Assembly (NCBI GenBank): GCA_048772705.1
Contig: JBLWGC010000217.1
Location: 26,455 to 90,454 of the forward strand
Reading direction: 5' to 3'
From: Leidyana gryllorum EB-2025a
Taxonomy: Eukaryota > Protista > Apicomplexa
DNA: 64,000 nucleotides
Shown: one piece after another, positions 1 through 64,000 of the stretch
How positions within the stretch are numbered: position 1 is the stretch's first letter
How the letters are laid out: every line of letters starts with the position of its first letter
The notes under the pieces: model-generated
The model's input: the letters and a program-made list of their open reading frames with translations, nothing else
Told to the model about the DNA's origin: nothing
Database searches by the model: none
Program-made: the position numbers and the translations under genes

Positions 1-196
1 AACTGTGCTCCGAGACCGGAAATCGATCTTGGTTTTCCGCGTGATAGGCGGAATACTAACCGCTATACTATCTCGGACGCTCTGGATACGCTAGCCCCCA
101 ACCCCAGAAGTTCTTCCATTTTGAGATTCCACGGATAGAAAACGCGTGGAGCGGCGAGCCAACAACATTTGTGGAGCGGCGAGCCAACAACATTTC

Positions 197-276
197 GGCA
201 AGATGGCCGAGTGGTCCAAGGCGCTGTGTTCAGGCCGCAGTCCGAAAGGGCGTGGGTTCGAATCCCACTTTTGTCA
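197..276 (+). tRNA. trnL: tRNA-Leu(CAG)
   Basis: GGCAAGA..TTTTGTC-A acceptor, CTGTG-TT CAG GC-CGCAG, long V arm. Confidence 0.85.
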
Positions 277-312
277 GGTTGCGCCCCAAACGGGAAAAAC
301 ATAGAGTCCGGT

Positions 313-384
313 TGAGCCCAGAGTGATTCGAACACCCAACCTTCTGATCTGGAGTCAGACGCCCTACCGTTGCGCCATAGGCCC
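313..384 (-). tRNA. trnW: tRNA-Trp(CCA)
   Basis: TCTGA-CT CCA GA-TCAGA; one D-stem substitution. Confidence 0.8.
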
Positions 385-1186
385 AAAACCATCCCCCGTT
401 CCAGACTCATTTACCGGCAATCGGGCCCGCTTCTTAGGCGTAACATGCGAAAATAGTAACCACTATGCTATGTTCCATTCGTTCAGAAAACGGCAGTTAC
501 CGTGTACGAGGTCCAACAACAAGGTGTCACGTATCTGTGGTCTAGTGGTAGAATGTCTCGTTGCCATCGAGACGACCCGGGTTCGATTCCCGGCAGATGC
601 AGAGGACACATGTTGTTTTCCACCATTCAGAAATTCATGCATAAGTTGGTGTCTGACCCCTCCAATCACATCGCACAACAACTGCTGGATCTGCACCAGC
701 GCGGCCCAGGCCCAGTAGATTTCTAGTCTACCCCTTAACCACTCGGGCAAGTTGCCACCTGTCGGACTTGTCATCTTGCGCCCTGTGGCTTCACATACGA
801 TGTAGCAAGCTTGAGTCGGACTGCTCGCGCTGCCCGAAGCCGCGGTCTCCCCATTGAAAGTCTAGGGGTCTACCGACGGAGCTGGCGCGGCAAGGAAGCT
901 CGGACTCAGTAACTAGTTTCTCCCGTATTGGTCGCAGAATGTTGGGGCTTCCTCGGGTCCAGGGCAACTCTTTATCAAAGATCCACTCACTTGGTCACGC
1001 CCGGGCTCAAACCGGGGACCTTGAGCTTATTAGGCTCACGCTCTAACCGACTGAGCCACGCGACCACTTCTGCGACGACAGATGGCACCTATTCACTTAC
1101 TTGATGCCTCTGCGTCGCCACTGCAATCTCTAGCATGCACTGCTGGTGTTTTGAGCCCAGCCGCCTACTCCGATGATCGCAGCACA

Positions 1187-1268
1187 CGACAACTGCTGGA
1201 TTTGAACCAGCGCGGGCCAGGCCCAGTAGATTTCTAGTCTACCCCCTTAACCACTCGGGCAAGTTGCC
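1187..1268 (-). tRNA. trnS: tRNA-Ser(AGA)
   Basis: GTAGA-CT AGA AA-TCTAC, long V arm, G73. Confidence 0.9.
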
Positions 1269-1479
1269 GCTGTCGAACTTGGCATTTTGCGGCCAGTGGC
1301 TTCACATACGGTTCAGCAAGCTTGACTAGGACTCTCCACCATTTAAAGTCTTGCGCTCTACCGACGGAGCTGGCGCGGCAGGGAAGCTCGGACTTGGTAA
1401 CAAGTTCCTTTCGTATTAGTCGAAGAATGCTGTGGCTTCCTCGCGTCCGGGGCGACTCTTTAGCAGAGATCCCCTCACT

Positions 1480-1553
1480 TGGTCACGCCCGGGCTCGAAC
1501 CGGGGACCTTGAGCTTATTAGGCTCACGCTCTAACCGACTGAGCTACGCGACC
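1480..1553 (-). tRNA. trnI: tRNA-Ile(AAT)
   Basis: TGAGC-CT AAT AA-GCTCA, intact cloverleaf. Confidence 0.9.
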
Positions 1554-1762
1554 ACTTCTGCAACGACAGATGGCACCGACCCGGATGCTGGATCCCCCAG
1601 AGCTGGAATCAAACATCAGAGCCATTTAGACACTGGCGGACAGCACCCAATTTTCTAAGCAGGAGTCAGAAGCGCTACGTTCCGCCATAGGCCCAAAATC
1701 ATCCCCCGCTCCAGACTCATTGCCTTGTGGTCCAACATCTCCGATCGTTCCAAACCATCTTC

Positions 1763-1834
1763 AGGGCACGCGCGGAGTTGAACCACGGACTTGCTGATCT
1801 GCAGTCAGCTGCTCTACCACTGAGCTACGTACCC
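1763..1834 (-). tRNA. trnC: tRNA-Cys(GCA)
   Basis: GCTGA-CT GCA GA-TCAGC, U73. Confidence 0.88.
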
Positions 1835-2294
1835 ACAAACTACCCGTCATACTCGCTCAACTCGATTCTGTCTTCTCTTCTGAAGCAAAACGGCCGGTAT
1901 TGTGCACGAGCTTAAACAACAACGAGTTGTGCATCTGTGGTCTTGTGGTAGAATGTCTCGTTGCCATCGAGACGACCCGGGTTCGATTCCCGGCAGATGC
2001 AGAACCCAGGACTTCTTCCACCCGAAGGAAGAATCGTACCACTAGACCAAACAGCCGCCTAGCCGGTGGTTCAACCCGCTGGGTACAGTCGAGAGACTCG
2101 TCTCACTATGTGAAGTATTACTCAATCCCATGAGGTGGGCACAGAGGGAGGCTAGCCCAGATGATGAAACGGTGGCTTAGTATAAGAAAGTTTTTGGGAT
2201 CGATTCCCAGCCCATCCAAGCTACATAGATGGAACCCTCACCGGAGTAGTCTAGTTGGCCTATCAACGCTGTCTGTTGAAACCACATCGCTACT

Positions 2295-2374
2295 TCCGGT
2301 GGGACGGAATCGAACCGCCGACTATCTGATGCCAGCACTACAGTCAGATGCTCTACCAACTGAGCTACCCCCGG
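2295..2374 (-). tRNA. trnY: tRNA-Tyr(GTA) with 7-nt intron
   Basis: C1:G72, TCTGA-CT GTA G[TGCTGGC]A-TCAGA; 80 nt = 73+7. Confidence 0.85.
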
Positions 2375-3095
2375 CCGTCCAACTGCTCCGGGGTTCGAAA
2401 GGCTCAACCCCAGATCCTCGCCCTGTCGCACTGCGGTCTGAGCACAGCGTCTTAGACCACTCGGCCATCTTGCGGTGTTGTTGGCTCGCCGCTCCACGCG
2501 TTTTCTGTGCTTGGAATCTCATAATGGAAGAACTTTTGGGGTTGGAGGCCGGCGTGTTCAGAGCATTTGAGATAGTATAGTGGTTAGTATTTCCGCCTGT
2601 CACTCGGAAGACCCGGGTTCGATTCCCGGTCTCAGAGCAGTTCCAGCCCTCACAACTGGTGCAACTCAGATTTTGTCTCAGCTGGTCTGGACTTCATTCG
2701 GGATTGTACAAGTGGGAGCCGCGTATAGTTGCCGACCTTGGAGAGACGTGGCATTGAGTCAACAACTATCACACGGGCTGTTCTGGGAACCGAACCCAGG
2801 ACTTCTTCCACCCGAAGGAAGAATCATACCACTAGACCAAACAGCCGCCTGTCGGTCGTGCAAACCGCTGAGGACACTTGAGATAGTGGTCATACTATGT
2901 TCAGAACCAACAAATGCGGTGGGTGTGCACAAGTGGCGACGAGCTCAAATGGTAGAGCGCTCGCTTTGCATGCGAGAGGTACTGGGATTGATACCCAGGT
3001 CGTCCAAACTACATGCAACCTTGGGTGCAGAGAAACGCCTGGGGAGTGGTTCAAAACTGTGAGTGTTCTTCTTTCGATCCAATCGAGAAGCTCTT

Positions 3096-3168
3096 GCCTA
3101 CGTGGCGCGATGGAAAGCGCGTTGGACTTCAAATCCAAAGGTTGCGAGTTCGCGTCTCGCCGTAGGTA
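3096..3168 (+). pseudogene. Arg(TCT)-body tRNA with TCA (opal) anticodon, damaged A/B boxes
   Basis: TTGGA-CT TCA AA-TCCAA (anticodon 3129-3131); body matches Arg-TCT at 59287-59359; A14G and A58C. Confidence 0.8.
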
Positions 3169-3381
3169 GACAAATGATCAGCACTTTACTTCGATTATCT
3201 GGCTGACTCTAGCTGCCTTCGCTGTGGAATGTTGTCCACTGTAGTCTAAGTGGCTAGGATATGCGGCTTTCACCCGCACGATCCGGGTTCAAGTGCCGGG
3301 AGTGGAAGTTATTGGACTACTCGAGCAAAGTGCCACTAATCTCCGTCAATAGCGATTTCTTCGTTATCTCCGGCTCACATT

Positions 3382-3453
3382 GCCTTCGTAGCTTAGGGGC
3401 AAAGCATTCGCTTCGTAAGCGAGAAGTCGCCGGTTCGATTCCGGCAGAAGGCT
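3382..3453 (+). tRNA. trnT: tRNA-Thr(CGT)
   Basis: TTCGC-TT CGT AA-GCGAG; 7:66 mismatch. Confidence 0.75.
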
Positions 3454-3635
3454 TTGATGCATCGATGGGCTTATAAGGAATGGCTGTCATCACGTACAAG
3501 ATTGAACAGGATGGTGTTCTGCATCTGTGGTCTAGTGGAAAACTCACTCGCTGGCATCGAGATAACCCGTTTGCGATTCTCGACAGATGCAAGATGATAG
3601 CATGATGAGTTTGTCGGCGGTTCCGATTCCGACCC

Positions 3636-3708
3636 TGGGAGTGGAGAGGATCAAACTCTCGACTTCAGGATTATGAGACCTACGCGCTACCGACTGCGCT
3701 ACACTCCC
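3636..3708 (-). tRNA. trnM: elongator tRNA-Met(CAT), T-loop C56T (possibly pseudogene)
   Basis: GGGAGTG/CACTCCC acceptor, CT CAT AA loop, T loop TTTGATC. Confidence 0.75.
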
Positions 3709-3831
3709 TAGTGAAACTTCTCTCGATGCATCTCCTCCTGTCAAAAGGGTGCACAGGGATGCTGTATCAAAGGCCCAAAACCATCCCCCGCTCCAGACTC
3801 ATTACTTTGTGGTCAGGAATGGAGGTGTCAC

Positions 3832-3902
3832 GCATCTGTGGTCTAGTGGTAGAATGTCTCGTTGCCATCGAGACGACCCGGGTTCGATTCCCGGCAGATG
3901 CA
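3832..3902 (+). tRNA. trnG: tRNA-Gly(GCC)
   Basis: GCATCTG/CAGATGC-A, TCTCG-TT GCC AT-CGAGA. Confidence 0.92.
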
Positions 3903-4052
3903 GAGGACACATGGTTGTTTTTCCACCATTCCAGAAATTCCGTCCCGCCGGGAGTTGAGGAGTGCACTTCTTACAACGTAGTTCGTCTGACACTCCTGTT
4001 CCATTCCATCCTGATCGATGCTTCGCCACCTCTACAGCCTCGCTCAAAGATT

Positions 4053-4124
4053 GTCCGAGTCGTCTAGTGGTTAGGACAGCACGTTGTGGCCGTGCAAACC
4101 CAGGCTCGATTCCTGGCTCGGACA
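4053..4124 (+). tRNA. trnH: tRNA-His(GTG)
   Basis: GTCCGAG/CTCGGAC-A, GCACG-TT GTG GC-CGTGC; C at position 54. Confidence 0.85.
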
Positions 4125-4976
4125 AGCAGTCTGAAGTGCATTGCTCTTCGCCCCGGTTGAAAACATTGTTGCAGCCGTCAAGTCTGTACGATCGACTGCA
4201 CCTGGCGGGACTCGAACCCGGGCTGCGAGCATGGGAAGCTCGCATCCTACTGGACCACAAGTGCACTCGAGAAAGAGCTTCAGCACCCCGAGAGTCGGCC
4301 GCAGTCTGCGTTGAGCTAGTGGGTGCCTCAGGTACTGTCAGGTTCCAGTCTGTAAGAGACTTACCATCTGGTGGCTGAGCTACGAGGCTCAGCTAAGATG
4401 ATTGGAGCTTGAGAGACTTAAGCTTTGCAGGTGCCCAGTCGATGCAGTCAAGCCGTCTGCCGGAATCGAACCGGCGACCTTTCGCTTACTAAGCGAATGC
4501 TCTGCCCCTAAGCTAAGAAGGCAATATTAGCTGGAAATCACGCATCAGTCACTATTGACGGAGGTTACTGGAGCACTTTGCTCGAATGGTCCAATGACTT
4601 GCACTGCCGGGACTTGAACCCGGATCGTGCGGGTGAAAGCCGCATATCCTAGCCACTTAGACTACAGTGGACAACTCCCTCAGCTGCAGCTTTAGCCGAG
4701 AGCCGTACCCTCTTGACAAGACGTGGTTGCAGAATCCTGCGGTAGAAAAAGGAGGATCTCTATACTAACCTCTGAAGCATTGTAGCTGGGTCTTGTAGCT
4801 CAGTCGGCAGAGCGTGTGGCTGTTAACCACAAAGTCGCAGGTTCGAAACCTGCCAGGACTGGTTTCAGAGGCACACTAAACACTGAGTGCGCTGCTCTCC
4901 CAATGGCCCTTGTGGTCTGCGACTCTTCAAAGATGTAAGTTTGTTTGGATCCCGCCACGTGCAGCCGTACGTACTT

Positions 4977-5049
4977 TGGACGACCTGGGTATCGATCCCA
5001 GTACCTCTCGCATGCGAAGCGAGCGCTCTACCATCTGAGCTAGCCGCCC
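4977..5049 (-). tRNA. trnA: tRNA-Ala(CGC)
   Basis: G3:U70, CTCGC-TT CGC AT-GCGAG, T loop ATCGATA. Confidence 0.9.
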
Positions 5050-5756
5050 ATGCGCTCTACATGGAAGACCTATTGCGTCCAGTGGCTGACCGAGGGCCGA
5101 TAAAACGGCTGACAAGAGTGGGATTCGAACCCAAGCCCTTTCGGACTGCGGCCTTAACACAGCGCCTTGGACCACTCGGCCATCTTGCCGGAGTGTTCTT
5201 GGCTCGCCACTTTACACGTTTTCTGTTCGTGAAGTCTCGAGAAGGAAGGCTTTTCTCACGGCCCGGGGTGCTTAGATGGCAACCCATCTCATTGCAGTGG
5301 CATCAGCTATTCGACGGGTAAATGACGTAATTCGTCTGACGTTCCTGTTCCATTCCATCCGGATCGATGCTTCGCTACCTCTAAAGCCTCGCTCAAAGAT
5401 TGTCCAAGTCGTCTAGTGGTTAGGACAGCACGTTGTGGCCGTGCAATCCCAGGCTCGATTCCTGGCTCGGACATGCAGTCTAAAGTGCATTGCTCTTCGC
5501 CCCGAGATGTTGAAAATATCGTTGCAGCCATGGTCAAGTCTGTACGATCGGCTGCACCTACCGGGACTCGAACCCGGGCTGCGAGCATGGGAAGCTCGCA
5601 TCCTACCCTTGGACCACAAATGCACTTGAGAAAGAGCTTCAGCACCATGAGACTCGGCCGCAGTCTGCGTTGAGCTAGTGGGTGAGAATTCATGCGTAAG
5701 TTGGTGTCTGACCCCTCCAATCATATCGCACGACAACTCCGACACTTGCCTCCTTA

Positions 5757-5837
5757 TGCGAGAAGTGGGGTTCGAACCCACGCGGAATTAACCAGTGGAT
5801 CTTAAGGCCACCCCCTTAACCTCTCGGGCATTCTCGC
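5757..5837 (-). tRNA. trnL: tRNA-Leu(TAA)
   Basis: GCGAGAA/TTCTCGC-A, CT TAA GA loop, long V arm; 31:39 mismatch. Confidence 0.8.
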
Positions 5838-6287
5838 AATGCAGCATCGAAATAAGTAGTCTGGGGTTCCTGCGGGTAGCCAGTGCCGACCATGTGAGTG
5901 GGGTCTGAACACAGCGCCTTGCCCACTGGGGCATCTTGCCACATTCTGGTAGGCGCAAGTCTGCATGGGTGCGAATCCCATTCTGTGCAACGGTACTCAT
6001 TCCAGGGCGGAATTGGCCATTACATCGTGGATCCCCCTAACATTCGGCTGTTCGGTCTAGTGGTATGATCCTTCCTTAGGGGGTGGAAGGAGTCCTGGGT
6101 TCGATTCCTAAAACAGCCTTTTTGCTAGCCGCTGACGAGGGTCTGGGAGAGTTGATACACGCATCCCCTGTCTCAAATATGATAACGAGTCCGCCTACCA
6201 CGTCACTCGACAGCTGCTAGATTCGAACCAGTGGGGCCAGGCGATACTGACGACTCAGGTGTTTAAGACAGTGAGGCTGTGGGTTGT

Positions 6288-6360
6288 GCGGTGGTGGCGC
6301 AATGGATAGCGTGTTGCCCTCCGGAGGCAAAGGTTGTGGGTTCGAATCCCGCCCACCATT
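6288..6360 (+). tRNA. trnR: tRNA-Arg(CCG)
   Basis: TTGCC-CT CCG GA-GGCAA; one acceptor mismatch. Confidence 0.78.
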
Positions 6361-7057
6361 CTCGTAGTCCCGCTCAACCGTGGAATCGAGAAGAGTGGCT
6401 GCCATTCGGAGCCGTGCAGACTTGCGCCATCCAAACTCAAGTTTGGCACCGCAGGCCACCGCGATCTGTGCCGCAGTGTTGAGCTTGAGGGCTCGAAGTG
6501 CCACTGTTGAGGAACCGAGGCTGGAAAAGTTCACTTGGGTTTAGCGGATAGGCGGCTATCCCAAGTGCCAGAGAGGTGACTTTGCAGGCCAAATGTGCGG
6601 GGGTCGATACCAGGTCGGGGAGCTCTCGAAAAAAGACGCCTGTGAATCATTTCTATAAGTGTGTCCCCCTGCGGGCGCTCACCAGTGCGTCGTTTCGATC
6701 GACGGAACTTTGGGTCATGAGCCCAACACTCTCCTCGTGTCTCTCTGAGTGCTACAGCCTCTGTCGATCTTTCGACTGCACTTGTGGTCTGACGGCAAAA
6801 TGCGACCGTGCTGAAGGTCGTAACGCGGACTGAGTTCCCGCAGGTGCAGCCGTATGCAAGTCGGACGACCTGTCTATCGATCTCATCTGGCATGTCAATG
6901 AGCACTCTACTCTTTGAGCTAGCGGTCTCCAGCTTAGAAGAGCTATTGCATGCCCTGCTTGATGAGTGGACGATTGCCCGTTGAGAATCTGCGGAACGCT
7001 GCTGGCAAGCTCGGGTCGCACGGCTGTGAGGGATGACACCAAATGTCACAACCTCTC

Positions 7058-7130
7058 TGCCTCGGCCGTGGATCGAACACGGGACTTCCAGATCTTCAGT
7101 CTGGCGCTCTCCCAACTGAGCTACCGAGGC
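7058..7130 (-). tRNA. trnF: tRNA-Phe(GAA)
   Basis: GCCTCGG/CCGAGGC-A, CCAGA-CT GAA GA-TCTGG. Confidence 0.92.
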
Positions 7131-7893
7131 GGTAGGTAGTCACGGAAGGCGGTGAGGATGAGCACCTACCGCGGCCGTATGTGGGGCCACTGCCCGCTCA
7201 AAATGCGAGGACTTCTGGGGTTGGAGGCGGGCGTGTTTACTAGCGTCCGAGATAGTATAGTGGTCAGTATTCCGCCTGTCACGCGGAAGACCCGGGTTCG
7301 ATTCCCGGTCTCGAAACGCAGGTGGTTTCGCTTAAGATTCTCTGCTTCGGTTCTCGCTGAAAGTTGCGAGCTACAGCCACCGAGGATCGAATTCGGGACT
7401 TCTGCGTGCGAAGCAGACGTCGTAACCACTAGACCATTGCTGCACGGATGGTCCCCGCAGCCCAAGACATGGCGAAGTTTCAGGGAGTAGTGAGGACCAG
7501 TTTCAAGGTCGCGCCGCGAATCGAACCCAGGTCGGGAGATTCAGAGTCTCCAGTGCTAACCACTACACGACGCAACCGGCTCAGCCCTCCAGTGCTAAAC
7601 ACTACACCAAGTAACCGATCAGCCCATCCAAAAGAGTCGGTAGAATCATCCGGGCTAGCGTTCCCAACTGGACACATGCAACACGCGTCTCTCTACTGAC
7701 CTTTGAAATATTGTAACTGACTCTGGTATCTTCGTCGGCAGAGTGTGTGATTGTAAAATGCAAACTCGGAAATCCGGGCTCTGAGGCAACCTTCACACAT
7801 ACTGCGGTGCCCGAGTCTAGCCAAGGGGTAAAGGGCACACTTGAAAGCTTTCAACTCTGTAGTAAAAAAGCGGCACTTGCAGACTACGAAGTT

Positions 7894-7966
7894 TGGACGA
7901 CCTGGGCATCGATCCCAGTACCTCTCGCATGCTAAGCGAGCGCTCTACCATTTGAGCTAGTCGCCC
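7894..7966 (-). tRNA. trnA: tRNA-Ala(AGC)
   Basis: G3:U70, TT AGC AT loop. Confidence 0.9.
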
Positions 7967-8055
7967 TTTGTGCAGACCCCGTCGCATTTTGTTGATTCTC
8001 AACATCGTATGACCACTCTCGCGACTGTGCTCACCGCGTTGCACGACCGACAGGC

Positions 8056-8127
8056 GGCTGTTTGGTCTAGTGGTATGATTCTTCCTTCGGGTGGAAGAAG
8101 TCCTGGGTTCGATTCCCAGAACAGCCC
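8056..8127 (+). tRNA. trnP: tRNA-Pro(CGG)
   Basis: GGCTGTT/AACAGCC-C, CTTCC-TT CGG GT-GGAAG. Confidence 0.9.
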
Positions 8128-8207
8128 GTTGGTTGTCGGTTGACCCGACGCTCTATCTCAGATCAAGAGGGTACGGCTCTCGGCTAAAGCTGCAGCTGAG
8201 GAAGTTG

Positions 8208-8280
8208 TCCACTGTAGTCTAAGTGGCTAGGATATGCGGCTCTCACCCGCACGATCTGGGTTCAAGTCCCGGCAGTGGAA
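8208..8280 (+). tRNA. trnE: tRNA-Glu(CTC)
   Basis: TCCACTG/CAGTGGA-A, TGCGG-CT CTC AC-CCGCA. Confidence 0.88.
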
Positions 8281-8356
8281 GTCATTGGACCATTCGAGCA
8301 AAGTGCGTCAGAAATCCCCGTCAATAGTGACTGATTCGTGATCTTTGGCTTGCATT

Positions 8357-8428
8357 GCCTTCTTAGCTTAGGGGCAGAGCATTCGCTTAGTAAGCGAAAG
8401 GTCGCCGGTTCGATTCCGGCAGAAGGCT
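8357..8428 (+). tRNA. trnT: tRNA-Thr(AGT)
   Basis: GCCTTCT/AGAAGGC-T, TT AGT AA loop. Confidence 0.92.
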
Positions 8429-9339
8429 CGACTGCATCGAATGGGTACCTGCAAGCTTATCGCAACTCCAATCATCGTAGCTGAGCCTCGTAGCTCAGCC
8501 ATCAGAGTGTAAGTCTCTTAGCCACGAAGTCGCAGGTTTGGAACCTGCCAGTACCTGACGCACCCACAGCGCTCTGTTTGGTCCAGTTATATATTCTTCC
8601 TTTGGTGGAAGAAGTCCTGGGTTCGATTCCCAGAACAGCCCGTTTGATAGTTGTTGACTCAATGCCACGTCTCTCCAAGGTCGGCTTCTATATGCGGCTC
8701 CCACTCTTACAATGCCGGATGAAGTCCAGACCAGCTGAGACAAAATCTGAGTTGCACCAGTTGTGAGGGGCTGGAACTGCTCCGAGACCGGGAATCGAAC
8801 ACGGGTCTTCCGCGTGACAGGCGGAAATACTAATCACTATACTATCTCGGACGCTAGTAAACACGCCGGCCTCCAACCCCAGAACTCCTCGCATTTTGAA
8901 TTTCACGGACAGGAAACGGGTAACACTTCGGCAAGATGGCCGAGTGCTGTGTGCAAGCCGCCGTCCGAAAATGCGGGCGGATGATCGCAACCATGTTTAG
9001 GCTAATGACTGAAGCCTCCTGCCGGAATCGAACCAGCGACCTTTCGCTTACAAAGCGAATGCTCTGCCCCTAAGCTAAGGAGGCATTCCCTGTCTCGACC
9101 CATATGAGTTTTTGATGCTGGGAATTGCATCATGTCCACCACATCGCACGACAACTGCTGGATTTGAACCAGCGCGGGCCAGGCCCGGTAGATTTCGAGT
9201 CTACCCCCTTAACCACTCGGGCAAGTTGCCACCTGTCGAACTCGGCATTTTGCGGCCAGTGATGTCACATACGGTTCGGCAAGCTTGACTAGGACCCCAA
9301 ACCGTTGTGAAAAAGTGCCAGCGAGTAAGAGATGTCGTC

Positions 9340-9421
9340 GGCAAGGTGGCCGAGTGGTTAAGGCGGCGGCCTGCTAAGCCGTTGGGTTCCACCCGCGTGA
9401 GTTCGAATCTCACCCTTGTCG
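9340..9421 (+). tRNA. trnS: tRNA-Ser(GCT)
   Basis: GCGGC-CT GCT AA-GCCGT, long V arm, G73. Confidence 0.9.
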
Positions 9422-9836
9422 GTAGCATTCGGGGAGAGCGCAACTGGTTGAATGATTGAACTGAGGTTTTTGCCCGACTCGAATCCAACTCTTTACGCTG
9501 GGGTCTGTATACAAGACCCGTGTTGCATGTGTCCAGTTGAGGAAGCGCTAGTCCGACTCTTCTGGGATGGGCTGAACCGGTTGCGTCCTTGGTGGTTAGC
9601 ACTCGACACTTTGGATTTTCCGACCTGGGTTCGATCCCGGCGCGATGAACTGGTCCTCACTACTCCCTGAAGCTTCGCCACTTCTCTTGGGCTGCGGGGA
9701 CCATCCATGCAGTCATGGTCTAGTGGTTACGACGTGTGCTTAACACGCAGAAGGTCCCGAGTTCGATCCTCGGTGGCTGTAGCTTGCAACTTTCAGCGGG
9801 CACCAAAAAAGACAATCTTAAGCGAGATCAACTGTG

Positions 9837-9908
9837 CTCCGAGACCGGGAATCGAACCCGGGTCTTCCGCGTGACAGGCGGAAATACTAACCACTATACT
9901 ATCTCGGA
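9837..9908 (-). tRNA. trnD: tRNA-Asp(GTC)
   Basis: TCCGAGA/TCTCGGA-G, TCCGC-CT GTC AC-GCGGA. Confidence 0.92.
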
Positions 9909-10344
9909 CGCTCCGAACACACCGGCCTGAAACCCCAAAAGTCCTTCCATCTTGAGATCCAGGGATAGAAAACGCGTGGAGCGGCGAGCCAACAACATCC
10001 CGGCAAGATGACCGAGTGGTCTGAGGCGGTGTGCTCAGACCGGAGTCTGAAAGGTCGTGGGTTCGAATCCCACTTTTGTCAGGCTGCGCCCCAAACGGGA
10101 AAAACATAGAGTCCGGTTGAGCCCAGAGTGATTCGAACACCCAACCTTCTGATCTGGAGTCAGGCGCGCTACCGTTGCCCCATAGGCCCAAAACCATCCC
10201 CCGTTCCAGACTCATTTACCGGCAATCGGCCCGCTTCTTACGCGTGACATGCGAAAATAGTAACCACTATGAACAGGCCACGGACATTCCATTCGTTCAG
10301 AAAACGGCCGTTACCGTGTACGAGCTTCAACAACAAGGTGTCAC

Positions 10345-10415
10345 GCATCTGTGGTCTAGTGGTAGAATGTCTCGTTGCCATCGAGACGACCCGGGTTCGA
10401 TTCCCGGCAGATGCA
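10345..10415 (+). tRNA. trnG: tRNA-Gly(GCC)
   Basis: matches the 3832-3902 copy. Confidence 0.92.
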
Positions 10416-11033
10416 GATGACACATGGTTGCTTTTCCACCATTCAGAAATTCAAGCGTGAGTTGGTGTTTAACCCTCCAACCACATCGCACGACAACTGC
10501 TGGATTTGAACCAGCGCGGGCCCGGCCCAGTAGATTTCTAGTCTACCCCCTTAACCACTCGGGCAAGTTGCCCTTGTCCAACTTGGCATTTTGCGGCCAA
10601 TGGCTTCACATACGGTTCAGCAAGCTTTACTAGGACTGCTCGCGCCGCCCGAACCCGCGGTTCTCCCTTCAAAAGTCTTGCGCTCTACCGACGGAGTTGG
10701 GGCGGCAAGAAAGCTCGGACTTGGTAACAAATTCCAGTCGTATTGATGGTGGAATCTTTCCGAGACGGTTCGGCTCTCGGCCGTAGGATATGCGGCTTTC
10801 ACCCGCACGATCCGGGTTCAAGTCCCGGCAGTGGAAGTCATTGAAGTACTCGAGCAAAGTGCTCCACTAATCTCCGTCAGTAGCCATCGTTTCGTTATCT
10901 CCAACTTACATTGCCTTCTTAGCTTAGGGGCAGAGCATTCGCTTAGTAAGCGAAAGGTCGCCGATTTGATTCCGGCAGAAGGCTTTGCTCACGACCCAAT
11001 CAATTCTATAACTGTTTCCCTCCTGCGCACACT

Positions 11034-11105
11034 TAGCAGTGCGTCGTTTCGATCGACGAACCTTTGGGTTATGAGCCCAACACTCTTCCACTGAGCTACA
11101 CTGCT
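11034..11105 (-). tRNA. trnM: initiator tRNA-Met(CAT)
   Basis: A1:U72, GGG/CCC anticodon stem, T loop ATCGAAA (A54/A60). Confidence 0.88.
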
Positions 11106-11571
11106 CAGTCTGCAACATGGAAGAGGGAACCGAAATGCGATTCTTGAGATGTTAATGGCTTTGAGTGCCGAAGTGGGCCAACGAGGTGGCTGTGTTGGCT
11201 GTGAGGGCAACTTGTCCCGTCGGGTCAACCGACAACCAACGGGCTGTTCTGGGAATCGAACCCAGGACTCCTTCCACCCAAGGAAGGATCATACCACTAG
11301 ACCAAACAGCCGACTGGTCGGTCGTGCAACCCGCTGAGGACATTTGACCTGGTGGTCATACTATGTTGAGAACCAACAAATGCGATGGGTCTGCACAACA
11401 AAATAGAAGGACTTTTGGGGTTTCAGGCCGGTTTGTTCGGAGCGTCCGAGATAGTATAGTGGTTAGTATTTCCGCCTGTCACGCGGAAGACCCGGGTTCG
11501 ATTTCCGGTCTCGAAGCACACTTGATTTCGCTTAAGGTTCTCCCCTTTGGTTCCCGCTGAAAGTTGCGAGC

Positions 11572-11644
11572 TACAGCCACCGAGGATCGAACTCGGGACC
11601 TTCTGCGTGTGAAGCAGACGTCGTGACCACTAGACCATGGCTGC
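11572..11644 (-). tRNA. trnV: tRNA-Val(CAC)
   Basis: TCTGC-TT CAC AC-GCAGA. Confidence 0.9.
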
Positions 11645-12300
11645 AGAGAAGGTCCCGCAGACCAAGAGAAGTGGCGAGGTTTTACGAAGTACTGAGTACT
11701 AGTTTTGAGGTCGCGCCGGGAATCGAACGCAGGTCGGGAGATTCAGAGTCTCCAGTGCTAACCACTACACCACGCAACCCATTCAGTCCTTCCCAAAAAA
11801 GAGTTGATAGAGCCATCCGGACTAGCGCTCCCTCAACTAGATCATCAGGATACGTGTTTCCAGAGACACACGCCTTTTTTCCCAGTCCGCAGGCTCCGTG
11901 CAGCCATGGTCTAGTGGTCACGACGTCTGCTTCACACGCAGAAGGTCCCGAGTCCGATCCTCGGTGGCTGTAGCTCGCAACTTTCAGCGATATCCGAAAG
12001 AAACAATCCTAAGCGCAACCAACTGTGCTCCGAGACCGGGAATCGATCTTGGTTTTCCGCGTGATAGATCCTCTGGATACGCTGGCCCCCAACCCCAGAA
12101 GTTCTTCCATTTTGAGATTCCACGGATAGAAAACGCGTGGAGCGGCGAGCCAACAACATTTCGGCAAGATGGCCGAGTGGTCCAAGGCGCTGTGTTCAGG
12201 CCGCAGTCCGAAAGGGCGTGGGTTCGAATCCCACTCTAGTCAGCCGTTGTATCGGCTCGGTCAGCCACTGGATGCAATAGGTCTTCCATGTAGAGCGGAT

Positions 12301-12373
12301 GGGCGGCTAGCTCAGATGGTAGAGCGCTCGCTTTGCATGCGAGAGGTACTGGGATCGATACCCAGGTCGTCCA
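12301..12373 (+). tRNA. trnA: tRNA-Ala(TGC)
   Basis: G3:U70, TT TGC AT loop. Confidence 0.9.
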
Positions 12374-12953
12374 AACTTTGTAGTGCTGCAACTGGCGCTA
12401 TTTGACTACAGAGCTGAGAGCTTTAAGGGTGCCCTGTAGCCCTTGAATAGACTTGGGCACCGCACTTCAACTCGACATGCGCAGCAGTGGCCCCCATACA
12501 GCTAGCAAGCTTGCCTCGGTCGAAACGGAACGTCTTCCGGGTGCGAGGCTATGATGCGGATGGCCATATCCATTAGACCACCGCACCATAGACAAGCTTT
12601 GGTCATCTCGGGAGCTTGTCCACTGTAGTCTAAGTGGCTAGGATATGCCGCTTTCACCCGCACGATCCGGGTTCAAGTCCCGGCAGTGGAAGTTACTCGA
12701 GCAAAGTGCTCCAGTATTCCCCGTCAATAGTAACTGATTCGTGATCTTCGGCTTGTATTGCCTTCTTAGCTTAGGGGCAGAGCATTCGCTTAGTAAGCGA
12801 AAGGTCGCCGGTTCGATTCCGGCAGAAGGCTTGCTCACGAGCTTAAGCTTTTCTGGCTGGTCTCTCAGATCTCGATAACGACCTGAGAGGGCTGCAAAAT
12901 TCTTCGGTAGAAGATGAAGGATCTCCCTACTAACCTCTGAAAGATTGTCACTG

Positions 12954-13026
12954 GGTCTTGTAGCTCAGTCGGCAGAGCGTGTGGCTGTTAACCACAAAGT
13001 CGCAGGTTCGAAACCTGCCAGGACCG
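12954..13026 (+). tRNA. trnN: tRNA-Asn(GTT)
   Basis: GGTCTTG/CAGGACC-G, TGTGG-CT GTT AA-CCACA. Confidence 0.92.
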
Positions 13027-13289
13027 GGTGCTGCGGCACCGTACTCTCTAGACGGCACTTGTGCTCTTGGACCCTTCCAAGGTCGTAAATATGTATTTAA
13101 ATACCGGCAGTTGCAGACTACGAAGTTTGGACGACCTGGGCATCGATCCCAGTACCTCTCGCATGCTAAGCGAGCGCTCTACCATTTGAGCCAGTAGCCC
13201 ATTGTGGAGACCCCATTGCATTTTTTTGTTCTCAACATCGTATGACCACTCTCTCGACTGTACCCAGCGGGTTGAACCACCGGCTAGGC

Positions 13290-13361
13290 GGCTGTTTGGT
13301 CTAGTGGTATGATCCTTCCTTAGGGTGGAAGGAGTCCTGGGTTCGATTCCCAGAACAGCCC
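13290..13361 (+). tRNA. trnP: tRNA-Pro(AGG)
   Basis: CTTCC-TT AGG GT-GGAAG. Confidence 0.9.
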
Positions 13362-13457
13362 GTCTGATAGTTGTTGACGCAACAGGGCACTCGACCCATA
13401 CAGCTAAGACAGGATCTGAGTTGTTGACTCAACAGGCTGCAACCCGGCCATTCGTCC

Positions 13458-13530
13458 AGACGCTACTGGGACTCGAACCCAGAATCCCCGGTTCCGTAGA
13501 CCGATGCCATATCCATTAGGCCATAGCGCC
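13458..13530 (-). tRNA. trnR: tRNA-Arg(ACG)
   Basis: TCGGT-CT ACG GA-ACCGG. Confidence 0.85.
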
Positions 13531-13800
13531 GACTAGCGGAGCCGTCAAATGGGAGTGTGTAGCGATCAAGACAGGACATGGGCAGCTACGCCCGATGGTG
13601 GGTGTGGGCAGACTTCACCCACATCTCCCATTCGAGACATCGGGGACATACTATCCAAGCCAGGATTCGGGCCTGGGTATGCACGGCCACAACTTGCTGT
13701 TGTAAGCACCTAGACGACCCGGACAATCTTCAAGTGAGGCTGGTGGGTACCAAAGCCACTTAAGATGTCGGGCTATCGGGTTTTTTGTCCTTGCATTCCT

Positions 13801-13873
13801 GCCGCCCTAGCTCAGTCGGTAGAGCGCAAGACTTTTAATCTTGCAGTCGCGGGTTCGAGCCCCGCGGGCGGTG
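13801..13873 (+). tRNA. trnK: tRNA-Lys(TTT)
   Basis: CAAGA-CT TTT AA-TCTTG, G73. Confidence 0.9.
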
Positions 13874-15244
13874 CAAATCAATGTCTCTGGGAGTAGGAAT
13901 GGAACCGTTGCCTACAAGCACACTCTGCTGGATTTCCACTGCCGGGACTTGAACCCGGATCGTGCGGGTGAGAGCCGCATATCCGAGCCATTTAGACTAC
14001 AGTGGACAACTTCCTCAGCTGCAGCTTTGGACGAAAGCCGTGCCATCTTGAGATGAGATGGAGCGTCGGGTCAACCGACAAGCAACGGGGCTGTTCTGGG
14101 AATCGAACCCAGGACTTCTTCCACCCGAAGGAAGAATCATACCACTAGACCAAACAGCCGCCTGTCGGTCGTGCAACCTGCTGAGTACAGTTGAGATAGT
14201 GGTCATACTATGTCGAGAACCAACAAATGCGATGGGGTCTGCTCAACAAAATGGAAAGACTTTTGGAGTTGGAGGCCGGCGTATTTAGAGCGGCCGAGAT
14301 AGTCTAGTGGTTAGTATTTCCGCCTATCACGCGCAACACCAGGTTCGATTCCCGGTCTCGGAGCACACCTGGTTGCGGCGCGACCTCAAAACTAGTCTTC
14401 ACTTCGTGAAACCTCGCCACTTCTCTTGGTCTGCGGGACCTTCGCTGCCGCCATGGTCTAGTGGTCACGACGTCTGCTTAACACGCAGAAGGTCCCGAGT
14501 TCGATCCTCGGTGGCTGTAAACTCGCGTTTGTCAGGTGAGCACCACGAAATCTAAAGCGGAAGAACGAAGTGTCTCCGAGACCGGGAATCGAACCCGGGT
14601 CTTCCGAGTGATAGGCGGAAATACTAAGCACTATACTATGTCCGACGCGGGCAGAAGGCTCGCACGGGCGCGAGGGATGACACCAAATGTCACAAACTCG
14701 CTGCCTCGGCCGTGGAGCGAACACGGGACTTCCAGATCTTCAGTCTGGCGCTCTCCCAACTGAGCTACCGAGGCACTAGGTAGTCATGGAAGGCGGTGAA
14801 AATAAGCACTTACCGCGGCCGGCCACTCCTCGCCTCACGCCGGAATCGACAGTTGCCAACTTGCCCGAGTGGGGAAGGGGGGTAGATTTGAATTCTACTG
14901 GGCCTGGACAGATCCAGCAGTTGTCGTGCGATGTGGTTGGAGGGTTAAACACCAACTCACGCTTGAATTTCTGAATGGTGGAAAAGCAACCATGTGTCAT
15001 CTGCATCGGCCGGGATTCGAACCCGGGTCGTCTCAATGGCAACGAGACATTCTACCACTAGACCACAGATGCGTGACACCTTGTTGTTGAAGCTCGTACA
15101 CGGTAACGGCCGTTTTCTGAACAAATGGAATGTCCGTGGCGTGTTCGGAGCGTCCGAGATAGCATAGTGGTTACTATTTTCGCATGTCACGCCTAAGAAG
15201 CGGGCCGATTGCCGGTAAATGAGTCTGGAACGGGGGATGGTTTT

Positions 15245-15316
15245 GGGCCTATGGCGCAACGGTAGCGCGTCTGACTACAGATCAGAAGGTTGGGTGTTCG
15301 AATCACTCTGGGCTCA
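15245..15316 (+). tRNA. Trp-body tRNA with ACA anticodon (C34A)
   Basis: TCTGA-CT ACA GA-TCAGA (15277-15279); rest matches Trp(CCA) consensus. Confidence 0.8.
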
Positions 15317-15526
15317 ACCGGACTCTATGTTTTTCCCGTTTGGGGCGCAACCTGACAAAAGTGGGATTCGGACCCACGACCTTTCGGACTCCGGTCTGAG
15401 CACAGCGCCTCAGACCACTCGGTCATCTTGCCGGGATGTTGTTGGCTCGCCGCTCCACGCGTTTTCTATCCCTGGAATCTCAAGTTGGAAGGACTTTTGG
15501 GGTTTCAGGCCGGTGTGTTCGGAGCG

Positions 15527-15598
15527 TCCGAGATAGTATAGTGGTTAGTATTTCCGCCTGTCACGCGGAAGACCCGGGTTCGATTCCCGGTCTCGGAG
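15527..15598 (+). tRNA. trnD: tRNA-Asp(GTC)
   Basis: intact consensus copy. Confidence 0.92.
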
Positions 15599-15653
15599 CA
15601 CAGTTGATCTCGCTTAAGATTGTCTTTTTTGGTGCCCGCTGAAAGTTGCGAGC

Positions 15654-15726
15654 TACAGCCACCGAGGATCGAACTCGGGACCTTCTGCGTGTTAAGCAGA
15701 CGTCGTAACCACTAGACCATGGCTGC
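15654..15726 (-). tRNA. trnV: tRNA-Val(AAC)
   Basis: TCTGC-TT AAC AC-GCAGA. Confidence 0.9.
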
Positions 15727-16208
15727 ATGGATGGTCCCCGCAGCCCAAGAGAAGTGGCGAAGCTTCAGGGAGTAGTGAGGACCAGTTCAAGGGTCGCGCC
15801 GGGATCGAACCCAGGTCGGAAAATCCAAAGTGTCGAGTGCTAACCACCAAGGACGCAACCGGTTCAGCCCATCCCAGAAGAGTCGGACTAGCGCTTCCTC
15901 AACTGGACACATGCAACACGGGTCTTGTATACAGACCCCAGCGTAAAGCGTTGGATTCGAGTCGGCCAAAATCCTCAGTTCAATCATTGAAGCAGATGCG
16001 CTCTCCCCGAATGCTACCGACAAGGGTGAGATTCGAACTCACGCGGGTAGAACCCAACGGCTTAGCAGGCCGCCGCCTTAACCACTCGGCCACCTTGCCG
16101 ACGACATGTCTTACTCGCTGGCACTTTTTCACCACGGTTTGGGGTCCTGGTCAAGCTTGCCGAACCGTATGTGACATCACTGGCCGCAAAATGCCAAGTT
16201 CGACAGGT

Positions 16209-16290
16209 GGCAACTTGCCCGAGTGGTTAAGGGGGTAGACTCGAAATCTACTGGGCCTGGCCCGCGCTGGTTCAAATCCAGCAGTTGTCG
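16209..16290 (+). tRNA. trnS: tRNA-Ser(CGA)
   Basis: GTAGA-CT CGA AA-TCTAC; same body as Ser(AGA). Confidence 0.9.
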
Positions 16291-16354
16291 TGCGATGTGG
16301 TGGAAATGATGCAATTCCCAGCATCAAAAACTCATATGGGTCGAGACAGGGAAT

Positions 16355-16426
16355 GCCTCCTTAGCTTAGGGGCAGAGCATTCGCTTTGTAAGCGAAAGGT
16401 CGCTGGTTCGATTCCGGCAGGAGGCT
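16355..16426 (+). tRNA. trnT: tRNA-Thr(TGT)
   Basis: GCCTCCT/AGGAGGC-T, TT TGT AA loop. Confidence 0.9.
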
Positions 16427-16963
16427 TCAGTCATTAGCCTAAACATGGTTGCGATCATCCGCCCGCATTTTCGGACGGCGGCTTGCACACAGCACTCGGC
16501 CATCTTGCCGAAGTGTTACCCGTTTCCTGTCCGTGAAATCTCAAAATGCGAGGAGTTCTGGGGTTGGAGGCCGGCGTGTTTACTAGCGTCCGAGATAGTA
16601 TAGTGGTCAGTATTTCCGCCTGTCACGCGGAAGACCCGGGTTCGATTCCCGGTCTCGGAGCAGTTCCAGCCCTCACAACTGGTGCAACTCCGATTTTGTC
16701 TCAGCTGGTCTGGACTTCATTCGGGATTGTACGAGTGGGAGCCGCGTATAGTAGCCGACCTTGGAGAGACGTGGCATTGAACCCAGGACTTCTTCCAGCC
16801 GCAGAAAGAATCATATAACTAGACCAAACAGCCCCCTATGGGTGCCTCAGGTACTGGCAGGTTCCAAACCTGCGACTTCGTGGCTGAGAGACTTACCTCT
16901 GATGGCTGAGCTACGATTATTGGAGTTTGCGAGCAGCTTGCCGGTGCCCAGTCGATGCAGTCG

Positions 16964-17043
16964 AGCCTTCAGCCGGATTCGAACCCACGCCCTTTCGGAC
17001 TGCGGCTTGAACACAGCGCCTTAGACCACTCGGCCATCTTGCC
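16964..17043 (-). pseudogene. Chimeric Leu(5')/Thr(3') tRNA; second copy 62468-62547
   Basis: Leu body through GTGGGTTCGAATCC, then Thr 3' end GGCTGAAGGCT and Thr downstream flank. Confidence 0.8.
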
Positions 17044-18057
17044 GGAGCGTTCTTGGCTCGCCACTTTACACGTTTTCTGTCCGTGAAGTCTCGAGGAGGG
17101 AGAACTTTTGGGGTTGAAGGCCGGTGTGTTTGTGAGCCACCGAGATAGTATGGTGGTTAGTATTTCCGCCTCTCACGCGGAAGACCCGGGTTCGATTCCC
17201 GGTCTCGGAGATAGATCGTCTTCCGCTCAAGATTCCGTGATGCTTGCCTGAACGATGTGTGTTACAGCCACCGAGGATTGAACTCCGGACCTTCTGCGTT
17301 TTAAGCAGACGTCGTGACCACTAGATGGCTGCACGGAGCTTCCGGACTGCCGAAGGGGCGTGTGTCTCCGGAAACGCGTATCCGATGAGCCTGGTTCATA
17401 TGTACCGGCCTAAGTTGGACAGCCTGGAGTAGTTAAGACCCTTCGTTCTGTATTCAGGAATGGAGGTGTCACGCATTTGTGGTTTAGTGGTAGACTGTGT
17501 CGTTGCCGCCTAGACGACCCAGGTTCGATTCCCACAGATGTAGAGAAGATGGCAGAGGGTTGATTCAGGCACCATTCTGGGGTTTCAGACTTGAGTTGTT
17601 GTCTGCCCCTCCAATCACATCATACGACAGCTGCTGGATTCGAACCAGCGCGGGCCAGACCCAGAAGATTTCAAGTCTACCCCCTTAACCACTCGGGCAC
17701 GTTGCCAACGGTCGAATTCGGCATGCCGCGAGGAGTGACCAAATGCCCCCATGTTCAGCCTGTCCTGCGGCATTGATAGGTGTCTAAACTGACCTCTCGC
17801 CTGCCAAGTCACCGCTCTACCACTTGAGATAGCCGCCCACCCGCCAAACCTGGGTGAACTTCCAATCTGAGACCGACTCACAGTTCTCTGGCGCCTCATT
17901 CGTCAGTGCAACTGTTGTGACTCGTCCACTGTAGTCTAAGTGGCTAGGATATGCGGCTCTCACCCGCACGATCCGGGTTCACGTCCCGGCAGTGGAAATC
18001 CAGCTGAGTGTGCTTGTAGGCAACAGTTCCATTCCTACTCCCAGGGAAACAGATGCA

Positions 18058-18130
18058 CACCGCCCGCGGGGCTCGAACCCGCGACTGCAAGATTAAGAGT
18101 CTTGCGCTCTACCGACTGAGCTAGGGCGGC
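18058..18130 (-). tRNA. trnK: tRNA-Lys(CTT)
   Basis: CAAGA-CT CTT AA-TCTTG. Confidence 0.9.
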
Positions 18131-18593
18131 AAGGAAGCTTTAAACTTAGTTACACCCTATTTGCCGTTGGGTGGACAGTGGAAGTCAGTTCATGTCTCCG
18201 TGTGTATATCCCGTCGCATGCACCCAAATATTTGCCGGGATGTTGTTGGCTCGCTGCTCCACGCGTTTTCTATCCCTGGAATCTCAAGATGGAAGGACTT
18301 TTGGGGTTTCAGGCTGGAGTGTTCGGAGCGTCCGAGATAGTATAGTGGTTAGTATTTCCGCCTGTCACGCGGAAGACCCGGGTTCGATTCCCGGTCTCGG
18401 AGCACAGTTGATCTCGCTTAAGATTGTCTTTTTTGGTGCCCGCTGAAAGTTGCGAGCTACAGCCACCGAGGATCGAACTCAGGACCTTCTGCGTGTGAAG
18501 CAGACGTCGTAACCATTAGACCTTGGCTGGTGGATGGTCCCCGCAGCCCAAGAGAAGTGGCGAAGCCTCAGGGAGTAGTGAGGACCAGTTCCA

Positions 18594-18665
18594 AGGTCGC
18601 GCCGGGAATCGAACCCAGGTCGGGAGATTCAGAGTCTCCAGTGCTAACCACTACACCACGCAACC
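18594..18665 (-). tRNA. trnQ: tRNA-Gln(CTG)
   Basis: GGAGA-CT CTG AA-TCTCC. Confidence 0.9.
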
Positions 18666-18867
18666 GGTTCAGGCCACCCAAAAGAGTCGGTAGAATCATC
18701 CGGACTAGCGCTTCCTCAACTGGACACACGCAACACGGGTCTCTTTACTGACCTCTGGGAATATTTTAGGTGGCTCGTGTATATAGCGCCCAGCGTAGAG
18801 CGTTGGATTTGTCGGACAGAATGCTCACTTCAATCATTGAAGCAATTGCGCTCTTCGCGAATGCTAC

Positions 18868-18949
18868 CGTCAAGGGTGAGTTTCGAACTCACGCGGGTAA
18901 CACCCAACGGCTTAACAGGCCGCCGCCTTAACCACTCGGCCACCTTGCC
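18868..18949 (-). pseudogene. Ser(GCT)-body tRNA with GTT (Asn) anticodon
   Basis: GCGGC-CT GTT AA-GCCGT (18914-18916); long V arm kept; G2:A71 mismatch. Confidence 0.75.
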
Positions 18950-19505
18950 AAGAGTTTAATTGATCACACCTTTCGTCGGGAACCCCGTGCAAACTGTTAG
19001 TGATGTGGGTATAGCCCCTTCTAAATGTCGGTATTTGGCTCTGGAATGACTGTTTGGCGGGGTGGAGGAAGGCCAATCGTGGTGCTTTTTGCGGAGCACA
19101 TCAGTCGGCTAGTTGGTCCAGTGAGTGTTTACCTCAACTCTGCCTATTTTCGGTCACTTGAAGGGTGAGCCTGATAAGTTCAAGTTCGCGGTCAAGCGCC
19201 GGCCCAACTGGGCGGGTGTGTTGTTGATGGAGCATCTCCCTGCACCCTTTTGAAAAGGAGGAGATGCATCGAGAGAAGTTTCACGAGGGAGTGTAGCGCA
19301 GTCGGTAGCGCCCAGGTCTCATAATCCTCAAGTCGACGGTTTAAACCTCCCCACTCCCACGGTCGGCATCGGAAGCGCCGACTAACTCGTATGGGGCGCC
19401 ACCTGAGAAGAATGGACTCCAGCTGTCTGCTAGTGTCTGAGATGTTTGAGTCCAGCTGAGGGGGAATCCAGCATCCGGGTCGGTGCCATCTGTCGTGGCA
19501 GAAGT

Positions 19506-19579
19506 GGTCGCGTAGCTCAGTCGGTTAGAGCGTGAGCCTAATAAGCTCAAGGTCCCCGGTTCGAGCCCGGGCGTGACCA
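19506..19579 (+). tRNA. trnI: tRNA-Ile(AAT)
   Basis: intact consensus copy. Confidence 0.9.
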
Positions 19580-20228
19580 AGTGAGTGGATCTTCGATAAA
19601 GAGTCGCCCTGCACTCGAGCAACCCCCAACATTCTCCGACCAATACGAAAGGTACATGTTATAAAGTCCTCACTTCCCTGCCGCGCCAGCTCCGTCGGTA
19701 GAGCGCAAGACTTTCAATGGAGAGACCGCGGGTTCGGGCAGCGCCAGCAGTCCGAGTCAAGCTTGCTGAACCGTATGTGAAGCCACTGGCCGCTAAATGC
19801 CGAGTTCGACAGGTGGCAACTTGCCCGAGTGTTCAAGGGGGTAGACTAGAAATCTACTGGGTCTGGCCAACGAGGTGGCTGTGTTGGTTCTGGGGGCAAC
19901 TTGTCCCGTCGGATCCACTGACGACCAATAGGGCTGTTCTGGGAATCGAACCCAGGACTTCTTCCACCCGAAGGAAGAATCATACCACTAGACCAAACAG
20001 CCGCCTAGCCGGTGGTTCAACCAGCTGGGCAAAGTCGAGAGACTCGTCTCACTACGTGAAGTATCACTCAATGCCATGAGGTAGGCTAACCCAGATGATG
20101 AAACGGTGGCCTACTATACGAAAGGTACTGGGATCGATTCCCAGCCCATCCGAGTTACATCGATGGAATGTTCGCCGGAGTAGTCTACTTGGCCTATCAA
20201 CGCTGTCTGTTGAAACCACATCGCTACT

Positions 20229-20308
20229 TCCGGTGGGACGGAATCGAACCGCCGACTATCTGATGCCAGCACTACAGTCAGATGCTCTACCAACTGAGCT
20301 ACCCCCGG
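20229..20308 (-). tRNA. trnY: tRNA-Tyr(GTA) with 7-nt intron
   Basis: matches the 2295-2374 copy. Confidence 0.85.
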
Positions 20309-21220
20309 CCGTCCAACTGCTCCGGGGTTCGAAAGGCTCAACCCCAGATCCTCGCCCTCTCGCACTGCGGTCTGAGCACAGCCCCTTAGACAAATCGGCC
20401 ATCTTGCGGGATGTTGTTGGCTCGCCGCTCCACGCGTTTTCTGTGCTTGGAATCTCATAATGGAAGAACTTTTGGGGTTGGAGGCCGGCGTGTTCAGAGC
20501 ATTTGAGATAGTATAGTGGTTAGTATTTCCGCCTGTCACTCGGAAGACCCGGGTTCGATTCCCGGTCTCAGAGCAGTTCCAGCCCTCACAACTGGTGCAA
20601 CTCAGATTTTGTCTCAGCTGGTCTGGACTTCATTCGGGATTGTACGAGTGGGAGCCGCGTATAGTTGCCGACCTTGGAGAGACGTGGCATTGAGTCAACA
20701 ACTATCAGACGGGCTGTTCTGGGAACCGAACCCAGGACTTCTTCCACCCGAAGGAAGAATCATACCACTAGACCAAACAGCCGCCTGTCGGTCGTGCAAC
20801 GCGGTGAGCACAGTCGCGAGAGTGGTCATAATATTTGAGAACCAACACATGCGATGGGGTCTGCGCAACGGGCTACTAGCTCAAATGGTAGAGCGCTCGC
20901 TTAGCATGCGAGAGGTACTGGGATCGATGCCCAGGTCGTCCAAACTTCGTACGGCTGCACCTGCCGCTATTTATTTCCCGAGCTGAGATAATTGTGCCCT
21001 GTAACGATTGGACAGACCTGGGCATCGCAGTATGTGTGAAGGTTGCCTCAGAGCCCGGATTTCCGAGTTTGTATGTTACAATGACACACTCTGCCGACTA
21101 AGATACAAGAGTCAGTTACATTATTTCAAAGGTCAGTAGAGAGATGTGTGTTGCATGTGCCCAGTTGAGGAGGGCTAGTCCGGATGGCTCTATCAACTCT
21201 TTTTTGGGAAGGACTGAATC

Positions 21221-21292
21221 GGTTACTTGGTGTAGTGGTTAGCACTGGAGACTCTAAATCTCGCGACCTAGCTTCGATTCCCGGCGCGACCT
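21221..21292 (+). pseudogene. Gln-body tRNA with CTA (amber) anticodon, degenerate stems
   Basis: GGAGA-CT CTA AA-TCTCG (21254-21256); mismatches in acceptor, anticodon and T stems. Confidence 0.8.
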
Positions 21293-21356
21293 GGAAACTG
21301 GTCTCCACTTATTCCGTGAAACCTCGCCACTTCTCTTGGTCTGCGGGACCTTCGCT

Positions 21357-21429
21357 GCAGCCATGGTCTAGTGGTCACGACGTCTGCTTAACACGCAGAA
21401 GGTCCCGAGTTCGATCCTCGGTGGCTGTA
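21357..21429 (+). tRNA. trnV: tRNA-Val(AAC)
   Basis: intact cloverleaf. Confidence 0.9.
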
Positions 21430-21597
21430 ACTCGCGTTTGTCAGGTGAGCACCACGAAATCTAAAGCGGAAGAACGAAGTGTCTCCGAGACCGGGAATCG
21501 AACCCGGGTCTTTCCACTAGACCACAAATGCAGAACACGATTTGGTGAATCTTGTACGTGGTGACAGCCATTCCTCATAAGCATATCGATGCATCAA

Positions 21598-21669
21598 AGC
21601 CTTCTGCCGGAATCGAACCGGCGACTTCTCGCTTACGAAGCGAACGCTCTGCCCCTAAGCTAAGAAGGC
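21598..21669 (-). tRNA. trnT: tRNA-Thr(CGT)
   Basis: TT CGT AA loop, intact stems. Confidence 0.9.
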
Positions 21670-21801
21670 AACTTAGCTGGAGAATCATGTGGCAGTTGTA
21701 TCGACAAAAGTTAGCCGGGTGCCACGTGCACGGCGGGCTGTCCCGCGCGCATCGTGGGGGCATGCTGGGATGAAGTCGCAGGTTGTCCTGACTACAACGC
21801 C

Positions 21802-21881
21802 TGACAAGAGTGGGATTCGAACCCACGCCCTTTCGGACTGCGGCCTGAACACAGCGCCTTGGACCACTCGGCCATCTTGCC
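21802..21881 (-). tRNA. trnL: tRNA-Leu(CAG)
   Basis: intact cloverleaf with V arm. Confidence 0.9.
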
Positions 21882-22277
21882 GAAATGTTGTTGGCTCGCC
21901 GCCCCACGCGTTTTCTATCCGTGGAATCTCAAAATGGAAGAACTTCTGGGGTTGGAGGCCGGCGTATCCAGAGCGTCCGAGATAGTATAGCTATCACGCG
22001 GAAGATCAGGGTCGATTCCCGGTCTCGGAGCACAGTTCGTTTTTCCGCTTCAGATTTCGTGGTGCTCAGATAAAGTTGCGAGCTACAGCCACCGAGGATC
22101 GAACTCGGGACCTTCTGCGTGTGAAGCAGACGTCGTAACCACTAGACCATGGCTGCACGGCAGCTTTCGGACTGTGAAAGGGGCGTGTGTCTCTGGAAAC
22201 AGGTATCTGATGGGGGGCGAAAACCACGGAATGCTATGAGGTCTGCACAGCGGGCGACTAGCTCAACGAGATATTAT

Positions 22278-22348
22278 GCATCTGTGGTCTAGTGGTAGAA
22301 TGTCTCGTTGCCATCGAGACGACCCGGGTTCGATTCCCGGCAGATGCA
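22278..22348 (+). tRNA. trnG: tRNA-Gly(GCC)
   Basis: intact consensus copy. Confidence 0.9.
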
Positions 22349-24981
22349 GAAGACACACTTGGTTTTCCCACCATTCCAGGGATTCACGCTTGAGTTGCTG
22401 TCTGACCGCACGACAACTGCTGGATCTGCACCAGCCCGGCCCAGGCCCTGTAGAGATCAAATCTTCTCCCCTTCCCCACTCGGGCAAGTTGGCAACTGTC
22501 GAACTTAGTAACAGATTCCATCCGTATTCGTCGTAGAATGCTGGGGCTTCTTCGGGTCGAGGGCAACTCTGTATCGCAGATCCACTGCCTTGGTCACGTC
22601 CGGGCTCGAACCGGGGACCTTGAGCTTATTAGGCTCACGCTCTAACCGACTGAGCTACGCGACCGCCTCCGACGACAGATGGCACCGATTCACTTACTTG
22701 ATGCCTCTGCGTCGCCACTGCAATCCTTAGCATGTACTGCTGGTGTTTTGAGCCCAGCCGCCTACTCCGATGATCGCAGCACACGACAACTGCTGGACTT
22801 GAACCAGCGCGGGCCAGGCACAGTAGATTTCTAGTCTACCCCCTTAACCACTCGGGCAAGTTGCCGCTGTCGAACTTGGCATTTTGCGGCCAGTGGCTTC
22901 ACATACGATTCAGCCAGCTTTCCTAGGACTGCTCGCGCCGCCCGAACCCGCGGTTCTCCCTTCAAAAGTCTTGCGCTCTACCGACGGAGTTGGGGCGGCG
23001 AGGATGCTCGCCCCGTACCCGAGGAAGGCACAGGATTCCACGATCAATACAAATGGAATTGGTTACTAAGTCCGAATTTGTATCAGAGATCCACTCACTT
23101 GATCACGCCGATACCATCTTTTCCAAGACACGGCTCTCGGCCGCCGACATACGTCAATAGTGACTGATTCTTGATCTTCGGCCTGGATTGCCTTCTTAGG
23201 GGCAGAGCATTCGCAGGTCGCCGGTTCGATTCCGGCAGACGGTACGGCTAGCCACGAAGCCGCAAGTTTGGAACCTGCCAGTACCTGAGGCACCCACAGA
23301 ACAGCCCGTCTGATAGTTGTTGACGCAACAAGGCACTCGCCCCATCCCGAGACAATGTCCCTGACAGCTAAGACAGGATCTGAGTTGTTGACTCAACAGG
23401 CTACAACCCGACCATTCGCCCAGACGCTACTGGGACTCGAACCCAAAATCCCCGGTTCCGTAGACCGATGCCATATCCATTAGGCCATAGCGCCGACTAA
23501 CGGAGCCGTCAAATGGAAGTGTGTAGCGATCCAGAGAGGACATGGGCAGCTACGCCCGATCGTGGGTTTGGACAGGCTTCACCTACATCTCCCATTCGAG
23601 ACATCGGTGGACATACTATCCAAGCCAGGATTCGGGCCTGGGTATGCACGGCCACAACTTGCTGTTGTAAGCACCAGACGACCCGGACGATCTTCAAGTG
23701 AGGCTGGTATGTCGGCGTGATCAAGTGAGTGGATCTCTGATACAGATTGGGACTTAGTAACCAATTCCATTTGTATTGATCGTGGAATCTTGGGCCTTCC
23801 TCGGGTACGGGGCGAGCTTCCTTGCCGCCCCAACTCCGTCAGTAGACCGCAAGACTTTTGAAGGGAGATCCGCGGGTTTGGGCGGCGCGAGCAGTCCCAG
23901 TAAAGCTCGCGGAACCGTATGTGAAGCCACTGGCCGCAAAATGCCAAGTTCGACAGCGGCAACTTGCCCGAGTGGTTAAGGGGGTAGACTAGAAATCTAC
24001 TGTGCCTGGCCCGCGCTGGTTCAAATCCAGCAGTTGTCGTGCGATGTGATCGGAGGGTCAAACACCAACTCACGCATGAAACTCAACCATGTGCCATCTT
24101 CTCTGCATCTGCCGGGAATCGAACCTGGGTCGTCTCGGTGGCAACCACACAGTCTACCACTAAACCACAGATGCGTGACATCTCCATTCCTGAATACAAA
24201 GCGAAGGGTCTTGACTAGTCCAGGCCGTCCAACTTAGGCCGATACATAAAAACCAGGCTCATCGGATACGTGGTTCCAGAGACACACGCCCCTTTCGCAG
24301 TCGGGAAGCTCCGTGCAGCCATCTAGTGGTCACGACGTCTGTTTAACACCCAAAAGGTCCCGAGTTCCATCCTCGGTGGCTGTAACACGCATCGTTCAGG
24401 TGAGCAAGAGCGGAAGACGATCTATCTCCGAGGCCGGGAATCGAACCCGGGTCTTCCGCGTGACAGGCGCAAATACTAACCGCTATACTATCTCGAGAAT
24501 CAAAGGAAAGAATCCTAAGCGAAATCAACTGTGCCCCGAGACCGGGGAACGAACCCTGGTCTTCCGCGTGACAGGCGGACATACACGCCGGCCTCCAATC
24601 CCAGAAGTCTTTCTATTTTGACTCACGATCAGAAAACGTGTAAAGCGGCGAGCCAAGAGCACTCCGGCAAGATGGCCGAGTGGTCTAAGGCGCTGTGTTA
24701 AGGCCGCAGTCCAAAGGGCGAGGATCTGGGGTTGAGCCTTTCGAACCCCGGGGCAGTTGGACGGCCGGGGGTAGCTCAGTTGGTAGAGCATCTGACTGTT
24801 GTGCTGGCATGTAGAGGGGTCATCGGCAAACTACTACTCAACCTGATGGACAGCGTTGATAGGCCAACTAGACTACTCCCGCGAGGGTTCCATCTATGTA
24901 GTTCGGATGGGCTGGGAATCGATCCCAGAACCTTTCGTATACTAAGCCACCGTTTCATCATCTGAGCTAGCCTCCTTCTAT

Positions 24982-25081
24982 GACTACCTCATGGCATTGA
25001 GTGGTACTTCACATAGTGATACGAGTCTCTCGACTACCTCATGGCATTGAGTGATACTTCACCTAGTGATACGAGTCTCTC
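24982..25081 (+). repeat. 50-bp tandem duplication in spacer
   Basis: gactacctcatggcattgagt...acgagtctctc x2. Confidence 0.85.
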
Positions 25082-25781
25082 GACTGTACCCAGCGGGTTG
25101 AACCACCGACCAGTCGGCTGTTTGGTCTAGTGGTATGATCCTTCCTCAGGGTGGAGGCAGTCCTGGTTCGATTCCCAGAACAGCCCTCTTGGTCGTGGGT
25201 TGACCCGACGGGACAAGTTGCCCTCAGAAACAACACAACCACCTCGTTAGCCCACTTGGGTAGGGCAGTCAGGGTAACTACCATCTCAAGAATCGCATTT
25301 CGGCTACCTCTTCCATGTTGCAGACTGAGCATTGTAGCTCAGTGGAAGAGTGTTGGGCTCATAACCCAAAGGTCCGTCGATCGAAACGACGCACTGCTAA
25401 GTGTGCGCAGAAGCGAAACAGTTATAGAATAGATTTTCTCGTGAGCAAAGCCTTCTGCCGGAATCGAACCGGCGACCTTTCGCTTACTAAGCGAATGCTC
25501 TGCCCCTAAGCTAAGAAGGCAATATCAGCTGGTAATCACGCATCAGTCACTATTGACGGAAGTTACTGGAGCACATTGTTCCACCAGTCAATCCTTCCAC
25601 TGCTCCACCCAAGGGCAAATAGGGTGTAACTAAGTTTAGAGCTTCCTTGCCGCCCTAGCTCAGTCGGTAGAGCGCAAGACTTTTAATCTTGCAGTCGCGG
25701 ATTCGAGCCCCGCGGACGGTGCAAATCAATGTCTCTGGGAGTAGGAATGGAACCGTTGCCTACAAGCACACTCAGCTGGAT

Positions 25782-25854
25782 TTCCACTGCCGGGACTTGA
25801 ACCCGGATCGTGCGGGTGAGAGCCGCATATCCTAGCCACTTAGACTACAGTGGA
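25782..25854 (-). tRNA. trnE: tRNA-Glu(CTC)
   Basis: intact consensus copy. Confidence 0.9.
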
Positions 25855-26333
25855 CAACTCCCTCAGCTGCAGCTTTAGCCGAGAGCCGTACCCTCGTGAC
25901 AAGACGTGGTCTACAACAAAGGGGTTGCAGAATCCTGCGGTAGAAAGCGGAGGGTCTCTTTACTGACCTCTGAAACATTGTCGCTGGGTCTTGTAGCTCG
26001 GTCGGCAGAGCGTGTGGCTGTTAACCACAAACCCGCCGGTTCGAAACCTGCCAGGACCGGTTTTAGAGGCACCCTAGACACTGACTGCGCTGCTCTCCCA
26101 ATGGCACTTGTGGTCTGCGACCCTTCAAAGATGTAAGGTTGGGTTTGGCTCCCGCCACGTACAGCCGTAGCGTACTTTGGACGACCTGGGCATCGATCCC
26201 AGTACCTCTCGCATGCTAAGCGAGCGCTCTACCATTTGAGCTAGTCGCCCATTGAGCAAACCCCAGTACATCCAGTTCTTTTTTACATGGTATGACCAGT
26301 CTCTCCACTTTGCACAAACGAAGCCACGCAGGA

Positions 26334-26406
26334 AACGGCTGGAGGGACCCGAATACTCAACCTTCGCCTTAGGAGGGCAACGCGCTATGCATTGCGGCAC
26401 AACCGC
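26334..26406 (-). pseudogene. trnR: tRNA-Arg(CCT), degenerate D/T arms; second copy about 36459-36531
   Basis: TTGCC-CT CCT AA-GGCGA; T arm GAGTA-TTCGGGT-CCCTC. Confidence 0.75.
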
Positions 26407-26487
26407 ATTCGCAACCCATCCACCGAGCTGCCCCAAGGTGTCTCCTCTTACACCTAACTAGTATCGAGATGACCGAAGCTTGTCTAT

Positions 26488-26560
26488 GGTGCGGTGGCCT
26501 AATGGATAGGGCATCGGTCTTCGGAACCGGGAGTTGTGGGTTCGAGTCCCATCCGCATCA
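26488..26560 (+). tRNA. trnR: tRNA-Arg(TCG); second copy 36613-36685
   Basis: TCGGT-CT TCG GA-ACCGG. Confidence 0.85.
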
Positions 26561-27691
26561 TAGCCTCTCACGCGAAAGACGTTCCGCAAGCTTGCTAGCT
26601 GTATGGGGAGCCACTGCCGCGCATGTCGAGTTGGAGTGCTCGTGATATGATTTTCCTTCCCTTGGAGAGTGCCTCTGAAACCGGTCCTGGCAGGTTTCGA
26701 ACCTGCGACTTTGTGGTTAACAGCCACACGCTCTCCTGAGCTACTTAGACCCAGCTACAATGTTTCAGAGTGGCACGCTCTGCCGACTGAGCTACAAGAC
26801 CCAGCTACAATGTTTCAGAGGTTAGTATAGAGATCCTCCCTTATTCTAGCGCAGGATTCTGCAATCACGTCTTGTCAAGAGGGTACGGCTCTCGGCTAAA
26901 GCTGCAGCTGAGGGAGTTGTCCACTGTAGTCTAAGTGGCTAGGATATGTGGCTTTCACCCGCACGATCCGGGTTCAAGTCCCGGCAGTGGAAATCCAGCT
27001 GAGTGTGCTTGCAGGCAACAGGCCAGTACCTGAGGCACCCACAGGGGGCCAGACCAGCTGAGACAAAATCTGAGTTGCAGCAGTTGTGAGGGGCTGGAAC
27101 TGCTCTGAGACCGGGAATCGAACCCGGGTCTTCCGAGTGACAGGCGGAAATACTAACCACTATACTATCTCAAATGCTCTGAATACGCCGGCCTCCAACC
27201 CCAAAAGTTCTTCCATTATGAGATTCCAAGCACAGAAAACGCGTGGAGCGATGAACCAACAACACTGTGGCAAGATGGCCGAGATGTCTGAGGCGCTGTG
27301 CTCAGACCGCAGTCCGAAAGGGCGAGGATCTCGGGTTGAGCCTTTCGGACCCCCGGAGCAGTTGGACGGCCGGGGGTTGCTCAGTTGGTAGAGCATCTGA
27401 CTGTAGTGCTGGCATCAGATAGTCGGCGGTTCGATTCCGTCCCACCGGAAGTAGAGTGGTGATTGGCAAAGTACTAGACAGCGTTGATAGGCCAACCAGA
27501 CTACTCTGGCGAGGGTTCCATCTATGTAGTTCGGATGGGCTGAGAATCGATCCCGGAACCTTTCGTATACCAAGCACCGTTTCATCATCTGGGCTAGCCT
27601 CCCGCTGTGCAGACCGCATCGCATTTCTTGATTCTCGACATAGTATGACCACTCTCTCGACTGCACCCAACGGATTGCACCACCGACAGGC

Positions 27692-27763
27692 GGCTGTTTG
27701 GTCTAGTGGTATGATTCTTCCTTTGGGTGGAAGAAGTCCTGGGTTCGATTCCCAGAACAGCCC
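27692..27763 (+). tRNA. trnP: tRNA-Pro(TGG)
   Basis: CTTCC-TT TGG GT-GGAAG. Confidence 0.9.
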
Positions 27764-27896
27764 TCTTGGTTGTCGGTTGACCCGATGGGATAAGCAGTTT
27801 TAGAAGTAACACAGCCACCTCGTTACCACTTCGGCACTCAAGGCAATTAACATCTCAAAAATCGCATTTCGGCTCCCTCTTCCATGGTGCAGACTG

Positions 27897-27968
27897 AGCA
27901 GTGTAGCTCAGTGGAAGAGTGTTGGGCTCATAACCCAAAGGTCCGTCGATCGAAACGACGCACTGCTA
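27897..27968 (+). tRNA. trnM: initiator tRNA-Met(CAT)
   Basis: AGCAGTG/CACTGCT-A, T loop ATCGAAA. Confidence 0.92.
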
Positions 27969-28320
27969 AGTGTGCGCAGGAGGGAAACAGTTACAGAATT
28001 GACTGGGTCCCTTCTGCCGGAATCGAGCCGGCGCTTACGAAGCGAACGCTCTGCCCCTAAGCTTAGAAGGCAATGTAAGTCGGAGATAACGAAGCGATGG
28101 CTACTGACGGAGATTAGTGGAGCACTTTGCTCGAGTACTTCAATGACTTCCACTGCCGGGACTTGAACCCGGATCGTGCGGGTGAGAGCCGCATATCCTA
28201 GCCACTTAGACTACAGTGGACAACTCCCTCAGCCGCAGCTTTAGCCGAGAGCCGTAACCTGCCTGGCAAGACATGGTTAATCTGCGGTTCGGGTGATTCT
28301 AACTAACGGAGAAATTGAAG

Positions 28321-28393
28321 GGGAGTGTAGCGCAGTCGGTAGCGCGTAGGTCTCATAATCCTGAAGTCGAGAGTTCGATACTCTCCAGGACCG
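28321..28393 (+). pseudogene. Chimeric elongator Met(5')/Asn(3') tRNA
   Basis: Met body through T arm, then Asn 3' strand CAGGACCG and Asn flank gtttcagaggcacactaaac. Confidence 0.82.
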
Positions 28394-29147
28394 GTTTCAG
28401 AGGCACACTAAACACTGACTGCGCTGCTCTCCCAATGGCACTTGTGGTCTGCGACTCTTCAAAGATGTAAGTTTGTTTGGATCCTGCGACGTGCAGCCGT
28501 ATGTACTTTGGACGACCTGGGTATCGATCCCAGTACCTCTCGCATGCGAAGCGAGCGCACTACCATCTGAGCTAGCCGCCCATGCGCTCTACATGGAAGA
28601 CCTATTGCATCTAGTGGCCTGCGAGGGTCGGAATCGAAACCGCCGACAAACTCATCATGCTATCGTTTTGCATCTGTCTGAATCGCACACGGGTTATCTT
28701 GATGGCAGCGAGAGACTCTTCCACTAGACCACAGATGCAGAACACGATCTTGTGAATCTTGTGCGTGGTGACAGCCATTCCTCTTAACTAATGATAGACC
28801 TAATGATGAACACGCATCAAAGCCTTCTGCCGGAATCGAACCGGCGACTTCTCGGTGACGAAGCGAACGCTCTGCCCCTAAGCTAAGAAGGCAATGTAAG
28901 CCGGGTATAACGAAAAATCGCTATAGACGTAGATTAGTGGAGCACTTTGCTAGAGTAGTTCACTGACTTCCGCTGCCGGAGTTTGAACCCGGATCGTGGG
29001 GGTGAAAGCCGCATATCCTAGCCACTTAGACTACAGTGGACGAGTGGTTGAGTTGGGGCTTCGGCCGAGAGCCGTACCGTCTTGGAAACGCTCCACCTCA
29101 GATCAAGAGGGTACGGCTCTCGGCTAAAGCTGCAGCTGAGGGAGTTG

Positions 29148-29220
29148 TCCACTGTAGTCTAAGTGGCTAGGATATGCGGCTTTCACCCGCACGATCCGGG
29201 TTCAAGTCCCGGCAGTGGAA
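29148..29220 (+). tRNA. trnE: tRNA-Glu(TTC)
   Basis: TGCGG-CT TTC AC-CCGCA. Confidence 0.92.
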
Positions 29221-31760
29221 GTCATTGGACCATTCGAGCAAAGTGCTCCGGTAACCTCCGTCAATAGTGACTGATTCGTGATCTTTGGCTTGCATTGCCT
29301 TCTTAGCTTAGGGGCAGAGCATTCGCTTAGTAAGCGAAAGGTCGCCGGTTCGATTCCGGCAGAAGGCTCGACTGCATCGAATGGGCACCTGCAAGCTTAT
29401 CGCAACTCCAATCATCGTAGCTGAGCCTCGTAGTTCAGCCATCAGAGTGTAAGTCTCTTAGCCACGAAGTCGCAGGTTTGGAACCTGCCAGTACCTGACG
29501 CACCCACAGCGCTCTGTTTGGTCCAGTTATATATTCTTCCTTCGGGTGGAAGAAGTCCTGGGTTCGATTCCCAGAACAGCCAGTCTGGTTTTTGTAGGCT
29601 CAACACGCCAAGACAACATTTGAGTCGTAAGTGCATGGAATTTTCGCCAGATTAACTCCAGTTGGCCCATCAACCCTCTTTGCCAAAACCCATCAGGTTG
29701 AGTAGTAGTTTGCAAACCACCTCTCTACTTCCGGTGAGACGGAATCTAACCGCCGACTATCTGATGCCAGTACTACGGTCAGATGCTCTACCAACTGAGC
29801 TACCCCCGGCCGTCCAACTGCTGCGGGGTTCGACAGGCTCCACCTCAGATCCTCAACGGCGGCACTCTCAATCTCAGAAGTACCGCACGGATTCCAAGGT
29901 GCCAGACTCGAGTTCCGGTGAGATTGGACGACCCACTCGAGCGACCTGGGAGAGCTGTGGCATCCAGTGGCTGACCGACTGCCCATACAACGGCTGACAA
30001 GAGTAGATTCGAACTTACGCCCTTTCGGACTGCGGCCTTAGCACAGCGCCTTGGACCACTCGACCATCTCGCCGGAGTGTTTTTGCCTTGCCCTCTGAAC
30101 ATTTTTCATCCGTGGGATCTCGAGAATGGAAAGACTGTCGTGTTGAAGGCCGGAATTGGAGGCCGGCGCGTTGAGGAGCGTCCGAGATGGTAAAGTGGTT
30201 AGTAAGGGTTCGACGCCCTGTCTCGCTTTGGGTGGCGCTCACTTCACATATTCGAGCTACAGCCACCGAGGATCGAACTCGGGACCTTCTGCGTGTTAAG
30301 CAGACGTCGTGACCACTAGACCATGGCTGCACGGAAGGTCCCGCAGATCAAGAGGAGTGGTGAGGTTTCACAAAGCAGTGAGAATTAGTTGTGAGGTCGC
30401 GCCGGGAATCGAACCCAGATCGGGAGATTCAGAGTCCCCAGTGCTAACCACTACACCACGCAACCCATTCACTCCTTCACAAAAAGAGTTGGTAGAGCCT
30501 CCGGACTAGCCCTCAACCGGACACATGCAACACGCGCATCTCTACTAACCTCTGAGATATTGGAACTGGCTCTTGTACTTTAGTCGGCAGAACGTGTGGT
30601 TGTAAAATACAAACTCGGAGATCCGGTCTCTGAGGCAACCTTCACACATACTGCGGTGCCCAAGTCTATCCAAGGGCTACAGGCACCATTAAAGCTCTCA
30701 ACTCTGTAGTCAAATAGCGCCAGTTGCAGCACTACAAAGTTTGGACGACCTGGACATTGATTCCAGTACCTCTCGCACGCTAAGCGAGCGCTTCACCATT
30801 TGAGCTAGTCCCCCGCTGTGCAGACCCCGTCGCATTTTGTTGATTCTCAACATAGTATGACCACTCTCGCGACTGTGCTCACCGGGTTGCACGACCGACA
30901 GGCGGCTGTTTGGTCTAGTGGTATGATCCTTCCTTAGGGTGGAAGGAGTCCTGGGTTCAATTCCCAGAACAGCCCTCTTGGTTGTCGGTTGACCCGATGG
31001 GATAAGCAGTTTTAGAAGTAACACAGCCACCTCGTTGCCACTTCGGCACTCAAGGCAATTAACATCTCAAGAATCGCATTCCGGCTCCTTCTTCCATCTT
31101 GCAGACTAAGCAGTGTAGCTCAGTGGAAGAGTGTTGGGCTCATAACCCAAAGGTCCGTCGATGGAAACGACGCACTGCTAAGTGTGCGCAGGAGGGAAAC
31201 AGCTATAGGATTGATTGGGTCGTGACCAAAGCCTTCTGCCGGAATCGAACCGGCGACCTTTCGCTTACTAAGCGAATGCTCTACCCCTAAGCTAAGAAGG
31301 CAATGCAAGCCAAAGATCACGAGTCAGTCACTATTGACGGAGGTTACTGGAGCACTTTGCTCGAATGGTCCAGTGACTTCCACTGCCGGGACTTGAACCC
31401 GGATCGTGCGGGTGAAAGCCGCATATCCTAGCCACTTAGACTACAGTGGACGAGTGGTTGAGTTGGGGCTTCGGCCGAGAGCCGTACCGTCTTGGAAAAT
31501 ATGGATATGGAATGTCGGCGTGATCAAGTGAGTGGATCTCTGATACAGATTCGGACTTAGTAACCAATTCCATTTGTATTGATCGTGGAATCTTGGGCCT
31601 CCCCAGGTACAGGGCGAGCTTCCTTGCCGCGCCAGCTCCGTCGGTAGAGCGCAAGACTTTCAATGGAGAGACGGCGGGTTCGGGCAGCGCGAGCAGTCCG
31701 AGTCAAGCTTGCTGAACCGTATGTGAAGCCACTGTCTGCGGAATGCCGAGTTCGGCGATT

Positions 31761-31842
31761 GGCAACTTGCCCGAGTGGTTAAGGGGGTAGACTAGAAATC
31801 TACTGGGCCTGGCCCGCGCTGGTTCAAATCCAGCAGTTGTCG
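31761..31842 (+). tRNA. trnS: tRNA-Ser(AGA)
   Basis: intact consensus copy. Confidence 0.9.
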
Positions 31843-33319
31843 TGCGATGTGGTTGGAGAGGTAAACACCAACTGACACATGAATTTCTGGAAAAAACAAC
31901 AATGTGTCCTCTGCATCTGCCGGGAATCGAACCCGGGTCGTCTCGATGGCAACGAGACATTCTACCACTAGACCACAGATGCGTGACACCTCCATTCCTG
32001 ACCACCAAGTAATGAGTCTGGAGCGGGGGATGGTTTTGGGCCTATGGCCAACGTACCGCGTCTGACTCCAGATCAGAAGGTTGGGTTTTCGAATCACTAT
32101 GGGCTCAATCAGACTCTTTTGTTTTTCCCGTGTCAGGCTCAACCTGACAAGAGTGGGATTCGAACATACGCCCTTTCGGACTGCGGCCTTAACACAGCGC
32201 CTTAGACCACTCGGCCATCTTGCCGAAGTGTTCTTGGCTCTCCACTTTACACGTTTTCTGTTCGTGAAGTCTCGAGAAGGGAGGACTTTTGGGGTTGAAG
32301 GCCGGTGTGTTTGTGAGCCACCGAGATAGTATGGTGGTTAGTATTTCCGCCTGTCACGCGGAAGACCCGGGTTCGATTCCCGGTCTCGGAGATAGATAGT
32401 CTTCCGCTCTAGATTCCGTGATGCTTGCCTGAACGATGCGTGTTACAGCCACCGAGGATTGAACTCGGGACCTTCTGCGTGTTAAGCAGACGTCGTGACC
32501 GCTAGATGGCTGCACGGAGCTTCCGCACTGCCGAAGGGGCGTGTGTCTCTGGAAACGCGTATCCGATGAGCCTGGTTCATATGTACCGGCCTGTACCGGC
32601 CTAAGTTGGATGGCCTGGAGTAGTTAAGACCCTTCGTTCTGTATTCAGGAATGGAGGTGTCGCGCATCTGTGGTTTAGTGGTAGACTGTGTCGTTGCCGC
32701 CTAGACGACCCAGGTTCGATTCCCGCAGTTGCAGAGAAGATGGCAGATGGTTGATTGAGGCACCATTCTGGGGTTTCAGGCTTGCTGTCTGCCCCTCCAA
32801 TCACATCTCGCCCGACAACTGCTGGATTTGAACCAGCGCGGGTCAGGCCCAGTAAATTTCAAGTCTACCCCCTTAACCACTCGGGCAAGTTGCCACCTAT
32901 CGGACTTGGCATCCCGCAGACAGTGGCTTCACGTACGGTTCAGCAAGCTTGACTCATCCCCTGTCTCAAATAAGATAACCAGTCTTTCGAACTCCGCCTG
33001 CCACGTCACTCGACAGCTGCTAGATTCGAACCAGCGGGGCCAGGCGATACTGACGACTCAGGCGTTTGAGACAGTGAGGCTGTGGGTTGTGCGGTGGTGG
33101 CGCAATGGATAGCGTGTTGCCCTCCGGATGCAAAGGTTGTGGGTTCGAGTCCCGCCCACCGTTCTCGTGGTCTCGCTCAACAGTGGAATCGAGAAGAGTG
33201 GCTGCCATTCGGAGCCATGCAGACTTGCGCCATCCAAACTCAAGTTCGGCACCGCGGGCCACCACCCGATCTGTGCACTCTACCCTTTGAGCTAGCGGTC
33301 TCCAACTTCGAGGAGCTAT

Positions 33320-33441
33320 TGCATGCCGTGCTTGATGAGTGGACGATTGCCCATTGAAAATCTGCGGAACGCTGCTGGCATGCATGCCGTGCTTGATGAG
33401 TGGACGATTGCCCATTGAAAATCTGCGGAACGCTGCTGGCA
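33320..33441 (+). repeat. 61-bp perfect tandem duplication
   Basis: tgcatgccgtgcttgatgag...gctgctggca x2; single copy near 6948-7007. Confidence 0.9.
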
Positions 33442-33804
33442 AGCTCGAGTCGCACGGCTGCTAGGGATGACACCAAATGTCACAACCTCTCTGCCTCGGC
33501 CGTGGATCGAAGACGGGACTTTCAGATCTTCAGTCTGGCGCTTTCCCAACTGAGCTACCGAGGCGGTAGGTAGTCACGGGAGGCGGTGAAAATAAGCACT
33601 TATCGCGGCCGTATGTGGGGCCACTCCTCGCCGCATGCCGGAATCGACAGTTGTCAACTTGCCCGAGTAGGGAAGGGGGGATTTCAACTGGGCCTGGGCC
33701 GCGCTGGTGCAGATCCAGCAGTGACACCAACTCACGCATGAATTCTGTGGTGGAAATGATGCTATTCCCAGCATCAAACCCTCATATGGATCGAGACAGC
33801 GAAT

Positions 33805-33876
33805 GCCTTCTTAGCTTAGGGGCAGAGCATTCGCTTAGTAAGCGAAAGGTCGCCGGTTCGATTCCGGCAGAAGGCT
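33805..33876 (+). tRNA. trnT: tRNA-Thr(AGT)
   Basis: intact consensus copy. Confidence 0.9.
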
Positions 33877-35331
33877 TTGCTCGCGAGGCAATCAATTCTA
33901 TAACGGTTCCCCTTCTGCGCACACTTAGCAGTGCGTCTTTTCGATCGACGGACTTTTGGATTATGAGCTCAACACTTTTCACTGAGCTACAGTGCTCAGT
34001 CTGCAACATGGAAGAAATAGCCTAAATGCAATTCTCGGGATGTTAGTTGCCCTGACTGCCCTACCGAAGTGGGCTAATGAAATGCTGTGTTGGTTCTGAG
34101 GGCAACTTGTCCGGTCGGGTCAACCGACGACCAAGAGGGCTGTTCTGGGAATCGAACCCAGGACTCCTTCCACCCCAAGGAAGGATCCAGAACAACAGCC
34201 GAATACTTGGGTGCATACAACCGGATATACAAATGGAGATTCGAATCTACTGTGGCCTTTTCCAGCTTTTTTGGGATGATCGCCGCTGCACAGAATGGGA
34301 TTCCAACCCATGCAGACTTGCGCCTACCAGAACTTGAGTCTGGCCCCTTAGACCACTCGGGCATCTGTGCATTACTTGCCTTCTGAGTTCCAAAGTGTTA
34401 ATGGCTTCCGTTGCGACCGCCAATGTCGTTCTGGCTGCGGTGTGCCGCCCCAAAGTACTCTCACGCCCCGGGGTGCTTAGATGGTAACGTATCTGACTGT
34501 AGTGGTGGCATCAGATATTCCACGAGTAAATTCCGTCCCACCCGAAGTTGAGGAGTGGACTTCTTGCAACGCAGTTCGTCTGACGCTCCTGTTCCATCCC
34601 ATCCTGATCGATGCTTCGCCACCTCCACAGCCTCGCTCAAAGTCCGAGTCGTCTAGTGGGTTAGGACAGCACGTTGTGGCCGTGCAAACCCAGGCTCGAT
34701 TCCTGGCTCGGACAGTATGTCTCCGGTGTCTCGGATGGAAACTCTTGCCCAGTCGACAACGCTTGATCGCGACACACTCTCATTTAACGCCCCCGTTGAT
34801 TGGGAGTATGGCCCAATGGATGTGGCATCGGTCCACGGAAGTGGGGATTGTGTGCTCGAGTCCCAGTAGCGTCTGGCCGAGTGGTCGGGTTTTATGATGC
34901 AACTCAGATTTTGTCTCAGCTGGGCAGACTTCACTCGGGATCGTACGAGTGAGAGCCGCATATCTTAGCCGACCTTGGAGAGACGTGGAGTGAGTCAACA
35001 ATTGTAAGACGGGCTGTTCTGGGAATCGAACCCAGGACTCCTTTCACCCTTAGGAAGGAACATACCACTAGACCAGACAGCGGAATGGGAAGGGGGATAC
35101 AACCGGCTACGTACAGGCGTAAACTCGAAGTGATGGCTAAATCCGCCCTGGAATGATTACCATTGCACAGAATGGGTTCCGCAGCGATGCAGACTTGCGC
35201 CCACCAGAATGCCCTAGTGGGTAAGGCGCTGTCTTCAGACCCCACTCACATGGTCGTTAGTATCTTTCTCCCGCCTTTAAGTTCACTGGCTACCCGAAGA
35301 AACCCCAGACTAATTATTTCGATGCTGCATT

Positions 35332-35412
35332 GCGAGAATGCCCGAGAGGTTAAGGGGGTGGCCTTAAGATCCACTGGTTAATTCCGCGTGGGTTCGAACC
35401 CCACTTCTCGCA
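35332..35412 (+). tRNA. trnL: tRNA-Leu(TAA)
   Basis: matches the 5757-5837 copy. Confidence 0.8.
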
Positions 35413-37086
35413 TAAGGAGTCGAGTGTCGCTGGGAGAAAGGGTCGGCTACCGGCCGGATTCGCCGTAGTCAGATGCTGTACCAAGTGAGCGAACCCCCGT
35501 CGTGTGACCCTTGTACATCGAAGTTTGCTCCCGAACAGCCTCTATGAGCACCGCTTGCGGTGCTGCAACCCGCGACTGCAACACGCGAAGAGGCTATCGC
35601 TATCTATCCAATTCGCCATGTGGGCGGGCAGCATTTCAACAACCTTGGCCAGACATGATTGATCCTCGGTGGCTGGAGCTCGCAAGACAGAGCACCGAAC
35701 GAAGTCTATAGCGAGCTGTGCTGTAAGACCGGCAATCGTACACAGGTGTTCCGCGTGACGGGCGGAAATACTAAAGACTTTGGTGGACCTGCCCAATGAC
35801 TTGCATGGCTCCACCCTAAGGCAGATGGACTGTAACTAAGTTTCGCGTTTCCTTGTCGTCCTAGCTCTGTCGGTAGAGCGCAAGCCTCCTAATCTTGCAG
35901 TCGTAGATTGAAGTCCCGTGGGCGGTGCGGACCAATGAGTCGGGAGTAAGAATGCAGTATGTTGCCTACAAGCCCACCCAGCTGCATTTCCGCTGCCGGG
36001 ACTCGAACCGGGATGGTGCGGGTAGGAGCCGCATATACTGACCACCTACACTAAAGGGGACGGGTCACCACAGTTGCACTGTTACTGACCTCTGAAACAT
36101 TGTCGCTGGGTCTTGTAGCTCGGTCGGCAGAGCGTGTGGCTGTTAACCACAAACCCGCCGGTTCGAAACCTGCCAGGACCGGTTTTAGAGGCACCCTAGA
36201 CACTGACTGCGCTGCTCTCCCAATGGCACTTGTGGTCTGCGACCCTTCAAAGATGTAAGGTTGGGTTTGGCTCCCGCCACGTACAGCCGTAGCGTACTTT
36301 GGACGACCTGGGCGGCATCGATCCCAGTACCTCTCGCATGCTAAGCGAGCGCTCTACCATTTGAGCTAGTCGCCCATTGAGCAAACCCCAGTACATCCAG
36401 TTCTTTTTTACATGGTATGACCAGTCTCTCCACTTTGCACAAACGAAGCCACGCAGGAAACGGCTGGAGGGACCCGAATCCTCAACCTTCGCCTTAGGAG
36501 GGCAACGCGCTATGCATTGCGGCACAACCGCATTCGCAACCCATCCACCGAGCTGCCCCAAGGTGTCTCCTCTTACACCTAACTAGTATCGAGATGACCG
36601 AAGCTTGTCTATGGTGCGGTGGCCTAATGGATAGGGCATCGGTCTTCGGAACCGGGAGTTGTGGGTTCGAGTCCCATCCGCATCATAGCCTCTCACGCGA
36701 AAGACGTTCCGCAAGCTTGCTTGCCGCGCATGTCGAGTTGGAGTGCTCGTGATATGATTTTCCTTCCCTTGGAGAGTGCCTCTGAAACCGGTCCTGGCAG
36801 GTTTCGAACCTGCGACTTTGTGGTTAACAGCCACACGCTCTGCCGACTGAGCTACAAGACCCAGCTACAATGTTTCAGAGGTTAGTATAGAGATCCTCCC
36901 TTATTCTAGCGCAGGATTCTGCAATCACGTCTTGTCAAGAGGGTACGGCTCTCGGCTAAAGCTGCAGCTGAGGGAGTTGTCCACTGTAGTCTAAGTGGCT
37001 AGGATATGTGGCTTTCACCCGCACGATCCGGGTTCAAGTCCCGGCAGTGGAAATCCAGCTGAGTGTGCTTGCAGGCAACAGATCCA

Positions 37087-37159
37087 CACCGCCCGCGGGG
37101 CTCGAACCCGCGACTGCAAGATTAAAAGTCTTGCGCTCTACCGACTGAGCTAGGGCGGC
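37087..37159 (-). tRNA. trnK: tRNA-Lys(TTT)
   Basis: intact consensus copy. Confidence 0.9.
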
Positions 37160-37779
37160 AAGGAAGCTCTAAACTTAGTTACACCCTCTTTGCCGTTGGG
37201 TGGAGCAGTGGAAGGATTGACTGGTGGAACAATGTGCTCAGTAACTGCCGTCAATAGTGACTGATGCGTGATTACCAGCTGATATTGCCTTCTAAGCTTA
37301 GGGGCAGAGCATTCGCTTAGTAAGCGAAAGGTCGCCGGTTCGATTCCGGCAGAAGGCTTGACTGCATCGACTGGGCACCAGCTCCAATCATCGTAGCTGA
37401 GTCTCTTAGCCACAAAGTCGCAGGTTTGGGACCTCCCAGTACCTGAGGCACCCACAGGGGGCCAGACCAGCTGAGACAAAATCTGAGTTGCAGCAGTTGT
37501 GAGGGGCTGGAACTGCTCTGAGACCGGGAATCGAACCCGGGTCTTCCGAGTGACAGGCGGAAATACTAACCACTATACTATCTCAAATGCTCTGAATACG
37601 CCGGCCTCCAACCCCAAAAGTTCTTCCATTATGATTCCAAGCACAGAAAACCCGTGGAGCGGCGAGCCAACAACATCCCGGCAAGATGGCCGATTTGTCT
37701 AAGGCGCTGTGCTCAGACCGCAGTCCGACAGAGCGAAGATCTGGGGTTGAGCCTTTCGAACCCCGGAGCAGTTGGACGG

Positions 37780-37859
37780 CCGGGGGTAGCTCAGTTGGTA
37801 GAGCATCTGACTGTAGTGCTGGCATCAGATAGTCGGCGGTTCGATTCCGTCCCACCGGA
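37780..37859 (+). tRNA. trnY: tRNA-Tyr(GTA); intron 37817-37823
   Basis: anticodon 37813-37815, G37, intron TGCTGGC, A38. Confidence 0.87.
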
Positions 37860-38308
37860 AGTAGAGTGGTGATTGGCAAAGTACTAGACAGCGTTGATAG
37901 GCCAACCAGACTACTCTGGCGAGGGTTCCATCTATGTAGTTCGGATGGGCTGAGAATCGATCCCGGAACCTTTCGTATACCCAGCACCGTTTCATCGTCT
38001 GGGCTAGCCTCCCTCTGTGCCTACCTCATGGCATTGAGTGATACTCCACATAGTGAGACGAGTCTCTCGACTGTACCCAGCGGGTTGAACCACCGGCTAG
38101 GCGGCTGTTTGGTCTAGTGGTATGATCCTTCCTTAGGGTGGAAGGAGTCCTGGGTTCGATTCCCAGAACAGCCCTCTTGGTTGTCGGTTGACCCGATGGG
38201 ATAAGCAGGTTTTAGAAGTAACACAGCCACCTCGTTACCACTTCGGCACTCAAGGCAATAAACATCTCAAAAATCGCATTTCGGCTCCCTCTTCCATGGT
38301 GCAGACTG

Positions 38309-38380
38309 AGCAGTGTAGCTCAGTGGAAGAGTGTTGGGCTCATAACCCAAAGGTCCGTCGATCGAAACGACGCACTGCTA
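38309..38380 (+). tRNA. trnM: initiator tRNA-Met(CAT)
   Basis: intact consensus copy. Confidence 0.9.
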
Positions 38381-39078
38381 AGTGTGCGCAGGAGGGAAAC
38401 AGTTATAGAATTGACTGGGTCGTGAGCAAAGCCTTCTGCCGGAATCGAGCTGGCGCTTACGAAGCGAACGCTCTGCCCCTAAGCTTAGAAGGCAATGTAA
38501 GTCGGAGATAACGAAGCGATGGCTACTGACGGAGATTAGTGGAGCACTTTGCTCGAGTACTTCAATGACTTCCACTGCCGGGACTTGAACCCGGATCGTG
38601 CGGGTGAGAGCCGCATATCCTAGCCACTTAGACTACAGTGGACAACTCCCTCAGCCGCAGCTTTAGCCGAGAGCCGTACCCTCTTGACAAGACGTGGTTG
38701 CAATCCTGCGGTACAAAAAGGAGGATGTCTATACTAACCTGTGAACCATTGTAGCTGGGCCTTGTAGCTCAGTCGGCAGAGCGTGTGGCTGTTAACCACA
38801 AAGTCGCAGGTTCGAAACCCGCCAGGACCGGTTTCAGAGGCACACTAAACACTGACTGCGCTGCTCTCCCAATGGCACTTGTGGTCTGCGACTCTTCAAA
38901 GATGTAAGTTTGTTTGGATCCTGCGACGTGCAGCCGTATGTACTTTGGACGACCTGGGTATCGATCCCAGTACCTCTCGCATGCAAAGCGAGCGCTGCAC
39001 CATCTGAGCTGGCCGCCCATCCGTACAACATGGAAGACCTATTGGATGCAGTGGCTGACCGAGTGCCGATACAATGGC

Positions 39079-39158
39079 TGACAAGAGTGGGATTCGAACC
39101 CACGCCCTTTCGGACTGCGGCCTAAACACAGCGCCTTAGACCACTCGGCCATCTTGCC
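39079..39158 (-). tRNA. trnL: tRNA-Leu(TAG)
   Basis: CTGTG-TT TAG GC-CGCAG; same body as Leu AAG/CAG. Confidence 0.85.
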
Positions 39159-40559
39159 GCTGTGTTGGTTCGTCCCTCCACGCATTTTTTGTCCGTGAGC
39201 CGAAAAAGAAAGACTTCTGGGATTGGAGGCCGGCGTGTTCAGAGGGTCCGAGTTAGTATAGTGGTTAGTGTCTCCGCCTGTCACGCGGAAGACCCGGGTT
39301 CGATTCCCGGCCTCGAAACGCAGGTGGTTTCGCTTAAGATTGTCTTTTTTGGTGCCCGCTGAAAGTTGCGAGCTACAGCCACCGAGGATCGAATTCGGGA
39401 CCTTCTGCGTGTGAAGCAGACGTCGTAACCACTAGACCATGGCTGCGTGGATGGTCCCCGCAGCCCAAGAGAAGTGGCGAAGCTTCAGGGAGTAGTGAGG
39501 ACCAGTTCAAGGGTCGCGCCGGGATCGAACCCAGGTCGGAAAATCCAAAGTGTCGAGTGCTAACCATCAAGGACGCAACCGGTTCAGCCCATCCCAGAAG
39601 AGTCGGACTAGCGCTTCCTCAACTGGACACATGCAACACGGGTCTTGTATACAGACCCCAGCGTCAAGAGTTGGATTCGAGTCGGGCAAAAACCCAATCA
39701 TTCAACCAGTTGCGCTCTCCCCGAATGCTACCGACAAGGGTGAGATTCGAACTCACGCGGGTGGAACCCAACGGCTTAGCAGGCCGCCGCCTTAACCACT
39801 CGGCCACCTTGCCGACGACATCTCTTACTCGCTGGCACTTTTTCACAACGGTTTGGGGTCCTAGTCAAGCTTGCTGAACCGTATGTGACATCACTGGCCG
39901 CAAAATGCCGAGCTCAACAGGTGGCAACTTGCCCGAGTGGTTAAGGGGGTAGACTCGAAATCTACTGGGCCTGGCCCGCGGTGGTTCAAATCCAGCAGTT
40001 GTCGTGCGATGTGGTGGAAATGATGCAATTCCCAGCATCAAAAACTCATATGGGTCGAGACAGGGAATGCCTCCTTAGCTTAGGGGCAGAGCATTCGCTT
40101 TGTAAGCGAAAGGTCGCTGGTTCGATTCCGGCAGGAGGCTTCAGTCATTAGCCTAAACATGGTTGCGATCATCCGCCCGCATTTTCGGACGGCGGCTTGC
40201 ACACAGCACTCCATCTTGCCGAAGTGTTACCCGTTTCCTGTCCGTGTTAGACAGCCTATCGATGGATCAAAGGGCACAAAACCCGATAGCCTGACATGTG
40301 AAGTGGCTCTACTCCCAGAGCTGGAACTTCCGTAGTATGTGGGAGCCGCGTGTCAGCCCAACAGACTACAAAGGTTGGAGTGACGGGACAGAAAGCGAGC
40401 TGGCAACATGGCCAAATGCACTACTTCTGAAACCTCACCACTCCTCTTGGGCTGCGGGGACCATCCGTGCAGCTATGATCTAGTGGTCACGACGTACACG
40501 GCCGTTTTGCTTCAAGTGAGGAGGCAGGATCGAGTTGAGTGAGTATGAGGGGCAGTTCT

Positions 40560-40631
40560 GGGTACGTAGCTCAGTGGTAGAGCAGCTGACTGCAGATCAG
40601 CAAGTCCGTGGTTCAACTCCGCGCGTGCCCT
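40560..40631 (+). tRNA. trnC: tRNA-Cys(GCA)
   Basis: matches the 1763-1834 copy. Confidence 0.88.
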
Positions 40632-41227
40632 GAAGATGGAATGAAACGTTCGAAGATGTTGGCTCAGCCATACCGTCATGTGATCGAGACAGGGCCTGCC
40701 TGGTTAGCTGAGGGGCAGAACGCTCGCACGGGCGCGAGGGATTTTGACACTAGATGTCACAACCTCTCTGCCTCGGCTGTGGATCGAACACGGGACTTCC
40801 AGATCCTCAGTCTGGCGCTCTCCCAACTGAGCTACCGAGGCGCTAGAAACCCTTGAAACGCGGTGAAGATAGGCACTCACCGCAGCCCTCTGTGGAGCCA
40901 CTGCCCGCGGGATATCCAATACAACACCAAGACCACAAGTGCGGTTCAGAGAGTAGGGTTCGGCAGAACCCGGCCCTAAGAGGTTTCGAACTTATCGATG
41001 CATTAAAGCCTTCTGCCGGAATCGAGCCGCCGACGTCTCGTTTACGAAGCAAACGCTCTGCCCCTAAGCTTACAAGGGAATCCAAGAAGGAAATCACGCA
41101 TCTAAGCCCGTTGAGGGAGGTTGTTGAAGTACTCCAAGGACTTCCACTGCCCCTCATGTGATCGAGACAGGGCCTGCCTGGTTAGCTGAGGGGCGAGGAA
41201 TGCTGACACCAGATGTCACGACCTCTC

Positions 41228-41300
41228 TGCCTCGGCCGTGGATCGAACACGGGACTTCCAGATCTTCAGTCTGGCGCTCTCCCAACTGAGCTACCGAGGC
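41228..41300 (-). tRNA. trnF: tRNA-Phe(GAA)
   Basis: intact consensus copy. Confidence 0.9.
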
Positions 41301-42300
41301 GCTAGAAAGTCATGGAAGGCGGTGAAAATAAGCACTTAGCGCGACCGTATGTGGGGCCAACTCACGCATGAATTGTTGGAATGGTGAAAAACAAGCACGT
41401 GTCCTCTGCATCTGCCGGGAATCGAACCCGGGTCGTCTCGATGGCAACGAGACATTCTACCACTAGACCACAGATGCGTGACACCTTGTTGTTGAAGCTC
41501 GTACACGGTAGCGGCCGTTTTCTGAACGAATGGAATGTCCGTGGCGTGTTCAGAGCGTCCGAGATAGCATAGTGGTTACTATTTTCGCATGTCACGACTA
41601 AGAAGCGGGCCCGATGCCGGTAAATGAGTCTGGAACGGGGGATGGTTTTGAGCCTATGACGCAACGGTAGCGCGTCTGACTCCAGATCAGAAGGTTGGGT
41701 GTTCAAATCACTCTGGGCTCAACCGGACTCTATGTTTTTCCCGTTTGGGGCGCAACCTGACAAAAGTGGGATTCGAAGCCACGACCTTTCGGACTCCGGT
41801 CTGAGCACAGCGCCTCAGACCACTCGGTCACCTTGCCGGGATGTTGTTGACTCGCCGCTCCACACGTTTTCTGTGCTTGAAATCTCATAATGGAAGAACT
41901 TTTGGGGTTGGAGGCCGGCGTGTTCAGAGCGTCCGAGATAGTATAGTGGTTAGTATTTCCGCCTGTCACGCGGAAGACCCGGGTTCGATTCCCGGTCTCG
42001 GAGCAGTTCCAGTCCCTCACAACTGCTGCAACTCAGATTTTGTCTCAGCTGGTCTGGACTTCATCCGGGATTGTACGAGTGGGAGCCGCGTATAGAAGCC
42101 GACCTTGGAGAGACGTGGCATTGAGTCAACAACTATCAGACGGGCTGTTCTGGGAATCGAACCCAGGACTTCTTCCACCCGAAGGAAGAATCATACCACT
42201 AGACCAAACAGCCGGCTGTCGGTCGAGCAACCCGCTGGGTACAGTCGAGAGAGTGGTCATACGATGTTGAGAACAAAAAAATCGATGGGGTTTGCGCAAC

Positions 42301-42373
42301 GGGCGACTAGCTCAAATGGTAGAGCGCTCGCTTAGCATGCGAGAGGTACTGGGATCGATGCCCAGGTCGTCCA
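42301..42373 (+). tRNA. trnA: tRNA-Ala(AGC)
   Basis: intact consensus copy. Confidence 0.9.
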
Positions 42374-43546
42374 AACTTCGTAGTCTGCAACTGCCGCTAT
42401 TTTGCTACAGAGTTGAAAGCTTTCAAGTGTGCCCTGTACCCCTTGGATAGACTCGGGCACGGCAGGATGTGTGAAGGTTGCCTCAGAGCCCGGAATTCCG
42501 AGTTTGTATTTAACAATCACACACTCTGCCGACTAAGATACAACAGTTACGATATTTCAAAGGTCAGTAGAGAGACGCGTGTTGCATGTGTCCAGTTAGC
42601 GCTAGTCCGGATGGCTCTACCAACTCTTTTTTGGGAAGGACTGAATGGGTTGCGTGGTGTAGTGGTCAGCACTGGAGACTCTGAATCTCCCGACCTAGGT
42701 TCGATTCCCGGCGCGACCTCAAAACTGGTCCTCACTACTTCGTAAAAGCTCGCCACTTCTCTCTTGGTCTGCGGGACCTTCGCTGCAGCCATGGTCTAGT
42801 GGTCACGACGTCTGCTTCACACGCAGAAGGTCCCGAGTTCGATCCTCGGTGGCTGTAACTCGCGTTTGTCAGATGAGCACCACGAAATCTAAAGCGGAAG
42901 AACGAAGTGTCTCCGAGACCGGGAATCAAACCCGGGTCTTCCGCGTGACAGGCGGAAATACTAACCACTATACTATCTCGGACGCTCTTGGATACCCCGG
43001 CCTTCAACCCCAAAAGCCTTCCTTCTCGAGACTTCACGAACAGAAAACGTGTAAAGTGGCGAGCCAAGAACACTCCGGCAAGATGGCCGAGTGGTCCGAG
43101 GCGCTGTGTTAAGGCCGCAGTCCGAAAGGGCGTGTGTTCGAATCCCACTCTTGTCAGCCGTTGTATCGGCCCTCGGTCAGCCACTGGATGCACTAGGTCT
43201 TCCATGTAGAGCGGATGAGCGGATGGGCGGCTAGCTCAGATCGTAGAGCGCTCGATTCGCATGCGAGAGGTACTGGGATCGATACCCAGGTCGTCCAAAC
43301 TTAGTAGGGCGGCACCTGCTGGTAGTTAAATACAGAGTTGCACCTCTAAGAGGGCGTGGCATATCGGAGCTCCGGTACTGCTAGGCTTCGAAACTGCGAC
43401 TTTGTGGTAAACAGCTACACGCTTTGCCGACTGAGCTACAAGACTTAATTGCAATGTTCTTTTAAGCGAGGAAAAATCATACCTTCAGACCAAACGTCAA
43501 ATGCTGGAGTACTCGGCGGTCGCGTTCGGCTGTCATTGGGTTGATT

Positions 43547-43620
43547 TGCTCCCCGGGGGGATCGAACCCTCGACCTTCGGCACATAAGGCCGATGCTCTA
43601 ACCAGCTGAGCTAGGGGAGC
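43547..43620 (-). tRNA. trnI: tRNA-Ile(TAT), intronless; only copy seen
   Basis: GCTCCCC/GGGGAGC-A, TCGGC-CT TAT GT-GCCGA; one T-stem mismatch. Confidence 0.82.
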
Positions 43621-44263
43621 GATCACCGCCGTTCCACCGCGTAACTCACATTCGATTCTATCTCAGGGGGTTGTTACATCAAGTGTCAGAATGCCCCGGC
43701 CTCGTGCCGACCAAGCTTGTCAGCGTCTCTGCTAATTTGCCACGGCGGTTTGAGGCGTGCCTCCTGCGTCTGTCGGGAATCGAACCTGGGTCGTCTCGGT
43801 GGCAACGACACATTCTGCCACAAGACCACAGATGCACAACTCGTTGTTGTTTAAGCTCGTGCACAATACCGGCCGTTTTGCTTCAGAAGAGAAGACAGAA
43901 TCGAGTTGAGCGAGTATGACGGGTAGTTTGTGGGTACGTAGCTCAGTGGTAGAGCAGCTGACTGCAGATCTGCAAGTCCGTGGTTTAACTCCGGGCGTGC
44001 CCTGAAGATGGTTCGGAACGATCGGAGATGTTGGACCACGCAATGAGTCTGGAGGGGGGATGATTTTAAGCCTATGGCGGAACGTAGCGCGTCTGACTCC
44101 TGCTTAGAAAATTGGGTGCTGTCCGCCAATGTTGCGTCCTTGGTGGTTAGCACTCGACACTTTGGATTTTCCGACCTGGGTTCGATCCCGGCGCGACCCT
44201 TGAACTGGTCCTCACTACTCCCTGAAGCTTCGCCACTTCTCTTGGGCTGCGGGGACCATCCAT

Positions 44264-44336
44264 GCAGCCATGGTCTAGTGGTTACGACGTCTGCTTACCA
44301 CGCAGAAGGTCCTGAGTTCGATCCTCGGTGGCTGTA
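44264..44336 (+). tRNA. Val-body tRNA with ACC (Gly) anticodon
   Basis: TCTGC-TT ACC AC-GCAGA (44297-44299); stems still pair. Confidence 0.75.
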
Positions 44337-45383
44337 GCTCGCAACTTTCAGCGGGCACCAAAAAAGACAATCTTAAGCGAGATCAACTGTGCTCCGAGAC
44401 CGGGAATCGAACCTGGGTCTTCCGCGTGACTGGCGGAAAAACTAATCACTATACTATATCGGACGCTCCAACACACCGGCCTGAAACCCCAAAAGTCTTT
44501 CCATCTTGAGATTCCAGGGACAGAAAACGCGTGGAGCGGCGAGCCAACAACATCCCGGCAAGATGACCAAGTGGTCTGAGGCGCTGTGCTCAGACCGGAG
44601 TCCGAAAGGTCGTGGGTTCGAATCCCACTTTTGTCAGGTTGCGCCCCAAACGGGAAAAACATAGAGTCCGGTTGAGCCCAGAGTGATTCGAACACCCAAC
44701 CTTCTGATCTGGAGTCAGACGCGCTACCATTGCGCCACAGGCCCAAAACCATCTCCCGTTCCAAACTAATTGCCTTGTGGTCAGGAATGGAGGTCCAACA
44801 TCTCCGATCGGTCCAAACCATCTTCAGGGCACGCGCGGAGTTGAACCACGGACTTGCTGATCTGCAGTCAGCTGCTCTACCACTGAGCTACGTACCCACA
44901 AACTACCCGTCATACTCGCTCAACTCGATTTGTCTTCTCATTTGAAGCAAAACGGCCGTTATTGTGCACGAGCTTGAACAACAACGAGTCATGCATCTGT
45001 GGTCTAGTGGTAGAATGTGTCGTTGCCACCGAGACGACCCAGGTTCGATTCCCGGCAGACGCAGGAGGCACGCCTCAAACAGCCGTGGCAGATTGACAGA
45101 GACGCTGACGAGCTTCGGCACGAGGCCCGACCAGGGGCTGTTCGGTCTGCAGGTATGATTTTTCCTCGCTTGGAAGAACATTGCAACTGGGTCTTGTAGC
45201 TCAGTCGGCAAAGCGTGTAGCGGTTTACCACAAAGTCGCCCTACTGAGTTTGGACGACCTGGGTATCGATCCCAGTACCTCTCGCATGCAAAGCGAGCGC
45301 TCTACCATCTGAGCTAGCCGCCCATCCGCTCTACATGGAAAACCTTCTGCATCCAGTGGCTGACCGAGTGCCGATACAACGGC

Positions 45384-45463
45384 TGACAAGAGTGGGATTC
45401 GAACCCACGCCCTTTCGGACTGCGGCCTTAACACAGCGCCTTAGACCACTCGGCCATCTTGCC
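45384..45463 (-). tRNA. trnL: tRNA-Leu(AAG)
   Basis: CTGTG-TT AAG GC-CGCAG. Confidence 0.9.
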
Positions 45464-47023
45464 GGAGTGTTCTTGGCTCGCCACTTGACACGTTTTCTTC
45501 GCGTGAAGTGTCGAGAAGGAAGGCTTTTGGGGTTGAAGACCCGCGCCCGATGCCCGTTCCGAAGCACGGTCGATTCCGCTTAGGACTGTTTCCTTTGGTT
45601 CTCGCTGAAAGTTGCGAGCTACAGCCACCGATGATTGAACTCGGGACCTTCTGCGTGTAAAGCAGACGTCGTTACCACTAGACCGTGGCGGCACGAATGG
45701 TCCCCGCAGCCCAAGAGATGGCGAAAATTCAGGGAGTAGTGAGGACCGAATCGAACCCAGGTCGGGAGATTCAGAGTCTCCAGTGCTAACCACTACACCA
45801 CGCAACCGCTTCAGCCCATCCCAGAAGAGTCGGTAGAATTATCCGGACTAGCACTTTCTCAAATGAACACACCCAACACGCCCGTAATCTGTGCCGTACT
45901 TGAGAGCTTGAAGTGTCACTTTTGAGGTTCTGAGGTTGCGCCTGCGAACCTCGTCACAGTTGGACAGCCGGGGGTAGCTCAGTTGGTGGAGAATCTGACT
46001 GTAGTACTGGCATCAGATAGTCGGCGGGTCGATTCCGTCCCACCGGAAGTAGAGAGGTGCTGTGCAAACTACTACTCAACCTGATGGACTTTGGCAAAAA
46101 GCGTTGATGGGCCAACTGGAGTTAATCCGGCGAAGATTCCATCCATATTTAACTCAAATGTTGTCTTAGCTGTCGGGAGCAGCATATCTCATCCGACCTT
46201 GGCTAGACTGGCGTTTTGAGTCAACAAGTACCAGACGGGCTGTTCTGGGAATCGAACCCAGGACTTCTTCCACCCAAAGGAAGGATCATATCACTAGACC
46301 AAACAGCCGAATATTTGGGTGCATGCGACGGGATATACACACGGAGACATGAATTGACTTCCACTGTCCACCCAACGGCAAATAGGGTGTAACTAAGTTT
46401 AGAGCTTCCTTGCCGCCCTAGCTCAGTCGGTAGAGCGCAAGACTCTTAATCTTGCAGTCGCGGGTGCGAGCCCCGCGGGGGGTGCGGATTAATGTCTCTG
46501 GTGGGAGTATAAAAGAAACATTTTGCTTGCAAGCACACTCAGCTGAATTTCCCCTGCCGGGACTTGAACCAGGATCGAGCGGGTGAAAGCCTCATATCCA
46601 AGCCACATAGACTACAGTGGACGAGTCTCCGAGTTGAGGCTTCGGACGAGAGCCGTATCATGTTGAGATGAGGTGGAGCGTCGGGTTAACCGACAACCAA
46701 CGGGGCTGTTCTGGGAACCGAACCCAGGACTTCTTCCACCCGAAGGAAGAATCATACCACTAGACCAAACAGCCGCCTGTCGGTCGTGCAAACCGCTGAG
46801 GGCACTTGAGATAGTGGTCATACTATGTTCAGAACCAACAAATGCGGTGGGTGTGCACAAGTGGCGACTAGCTCAAATGATAGACCGCTCGCTTTGCATG
46901 CGAGAGGTACTGGGATTGATACCCAGGTCGTCCAAACTACATGCAACCTTCGCTATAGAGAAACGCCCGCGACGTGGTCAAAAACTGTGAGTGTTGTTCT
47001 TTTAATCCAATCGACAAGCTGCT

Positions 47024-47096
47024 GCCTACGTGGCGCAATGGATAGCGTGTTGGACTTTTATTCCAAAGGTTGCGAGTTCGAATCTCGCCGGAGGTA
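47024..47096 (+). pseudogene. Arg(TCT)-body tRNA with TTT (Lys) anticodon
   Basis: TTGGA-CT TTT AT-TCCAA (47057-47059); acceptor mismatch. Confidence 0.75.
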
Positions 47097-48126
47097 GCCA
47101 AATGATCAGCATTTTACTTCGATCTCTAGCTGCCTTGGCCGTGGAATGTTGTCCACTGTAGTCTGAGTGGCTAGGATATGCGGCTCTCACCCGCACGATC
47201 CGGGTTCAAGTCCGGCATTGGAAATCCAGCAGAGTGTGGTTCTAGGTAACGGTTCCATTCTTACTCCCAGAGACATTGATTTGCACCGCCCGCGGGGCTC
47301 GAACCCGCGACTGCAAGATTAAAAGTCTTGCGCTCTACCGACTGAGCTAGGGCAGCAACGAAGCTTTAAACTTAGTTACACCCTAGTCCGAATCTGTATC
47401 AGAGATCCACCCACTTGATCACGCCGACATACCATGTTTTCCAAGACGGTGCGGCTCTCGGCCGAAGCTCCAACTCAACGACTCGTCCACTGTAGTCTAA
47501 GTGGCTAGGATATGCGGCTTTCACCCGCACGATCCGGGTTCAAGTCCCGGCAGTGGAAGTCATTGAACTACTCTAGCAAAGTGCTCCACTAATCTCCGTC
47601 AATAGCGATTGTTTCGTCATCTCCGGCTTCCATTGCCTTCTTAGTCTAGGGGCAGAGCGTTCGCTTCGTAAGCGAGAAGTCGCCGGTTCGATTCCGGCTG
47701 GAGGCTCGACTGCATCGACTGGGCACCGGCAAGCTGCTCGCAAACTCCAATAATCGTAGCTCAGCCATCAGAGGTAAGTCTCTCACAGGAAACGGGTAAC
47801 ACTTCGTCCGAAAATGCGGGCGAATGATCGCAACCATATTTAGGCTAATGACTGAAGCCTCCTGCCGGAATCGAACCAGCGACCTTTCGGTTACAAAGTG
47901 AATGCTCTGCCCCTAAGCTAAGGAGGCATTCCCTGTCTCGACCCATATGAGTTTTTGATGCTGGGAATTGCACCATTTCCACCACATCGCACGACAACTG
48001 CTGGATTTGAACCAAAGCGGGCCAGGCCCAGTAGATTTCTAGTCTACCCCCTCAACCACTCGGGCAAGTTGCCGCTATCGAGCTTGGCATTTTGCAGCCA
48101 GTGGCTTCACATACGGTTCAGCACTG

Positions 48127-48278
48127 CTCGCGCCGGCACGAACCCGCGGTTCTCCCATCAAACGTCTTGCGCGCCACCGACGGAGTTGGGGCGGCAAGGA
48201 ACCTCGCGCCGGCACGAACCCGTGGTTCTCCCATCAAACGTCTTGCGCGCCACCGACGGAGTTGGGGCGGCAAGGAAG
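48127..48278 (+). repeat. 76-bp tandem duplication of a decayed Lys tRNA
   Basis: ctcgcgccggcacgaacccg...ggcaaggaa x2; single copy near 60797. Confidence 0.88.
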
Positions 48279-48847
48279 CTCGCCCTGTACCTGAAGAAGG
48301 CCCAAGATCCCACGATCAATACAAATGGAATTGGTTACTAAGTCCAAATCTGTATGAGAGATCCACTCACTTGATCACGCCGACATTCCATATTTTCCAA
48401 GACGGTACGGCTCTCGGGCGAAGCCCCAACTCAACCACTCGTCCACTGTAGTCTAAGTGGCTAGGATATGCGGCCTCACCCGCAAGCTCCGGGCACAAGT
48501 CCGGCAGTGGAAGTCAGTGGTTGAGGTCAGTGGAATACTCGAGCAAAGTGCCCAGCAATCTCCGTCAATAGTGTCTGATTCGTGATCTTCGGCCTGCATT
48601 GCCTTCTTAGCTTAGAGGCAGAGCATTCGCTTAGTAATCGAAAGGTCGACGGTTCGATTCCGGCAGGAGGCTTCAGTCAGGAGCCCAAACATGGTTGCGA
48701 TCTCCGCCCGCATTTTCGGACGGCGGCTTGCAGACAGCACTCGACCATCTCGCCGAAGTGTTGTTGGAACCTGCCAGTACCTGACGCACCCACTAGCTCA
48801 ACGCAGACTGCGGCCGAGTCTCGGGGTGCTGAAGCTCTTTCTCGAGT

Positions 48848-48918
48848 GCACTTGTGGTCCAAGGGTAGGATGCGAGCTTCCCATGCTCGCAGCCCGGGTT
48901 CGAGTCCCGGCAGGTGCA
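48848..48918 (+). tRNA. trnG: tRNA-Gly(CCC)
   Basis: GCACTTG/CAGGTGC-A, CGAGC-TT CCC AT-GCTCG. Confidence 0.88.
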
Positions 48919-49338
48919 GCCGATCGTACAGACTTGCCCATGGCTGCAACAGTATTTTCAACCGGGTCGAAGAGCAATGCACTTTAGACTGCTTGTCCGA
49001 GCCAGGAATCGAGCCTGGGTTTGCACGGCCACAACGTGCTGTCCTAACCACTAGACGACTCGGACAATCTTTGAGCAAGGCTGTAGAGGTAGCAAAGCAT
49101 CGATCAGGGTGGAATGGAACAGGAGTGTCAGACGAACTACGTTGTAAGAAGTCCACTCCTCAACTCCCGGCGGACGGAATTTGCTCGTCGAATATTTGAT
49201 GCCACCACTACAATCACATGCGTTGCCATCTAAGCAACTCGGGCCGTGAGAGTACTTCGGGGCGGTACCCCGCACCCAGAACGACATCGACGTCGCAACG
49301 GAAGCGATTAACTTTCTGGAACTCAGAGAGAAAGTAAC

Positions 49339-49422
49339 GCACAGATGCCCGAGTGGTCTGAGGGGCCAGACTCAAGTTCTGGTAGGCGCAAGTCTGCATG
49401 GGTTCGAATCCCATTCTGTGCA
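49339..49422 (+). tRNA. trnL: tRNA-Leu(CAA); other copies 34287-34370(-) and 57605-57688(-)
   Basis: GCACAGA/TCTGTGC-A, CCAGA-CT CAA GT-TCTGG, long V arm. Confidence 0.87.
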
Positions 49423-50744
49423 ACGGCGATCATCCCAAAAAAAAGCTGGAAAAGGTCACAGTAGATTCGAATCTCCATTTGTATATTCGGTTGCATGCAC
49501 CCAAGTATTCGGCTGTTGCTCTGCTGGTATAATCCTTCCTCAGAGTGGAAGGAGTCCTGGGTTCGATTCCAGAACAGCCCTCTTGGTCGTCGGTTGACCC
49601 GACGGGACAAGTTGCCCTCACAACCAACATAGCCACCTCGTTAGCCCACTTCGGCACTCAAGGCCATTAACATCTCAAGAATCGCATTTCGGCTCCCTCT
49701 TCCATGTTGCAGACTGAGCAGTGTAGCTCAGTGGAAGAGTGTTGGGCTCATAACCCAAAGGTCCGTTGATCGAAACGACGCACTGCTAAGTGTGCGCAGG
49801 AGGGAAACAGTTATAGAATTGATTGGGTCGTGAGCAAAGCCTTCTGCCGAAATTGAACCGGCGACCCATCGCTTACTAAGCGAATGCTCTGCCCCTAAGC
49901 TAAAAAGGCACCCCTGTCTCGATCCATATGAGGGTTTGATGCTGGGAATAGCATCATTTCCACCACAGAATGTCGTGTGATGTGATTGGAGGGGTCAGAC
50001 ACCAACTCAAGCGTGAATCCCTGGAATGGTGGGAAAACCAACTGTGTCTTCTGCATCTGCCGGGAATCGAACCCGGGTCGTCTCGATGGCAACGAGACAT
50101 TCTACCACTAGACCACAGATGCATAATATCTTGTTGAGCTAGTCGCCCGCTGTGCAGACCTCATAGCATTCGGTGGTTTTCGCCCCTCATCAGATACCTG
50201 TTTCCAGAGACACACGCCCCTTTCACAGTCCGAAAGATCCGCGCAGCCGTGGTCTAGTGGTTACGACGTCTGCTTCACACGCAGAAGGTCCCGAGTTCGA
50301 TCCTCGTTGGCTGTAGCTCGCAACTTTATCTGAGCACCAGGAAATCTGAAGCGGAAAAACGAACTGTGCTCCGAGACCGGGAATCGACCCTGGTCTTCCG
50401 CGTGATAGGCGGAAATCCTAACCGCTATACTATCTCGGACGCTCTGGATACGCCGGCCTCCAACCCCAGAAGTTCTTCCATTCTGAGATTCCACGGATAG
50501 AAAACGCGTGGGGCGGCGAGCCAACAACATTTCGGCAAGATGGCCGAGTGGTCCAAGGCGCTGTGTTCAGGCCGCAGTCCGAAAGGGCGTGGGTTCGAAT
50601 CCCACTCTTGTCAGGCGTTGTAGTCAGGACAACCTGCGACTTCATCCCAGCATGCCCCACGATGCGCGCGGGACAGCCCGCCGTGCACGTGGCACCCGGC
50701 TAACTTTTGTCGATACAACTGCCACATGATTCTCCAGCTAAGTT

Positions 50745-50827
50745 GCCTTCTTAGCTTAGGGGCAGAGCGTTCGCTTCGTAAGCGAGAAGTCGCCGGAAGG
50801 GCGTGGGTTCGAATCCCACCCTTGTCA
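50745..50827 (+). pseudogene. Chimeric Thr(CGT)(5')/Leu(3') tRNA
   Basis: Thr through AAGTCGCCG, then Leu V/T arm GAAGGGCGTGGGTTCGAATCCCAC..TTGTCA and Leu flank. Confidence 0.82.
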
Positions 50828-51075
50828 GCCGTTTTGTCGGCCCTCGGTCAGCCACTGGATGCAATAGGTCTTCCATGTAGAGCGCATGGGCGGCTAGCTC
50901 AGATGGTAGAGCGCTCGCTTCGCATGCGAGAGGTACTGGGATCGATACCCAGGTCGTCCAAAGTTCGTACGGCTGCACGTGGCGGGATCCAAACAAACTT
51001 ACATCTTTGAAGAGTCGCAGACCACAAGTGCCATTGGGAGAGCAGCGCAGTCAATGTTTAGTGTGCCTCTGAAAC

Positions 51076-51148
51076 CGGTCCTGGCAGGTTTCGAACCTGC
51101 GACTTTGTGGTTAACAGCCACACGCTCTGCCGACTGAGCTACAAGACC
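51076..51148 (-). tRNA. trnN: tRNA-Asn(GTT)
   Basis: intact consensus copy. Confidence 0.9.
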
Positions 51149-51554
51149 CAGCTACAATGGTTCAGAGGTTAGTATAGAAATCCTCCTTTTTCTACCGCAG
51201 GATTCTGCAACCAGGTCTTGTCAAGAGGGTACGGCTCTCGGCTAAAGCTGCAGCTGAGGGAGTTGTCCACTGTAGTCTAAGTGGCTAGGATATGCGGCTT
51301 TCACCCGCACGATCCGGGTTCAAGTCTCGGCAGTGGAAGCTACTCGAGCAAAGTGCCTCAGTCACTAGCCGAAGGAGCCGACTGATGTGTTCAGCAAAGC
51401 CTTATGATTGGTACTGAACCGGCCACTCCGACCTTCTTCCACCCGGCCAAGCAGTCATTCAAAAGGCCAATACTGACATCGAGAAGGGGGTGTACCTACA
51501 TCGCTACCAATTCGCACGGGATTCCCGATGGAAGGTGTAGCCCGTTCCGCTGTC

Positions 51555-51636
51555 GGCAAGGTGGCCGAGTGGTTAAGGCGGCGGCCTGCTAAGCCGTTGG
51601 GTTTCACCCGCGAGAGTTCGAATCTCTCCCTTGTCG
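51555..51636 (+). tRNA. trnS: tRNA-Ser(GCT), variant body
   Basis: CT GCT AA; T stem GAGAG/CTCTC versus GTGAG/CTCAC in other copies (compensatory pair). Confidence 0.9.
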
Positions 51637-51845
51637 GTAGGTAGCATTCGGGAAAAAGCACAATTGGTTCACTCATTGAAGTGAGCTTTCTGTCCGACCC
51701 AAATCCAACGCTCTACGCTGGGCGCTATATACAGGAGCCACTTAAAATATTTCAGAGGTCAGTAGAGAGACCCGTGTTGCGTGTGTCCAGTTGGGGAAGC
51801 GATAGTACGGATAATTCTACCGACTCTTCTGGGATGTGCTGAACC

Positions 51846-51917
51846 GGTTGCGTGGTGTAGTGGTTAGCACTGGAGACTCTGAATCTCCCGACCTGGGTTC
51901 GATTCCCGGCGCGACCT
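51846..51917 (+). tRNA. trnQ: tRNA-Gln(CTG)
   Basis: intact consensus copy. Confidence 0.9.
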
Positions 51918-53643
51918 TGGAAGTGGTCCTCACTACTCCCTGAAACTTCGTCATCTCTTGGGCTGCGGGGACCATTCGTGCAGCCACGGTCTAGTGGTCT
52001 CGACGTACACGACCGTTTTGCTTCAAATGAGAAGACAGAATCGAGTTGAGCGAGTATGAGGGGCAGTTCTGGGTACGTAGCTCAGTGGTAGAGCAGCTGA
52101 CTGCAGATCAGCAGGCTCGTGGTTCAACTCCGCGCGTGCCCTGGAGATGGGCTAAAACGCTCGAAGTTGTTGGTCCAATTTTCCTGACCACAATGCAATG
52201 AGTCTGGAGCGGGGCCTATGGCGGAACGTAGCGGGTCTGACTGCAGCTTAGAAAATTGGGCGTTTGAATCACTCAATTTGACCTCATGATCTTCCCGTAT
52301 GGGGGGCAACCTGAGAAGAGTGGGATTCGGGCCGACGCCCTTCCAGCGCTGCGCCGTCTACAGCTTCTTGCCAGTGTCTGAATGGCTCTGATGTTTGATT
52401 CTAACTCAGGGGGATCCAGCATCCGGGTCGGTGCCATCTGTCGTCGCAGAAGTGGTCGCGTAGCTCAGTCGGTTAGAGCGTGAGCCTAATAAGCTCAAGG
52501 TCCCCGGTTCGAGCCCGGGCGTGACCAAGTGAGTAGATCTCTGATAAAGAGTTGCCCGGACCCAAGGAAGCCCCAACATTCTGCGACCAACTTTTGGGAT
52601 TGGAGGGCGGCGTGTTCACAGCGTCCGAGATAGTATAGTGGTTAGTATTTCCGACTGTCACTCGGAAGACCCGGGTTCGATTCCCGGTCTCGGAGACAGA
52701 TCGTCTTCCGCTCTAGATTTCGTGATGCTCGTCTGAACGATGCGTGTTACAGCCACCGAGGATTGAACTCGGGACCTTCTGCGTGTTAAGCAGACGTCGT
52801 GACCACTAGACCATGGCTGCACGGAGCTTTTGGCTGCGAAAGGGGCGTGTGTCTTTGGAAACACATATTCGATGAGCCTGGTTTTTACGTACCGCCCTAA
52901 GTTGGACGGCCTAGAGTAGTCCGGACTCATCGCCTTGTATTCAGGAATGGAGGTGTCACGCATCTGTGGTCTAGGGGTAGACTGTGTCGTTGCCGCCGAG
53001 ACGACCCAGGTCCGATTCGCGGCAGATGCAGAGAAGATGGCAGATTTTTGATTGAGGTACCATTCTGGGGTTTCAGGCGTGAGTTCTTGCTGCATCTTGT
53101 ACGTGGTGACAGCCGTTGTTAGAGAGCCTATCGATGCACCAAGGCCTTCTGTCGGAATCGAGCCGCCGACGTCTCGTTTACGAAGCAAACGCTCTGCCCC
53201 TAAGCTTACAAGTCAATCCAAGAAGGAAATCGCGCATCTAAGCCCGTTGAGGGAGGTTGTTGAAGCACTCCAAGGACTTCCACTGCCCCTCATGTGATCG
53301 AGACAGGGCCTGCCTGGTTGCGAGGAATTCTGACACCAGATGTCACGACCTCTCTTCCTCGGCCGTGGCTCGAACACGGGACTTCCCGATCTTCAGTCTG
53401 GCGCTCTCCCAACTGAGCTACCGGGGCGCTAGACAGTCATGGAAGGCGGTGAAAATAAGCACTTAGCGAGACCGTATGTGGGGCCAACTTACGCATGAAC
53501 TGTTGGAATGGTGGGCGGCTATCTCAAGTGGTAGAGCGGTGACTTGGCAGGCGAGAGGTCAGTTTAGACACCTATCAATGGGCAGGACAGGCTGAACATG
53601 GGGGCATTTGGTCACTCCTCGCGGCATGTCGAATTCGACAGTT

Positions 53644-53725
53644 GGCAACTTGCCCGAGTGGTTAAGGGGGTAGACTTGAAATCTACTGGGCCTGGCCCGC
53701 GCTGGTTCAAATCCAGCAGTTGTCG
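53644..53725 (+). tRNA. trnS: tRNA-Ser(TGA)
   Basis: GTAGA-CT TGA AA-TCTAC. Confidence 0.9.
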
Positions 53726-54375
53726 TGCGATCTGATTGGAGGGGCAGACAACAACTCACTCGTGAAACCCCAGAATGGTGCCTCAATCAGCCATCTGCCA
53801 TCTTCTCTGCATCTGCCGGGAATCGAACCTGGATCGTCTCGATGGCAACGACACAGTCTACCACTAAACCACAGATGCGTGACATCTCCATTCCTGAATA
53901 CAAAGCGAAGGGTCTTAAAACTAGTCCAGGCCGTCCAACTTAGGCCGATACATAAAAACCAGGCTCATCGGATACGTGGTTGCAGAGACACACGCCCCTT
54001 TCGCAGTCCGGAAGCTCCGTGCAGCCATCTAGTGGTCACGACGTCTGTTTAACACGCAGAAGGTCCCGAGTTCCATCCTCGGTGGCTGTAACACGCATCG
54101 TTCAGGTGAGCATCACGAAATCTAGAGAGGAAGACGATCTATCTCCGAGACCGGGAATCGAACCCGGTATTCCGCGTGACAGGCGGAAATACTGACCACT
54201 ATACTATCTCGGACGCTAGTAAAGATGCCGGCCTCCAACCCCAGAAGTCCTCGCATTTAGAGATTTCACGGACAGGAAACGGGTAACACTTCGGCAAGAT
54301 GGCCGAGTGCTGTGTGCAAGCCGCCGTCCGGAAATGCGGGCGGATGATCGCAACCATGTTTAGGCTAATGACTGA

Positions 54376-54447
54376 AGCCTCCTGCCGGAATCGAACCAGC
54401 GACCTTTCGCTTAGAAAGCGAATGCTCTGCCCCTAAGCTAAGGAGGC
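54376..54447 (-). tRNA. Thr(TGT)-body tRNA with TCT (Arg) anticodon
   Basis: TTCGC-TT TCT AA-GCGAA (54413-54415); otherwise matches 16355-16426. Confidence 0.75.
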
Positions 54448-55485
54448 ATTCCCTGTCTCGACCCATATGAGTTTTTGATGCTGGGAATTGCATCATTTCC
54501 ACCACATCGCACGACAACTGCTGGATTTGAGCCAGCGCGGGCCAGGCCCAGTAGATTTCGAGTCTACCCCCTTAACCACTCGGGCAAGTTGCCACCTGTC
54601 GAACTCGGCATTTTGCGGCCAGTGATGTCACATACGGTTCAGCAAGCTTGACCAGGACCCCAAACCGTGGTGAAAAAGTGCCAGCGAGTAAGACATGTCG
54701 TCGGCAAGGTGGCCGAGTGGTTAAGGCGGCGGCCTGCTAAGCCGTTGGGTTCTACCCGCGTGAGTTCGAATCTCACCCTTGTCGGTAGCATTCGGGGAGA
54801 GCGCATCTGCTTCAATGATTGAACTGAGGATTTTGGCCGACTCGAATCCAACGCTTTACGCTGGGGTCTGTATACAAGACCCGTGTTGCATGTGTCCAGT
54901 TGAGGAAGCGCTAGTCCGACTCTTCTGGGATGGGCTGAACCGGTTGCGTCCTTGGTGGTTAGCACTCGACACTTTGGATTTTCCGACCTGGGTTCGATCC
55001 CGGCGCGACCCTTGAACTGGTCCTCACTACTCCCTGAAGCTTCGCCACTTCTCTTGGGCTGCGGGGACCATCCATGCAGCCATGGTCTAGTGGTTACGAC
55101 GTCTGCTTAACACGCAGAAGGTCCCGAGTTCGATCCTCGGTGGCTGTAGCTCGCAACTTTCAGCGGGCACCAAAAAAGACAATCTTAAGCGAGATCAACT
55201 GTGCTCCGAGACCGGGAATCGAACCCGGGTCTTCCGCGTGACAGGCGGAAATACTAACCACTATACTATCTCGGACGCTCCGAACACACCGGCCTGAAAC
55301 CCCAAAAGTCCTTCCAACTTGAGATTCCAGGGATAGAAAACGCGTGGAGCGGCGAGCCAACAACATCCCGGCAAGATGACCGAGTGGTCTGAGGCGCTGT
55401 GCTCAGACCGGAGTCCGAAAGGTCGTGGGTCCGAATCCCACTTTTGTCAGGTTGCGCCCCAAACGGGAAAAACATAGAGTCCGGT

Positions 55486-55557
55486 TGAGCCCAGAGTGAT
55501 TCGAACACCCAACCTTCTGATCTGTAGTCAGACGCGCTACCGTTGCGCCATAGGCCC
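55486..55557 (-). tRNA. Trp-body tRNA with ACA anticodon (second copy)
   Basis: inverted duplicate of 15245-15316. Confidence 0.8.
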
Positions 55558-57753
55558 AAAACCATCCCCCGTTCCAGACTCATTTACCGGCAATCGGCCC
55601 GCTTCTTAGGCGTGACATGCGAAAATAGTAACCACTATGCTATCTCGGACGCTCCGAACACGCCACGGACATTCCATTCGTTCAGAAAACGGCCGTTACC
55701 GTGTACGAGCTTCAACAACAAGGTGTCACGCATCTGTGGTCTAGTGGTAGAATGTCTCGTTGCCATTGAGACGACCCGGGTTCGAATCCCGGCCGATGCA
55801 GATGACACATGGTTGCTTTTCCACCATTCAGAAATTCAAGCGTGAGTTGGTGTTTAACCCTCCAACCACATCGCACGACAACTGCTGGATCTGTCCAGGC
55901 CCAGTAGAATTCAAATCTACCCCCCTTCCCCACTCGGGCAAGTTGGCAACTGTCGATTCCGGCGTGAGGCGAGGAGTGGCCGGCCGCGGTAAGTGCTTAT
56001 TTTCACCGCCTTCCATGACTACCTAGTGCCTCGGTAGCTCAGTTGGGAGAGCGCCAGACTGAAGATCTGGAAGTCCCGTGTTCGCTCCACGGCCGAGGCA
56101 GCGAGTTTGTGACATTTGGTGTCATCCCTCGCGCCCGTGCGAGCCTTCTGCCCGCGTCGGACATAGTATAGTGCTTAGTATTTCCGCGTATCACTCGGAA
56201 GACCCGGGTTCGATTCCCGGTCTCGGAGACACTTCGTTCTTTCGCTTTAGATTTCGTGGTGCTCACCTGACAAACGCGAGTTTACAGCCACCGAGGATCG
56301 AACTCGGGACCTTCTGCGTGTTAAGCAGACGTCGTGACCACTAGACCATAGCGGCAGCGAAGGTCCCGCAGACCAAGAGAAATGGCGAGGTTTCACGAAG
56401 TGAGGACTAGTTTTGAGGTGGCGCCGCAACCAGGTGTGCTCCGAGACCGGGAATCGAACCCTGATCTTCCGCGTGTCAGGCGGAAATACTAACCACTAGA
56501 CTATCTCGGCCGCTCTAAATCCGCCGGCCTCCAACTCCAAAAGTCTTTCCATTTTGTTGTGCAGACCCCATCGCATTTGTTGGTTCTCAACATAGTATGA
56601 CCACTATCTCAACTGTACTCAGCGGGTTGCACGACCCACAGGCGGCTGTTTGGTCTAGTGGTATGATTCTTCCTTCGGGTGGAAGAAGTCCTGGGTTCGA
56701 TTCCCAGAACAGCCCGGTTGCTTGTCGGTTGACCCGACGCTCCATCTCATCTCAAGATGGTACGGCTTTCGTCCAAAGCTGCAGCTGAGGAAGTTGTCCA
56801 CTGTAGTCTAAGTGGCTAGGATATGCGACTCTCACCCGCACGATCCGGGTTCAAGTCCCGGCAGTGGAAATCCAGCAAGGTGTGCTTGTAGGCAACGGTT
56901 CCACTACTCCCAGAGACATTGATTTGCACCGCCCGCGGGGCTCGAACCCGCGACTGCAAAATTAAAAGTCTTGCGCTCTACCGACTGAGCTAGGGCGGCA
57001 AGGAAGCTCTAAACTTAGTTACACCCTATTTGCCGGTGGGTGGATCCGTGGAAGTATTGAGTGGTGGAACAATGTGCTTCAGTAACTTCCGTCAATAGGG
57101 ACTCATTCGTGATGTCCAGTTAACATTGCCTTCTTAGCTTGGGGCAGAGCACTCGCTTAGTAAGTGAAAGGTCGCCGGTTCGATTCGGGCAGAAGGCTTG
57201 GCTGACGAGCCAATCTGTCCTGCAACTGTTCCCTTCTGCGCACACTTAGCAGTGCGTCGTTTCGATCGACGGACCTTTGCGTTATGAGCCTAACACTCTT
57301 CCACTGAGCTACACTGCTCAGTCTGCACCATGGAAGAGGTAGCCGGAATGTGATCCTCGAGATGTTAGTTGCCCTGACTGCCCTACCGAAGCGGGCTAAC
57401 GAGGTGGCTGTGTTGGTTCTGAGGGCAACATGTCCGGTCAGACAATAGGGCTGTTCTGGAATCGAACCCAGGACTCCTTCCACTCTGAGGAAGGATTATA
57501 CCAGCAGAGCAACAGCCGAATACTTGGGTGCATGCAACCGGATATACAAATGCAGATTCGAATCTACTGTGGCCTTTTCCAGCTTTTTTTGGGATGATCG
57601 CCGTTGCACAGACTGGGATTCGAACCCATGCAGACTTGCGCCTACCAGAACTTGAGTCTGGCCCCTTAGACCACTCGGGCATCTGTGCATTACTTTCCTT
57701 CTGAGTTCCAAAGTGTTAATGGCTTCCGTTGCGACCTCCGATGTCGTTCTAAC

Positions 57754-58355
57754 TGTTGTAGTTCGTGTTTGCCTGATGGTCAACTTCCTATCGGGTGGCC
57801 AAATTCGACTTGGTGAAATTTCCAATCGAATTAACATCCATCTGGATACTTCCCTACATATTTGGCACTTATATAGGGGCATGTATAAGATGGTGAAAAG
57901 GCATTATTAACGAACGTAAAGCAACTACTACTAAAGCGTAAAGGCTAATGCACCCTAGTGGTCTGAACTCTCTGCGACAGTGTAATTGTGCAGACACTCG
58001 CATGAATGATCAGAGTGTGGTGTCGGGGAGAACTACCGTGTGTGTCCAGCGCGAGGCTCCGCAAGAGTGCGAGCGACTGGCACATGGGTGGAGTGAGAGA
58101 GACACCAGAGTGAGAGACACACGCAAGCAAAGTTGGCTAAGTCAGAGTTGGACTAGGCAAGAGGCGGCCTAAGATAACTTTTGCACTTGGTAGAACAAGC
58201 CGTAGTTCTTGTTTTGCGCCGTCGTGTGCGACATATTCGTGGTAGACTTGTCGGCAAAAATACTAACTTGGTTCTAAGTCTGACTTGTGGTCGAAAGTAT
58301 GCAGAGATGAGAACTGGGCCTTGTTCCCCTTGAGTAGCGACTTGGGGTTACAACA
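57754..58355 (-). mobile_element. Solo LTR of an LTR retrotransposon (copia-like termini), 602 bp
   Basis: TGTTGTA...TACAACA 7-bp inverted termini; 5-bp TSD CTAAC at 57749-57753 and 58356-58360; empty paralogous sites near 34431 and 49275; TATATAA on minus strand at 57869-57875 suggests orientation; no tRNA-like content. Confidence 0.88.
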
Positions 58356-58571
58356 CTAACTGCGGTGTGCCACCCCGAAGTACTATCACGGCCCGGGGTG
58401 CTTAGATGGTAACCTATCTGACTGTAGTGGTGGCATCAGATATTCCACGAGTAAATTCCGTCCCACCCGAAGTTGAGGAGTGGACTTCTTGCAACGCAGT
58501 TCGTCTGACGCTCCTGTTCCATCCCATCCTGATCGATGCTTCGCTACCTCTACAGCCTCGCTCAAAGATTT

Positions 58572-58643
58572 GTCCGAGTCGTCTAGTGGTTAGGACAGCA
58601 CGTTGTGGCCGTGCAAACCCAGGCTCGATTCCTGGCTCGGACA
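58572..58643 (+). tRNA. trnH: tRNA-His(GTG)
   Basis: matches the 4053-4124 copy. Confidence 0.85.
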
Positions 58644-59286
58644 AGCAGTCCAGCGTGCATTGCTCTTCGCCCTGAAATGTTGAAAATATCGTTGCAGCCA
58701 TGGTCAAGTCTGTACGATCGGCTGCACCTGCCGGGACTCGAACCCGGGCTGCGAGCATGGGAAGCTCGCATCCTACCCTTGGACCACAAATTCACTTGAG
58801 AAAGAGCTTCAGCACCATGAGACTCGGCCGCAGTCTGCGTTGAGCTAGTGGGTGCCTCAGGTACTGGCAGCTTCCAGTCCTTCGACTTTGTGGCTAAGAG
58901 ACTTACCCTGTGCTGGCTGAGCTACGAGGCTCAGCTACGATGATTGGAGCTTGAGAGACTTAAGCTTTGCAGGTGCCGAGTCGATGCAGTCAAGCCTTCT
59001 GCCGGAATCGAACCGGCGACCTTTCGCTTACTAAGCGGATCCTCTGCCACAAGCTAAGAAGGCAATGCAAGCCGAAGATCACGAATCAGACACTATTGCC
59101 GGAGATTGCTGGGCACTTTGCCCAAGTATTCCACTGACTTCAGCCACTGACTTCCACTGCCGGACTTGAGCGCGGAGCTTGCGGGTGAGGCCGCATATCC
59201 TAGCCACTCAGACTACAGTGGGCAACATTCCACAGCGAAGGCAGCTAGTCAGCCAAATCATCGAAGTAAAGTGCTGAGCATTCGGC

Positions 59287-59359
59287 TACCTACGGCGAGA
59301 CTCGAACTCGCAACCTTTGGATTAGAAGTCCAACGCGCTATCCATTGCGCCACGTAGGC
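59287..59359 (-). tRNA. trnR: tRNA-Arg(TCT)
   Basis: TTGGA-CT TCT AA-TCCAA, intact A/B boxes. Confidence 0.9.
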
Positions 59360-59878
59360 CGCGGCTTTTCGACTAGATTGAAATAACAACATTCAGGTTT
59401 TTGGACCACGCGCCAGCCGTTTCTCTGCAGCCAAAGTTGCATGGAGTTTGGACGACCTGGGTATCGATCCCAGTACCTCTCGCATGCAAAGCGAGGCACC
59501 ATCTGAGCTGGCCGCCCATCCGTACAACATGGAAGACCTATTGGATGCAGTGGCTGACCGAGTGCCGATACAACGGCTGACAAGAGTGGGATTCGAACCC
59601 ACGCCCTTTCGGACTGCGGCCTGAACACAGCGTTTGAGACCACTAGGCCACCTTTCCGGAATGTTGTTGGCTCGCCCTTCCACGCGTTTCCTGTACTTGG
59701 AATCTCAAAATGGAAGGTCTTCCGGGGTTGGAGGCCGGGGTATTAACGAGCGTCCGAGATAGTATAGTGGTGAGTATTTCCGCCTGTCACGCGGAAGACC
59801 CGGGTTCGATTCCCGGTCTCGGAGCACACTTAGTTGGTTTCGCATTCTCCCCTTTGGTTCCCGCTGAAAGTTGCGAGC

Positions 59879-59951
59879 TACAGCCACTTGGGATCGAACT
59901 CGGAACCTTCTGCGTGTAAAGCAGACGTCGTAACCACTAGACCATGACTGC
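59879..59951 (-). tRNA. trnV: tRNA-Val(TAC), T stem imperfect; another imperfect copy 45620-45692(-)
   Basis: TCTGC-TT TAC AC-GCAGA. Confidence 0.7.
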
Positions 59952-61032
59952 ACGAAAGCTTTGCGGGAACCAAGAGAAGTTGCGAAGTTTCAAGAAGTAG
60001 AACTAGTTGCGAGGTCGCGCCGGGAATCGAACCCAGCTCGGGAGATCCAAAGCTTCCAGTGCTAACCATTCACGACCAAGAATTAAAAGAGTGTATGAAG
60101 TCATTGGGATTGGAAATGAATGCGTTCAGAGCTGGTACCCACCCGATCGTTGGCGTGGCAGGCGGAAATATAACTTTGATACCATGTCGGAGGCACGTCC
60201 CAACCTCAGAGCCCAGCTTTTCCATTCTCTAGCTTCAACAGACAGGGAACGCTTGGAGTAGCGGGACAGGAACCGAGCTGATAAGATGGCTGAGGGGTCC
60301 AAGGCGCTGTATGCAAGTCGCAGTTCGAAAGGGCGTGGGTCCAAATCCCACTCTTGTCAGGTTGAGCCTGACACGGGAAAAACAAAAGAGTCTGATTGAG
60401 CCCATAGTGATTCGAAAACCCAACCTTCTGATCTGGAGTCAGACGCGGTACGTTGGCCATAGACCCAAAACCATCCCCCGCTCCAGACTCATTACTTGGT
60501 GGTCAGGAATGGAGGTGTTACGCATCTGTGGTCTAGTGGTAGAATGTCTCGTTGCCATCGAGACGACCCGGGTTCGATTCCCGGCAGATGCAGAGGACAC
60601 ATTGTTGTTTTTTCCAGAAATTCATGTGTCAGTTGGTGTTTACCTCTCCAACCACATCGCACGACAACTGCTGGATTTGAACCAGCGCCGGACAGGCCCA
60701 GTAGATTTCTAGTCTACCCCCTTAACCACTCGGGCAAGTTGCCGCTGTCGAACTTGGCATTCTGCAGCCAGTGGCTTCGCATACGGTTCAGCACTGCTCG
60801 CGCCGGCACGAACCCGCCGTTCTCGCATCGAACGTCTTGCGCGCCACCGACGGAGTTGGGGCGGCAAGGAAGCTCGCCCTGTACCTGGGGAAGGCCCAAG
60901 ATCCCACGATCAATACAAATGGAATTGGTTACTAAGTCCGAATCTGTATCAGAGATCCACTCACTTGACCACGCCGACATTCCTTTTCCAAGACGGTACG
61001 GCTCTCGGCCGAAGCCCCAACTCAACCACTCG

Positions 61033-61105
61033 TCCACTGTAGTCTAAGTGGCTAGGATATGCGGCTTTCACCCGCACGATCCGGGTTCAAGTCCCGGTCT
61101 CGGAG
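61033..61105 (+). pseudogene. Chimeric Glu(TTC)(5')/Asp(3') tRNA
   Basis: Glu through GTTCAAGTCCCGG, then Asp 3' strand TCTCGGAG and Asp flank cacagttgatctcgc. Confidence 0.85.
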
Positions 61106-64000
61106 CACAGTTGATCTCGCTTAAGATTGTCTTTTTTGGTGCCCGCTGAAAGTTGCGAGCTACAGCCACCGAGGATCGAGCTCGGGACCTTCTGCGTGTT
61201 AAGCAGACGTCGTATCCACTAGACCATGGCTGCATGGATGGTCCCCGCAGCCCAAGAGACGTGGCGAAGCTTCAGGGAGTAGTGAGGACCAGTTCAAGGG
61301 TCGCGCCGGGATCGAACCCAGGTCGGAGAATCCAAAGTGTCGAGTGCTAACCACCAAGGACGCAACCGGTTCAGCCCATCCCAGAAGAGTCGGACTAGCG
61401 CTTCCTCAACTGGACACATGCAACACGGGTCTTGTATACAGACCCCAGCGTAAAGAGTTGGATTCGAGTCGGGCAAAAACCTCAGTTCAATCATTCAACC
61501 AGTTGCGCTCTCCCCGAATGCTACCGACAAGGGTGAGATTCGAACTCACGCGGGTGGAACCCAACGGCTTAGCAGGCCGCCGCCTTAACCACTCGGCCAC
61601 CTTGCCGACGACATCTCTTACTCGCTGGCACTTTTTCACAACGGTTTGGGGTCCTAGTCAAGCTTGCCGAACCGTATGTGACATCACTGGCCGCAAAATG
61701 CCAAGTTCGACAGGTGGCAACTTGCCCGAGTGGTTAAGAGGGTAGACTCGAAATCTACTGGGCCTGGCCCGCGCTGGTTCAAATCCAGCAGTTGTCGTGC
61801 GATGTGGTGGAAATGATGCAATTCCCAGCATCAAAAACTCATATGGGTCGAGACAGGGAATGCCTCCTTAACTTAGGGGCAGAGCATTCGCTTTGTAAGC
61901 GAAAGGTCGCTGGTTCGATTCCGGCAGGAGGCTTCAGTCATTAGCCTAAACATGGTTGCGATCATCCGCCCGCATTTTCGGACGGCGGCTTGCACACAGC
62001 ACTCCATCTTGCCGAAGTGTTACCCGTCTCCTGTCCGTGAAATCTCAAAATGCGAGGAGTTCTGGGGTTGGAGGCGGCGTGTTTACTAGCGTCCGAGATA
62101 GTATAGTGGTCAGTATTTCCGCCTGTCACGCGGAAGACCCGGGTTCGATTCCCGGTCTCGGAGCAGTTCCAGCCCTCACAACTGGTGCAACTCAGATTTT
62201 GTCTCAGCTGGTCTGGACCTTCATTCGGGATTGTACGAGTGGGAGCCGCGTATAGTAGCCGACCTTGGAGAGACGTGGCATTGAACCCAGGACTTCTTCC
62301 AGCCGAAGAAAGAATCATATAACTAGACCAAACAGCCCCCTATGGGTGCCTCAGGTACTGGCAGGTTCCAAACCTGCGACTTCGTGGCTGAGAGACTTAC
62401 CTCTGATGGCTGAGCTACGATTATTGGAGTTTGCGAGCAGCTTGCCGGTGCCCAGTCGATGCAGTCGAGCCTTCAGCCGGATTCGAACCCACGCCCTTTC
62501 GGACTGCGGCTTGAACACAGCGCCTTAGACCACTCGGCCATCTTGCCGGAGCGTTCTTGGCTCGCCACTTTACACGTTTTCTGTCCGTGAAGTCTCGAGG
62601 AGGGAGAACTTTTGGGGTTGAAGGCCGGTGTGTTTGTGAGCCACCGAGATAGTATGGTGGTTAGTATTTCCGCCTCTCACGCGGAAGACCCGGGTTCGAT
62701 TCCCGGTCTCGGAGATAGATCGTCTTCCGCTCAAGATTCCGTGATGCTTGCCTGAACGATGTGTGTTACAGCCACCGAGGATTGAACTCCGGACCTTCTG
62801 CGTTTTAAGCAGACGTCGTGACCACTAGATGGCTGCACGGAGCTTCCGGACTGCCGAAGGGGCGTGTGTCTCCGGAAACGCGTATCCGATGAGCCTGGTT
62901 CATATGTACCGGCCTAAGTTGGACAGCCTGGAGTAGTTAAGACCCTTCGTTCTGTATTCAGGAATGGAGGTGTCACGCATTTGTGGTTTAGTGGTAGACT
63001 GTGTCGTTGCCGCCTAGACGACCCAGGTTCGATTCCCACAGATGTACAGAAGATGGCAGAGGGTTGATTCAGGCACCATTCTGGGGTTTCAGACTTGAGT
63101 TGTTGTCTGCCCCTCCAATCACATCATACGACAGCTGCTGGATTCGAACCAGCGCGGGCCAGACCCAGAAGATTTCAAGTCTACCCCCTTAACCACTCGG
63201 GCACGTTGCCAACGGTCGAATTCGGCATGCCGCGAGGAGTGACCAAATGCCCCCATGTTCAGCCTGTCCTGCGGCATTGATAGGTGTCTAAACTGACCTC
63301 TCGCCTGCCAAGTCACCGCTCTACCACTTGAGATAGCCGCCCACCCGCCAAACCTGGGTGAACTTCCAATCTGAGACCGACTCACAGTTCTCTGGCGCCT
63401 CATTCGTCAGTGCAACTGTTGTGACTCGTCCACTGTAGTCTAAGTGGCTAGGATATGCGGCTCTCACCCGCACGATCCGGGTTCACGTCCTGGCAGTGGA
63501 AATCCAGCTGAGTGTGCTTGTAGGCAACAGTTCCATTCCTACTCCCAGGGAAACAGATGCACACCGCCCGCGGGGCTCGAACCCGCGACTGCAAGATTAA
63601 GAGTCTTGCGCTCTACCGACTGAGCTAGGGCGGCAAGGAAGCTTTAAACTTAGTTACACCCTATTTGCCGTTGGGTGGACAGTGGAAGTCAGTTCATGTC
63701 TCCGTGTGTATATCCCGTCGCATGCACCCAAATATTTGCCGGGATGTTGTTGGCTCGCTGCTCCACGCGTTTTCTATCCCTGGAATCTCAAGATGGAAGG
63801 ACTTTTGGGGTTTCAGGCTGGAGTGTTCGGAGCGTCCGAGATAGTATAGTGGTTAGTATTTCCGCCTGTCACGCGGAAGACCCGGGTTCGATTCCCGGTC
63901 TCGGAGCACAGTTGATCTCGCTTAAGATTGTCTTTTTTGGTGCCCGCTGAAAGTTGCGAGCTACAGCCACCGAGGATCGAACTCAGGACCTTCTGCGTGT
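61092..64000. repeat. At least 2.9-kb direct duplicate of about 15585-18496
   Basis: Constant offset 45504-45507 between matching ORFs (16761/62265, 17497/63001, 18171/63675). Confidence 0.9.
63835..63906 (+). tRNA. trnD: tRNA-Asp(GTC)
   Basis: intact consensus copy. Confidence 0.9.

Follow-up and report, generated by a model that had tools for sequence, protein, structure and literature searches.

The 64,000-nucleotide stretch of DNA analysed here (the window) carries five hybrid tRNA genes, each beginning as one tRNA gene and ending as another of a different isotype. Within this one assembly, the five hybrids are confirmed as real rearrangement scars. Their junctions point to an origin in microhomology-mediated joining or template switching, to which we give a probability of about 0.7.

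The window is the final 64 kb of contig C217 (90,454 bases), in an assembly of 15.5 Mb and 237 contigs. ARAGORN finds 263 eukaryote-type tRNA genes in it, on both strands, and Rfam gives 266 tRNA matches. These are eukaryotic nuclear-type genes, among them ones with A34 anticodons (AGC, AGG, AGT, AAC, AGA, AAG, ACG and AAT), together with 80-nt Tyr genes and an initiator Met having ATCGAAA in the T loop. Near-identical genes of 72-84 nt form an array with one gene per about 250 bp. The assembly has probably not resolved this array completely, with contigs ending inside young repeats. C217 ends inside a 2.9-kb copy at window position 64000, and C61:1-3441 recurs 56 kb away at C61:56574-60000 with 99.1% identity.

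Five inter-isotype fusions had been claimed, and all five are present as tRNA-derived hybrids, one of them in two copies within the window. ARAGORN calls none of the five intervals.

61033-61105, forward strand: Glu(TTC)/Asp hybrid pseudo-tRNA; Glu positions 1-65 up to 61097, then the Asp 3' acceptor strand TCTCGGAG at 61098-61105
28321-28393, forward strand: elongator-Met/Asn hybrid; Met positions 1-65 up to ...CTCTCCA, then the Asn end GGACCG, with CCA shared
16964-17043, reverse strand: Leu/Thr hybrid, copy 1; Leu positions 1-59 and Thr positions 63-73, with TCC shared inside GGTTCGAaTCC
62468-62547, reverse strand: Leu/Thr hybrid, copy 2, within the 2.9-kb duplicate
50745-50827, forward strand: Thr(CGT)/Leu fusion of 83 nt; Thr positions 1-52 joined out of register to Leu positions 46-80
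21483-21531, reverse strand: Gly/Asp fusion; the Gly 5' end, about 20 nt, followed out of register by Asp positions 43-72, with the join at GGAA

The Glu/Asp join lies between 61097 and 61098, and the sole identity shared by the two parents at this point is TCCCGG (61092-61097). At the Thr/Leu join, the parents overlap by 4 bp (50793-50796). The Glu/Asp, Leu/Thr and Met/Asn hybrids are thus joined in register and the Thr/Leu and Gly/Asp fusions out of register. The Gly piece of the Gly/Asp fusion came from a copy of a decayed Gly gene that is found, on the opposite strand, in the elongator-Met downstream flank (window 3476-3541 and 28690-28720). An Asp-type tRNA body with a CTC (Glu) anticodon, seen in both copies of the 2.9-kb duplication (17138-17211 and 62642-62715), is an anticodon point change and not a hybrid.

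Judged by their predicted folding, the hybrids are almost certainly inert, because no more than 2-4 of the seven acceptor-stem positions are paired and the Rfam score drops. Four pairs form in Glu/Asp and in Met/Asn, three in Leu/Thr and two in Thr/Leu; none of these has a seven-pair stem. In the Glu/Asp hybrid, cmscan marks three non-canonical acceptor pairs, and its RF00005 score is 37.3 bits, above the gathering score of 29, compared with 59.4 bits for intact Glu(TTC) copies. The A and B boxes of the hybrids are intact, so that transcription would be possible.

The sequences beside the hybrids identify their origins. The family of a tRNA gene can be read from the 25 nt adjoining it, with 0 errors in 800 leave-one-out tests over 230 kb. 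With this typing, the upstream flank of each hybrid is assigned to one family and the downstream flank to another, in agreement with the original observation that the 3' strand and the downstream flank switch together. The votes for the upstream and downstream flanks are Glu 23 and Asp 26 for Glu/Asp, Leu 20 and Thr 22 for Leu/Thr, Thr 7 and Leu 18 for Thr/Leu, and Gly 1 and Asp 5 for Gly/Asp. For Met/Asn, the downstream flank is of the Asn type (18 votes) and the upstream side matches about 40 elongator-Met loci genome-wide, the homology ending at the junction. Both parents were identified for every junction. The blocks on the two sides of each hybrid have their nearest relatives at separate loci, as expected of a rearrangement endpoint.

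The blocks on either side of the Glu/Asp join are the following.

60283-61097, forward strand: left block with Gly, Ser-AGA (reverse strand) and the 5' part of Glu, ending inside the Glu/Asp hybrid
61098-64000, forward strand: right block, a copy of 15591-18496 that reaches the contig end

The left block is 93% identical to 32221-31386. Its best relative, which has an intact Glu gene, is C81:49190-50846, with 97.5% identity over 1660 bp. The right block corresponds to the 2.9-kb duplication whose left end had been placed at this junction. This placement is correct, the homology proper beginning at 61098. Over 2965 bp, 61040-64000 and 15534-18496 are 98.65% identical. The differences in the right block are mostly substitutions, with 24 located before 62306 (the first 1.2 kb) and 2 in the last 1.7 kb. 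The copy runs off the contig, since C217 ends at window position 64000. A simple deletion between adjacent Glu and Asp genes finds no support in the left-parent locus on C81, which continues into Thr and an inverted Asp block; this closest left-parent locus does not have the right block downstream of its Glu gene. A near-match to the Glu/Asp signature at C81:67097 was discarded because it is merely an Asp gene with two T-loop mutations.

The parents of the other hybrids were placed in the same way. The block on the Thr side of Leu/Thr (15380-16985) matches C217:21222-19618, a locus with an intact Thr gene, at 97.3% identity. For Thr/Leu, the left (Thr) block matches 21618-21931 at 99.7% identity and the right (Leu) block matches 5144-4710 at 97%. 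The Leu/Thr and Thr/Leu hybrids were considered as the reciprocal products of one crossover. This was ruled out because their junctions differ (60-62 in the former, Thr 52/Leu 46 in the latter). Reciprocal Asp/Glu or Asn/Met hybrids were looked for in 230 kb and none was seen.

Three of the five junctions recur elsewhere. The exact Leu/Thr signature has three copies (two in C217 and one at C29:2479), the exact Thr/Leu signature has two (C217 and C43:31705) and the exact Gly/Asp signature also has two (C217 and C79:21788). Their presence on other contigs indicates that they were inherited through later duplications, alternative haplotype contigs being another possibility. The Glu/Asp and Met/Asn junctions are each single-copy in the 15.5-Mb assembly and rest on this one assembly; a metagenome scan, an uninformative search in this case, gave no match to the Glu/Asp junction. 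A chimeric read, template switching during amplification or a mis-extended contig tip might therefore account for the Glu/Asp join and perhaps for that of Met/Asn. Being unique and located 2.9 kb from the end of C217, the Glu/Asp junction invites such a suspicion. In addition, the 98 nt to its left are identical to at least 25 other loci, and amplification chimeras do look like in-register switching between similar templates. Nevertheless, we regard an artefact as very unlikely. Because only 3-6 nt are shared at the joins, mis-threading induced by repeats cannot make them and a chimeric molecule is needed; with the 6 nt shared at the Glu/Asp join, assembly k-mers across it must stem from reads with the hybrid in them. 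Relative to its nearest copy, the right block carries 27 changes, so that it is a distinct locus and not one used twice. Finally, three sister hybrids of like kind recur on other contigs, and older hybrids bear later mutations, which shows that the process is truly genomic.

The Met/Asn hybrid has a second junction a short distance downstream.

28387-28623, forward strand: patch of 237 bp from an Asn-Ala (reverse strand) cassette, replacing the last 8 nt or so of the Met gene
28625-28782, forward strand: canonical elongator-Met downstream flank, resuming from its +1 base

The patch aligns to 4855-5090 of the Asn/Ala cassette and contains the Asn 3' end, its spacer and the Ala gene on the reverse strand. 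CCA is shared at its left end and AGGG at its right end. Beyond it, 28625-28782 matches the reverse complement of 3476-3636 at 89% identity, and flanks of the GGGTCGGAATCG type are found downstream of at least 15 of the 19 full elongator-Met genes. Met/Asn is thus an insertion into an elongator-Met gene and not a simple crossover; it has the signature of a templated insertion.

Such an arrangement raises the question of whether the hybrids are short patches of non-crossover gene conversion instead of the ends of rearranged blocks. The elongator-Met flank present on both sides of the 237-bp foreign patch would fit this proposal, as would a Phe/Lys hybrid on C81 in which Lys sequence occurs only at positions 49-71 and the downstream flank belongs to neither family. 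At the other four window hybrids, however, the foreign sequence runs 0.4-2.9 kb into the flank and neighbour genes of the other family. A return to the original flank soon downstream was looked for and is absent at four of the five hybrids. Even at Met/Asn, the patch adds a whole Ala gene and lengthens the locus, which makes it an insertion. Gene conversion is consequently a highly improbable source of the hybrids, and we retain their interpretation as rearrangement endpoints.

A census of such joins was made in 230 kb (the whole of C217, the whole of C81 and positions 1-60000 of C61), which yielded 939 ARAGORN calls, 855 full single-family genes and 1430 tRNA-like loci. Every locus was painted against 30 family consensus sequences by a mosaic aligner with two penalties, one for in-register and one for out-of-register jumps. 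A single cheap jump penalty filled the flanks with noise segments of 5-9 nt; hence the separate penalties and the flank typing. Breakpoint positions were taken from the ends of BLAST and mosaic alignments, with an accuracy of about 2 nt. The census gave nine independent in-register cross-family hybrids, where about one is expected from random joining (Poisson probability about 1e-6). Their crossovers, in tRNA positions, are as follows.

11-24: Ser-GCT/Ser-AGA hybrid
23-33: Arg-ACG/Arg-TCG hybrid
28-35: Ala/Thr hybrid
45-48: Phe/Lys hybrid
49-56: Glu/Gly-CCC hybrid
49-53: Ala/Pro hybrid
60-62: Leu/Thr hybrid
60-65: Glu/Asp hybrid
63-65: Met/Asn hybrid

Each of these joins shares 3-14 nt of identity. 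Summed over the nine hybrids, the shared runs amount to 62 nt, compared with 37.7 nt at random in-register points (p=0.010). Similarity between tRNA genes thus does guide one class of joins, for which the D arm, the anticodon stem and the variable loop are as suitable as the T arm. Hybrids make up about 0.8% of the tRNA-like loci.

Several loci met in the census deserve a description. The Ala/Thr hybrid (L015:2543-2645, that is C61:32543-32645) crosses in the anticodon stem-loop, where its parents share TCGCTTAG, and later mutations make ARAGORN read it as Ile-AAT. In the Phe/Lys hybrid (L010:2550-2652, that is C81:62550-62652), the Lys sequence is confined to 49-71; as the downstream flank is neither Phe nor Lys, a second junction must sit at the 3' end. 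An 87-nt out-of-register Glu/His fusion on the reverse strand (L003:2922-3036, that is C217:22922-23036), joined at GCACG, is called tRNA-Glu(CTC) by ARAGORN. In the sampled contigs (C217, C81 or C61), a Cys(GCA) gene carries an internal 15-nt tandem duplication, GACTGCAGATCAGCA, across the anticodon loop.

The joins of the array as a whole show the same use of short identities. At 69 clean junctions inside tRNA genes, an overlap of at least 3 nt (3-9 nt) is present in 33% of cases, compared with 5% under a null model of blunt joining (p=2e-13). Of the whole set, about a quarter are blunt and a quarter have gaps of 1-5 nt. Unequal crossing-over would be expected to leave shared identities of tens of bases or more. 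The 3-14 nt found at the cross-isotype joins are far shorter than classical homologous recombination needs. The mixture of overlaps, the templated patch and the occurrence of joins in any register and orientation argue for end joining or template switching and against classical crossing-over. We infer both this repair pathway, which is deduced from junction anatomy only, and the inertness of the hybrids.

We therefore propose the following scheme, in keeping with these junctions. Reshuffling of the array would proceed chiefly by illegitimate, microhomology-assisted joining (end joining and/or replicative template switching) that ignores gene boundaries. The hybrids would be the non-functional scars of those segmental rearrangements in which both ends fell, by chance, inside tRNA genes. 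When both ends lie in tRNA genes of the same strand, short common runs may favour joining in register, as in Glu/Asp, Leu/Thr and Met/Asn. The guiding runs could belong to the T arm but also to the D arm, the anticodon stem or the variable loop. Microhomology out of register would give the Thr/Leu and Gly/Asp fusions.

A stronger role for the tRNA genes was originally put forward, in which the conserved T arm/B box supplies the microhomology for rearrangement. Taken as the preferred microhomology, it would make the tRNA genes the nodes that drive rearrangement of the array. Some of the data do point this way. Crossovers at positions 49-65 are found in three of the five window hybrids and in five of the nine in-register hybrids (p=0.037), in-register joins are enriched about 9-fold, and the shared runs are longer than expected. 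Breakpoints in general tell otherwise. After removal of inherited copies, 132 break events internal to tRNA genes were left. Among the 78 that retain the 5' part, 27 lie at 49-65, compared with the 34% expected (p=0.50), and 5 of the 54 that retain the 3' part start there, compared with 12% expected. The T arm thus takes its share of sequence and is not a preferred breakpoint overall, which for breakpoints in general is the outcome named in advance as refuting the T-arm idea. Even among the in-register hybrids, four of nine cross outside it, in the D arm, the anticodon stem-loop or the variable loop.

The same conclusion holds at the level of whole genes. Ends of blocks with at least 95% identity fall in or at full tRNA genes in 21-25% of cases, while these genes occupy 27.5% of bases. 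For the 45 youngest long duplicates, 48 of 85 ends are in spacer. The partner of a clean tRNA-internal break is spacer in 51 of 69 cases (74%), a tRNA piece of the opposite strand in 11, a tRNA piece in register in 5 and one out of register in 2. Exchange through tRNA genes exists, then, but it is a minority of the joins. A linkage test that tolerates indels does give a mild excess at genes, which may reflect a mild preference for them. The pairing of flanks is kept with a frequency of 0.376 or 0.462 across a gene, versus 0.496 or 0.625 across a 73-nt spacer. Linkage is therefore lost at 0.62 versus 0.50, or 0.54 versus 0.375, that is 1.2-1.4-fold more switching across the gene, computed from pairs that are not independent. 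When indels are not tolerated, the decay is equal across genes and spacer.

Exchange between genes of the same isotype was predicted to leave no scar, and block ends bear this out: when a block spans an entire gene, it ends at the far edge in 67 cases and at the near edge in one. Genes of one family share their whole 72-84 nt, so that an exchange between them has no internal scar and is visible only as a switch of flank. One duplicate in the window has both ends of this kind.

54143-57005: inverted 2.87-kb duplicate of 13796-16660, 98.57% identical over 2867 bp

One end falls at the 3' edge of an Asp gene and the other at the 5' edge of a Lys gene, which is what scarless same-isotype exchange predicts. 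The Asp downstream flank changes type at this duplication (54143-57005 / 13796-16660).

This 67:1 ratio and the linkage results also speak for tRNA genes as drivers. Set against the breakpoint and block-end counts, they leave a model driven by T arms or tRNA genes unlikely. What stands of the claim that chimeras mark cross-isotype crossovers is that the hybrids mark rearrangement junctions inside tRNA genes; two of the five were joined out of register, and at Met/Asn the event is an insertion. The statement that T arms drive rearrangement is accordingly lowered to the statement that tRNA similarity biases a minority of joins. An intermediate version would make the tRNA genes slightly fragile points, for instance where Pol III transcription collides with replication, and homeology-guided repair between them would have driven both the amplification of a small tRNA cluster into thousands of copies and its scrambling. 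We consider it distinctly unlikely. If true, it would turn the hybrids into datable markers for reconstructing the history of the array.

With microhomology-mediated joining as the preferred reading, the hybrids provide base-resolution junctions with known parents for the scrambling of a tRNA mega-array, by a process that would be mostly position-blind and not specific to tRNA genes. Junctions that recur on other contigs can serve as markers of the order of duplications. The hybrids also call for caution in annotation, as gene finders call some hybrids or anticodon-mutated copies as odd isoacceptors (the Ala/Thr hybrid as Ile-AAT, for instance).

The literature searched gave no account of tRNA arrays in gregarines, nor of nuclear arrays with hybrid tRNA genes. 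Related systems are known. Junctions of the MMEJ and FoSTeS/MMBIR types occur at segmental duplications. The present junctions resemble them in sharing 0-14 nt, in being blunt, microhomologous or with small insertions, in including a templated patch with two ends and in occurring in either orientation. They differ in that the pathway is read here from scars alone and in their unusual substrate, genes of 72-84 nt placed every 250 bp or so.

In fission yeast, Munz, Kohli and colleagues reportedly described, in the 1980s, ectopic intergenic conversion between dispersed serine tRNA genes. There too, different tRNA genes exchange segments in register through their similarity. Those events are said to be non-crossover conversions between near-identical isoacceptor genes that keep their function, whereas the present hybrids join different isotypes (45-82% identity), change flanks and kill the gene.

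The closest known parallel is found in the plastid genomes of cereals. Chimeric tRNA pseudogenes located at inversion ends have been attributed to recombination that joined different tRNA genes (Hiratsuka et al. 1989, as cited in PMC5033401). There, as in the present array, dead hybrid tRNA genes lie exactly at the ends of rearranged segments, and dispersed tRNA genes supply the short similarity. The cereal case consists of a few inversions in an organelle genome whose tRNA genes, about 30 in number, are dispersed. The array described here is nuclear and has thousands of copies on both strands; its hybrids are a small minority among spacer joins, and they include a templated insertion and out-of-register fusions. 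The hybrids are the same kind of scar as those of the cereal plastid, formed in a very different setting.
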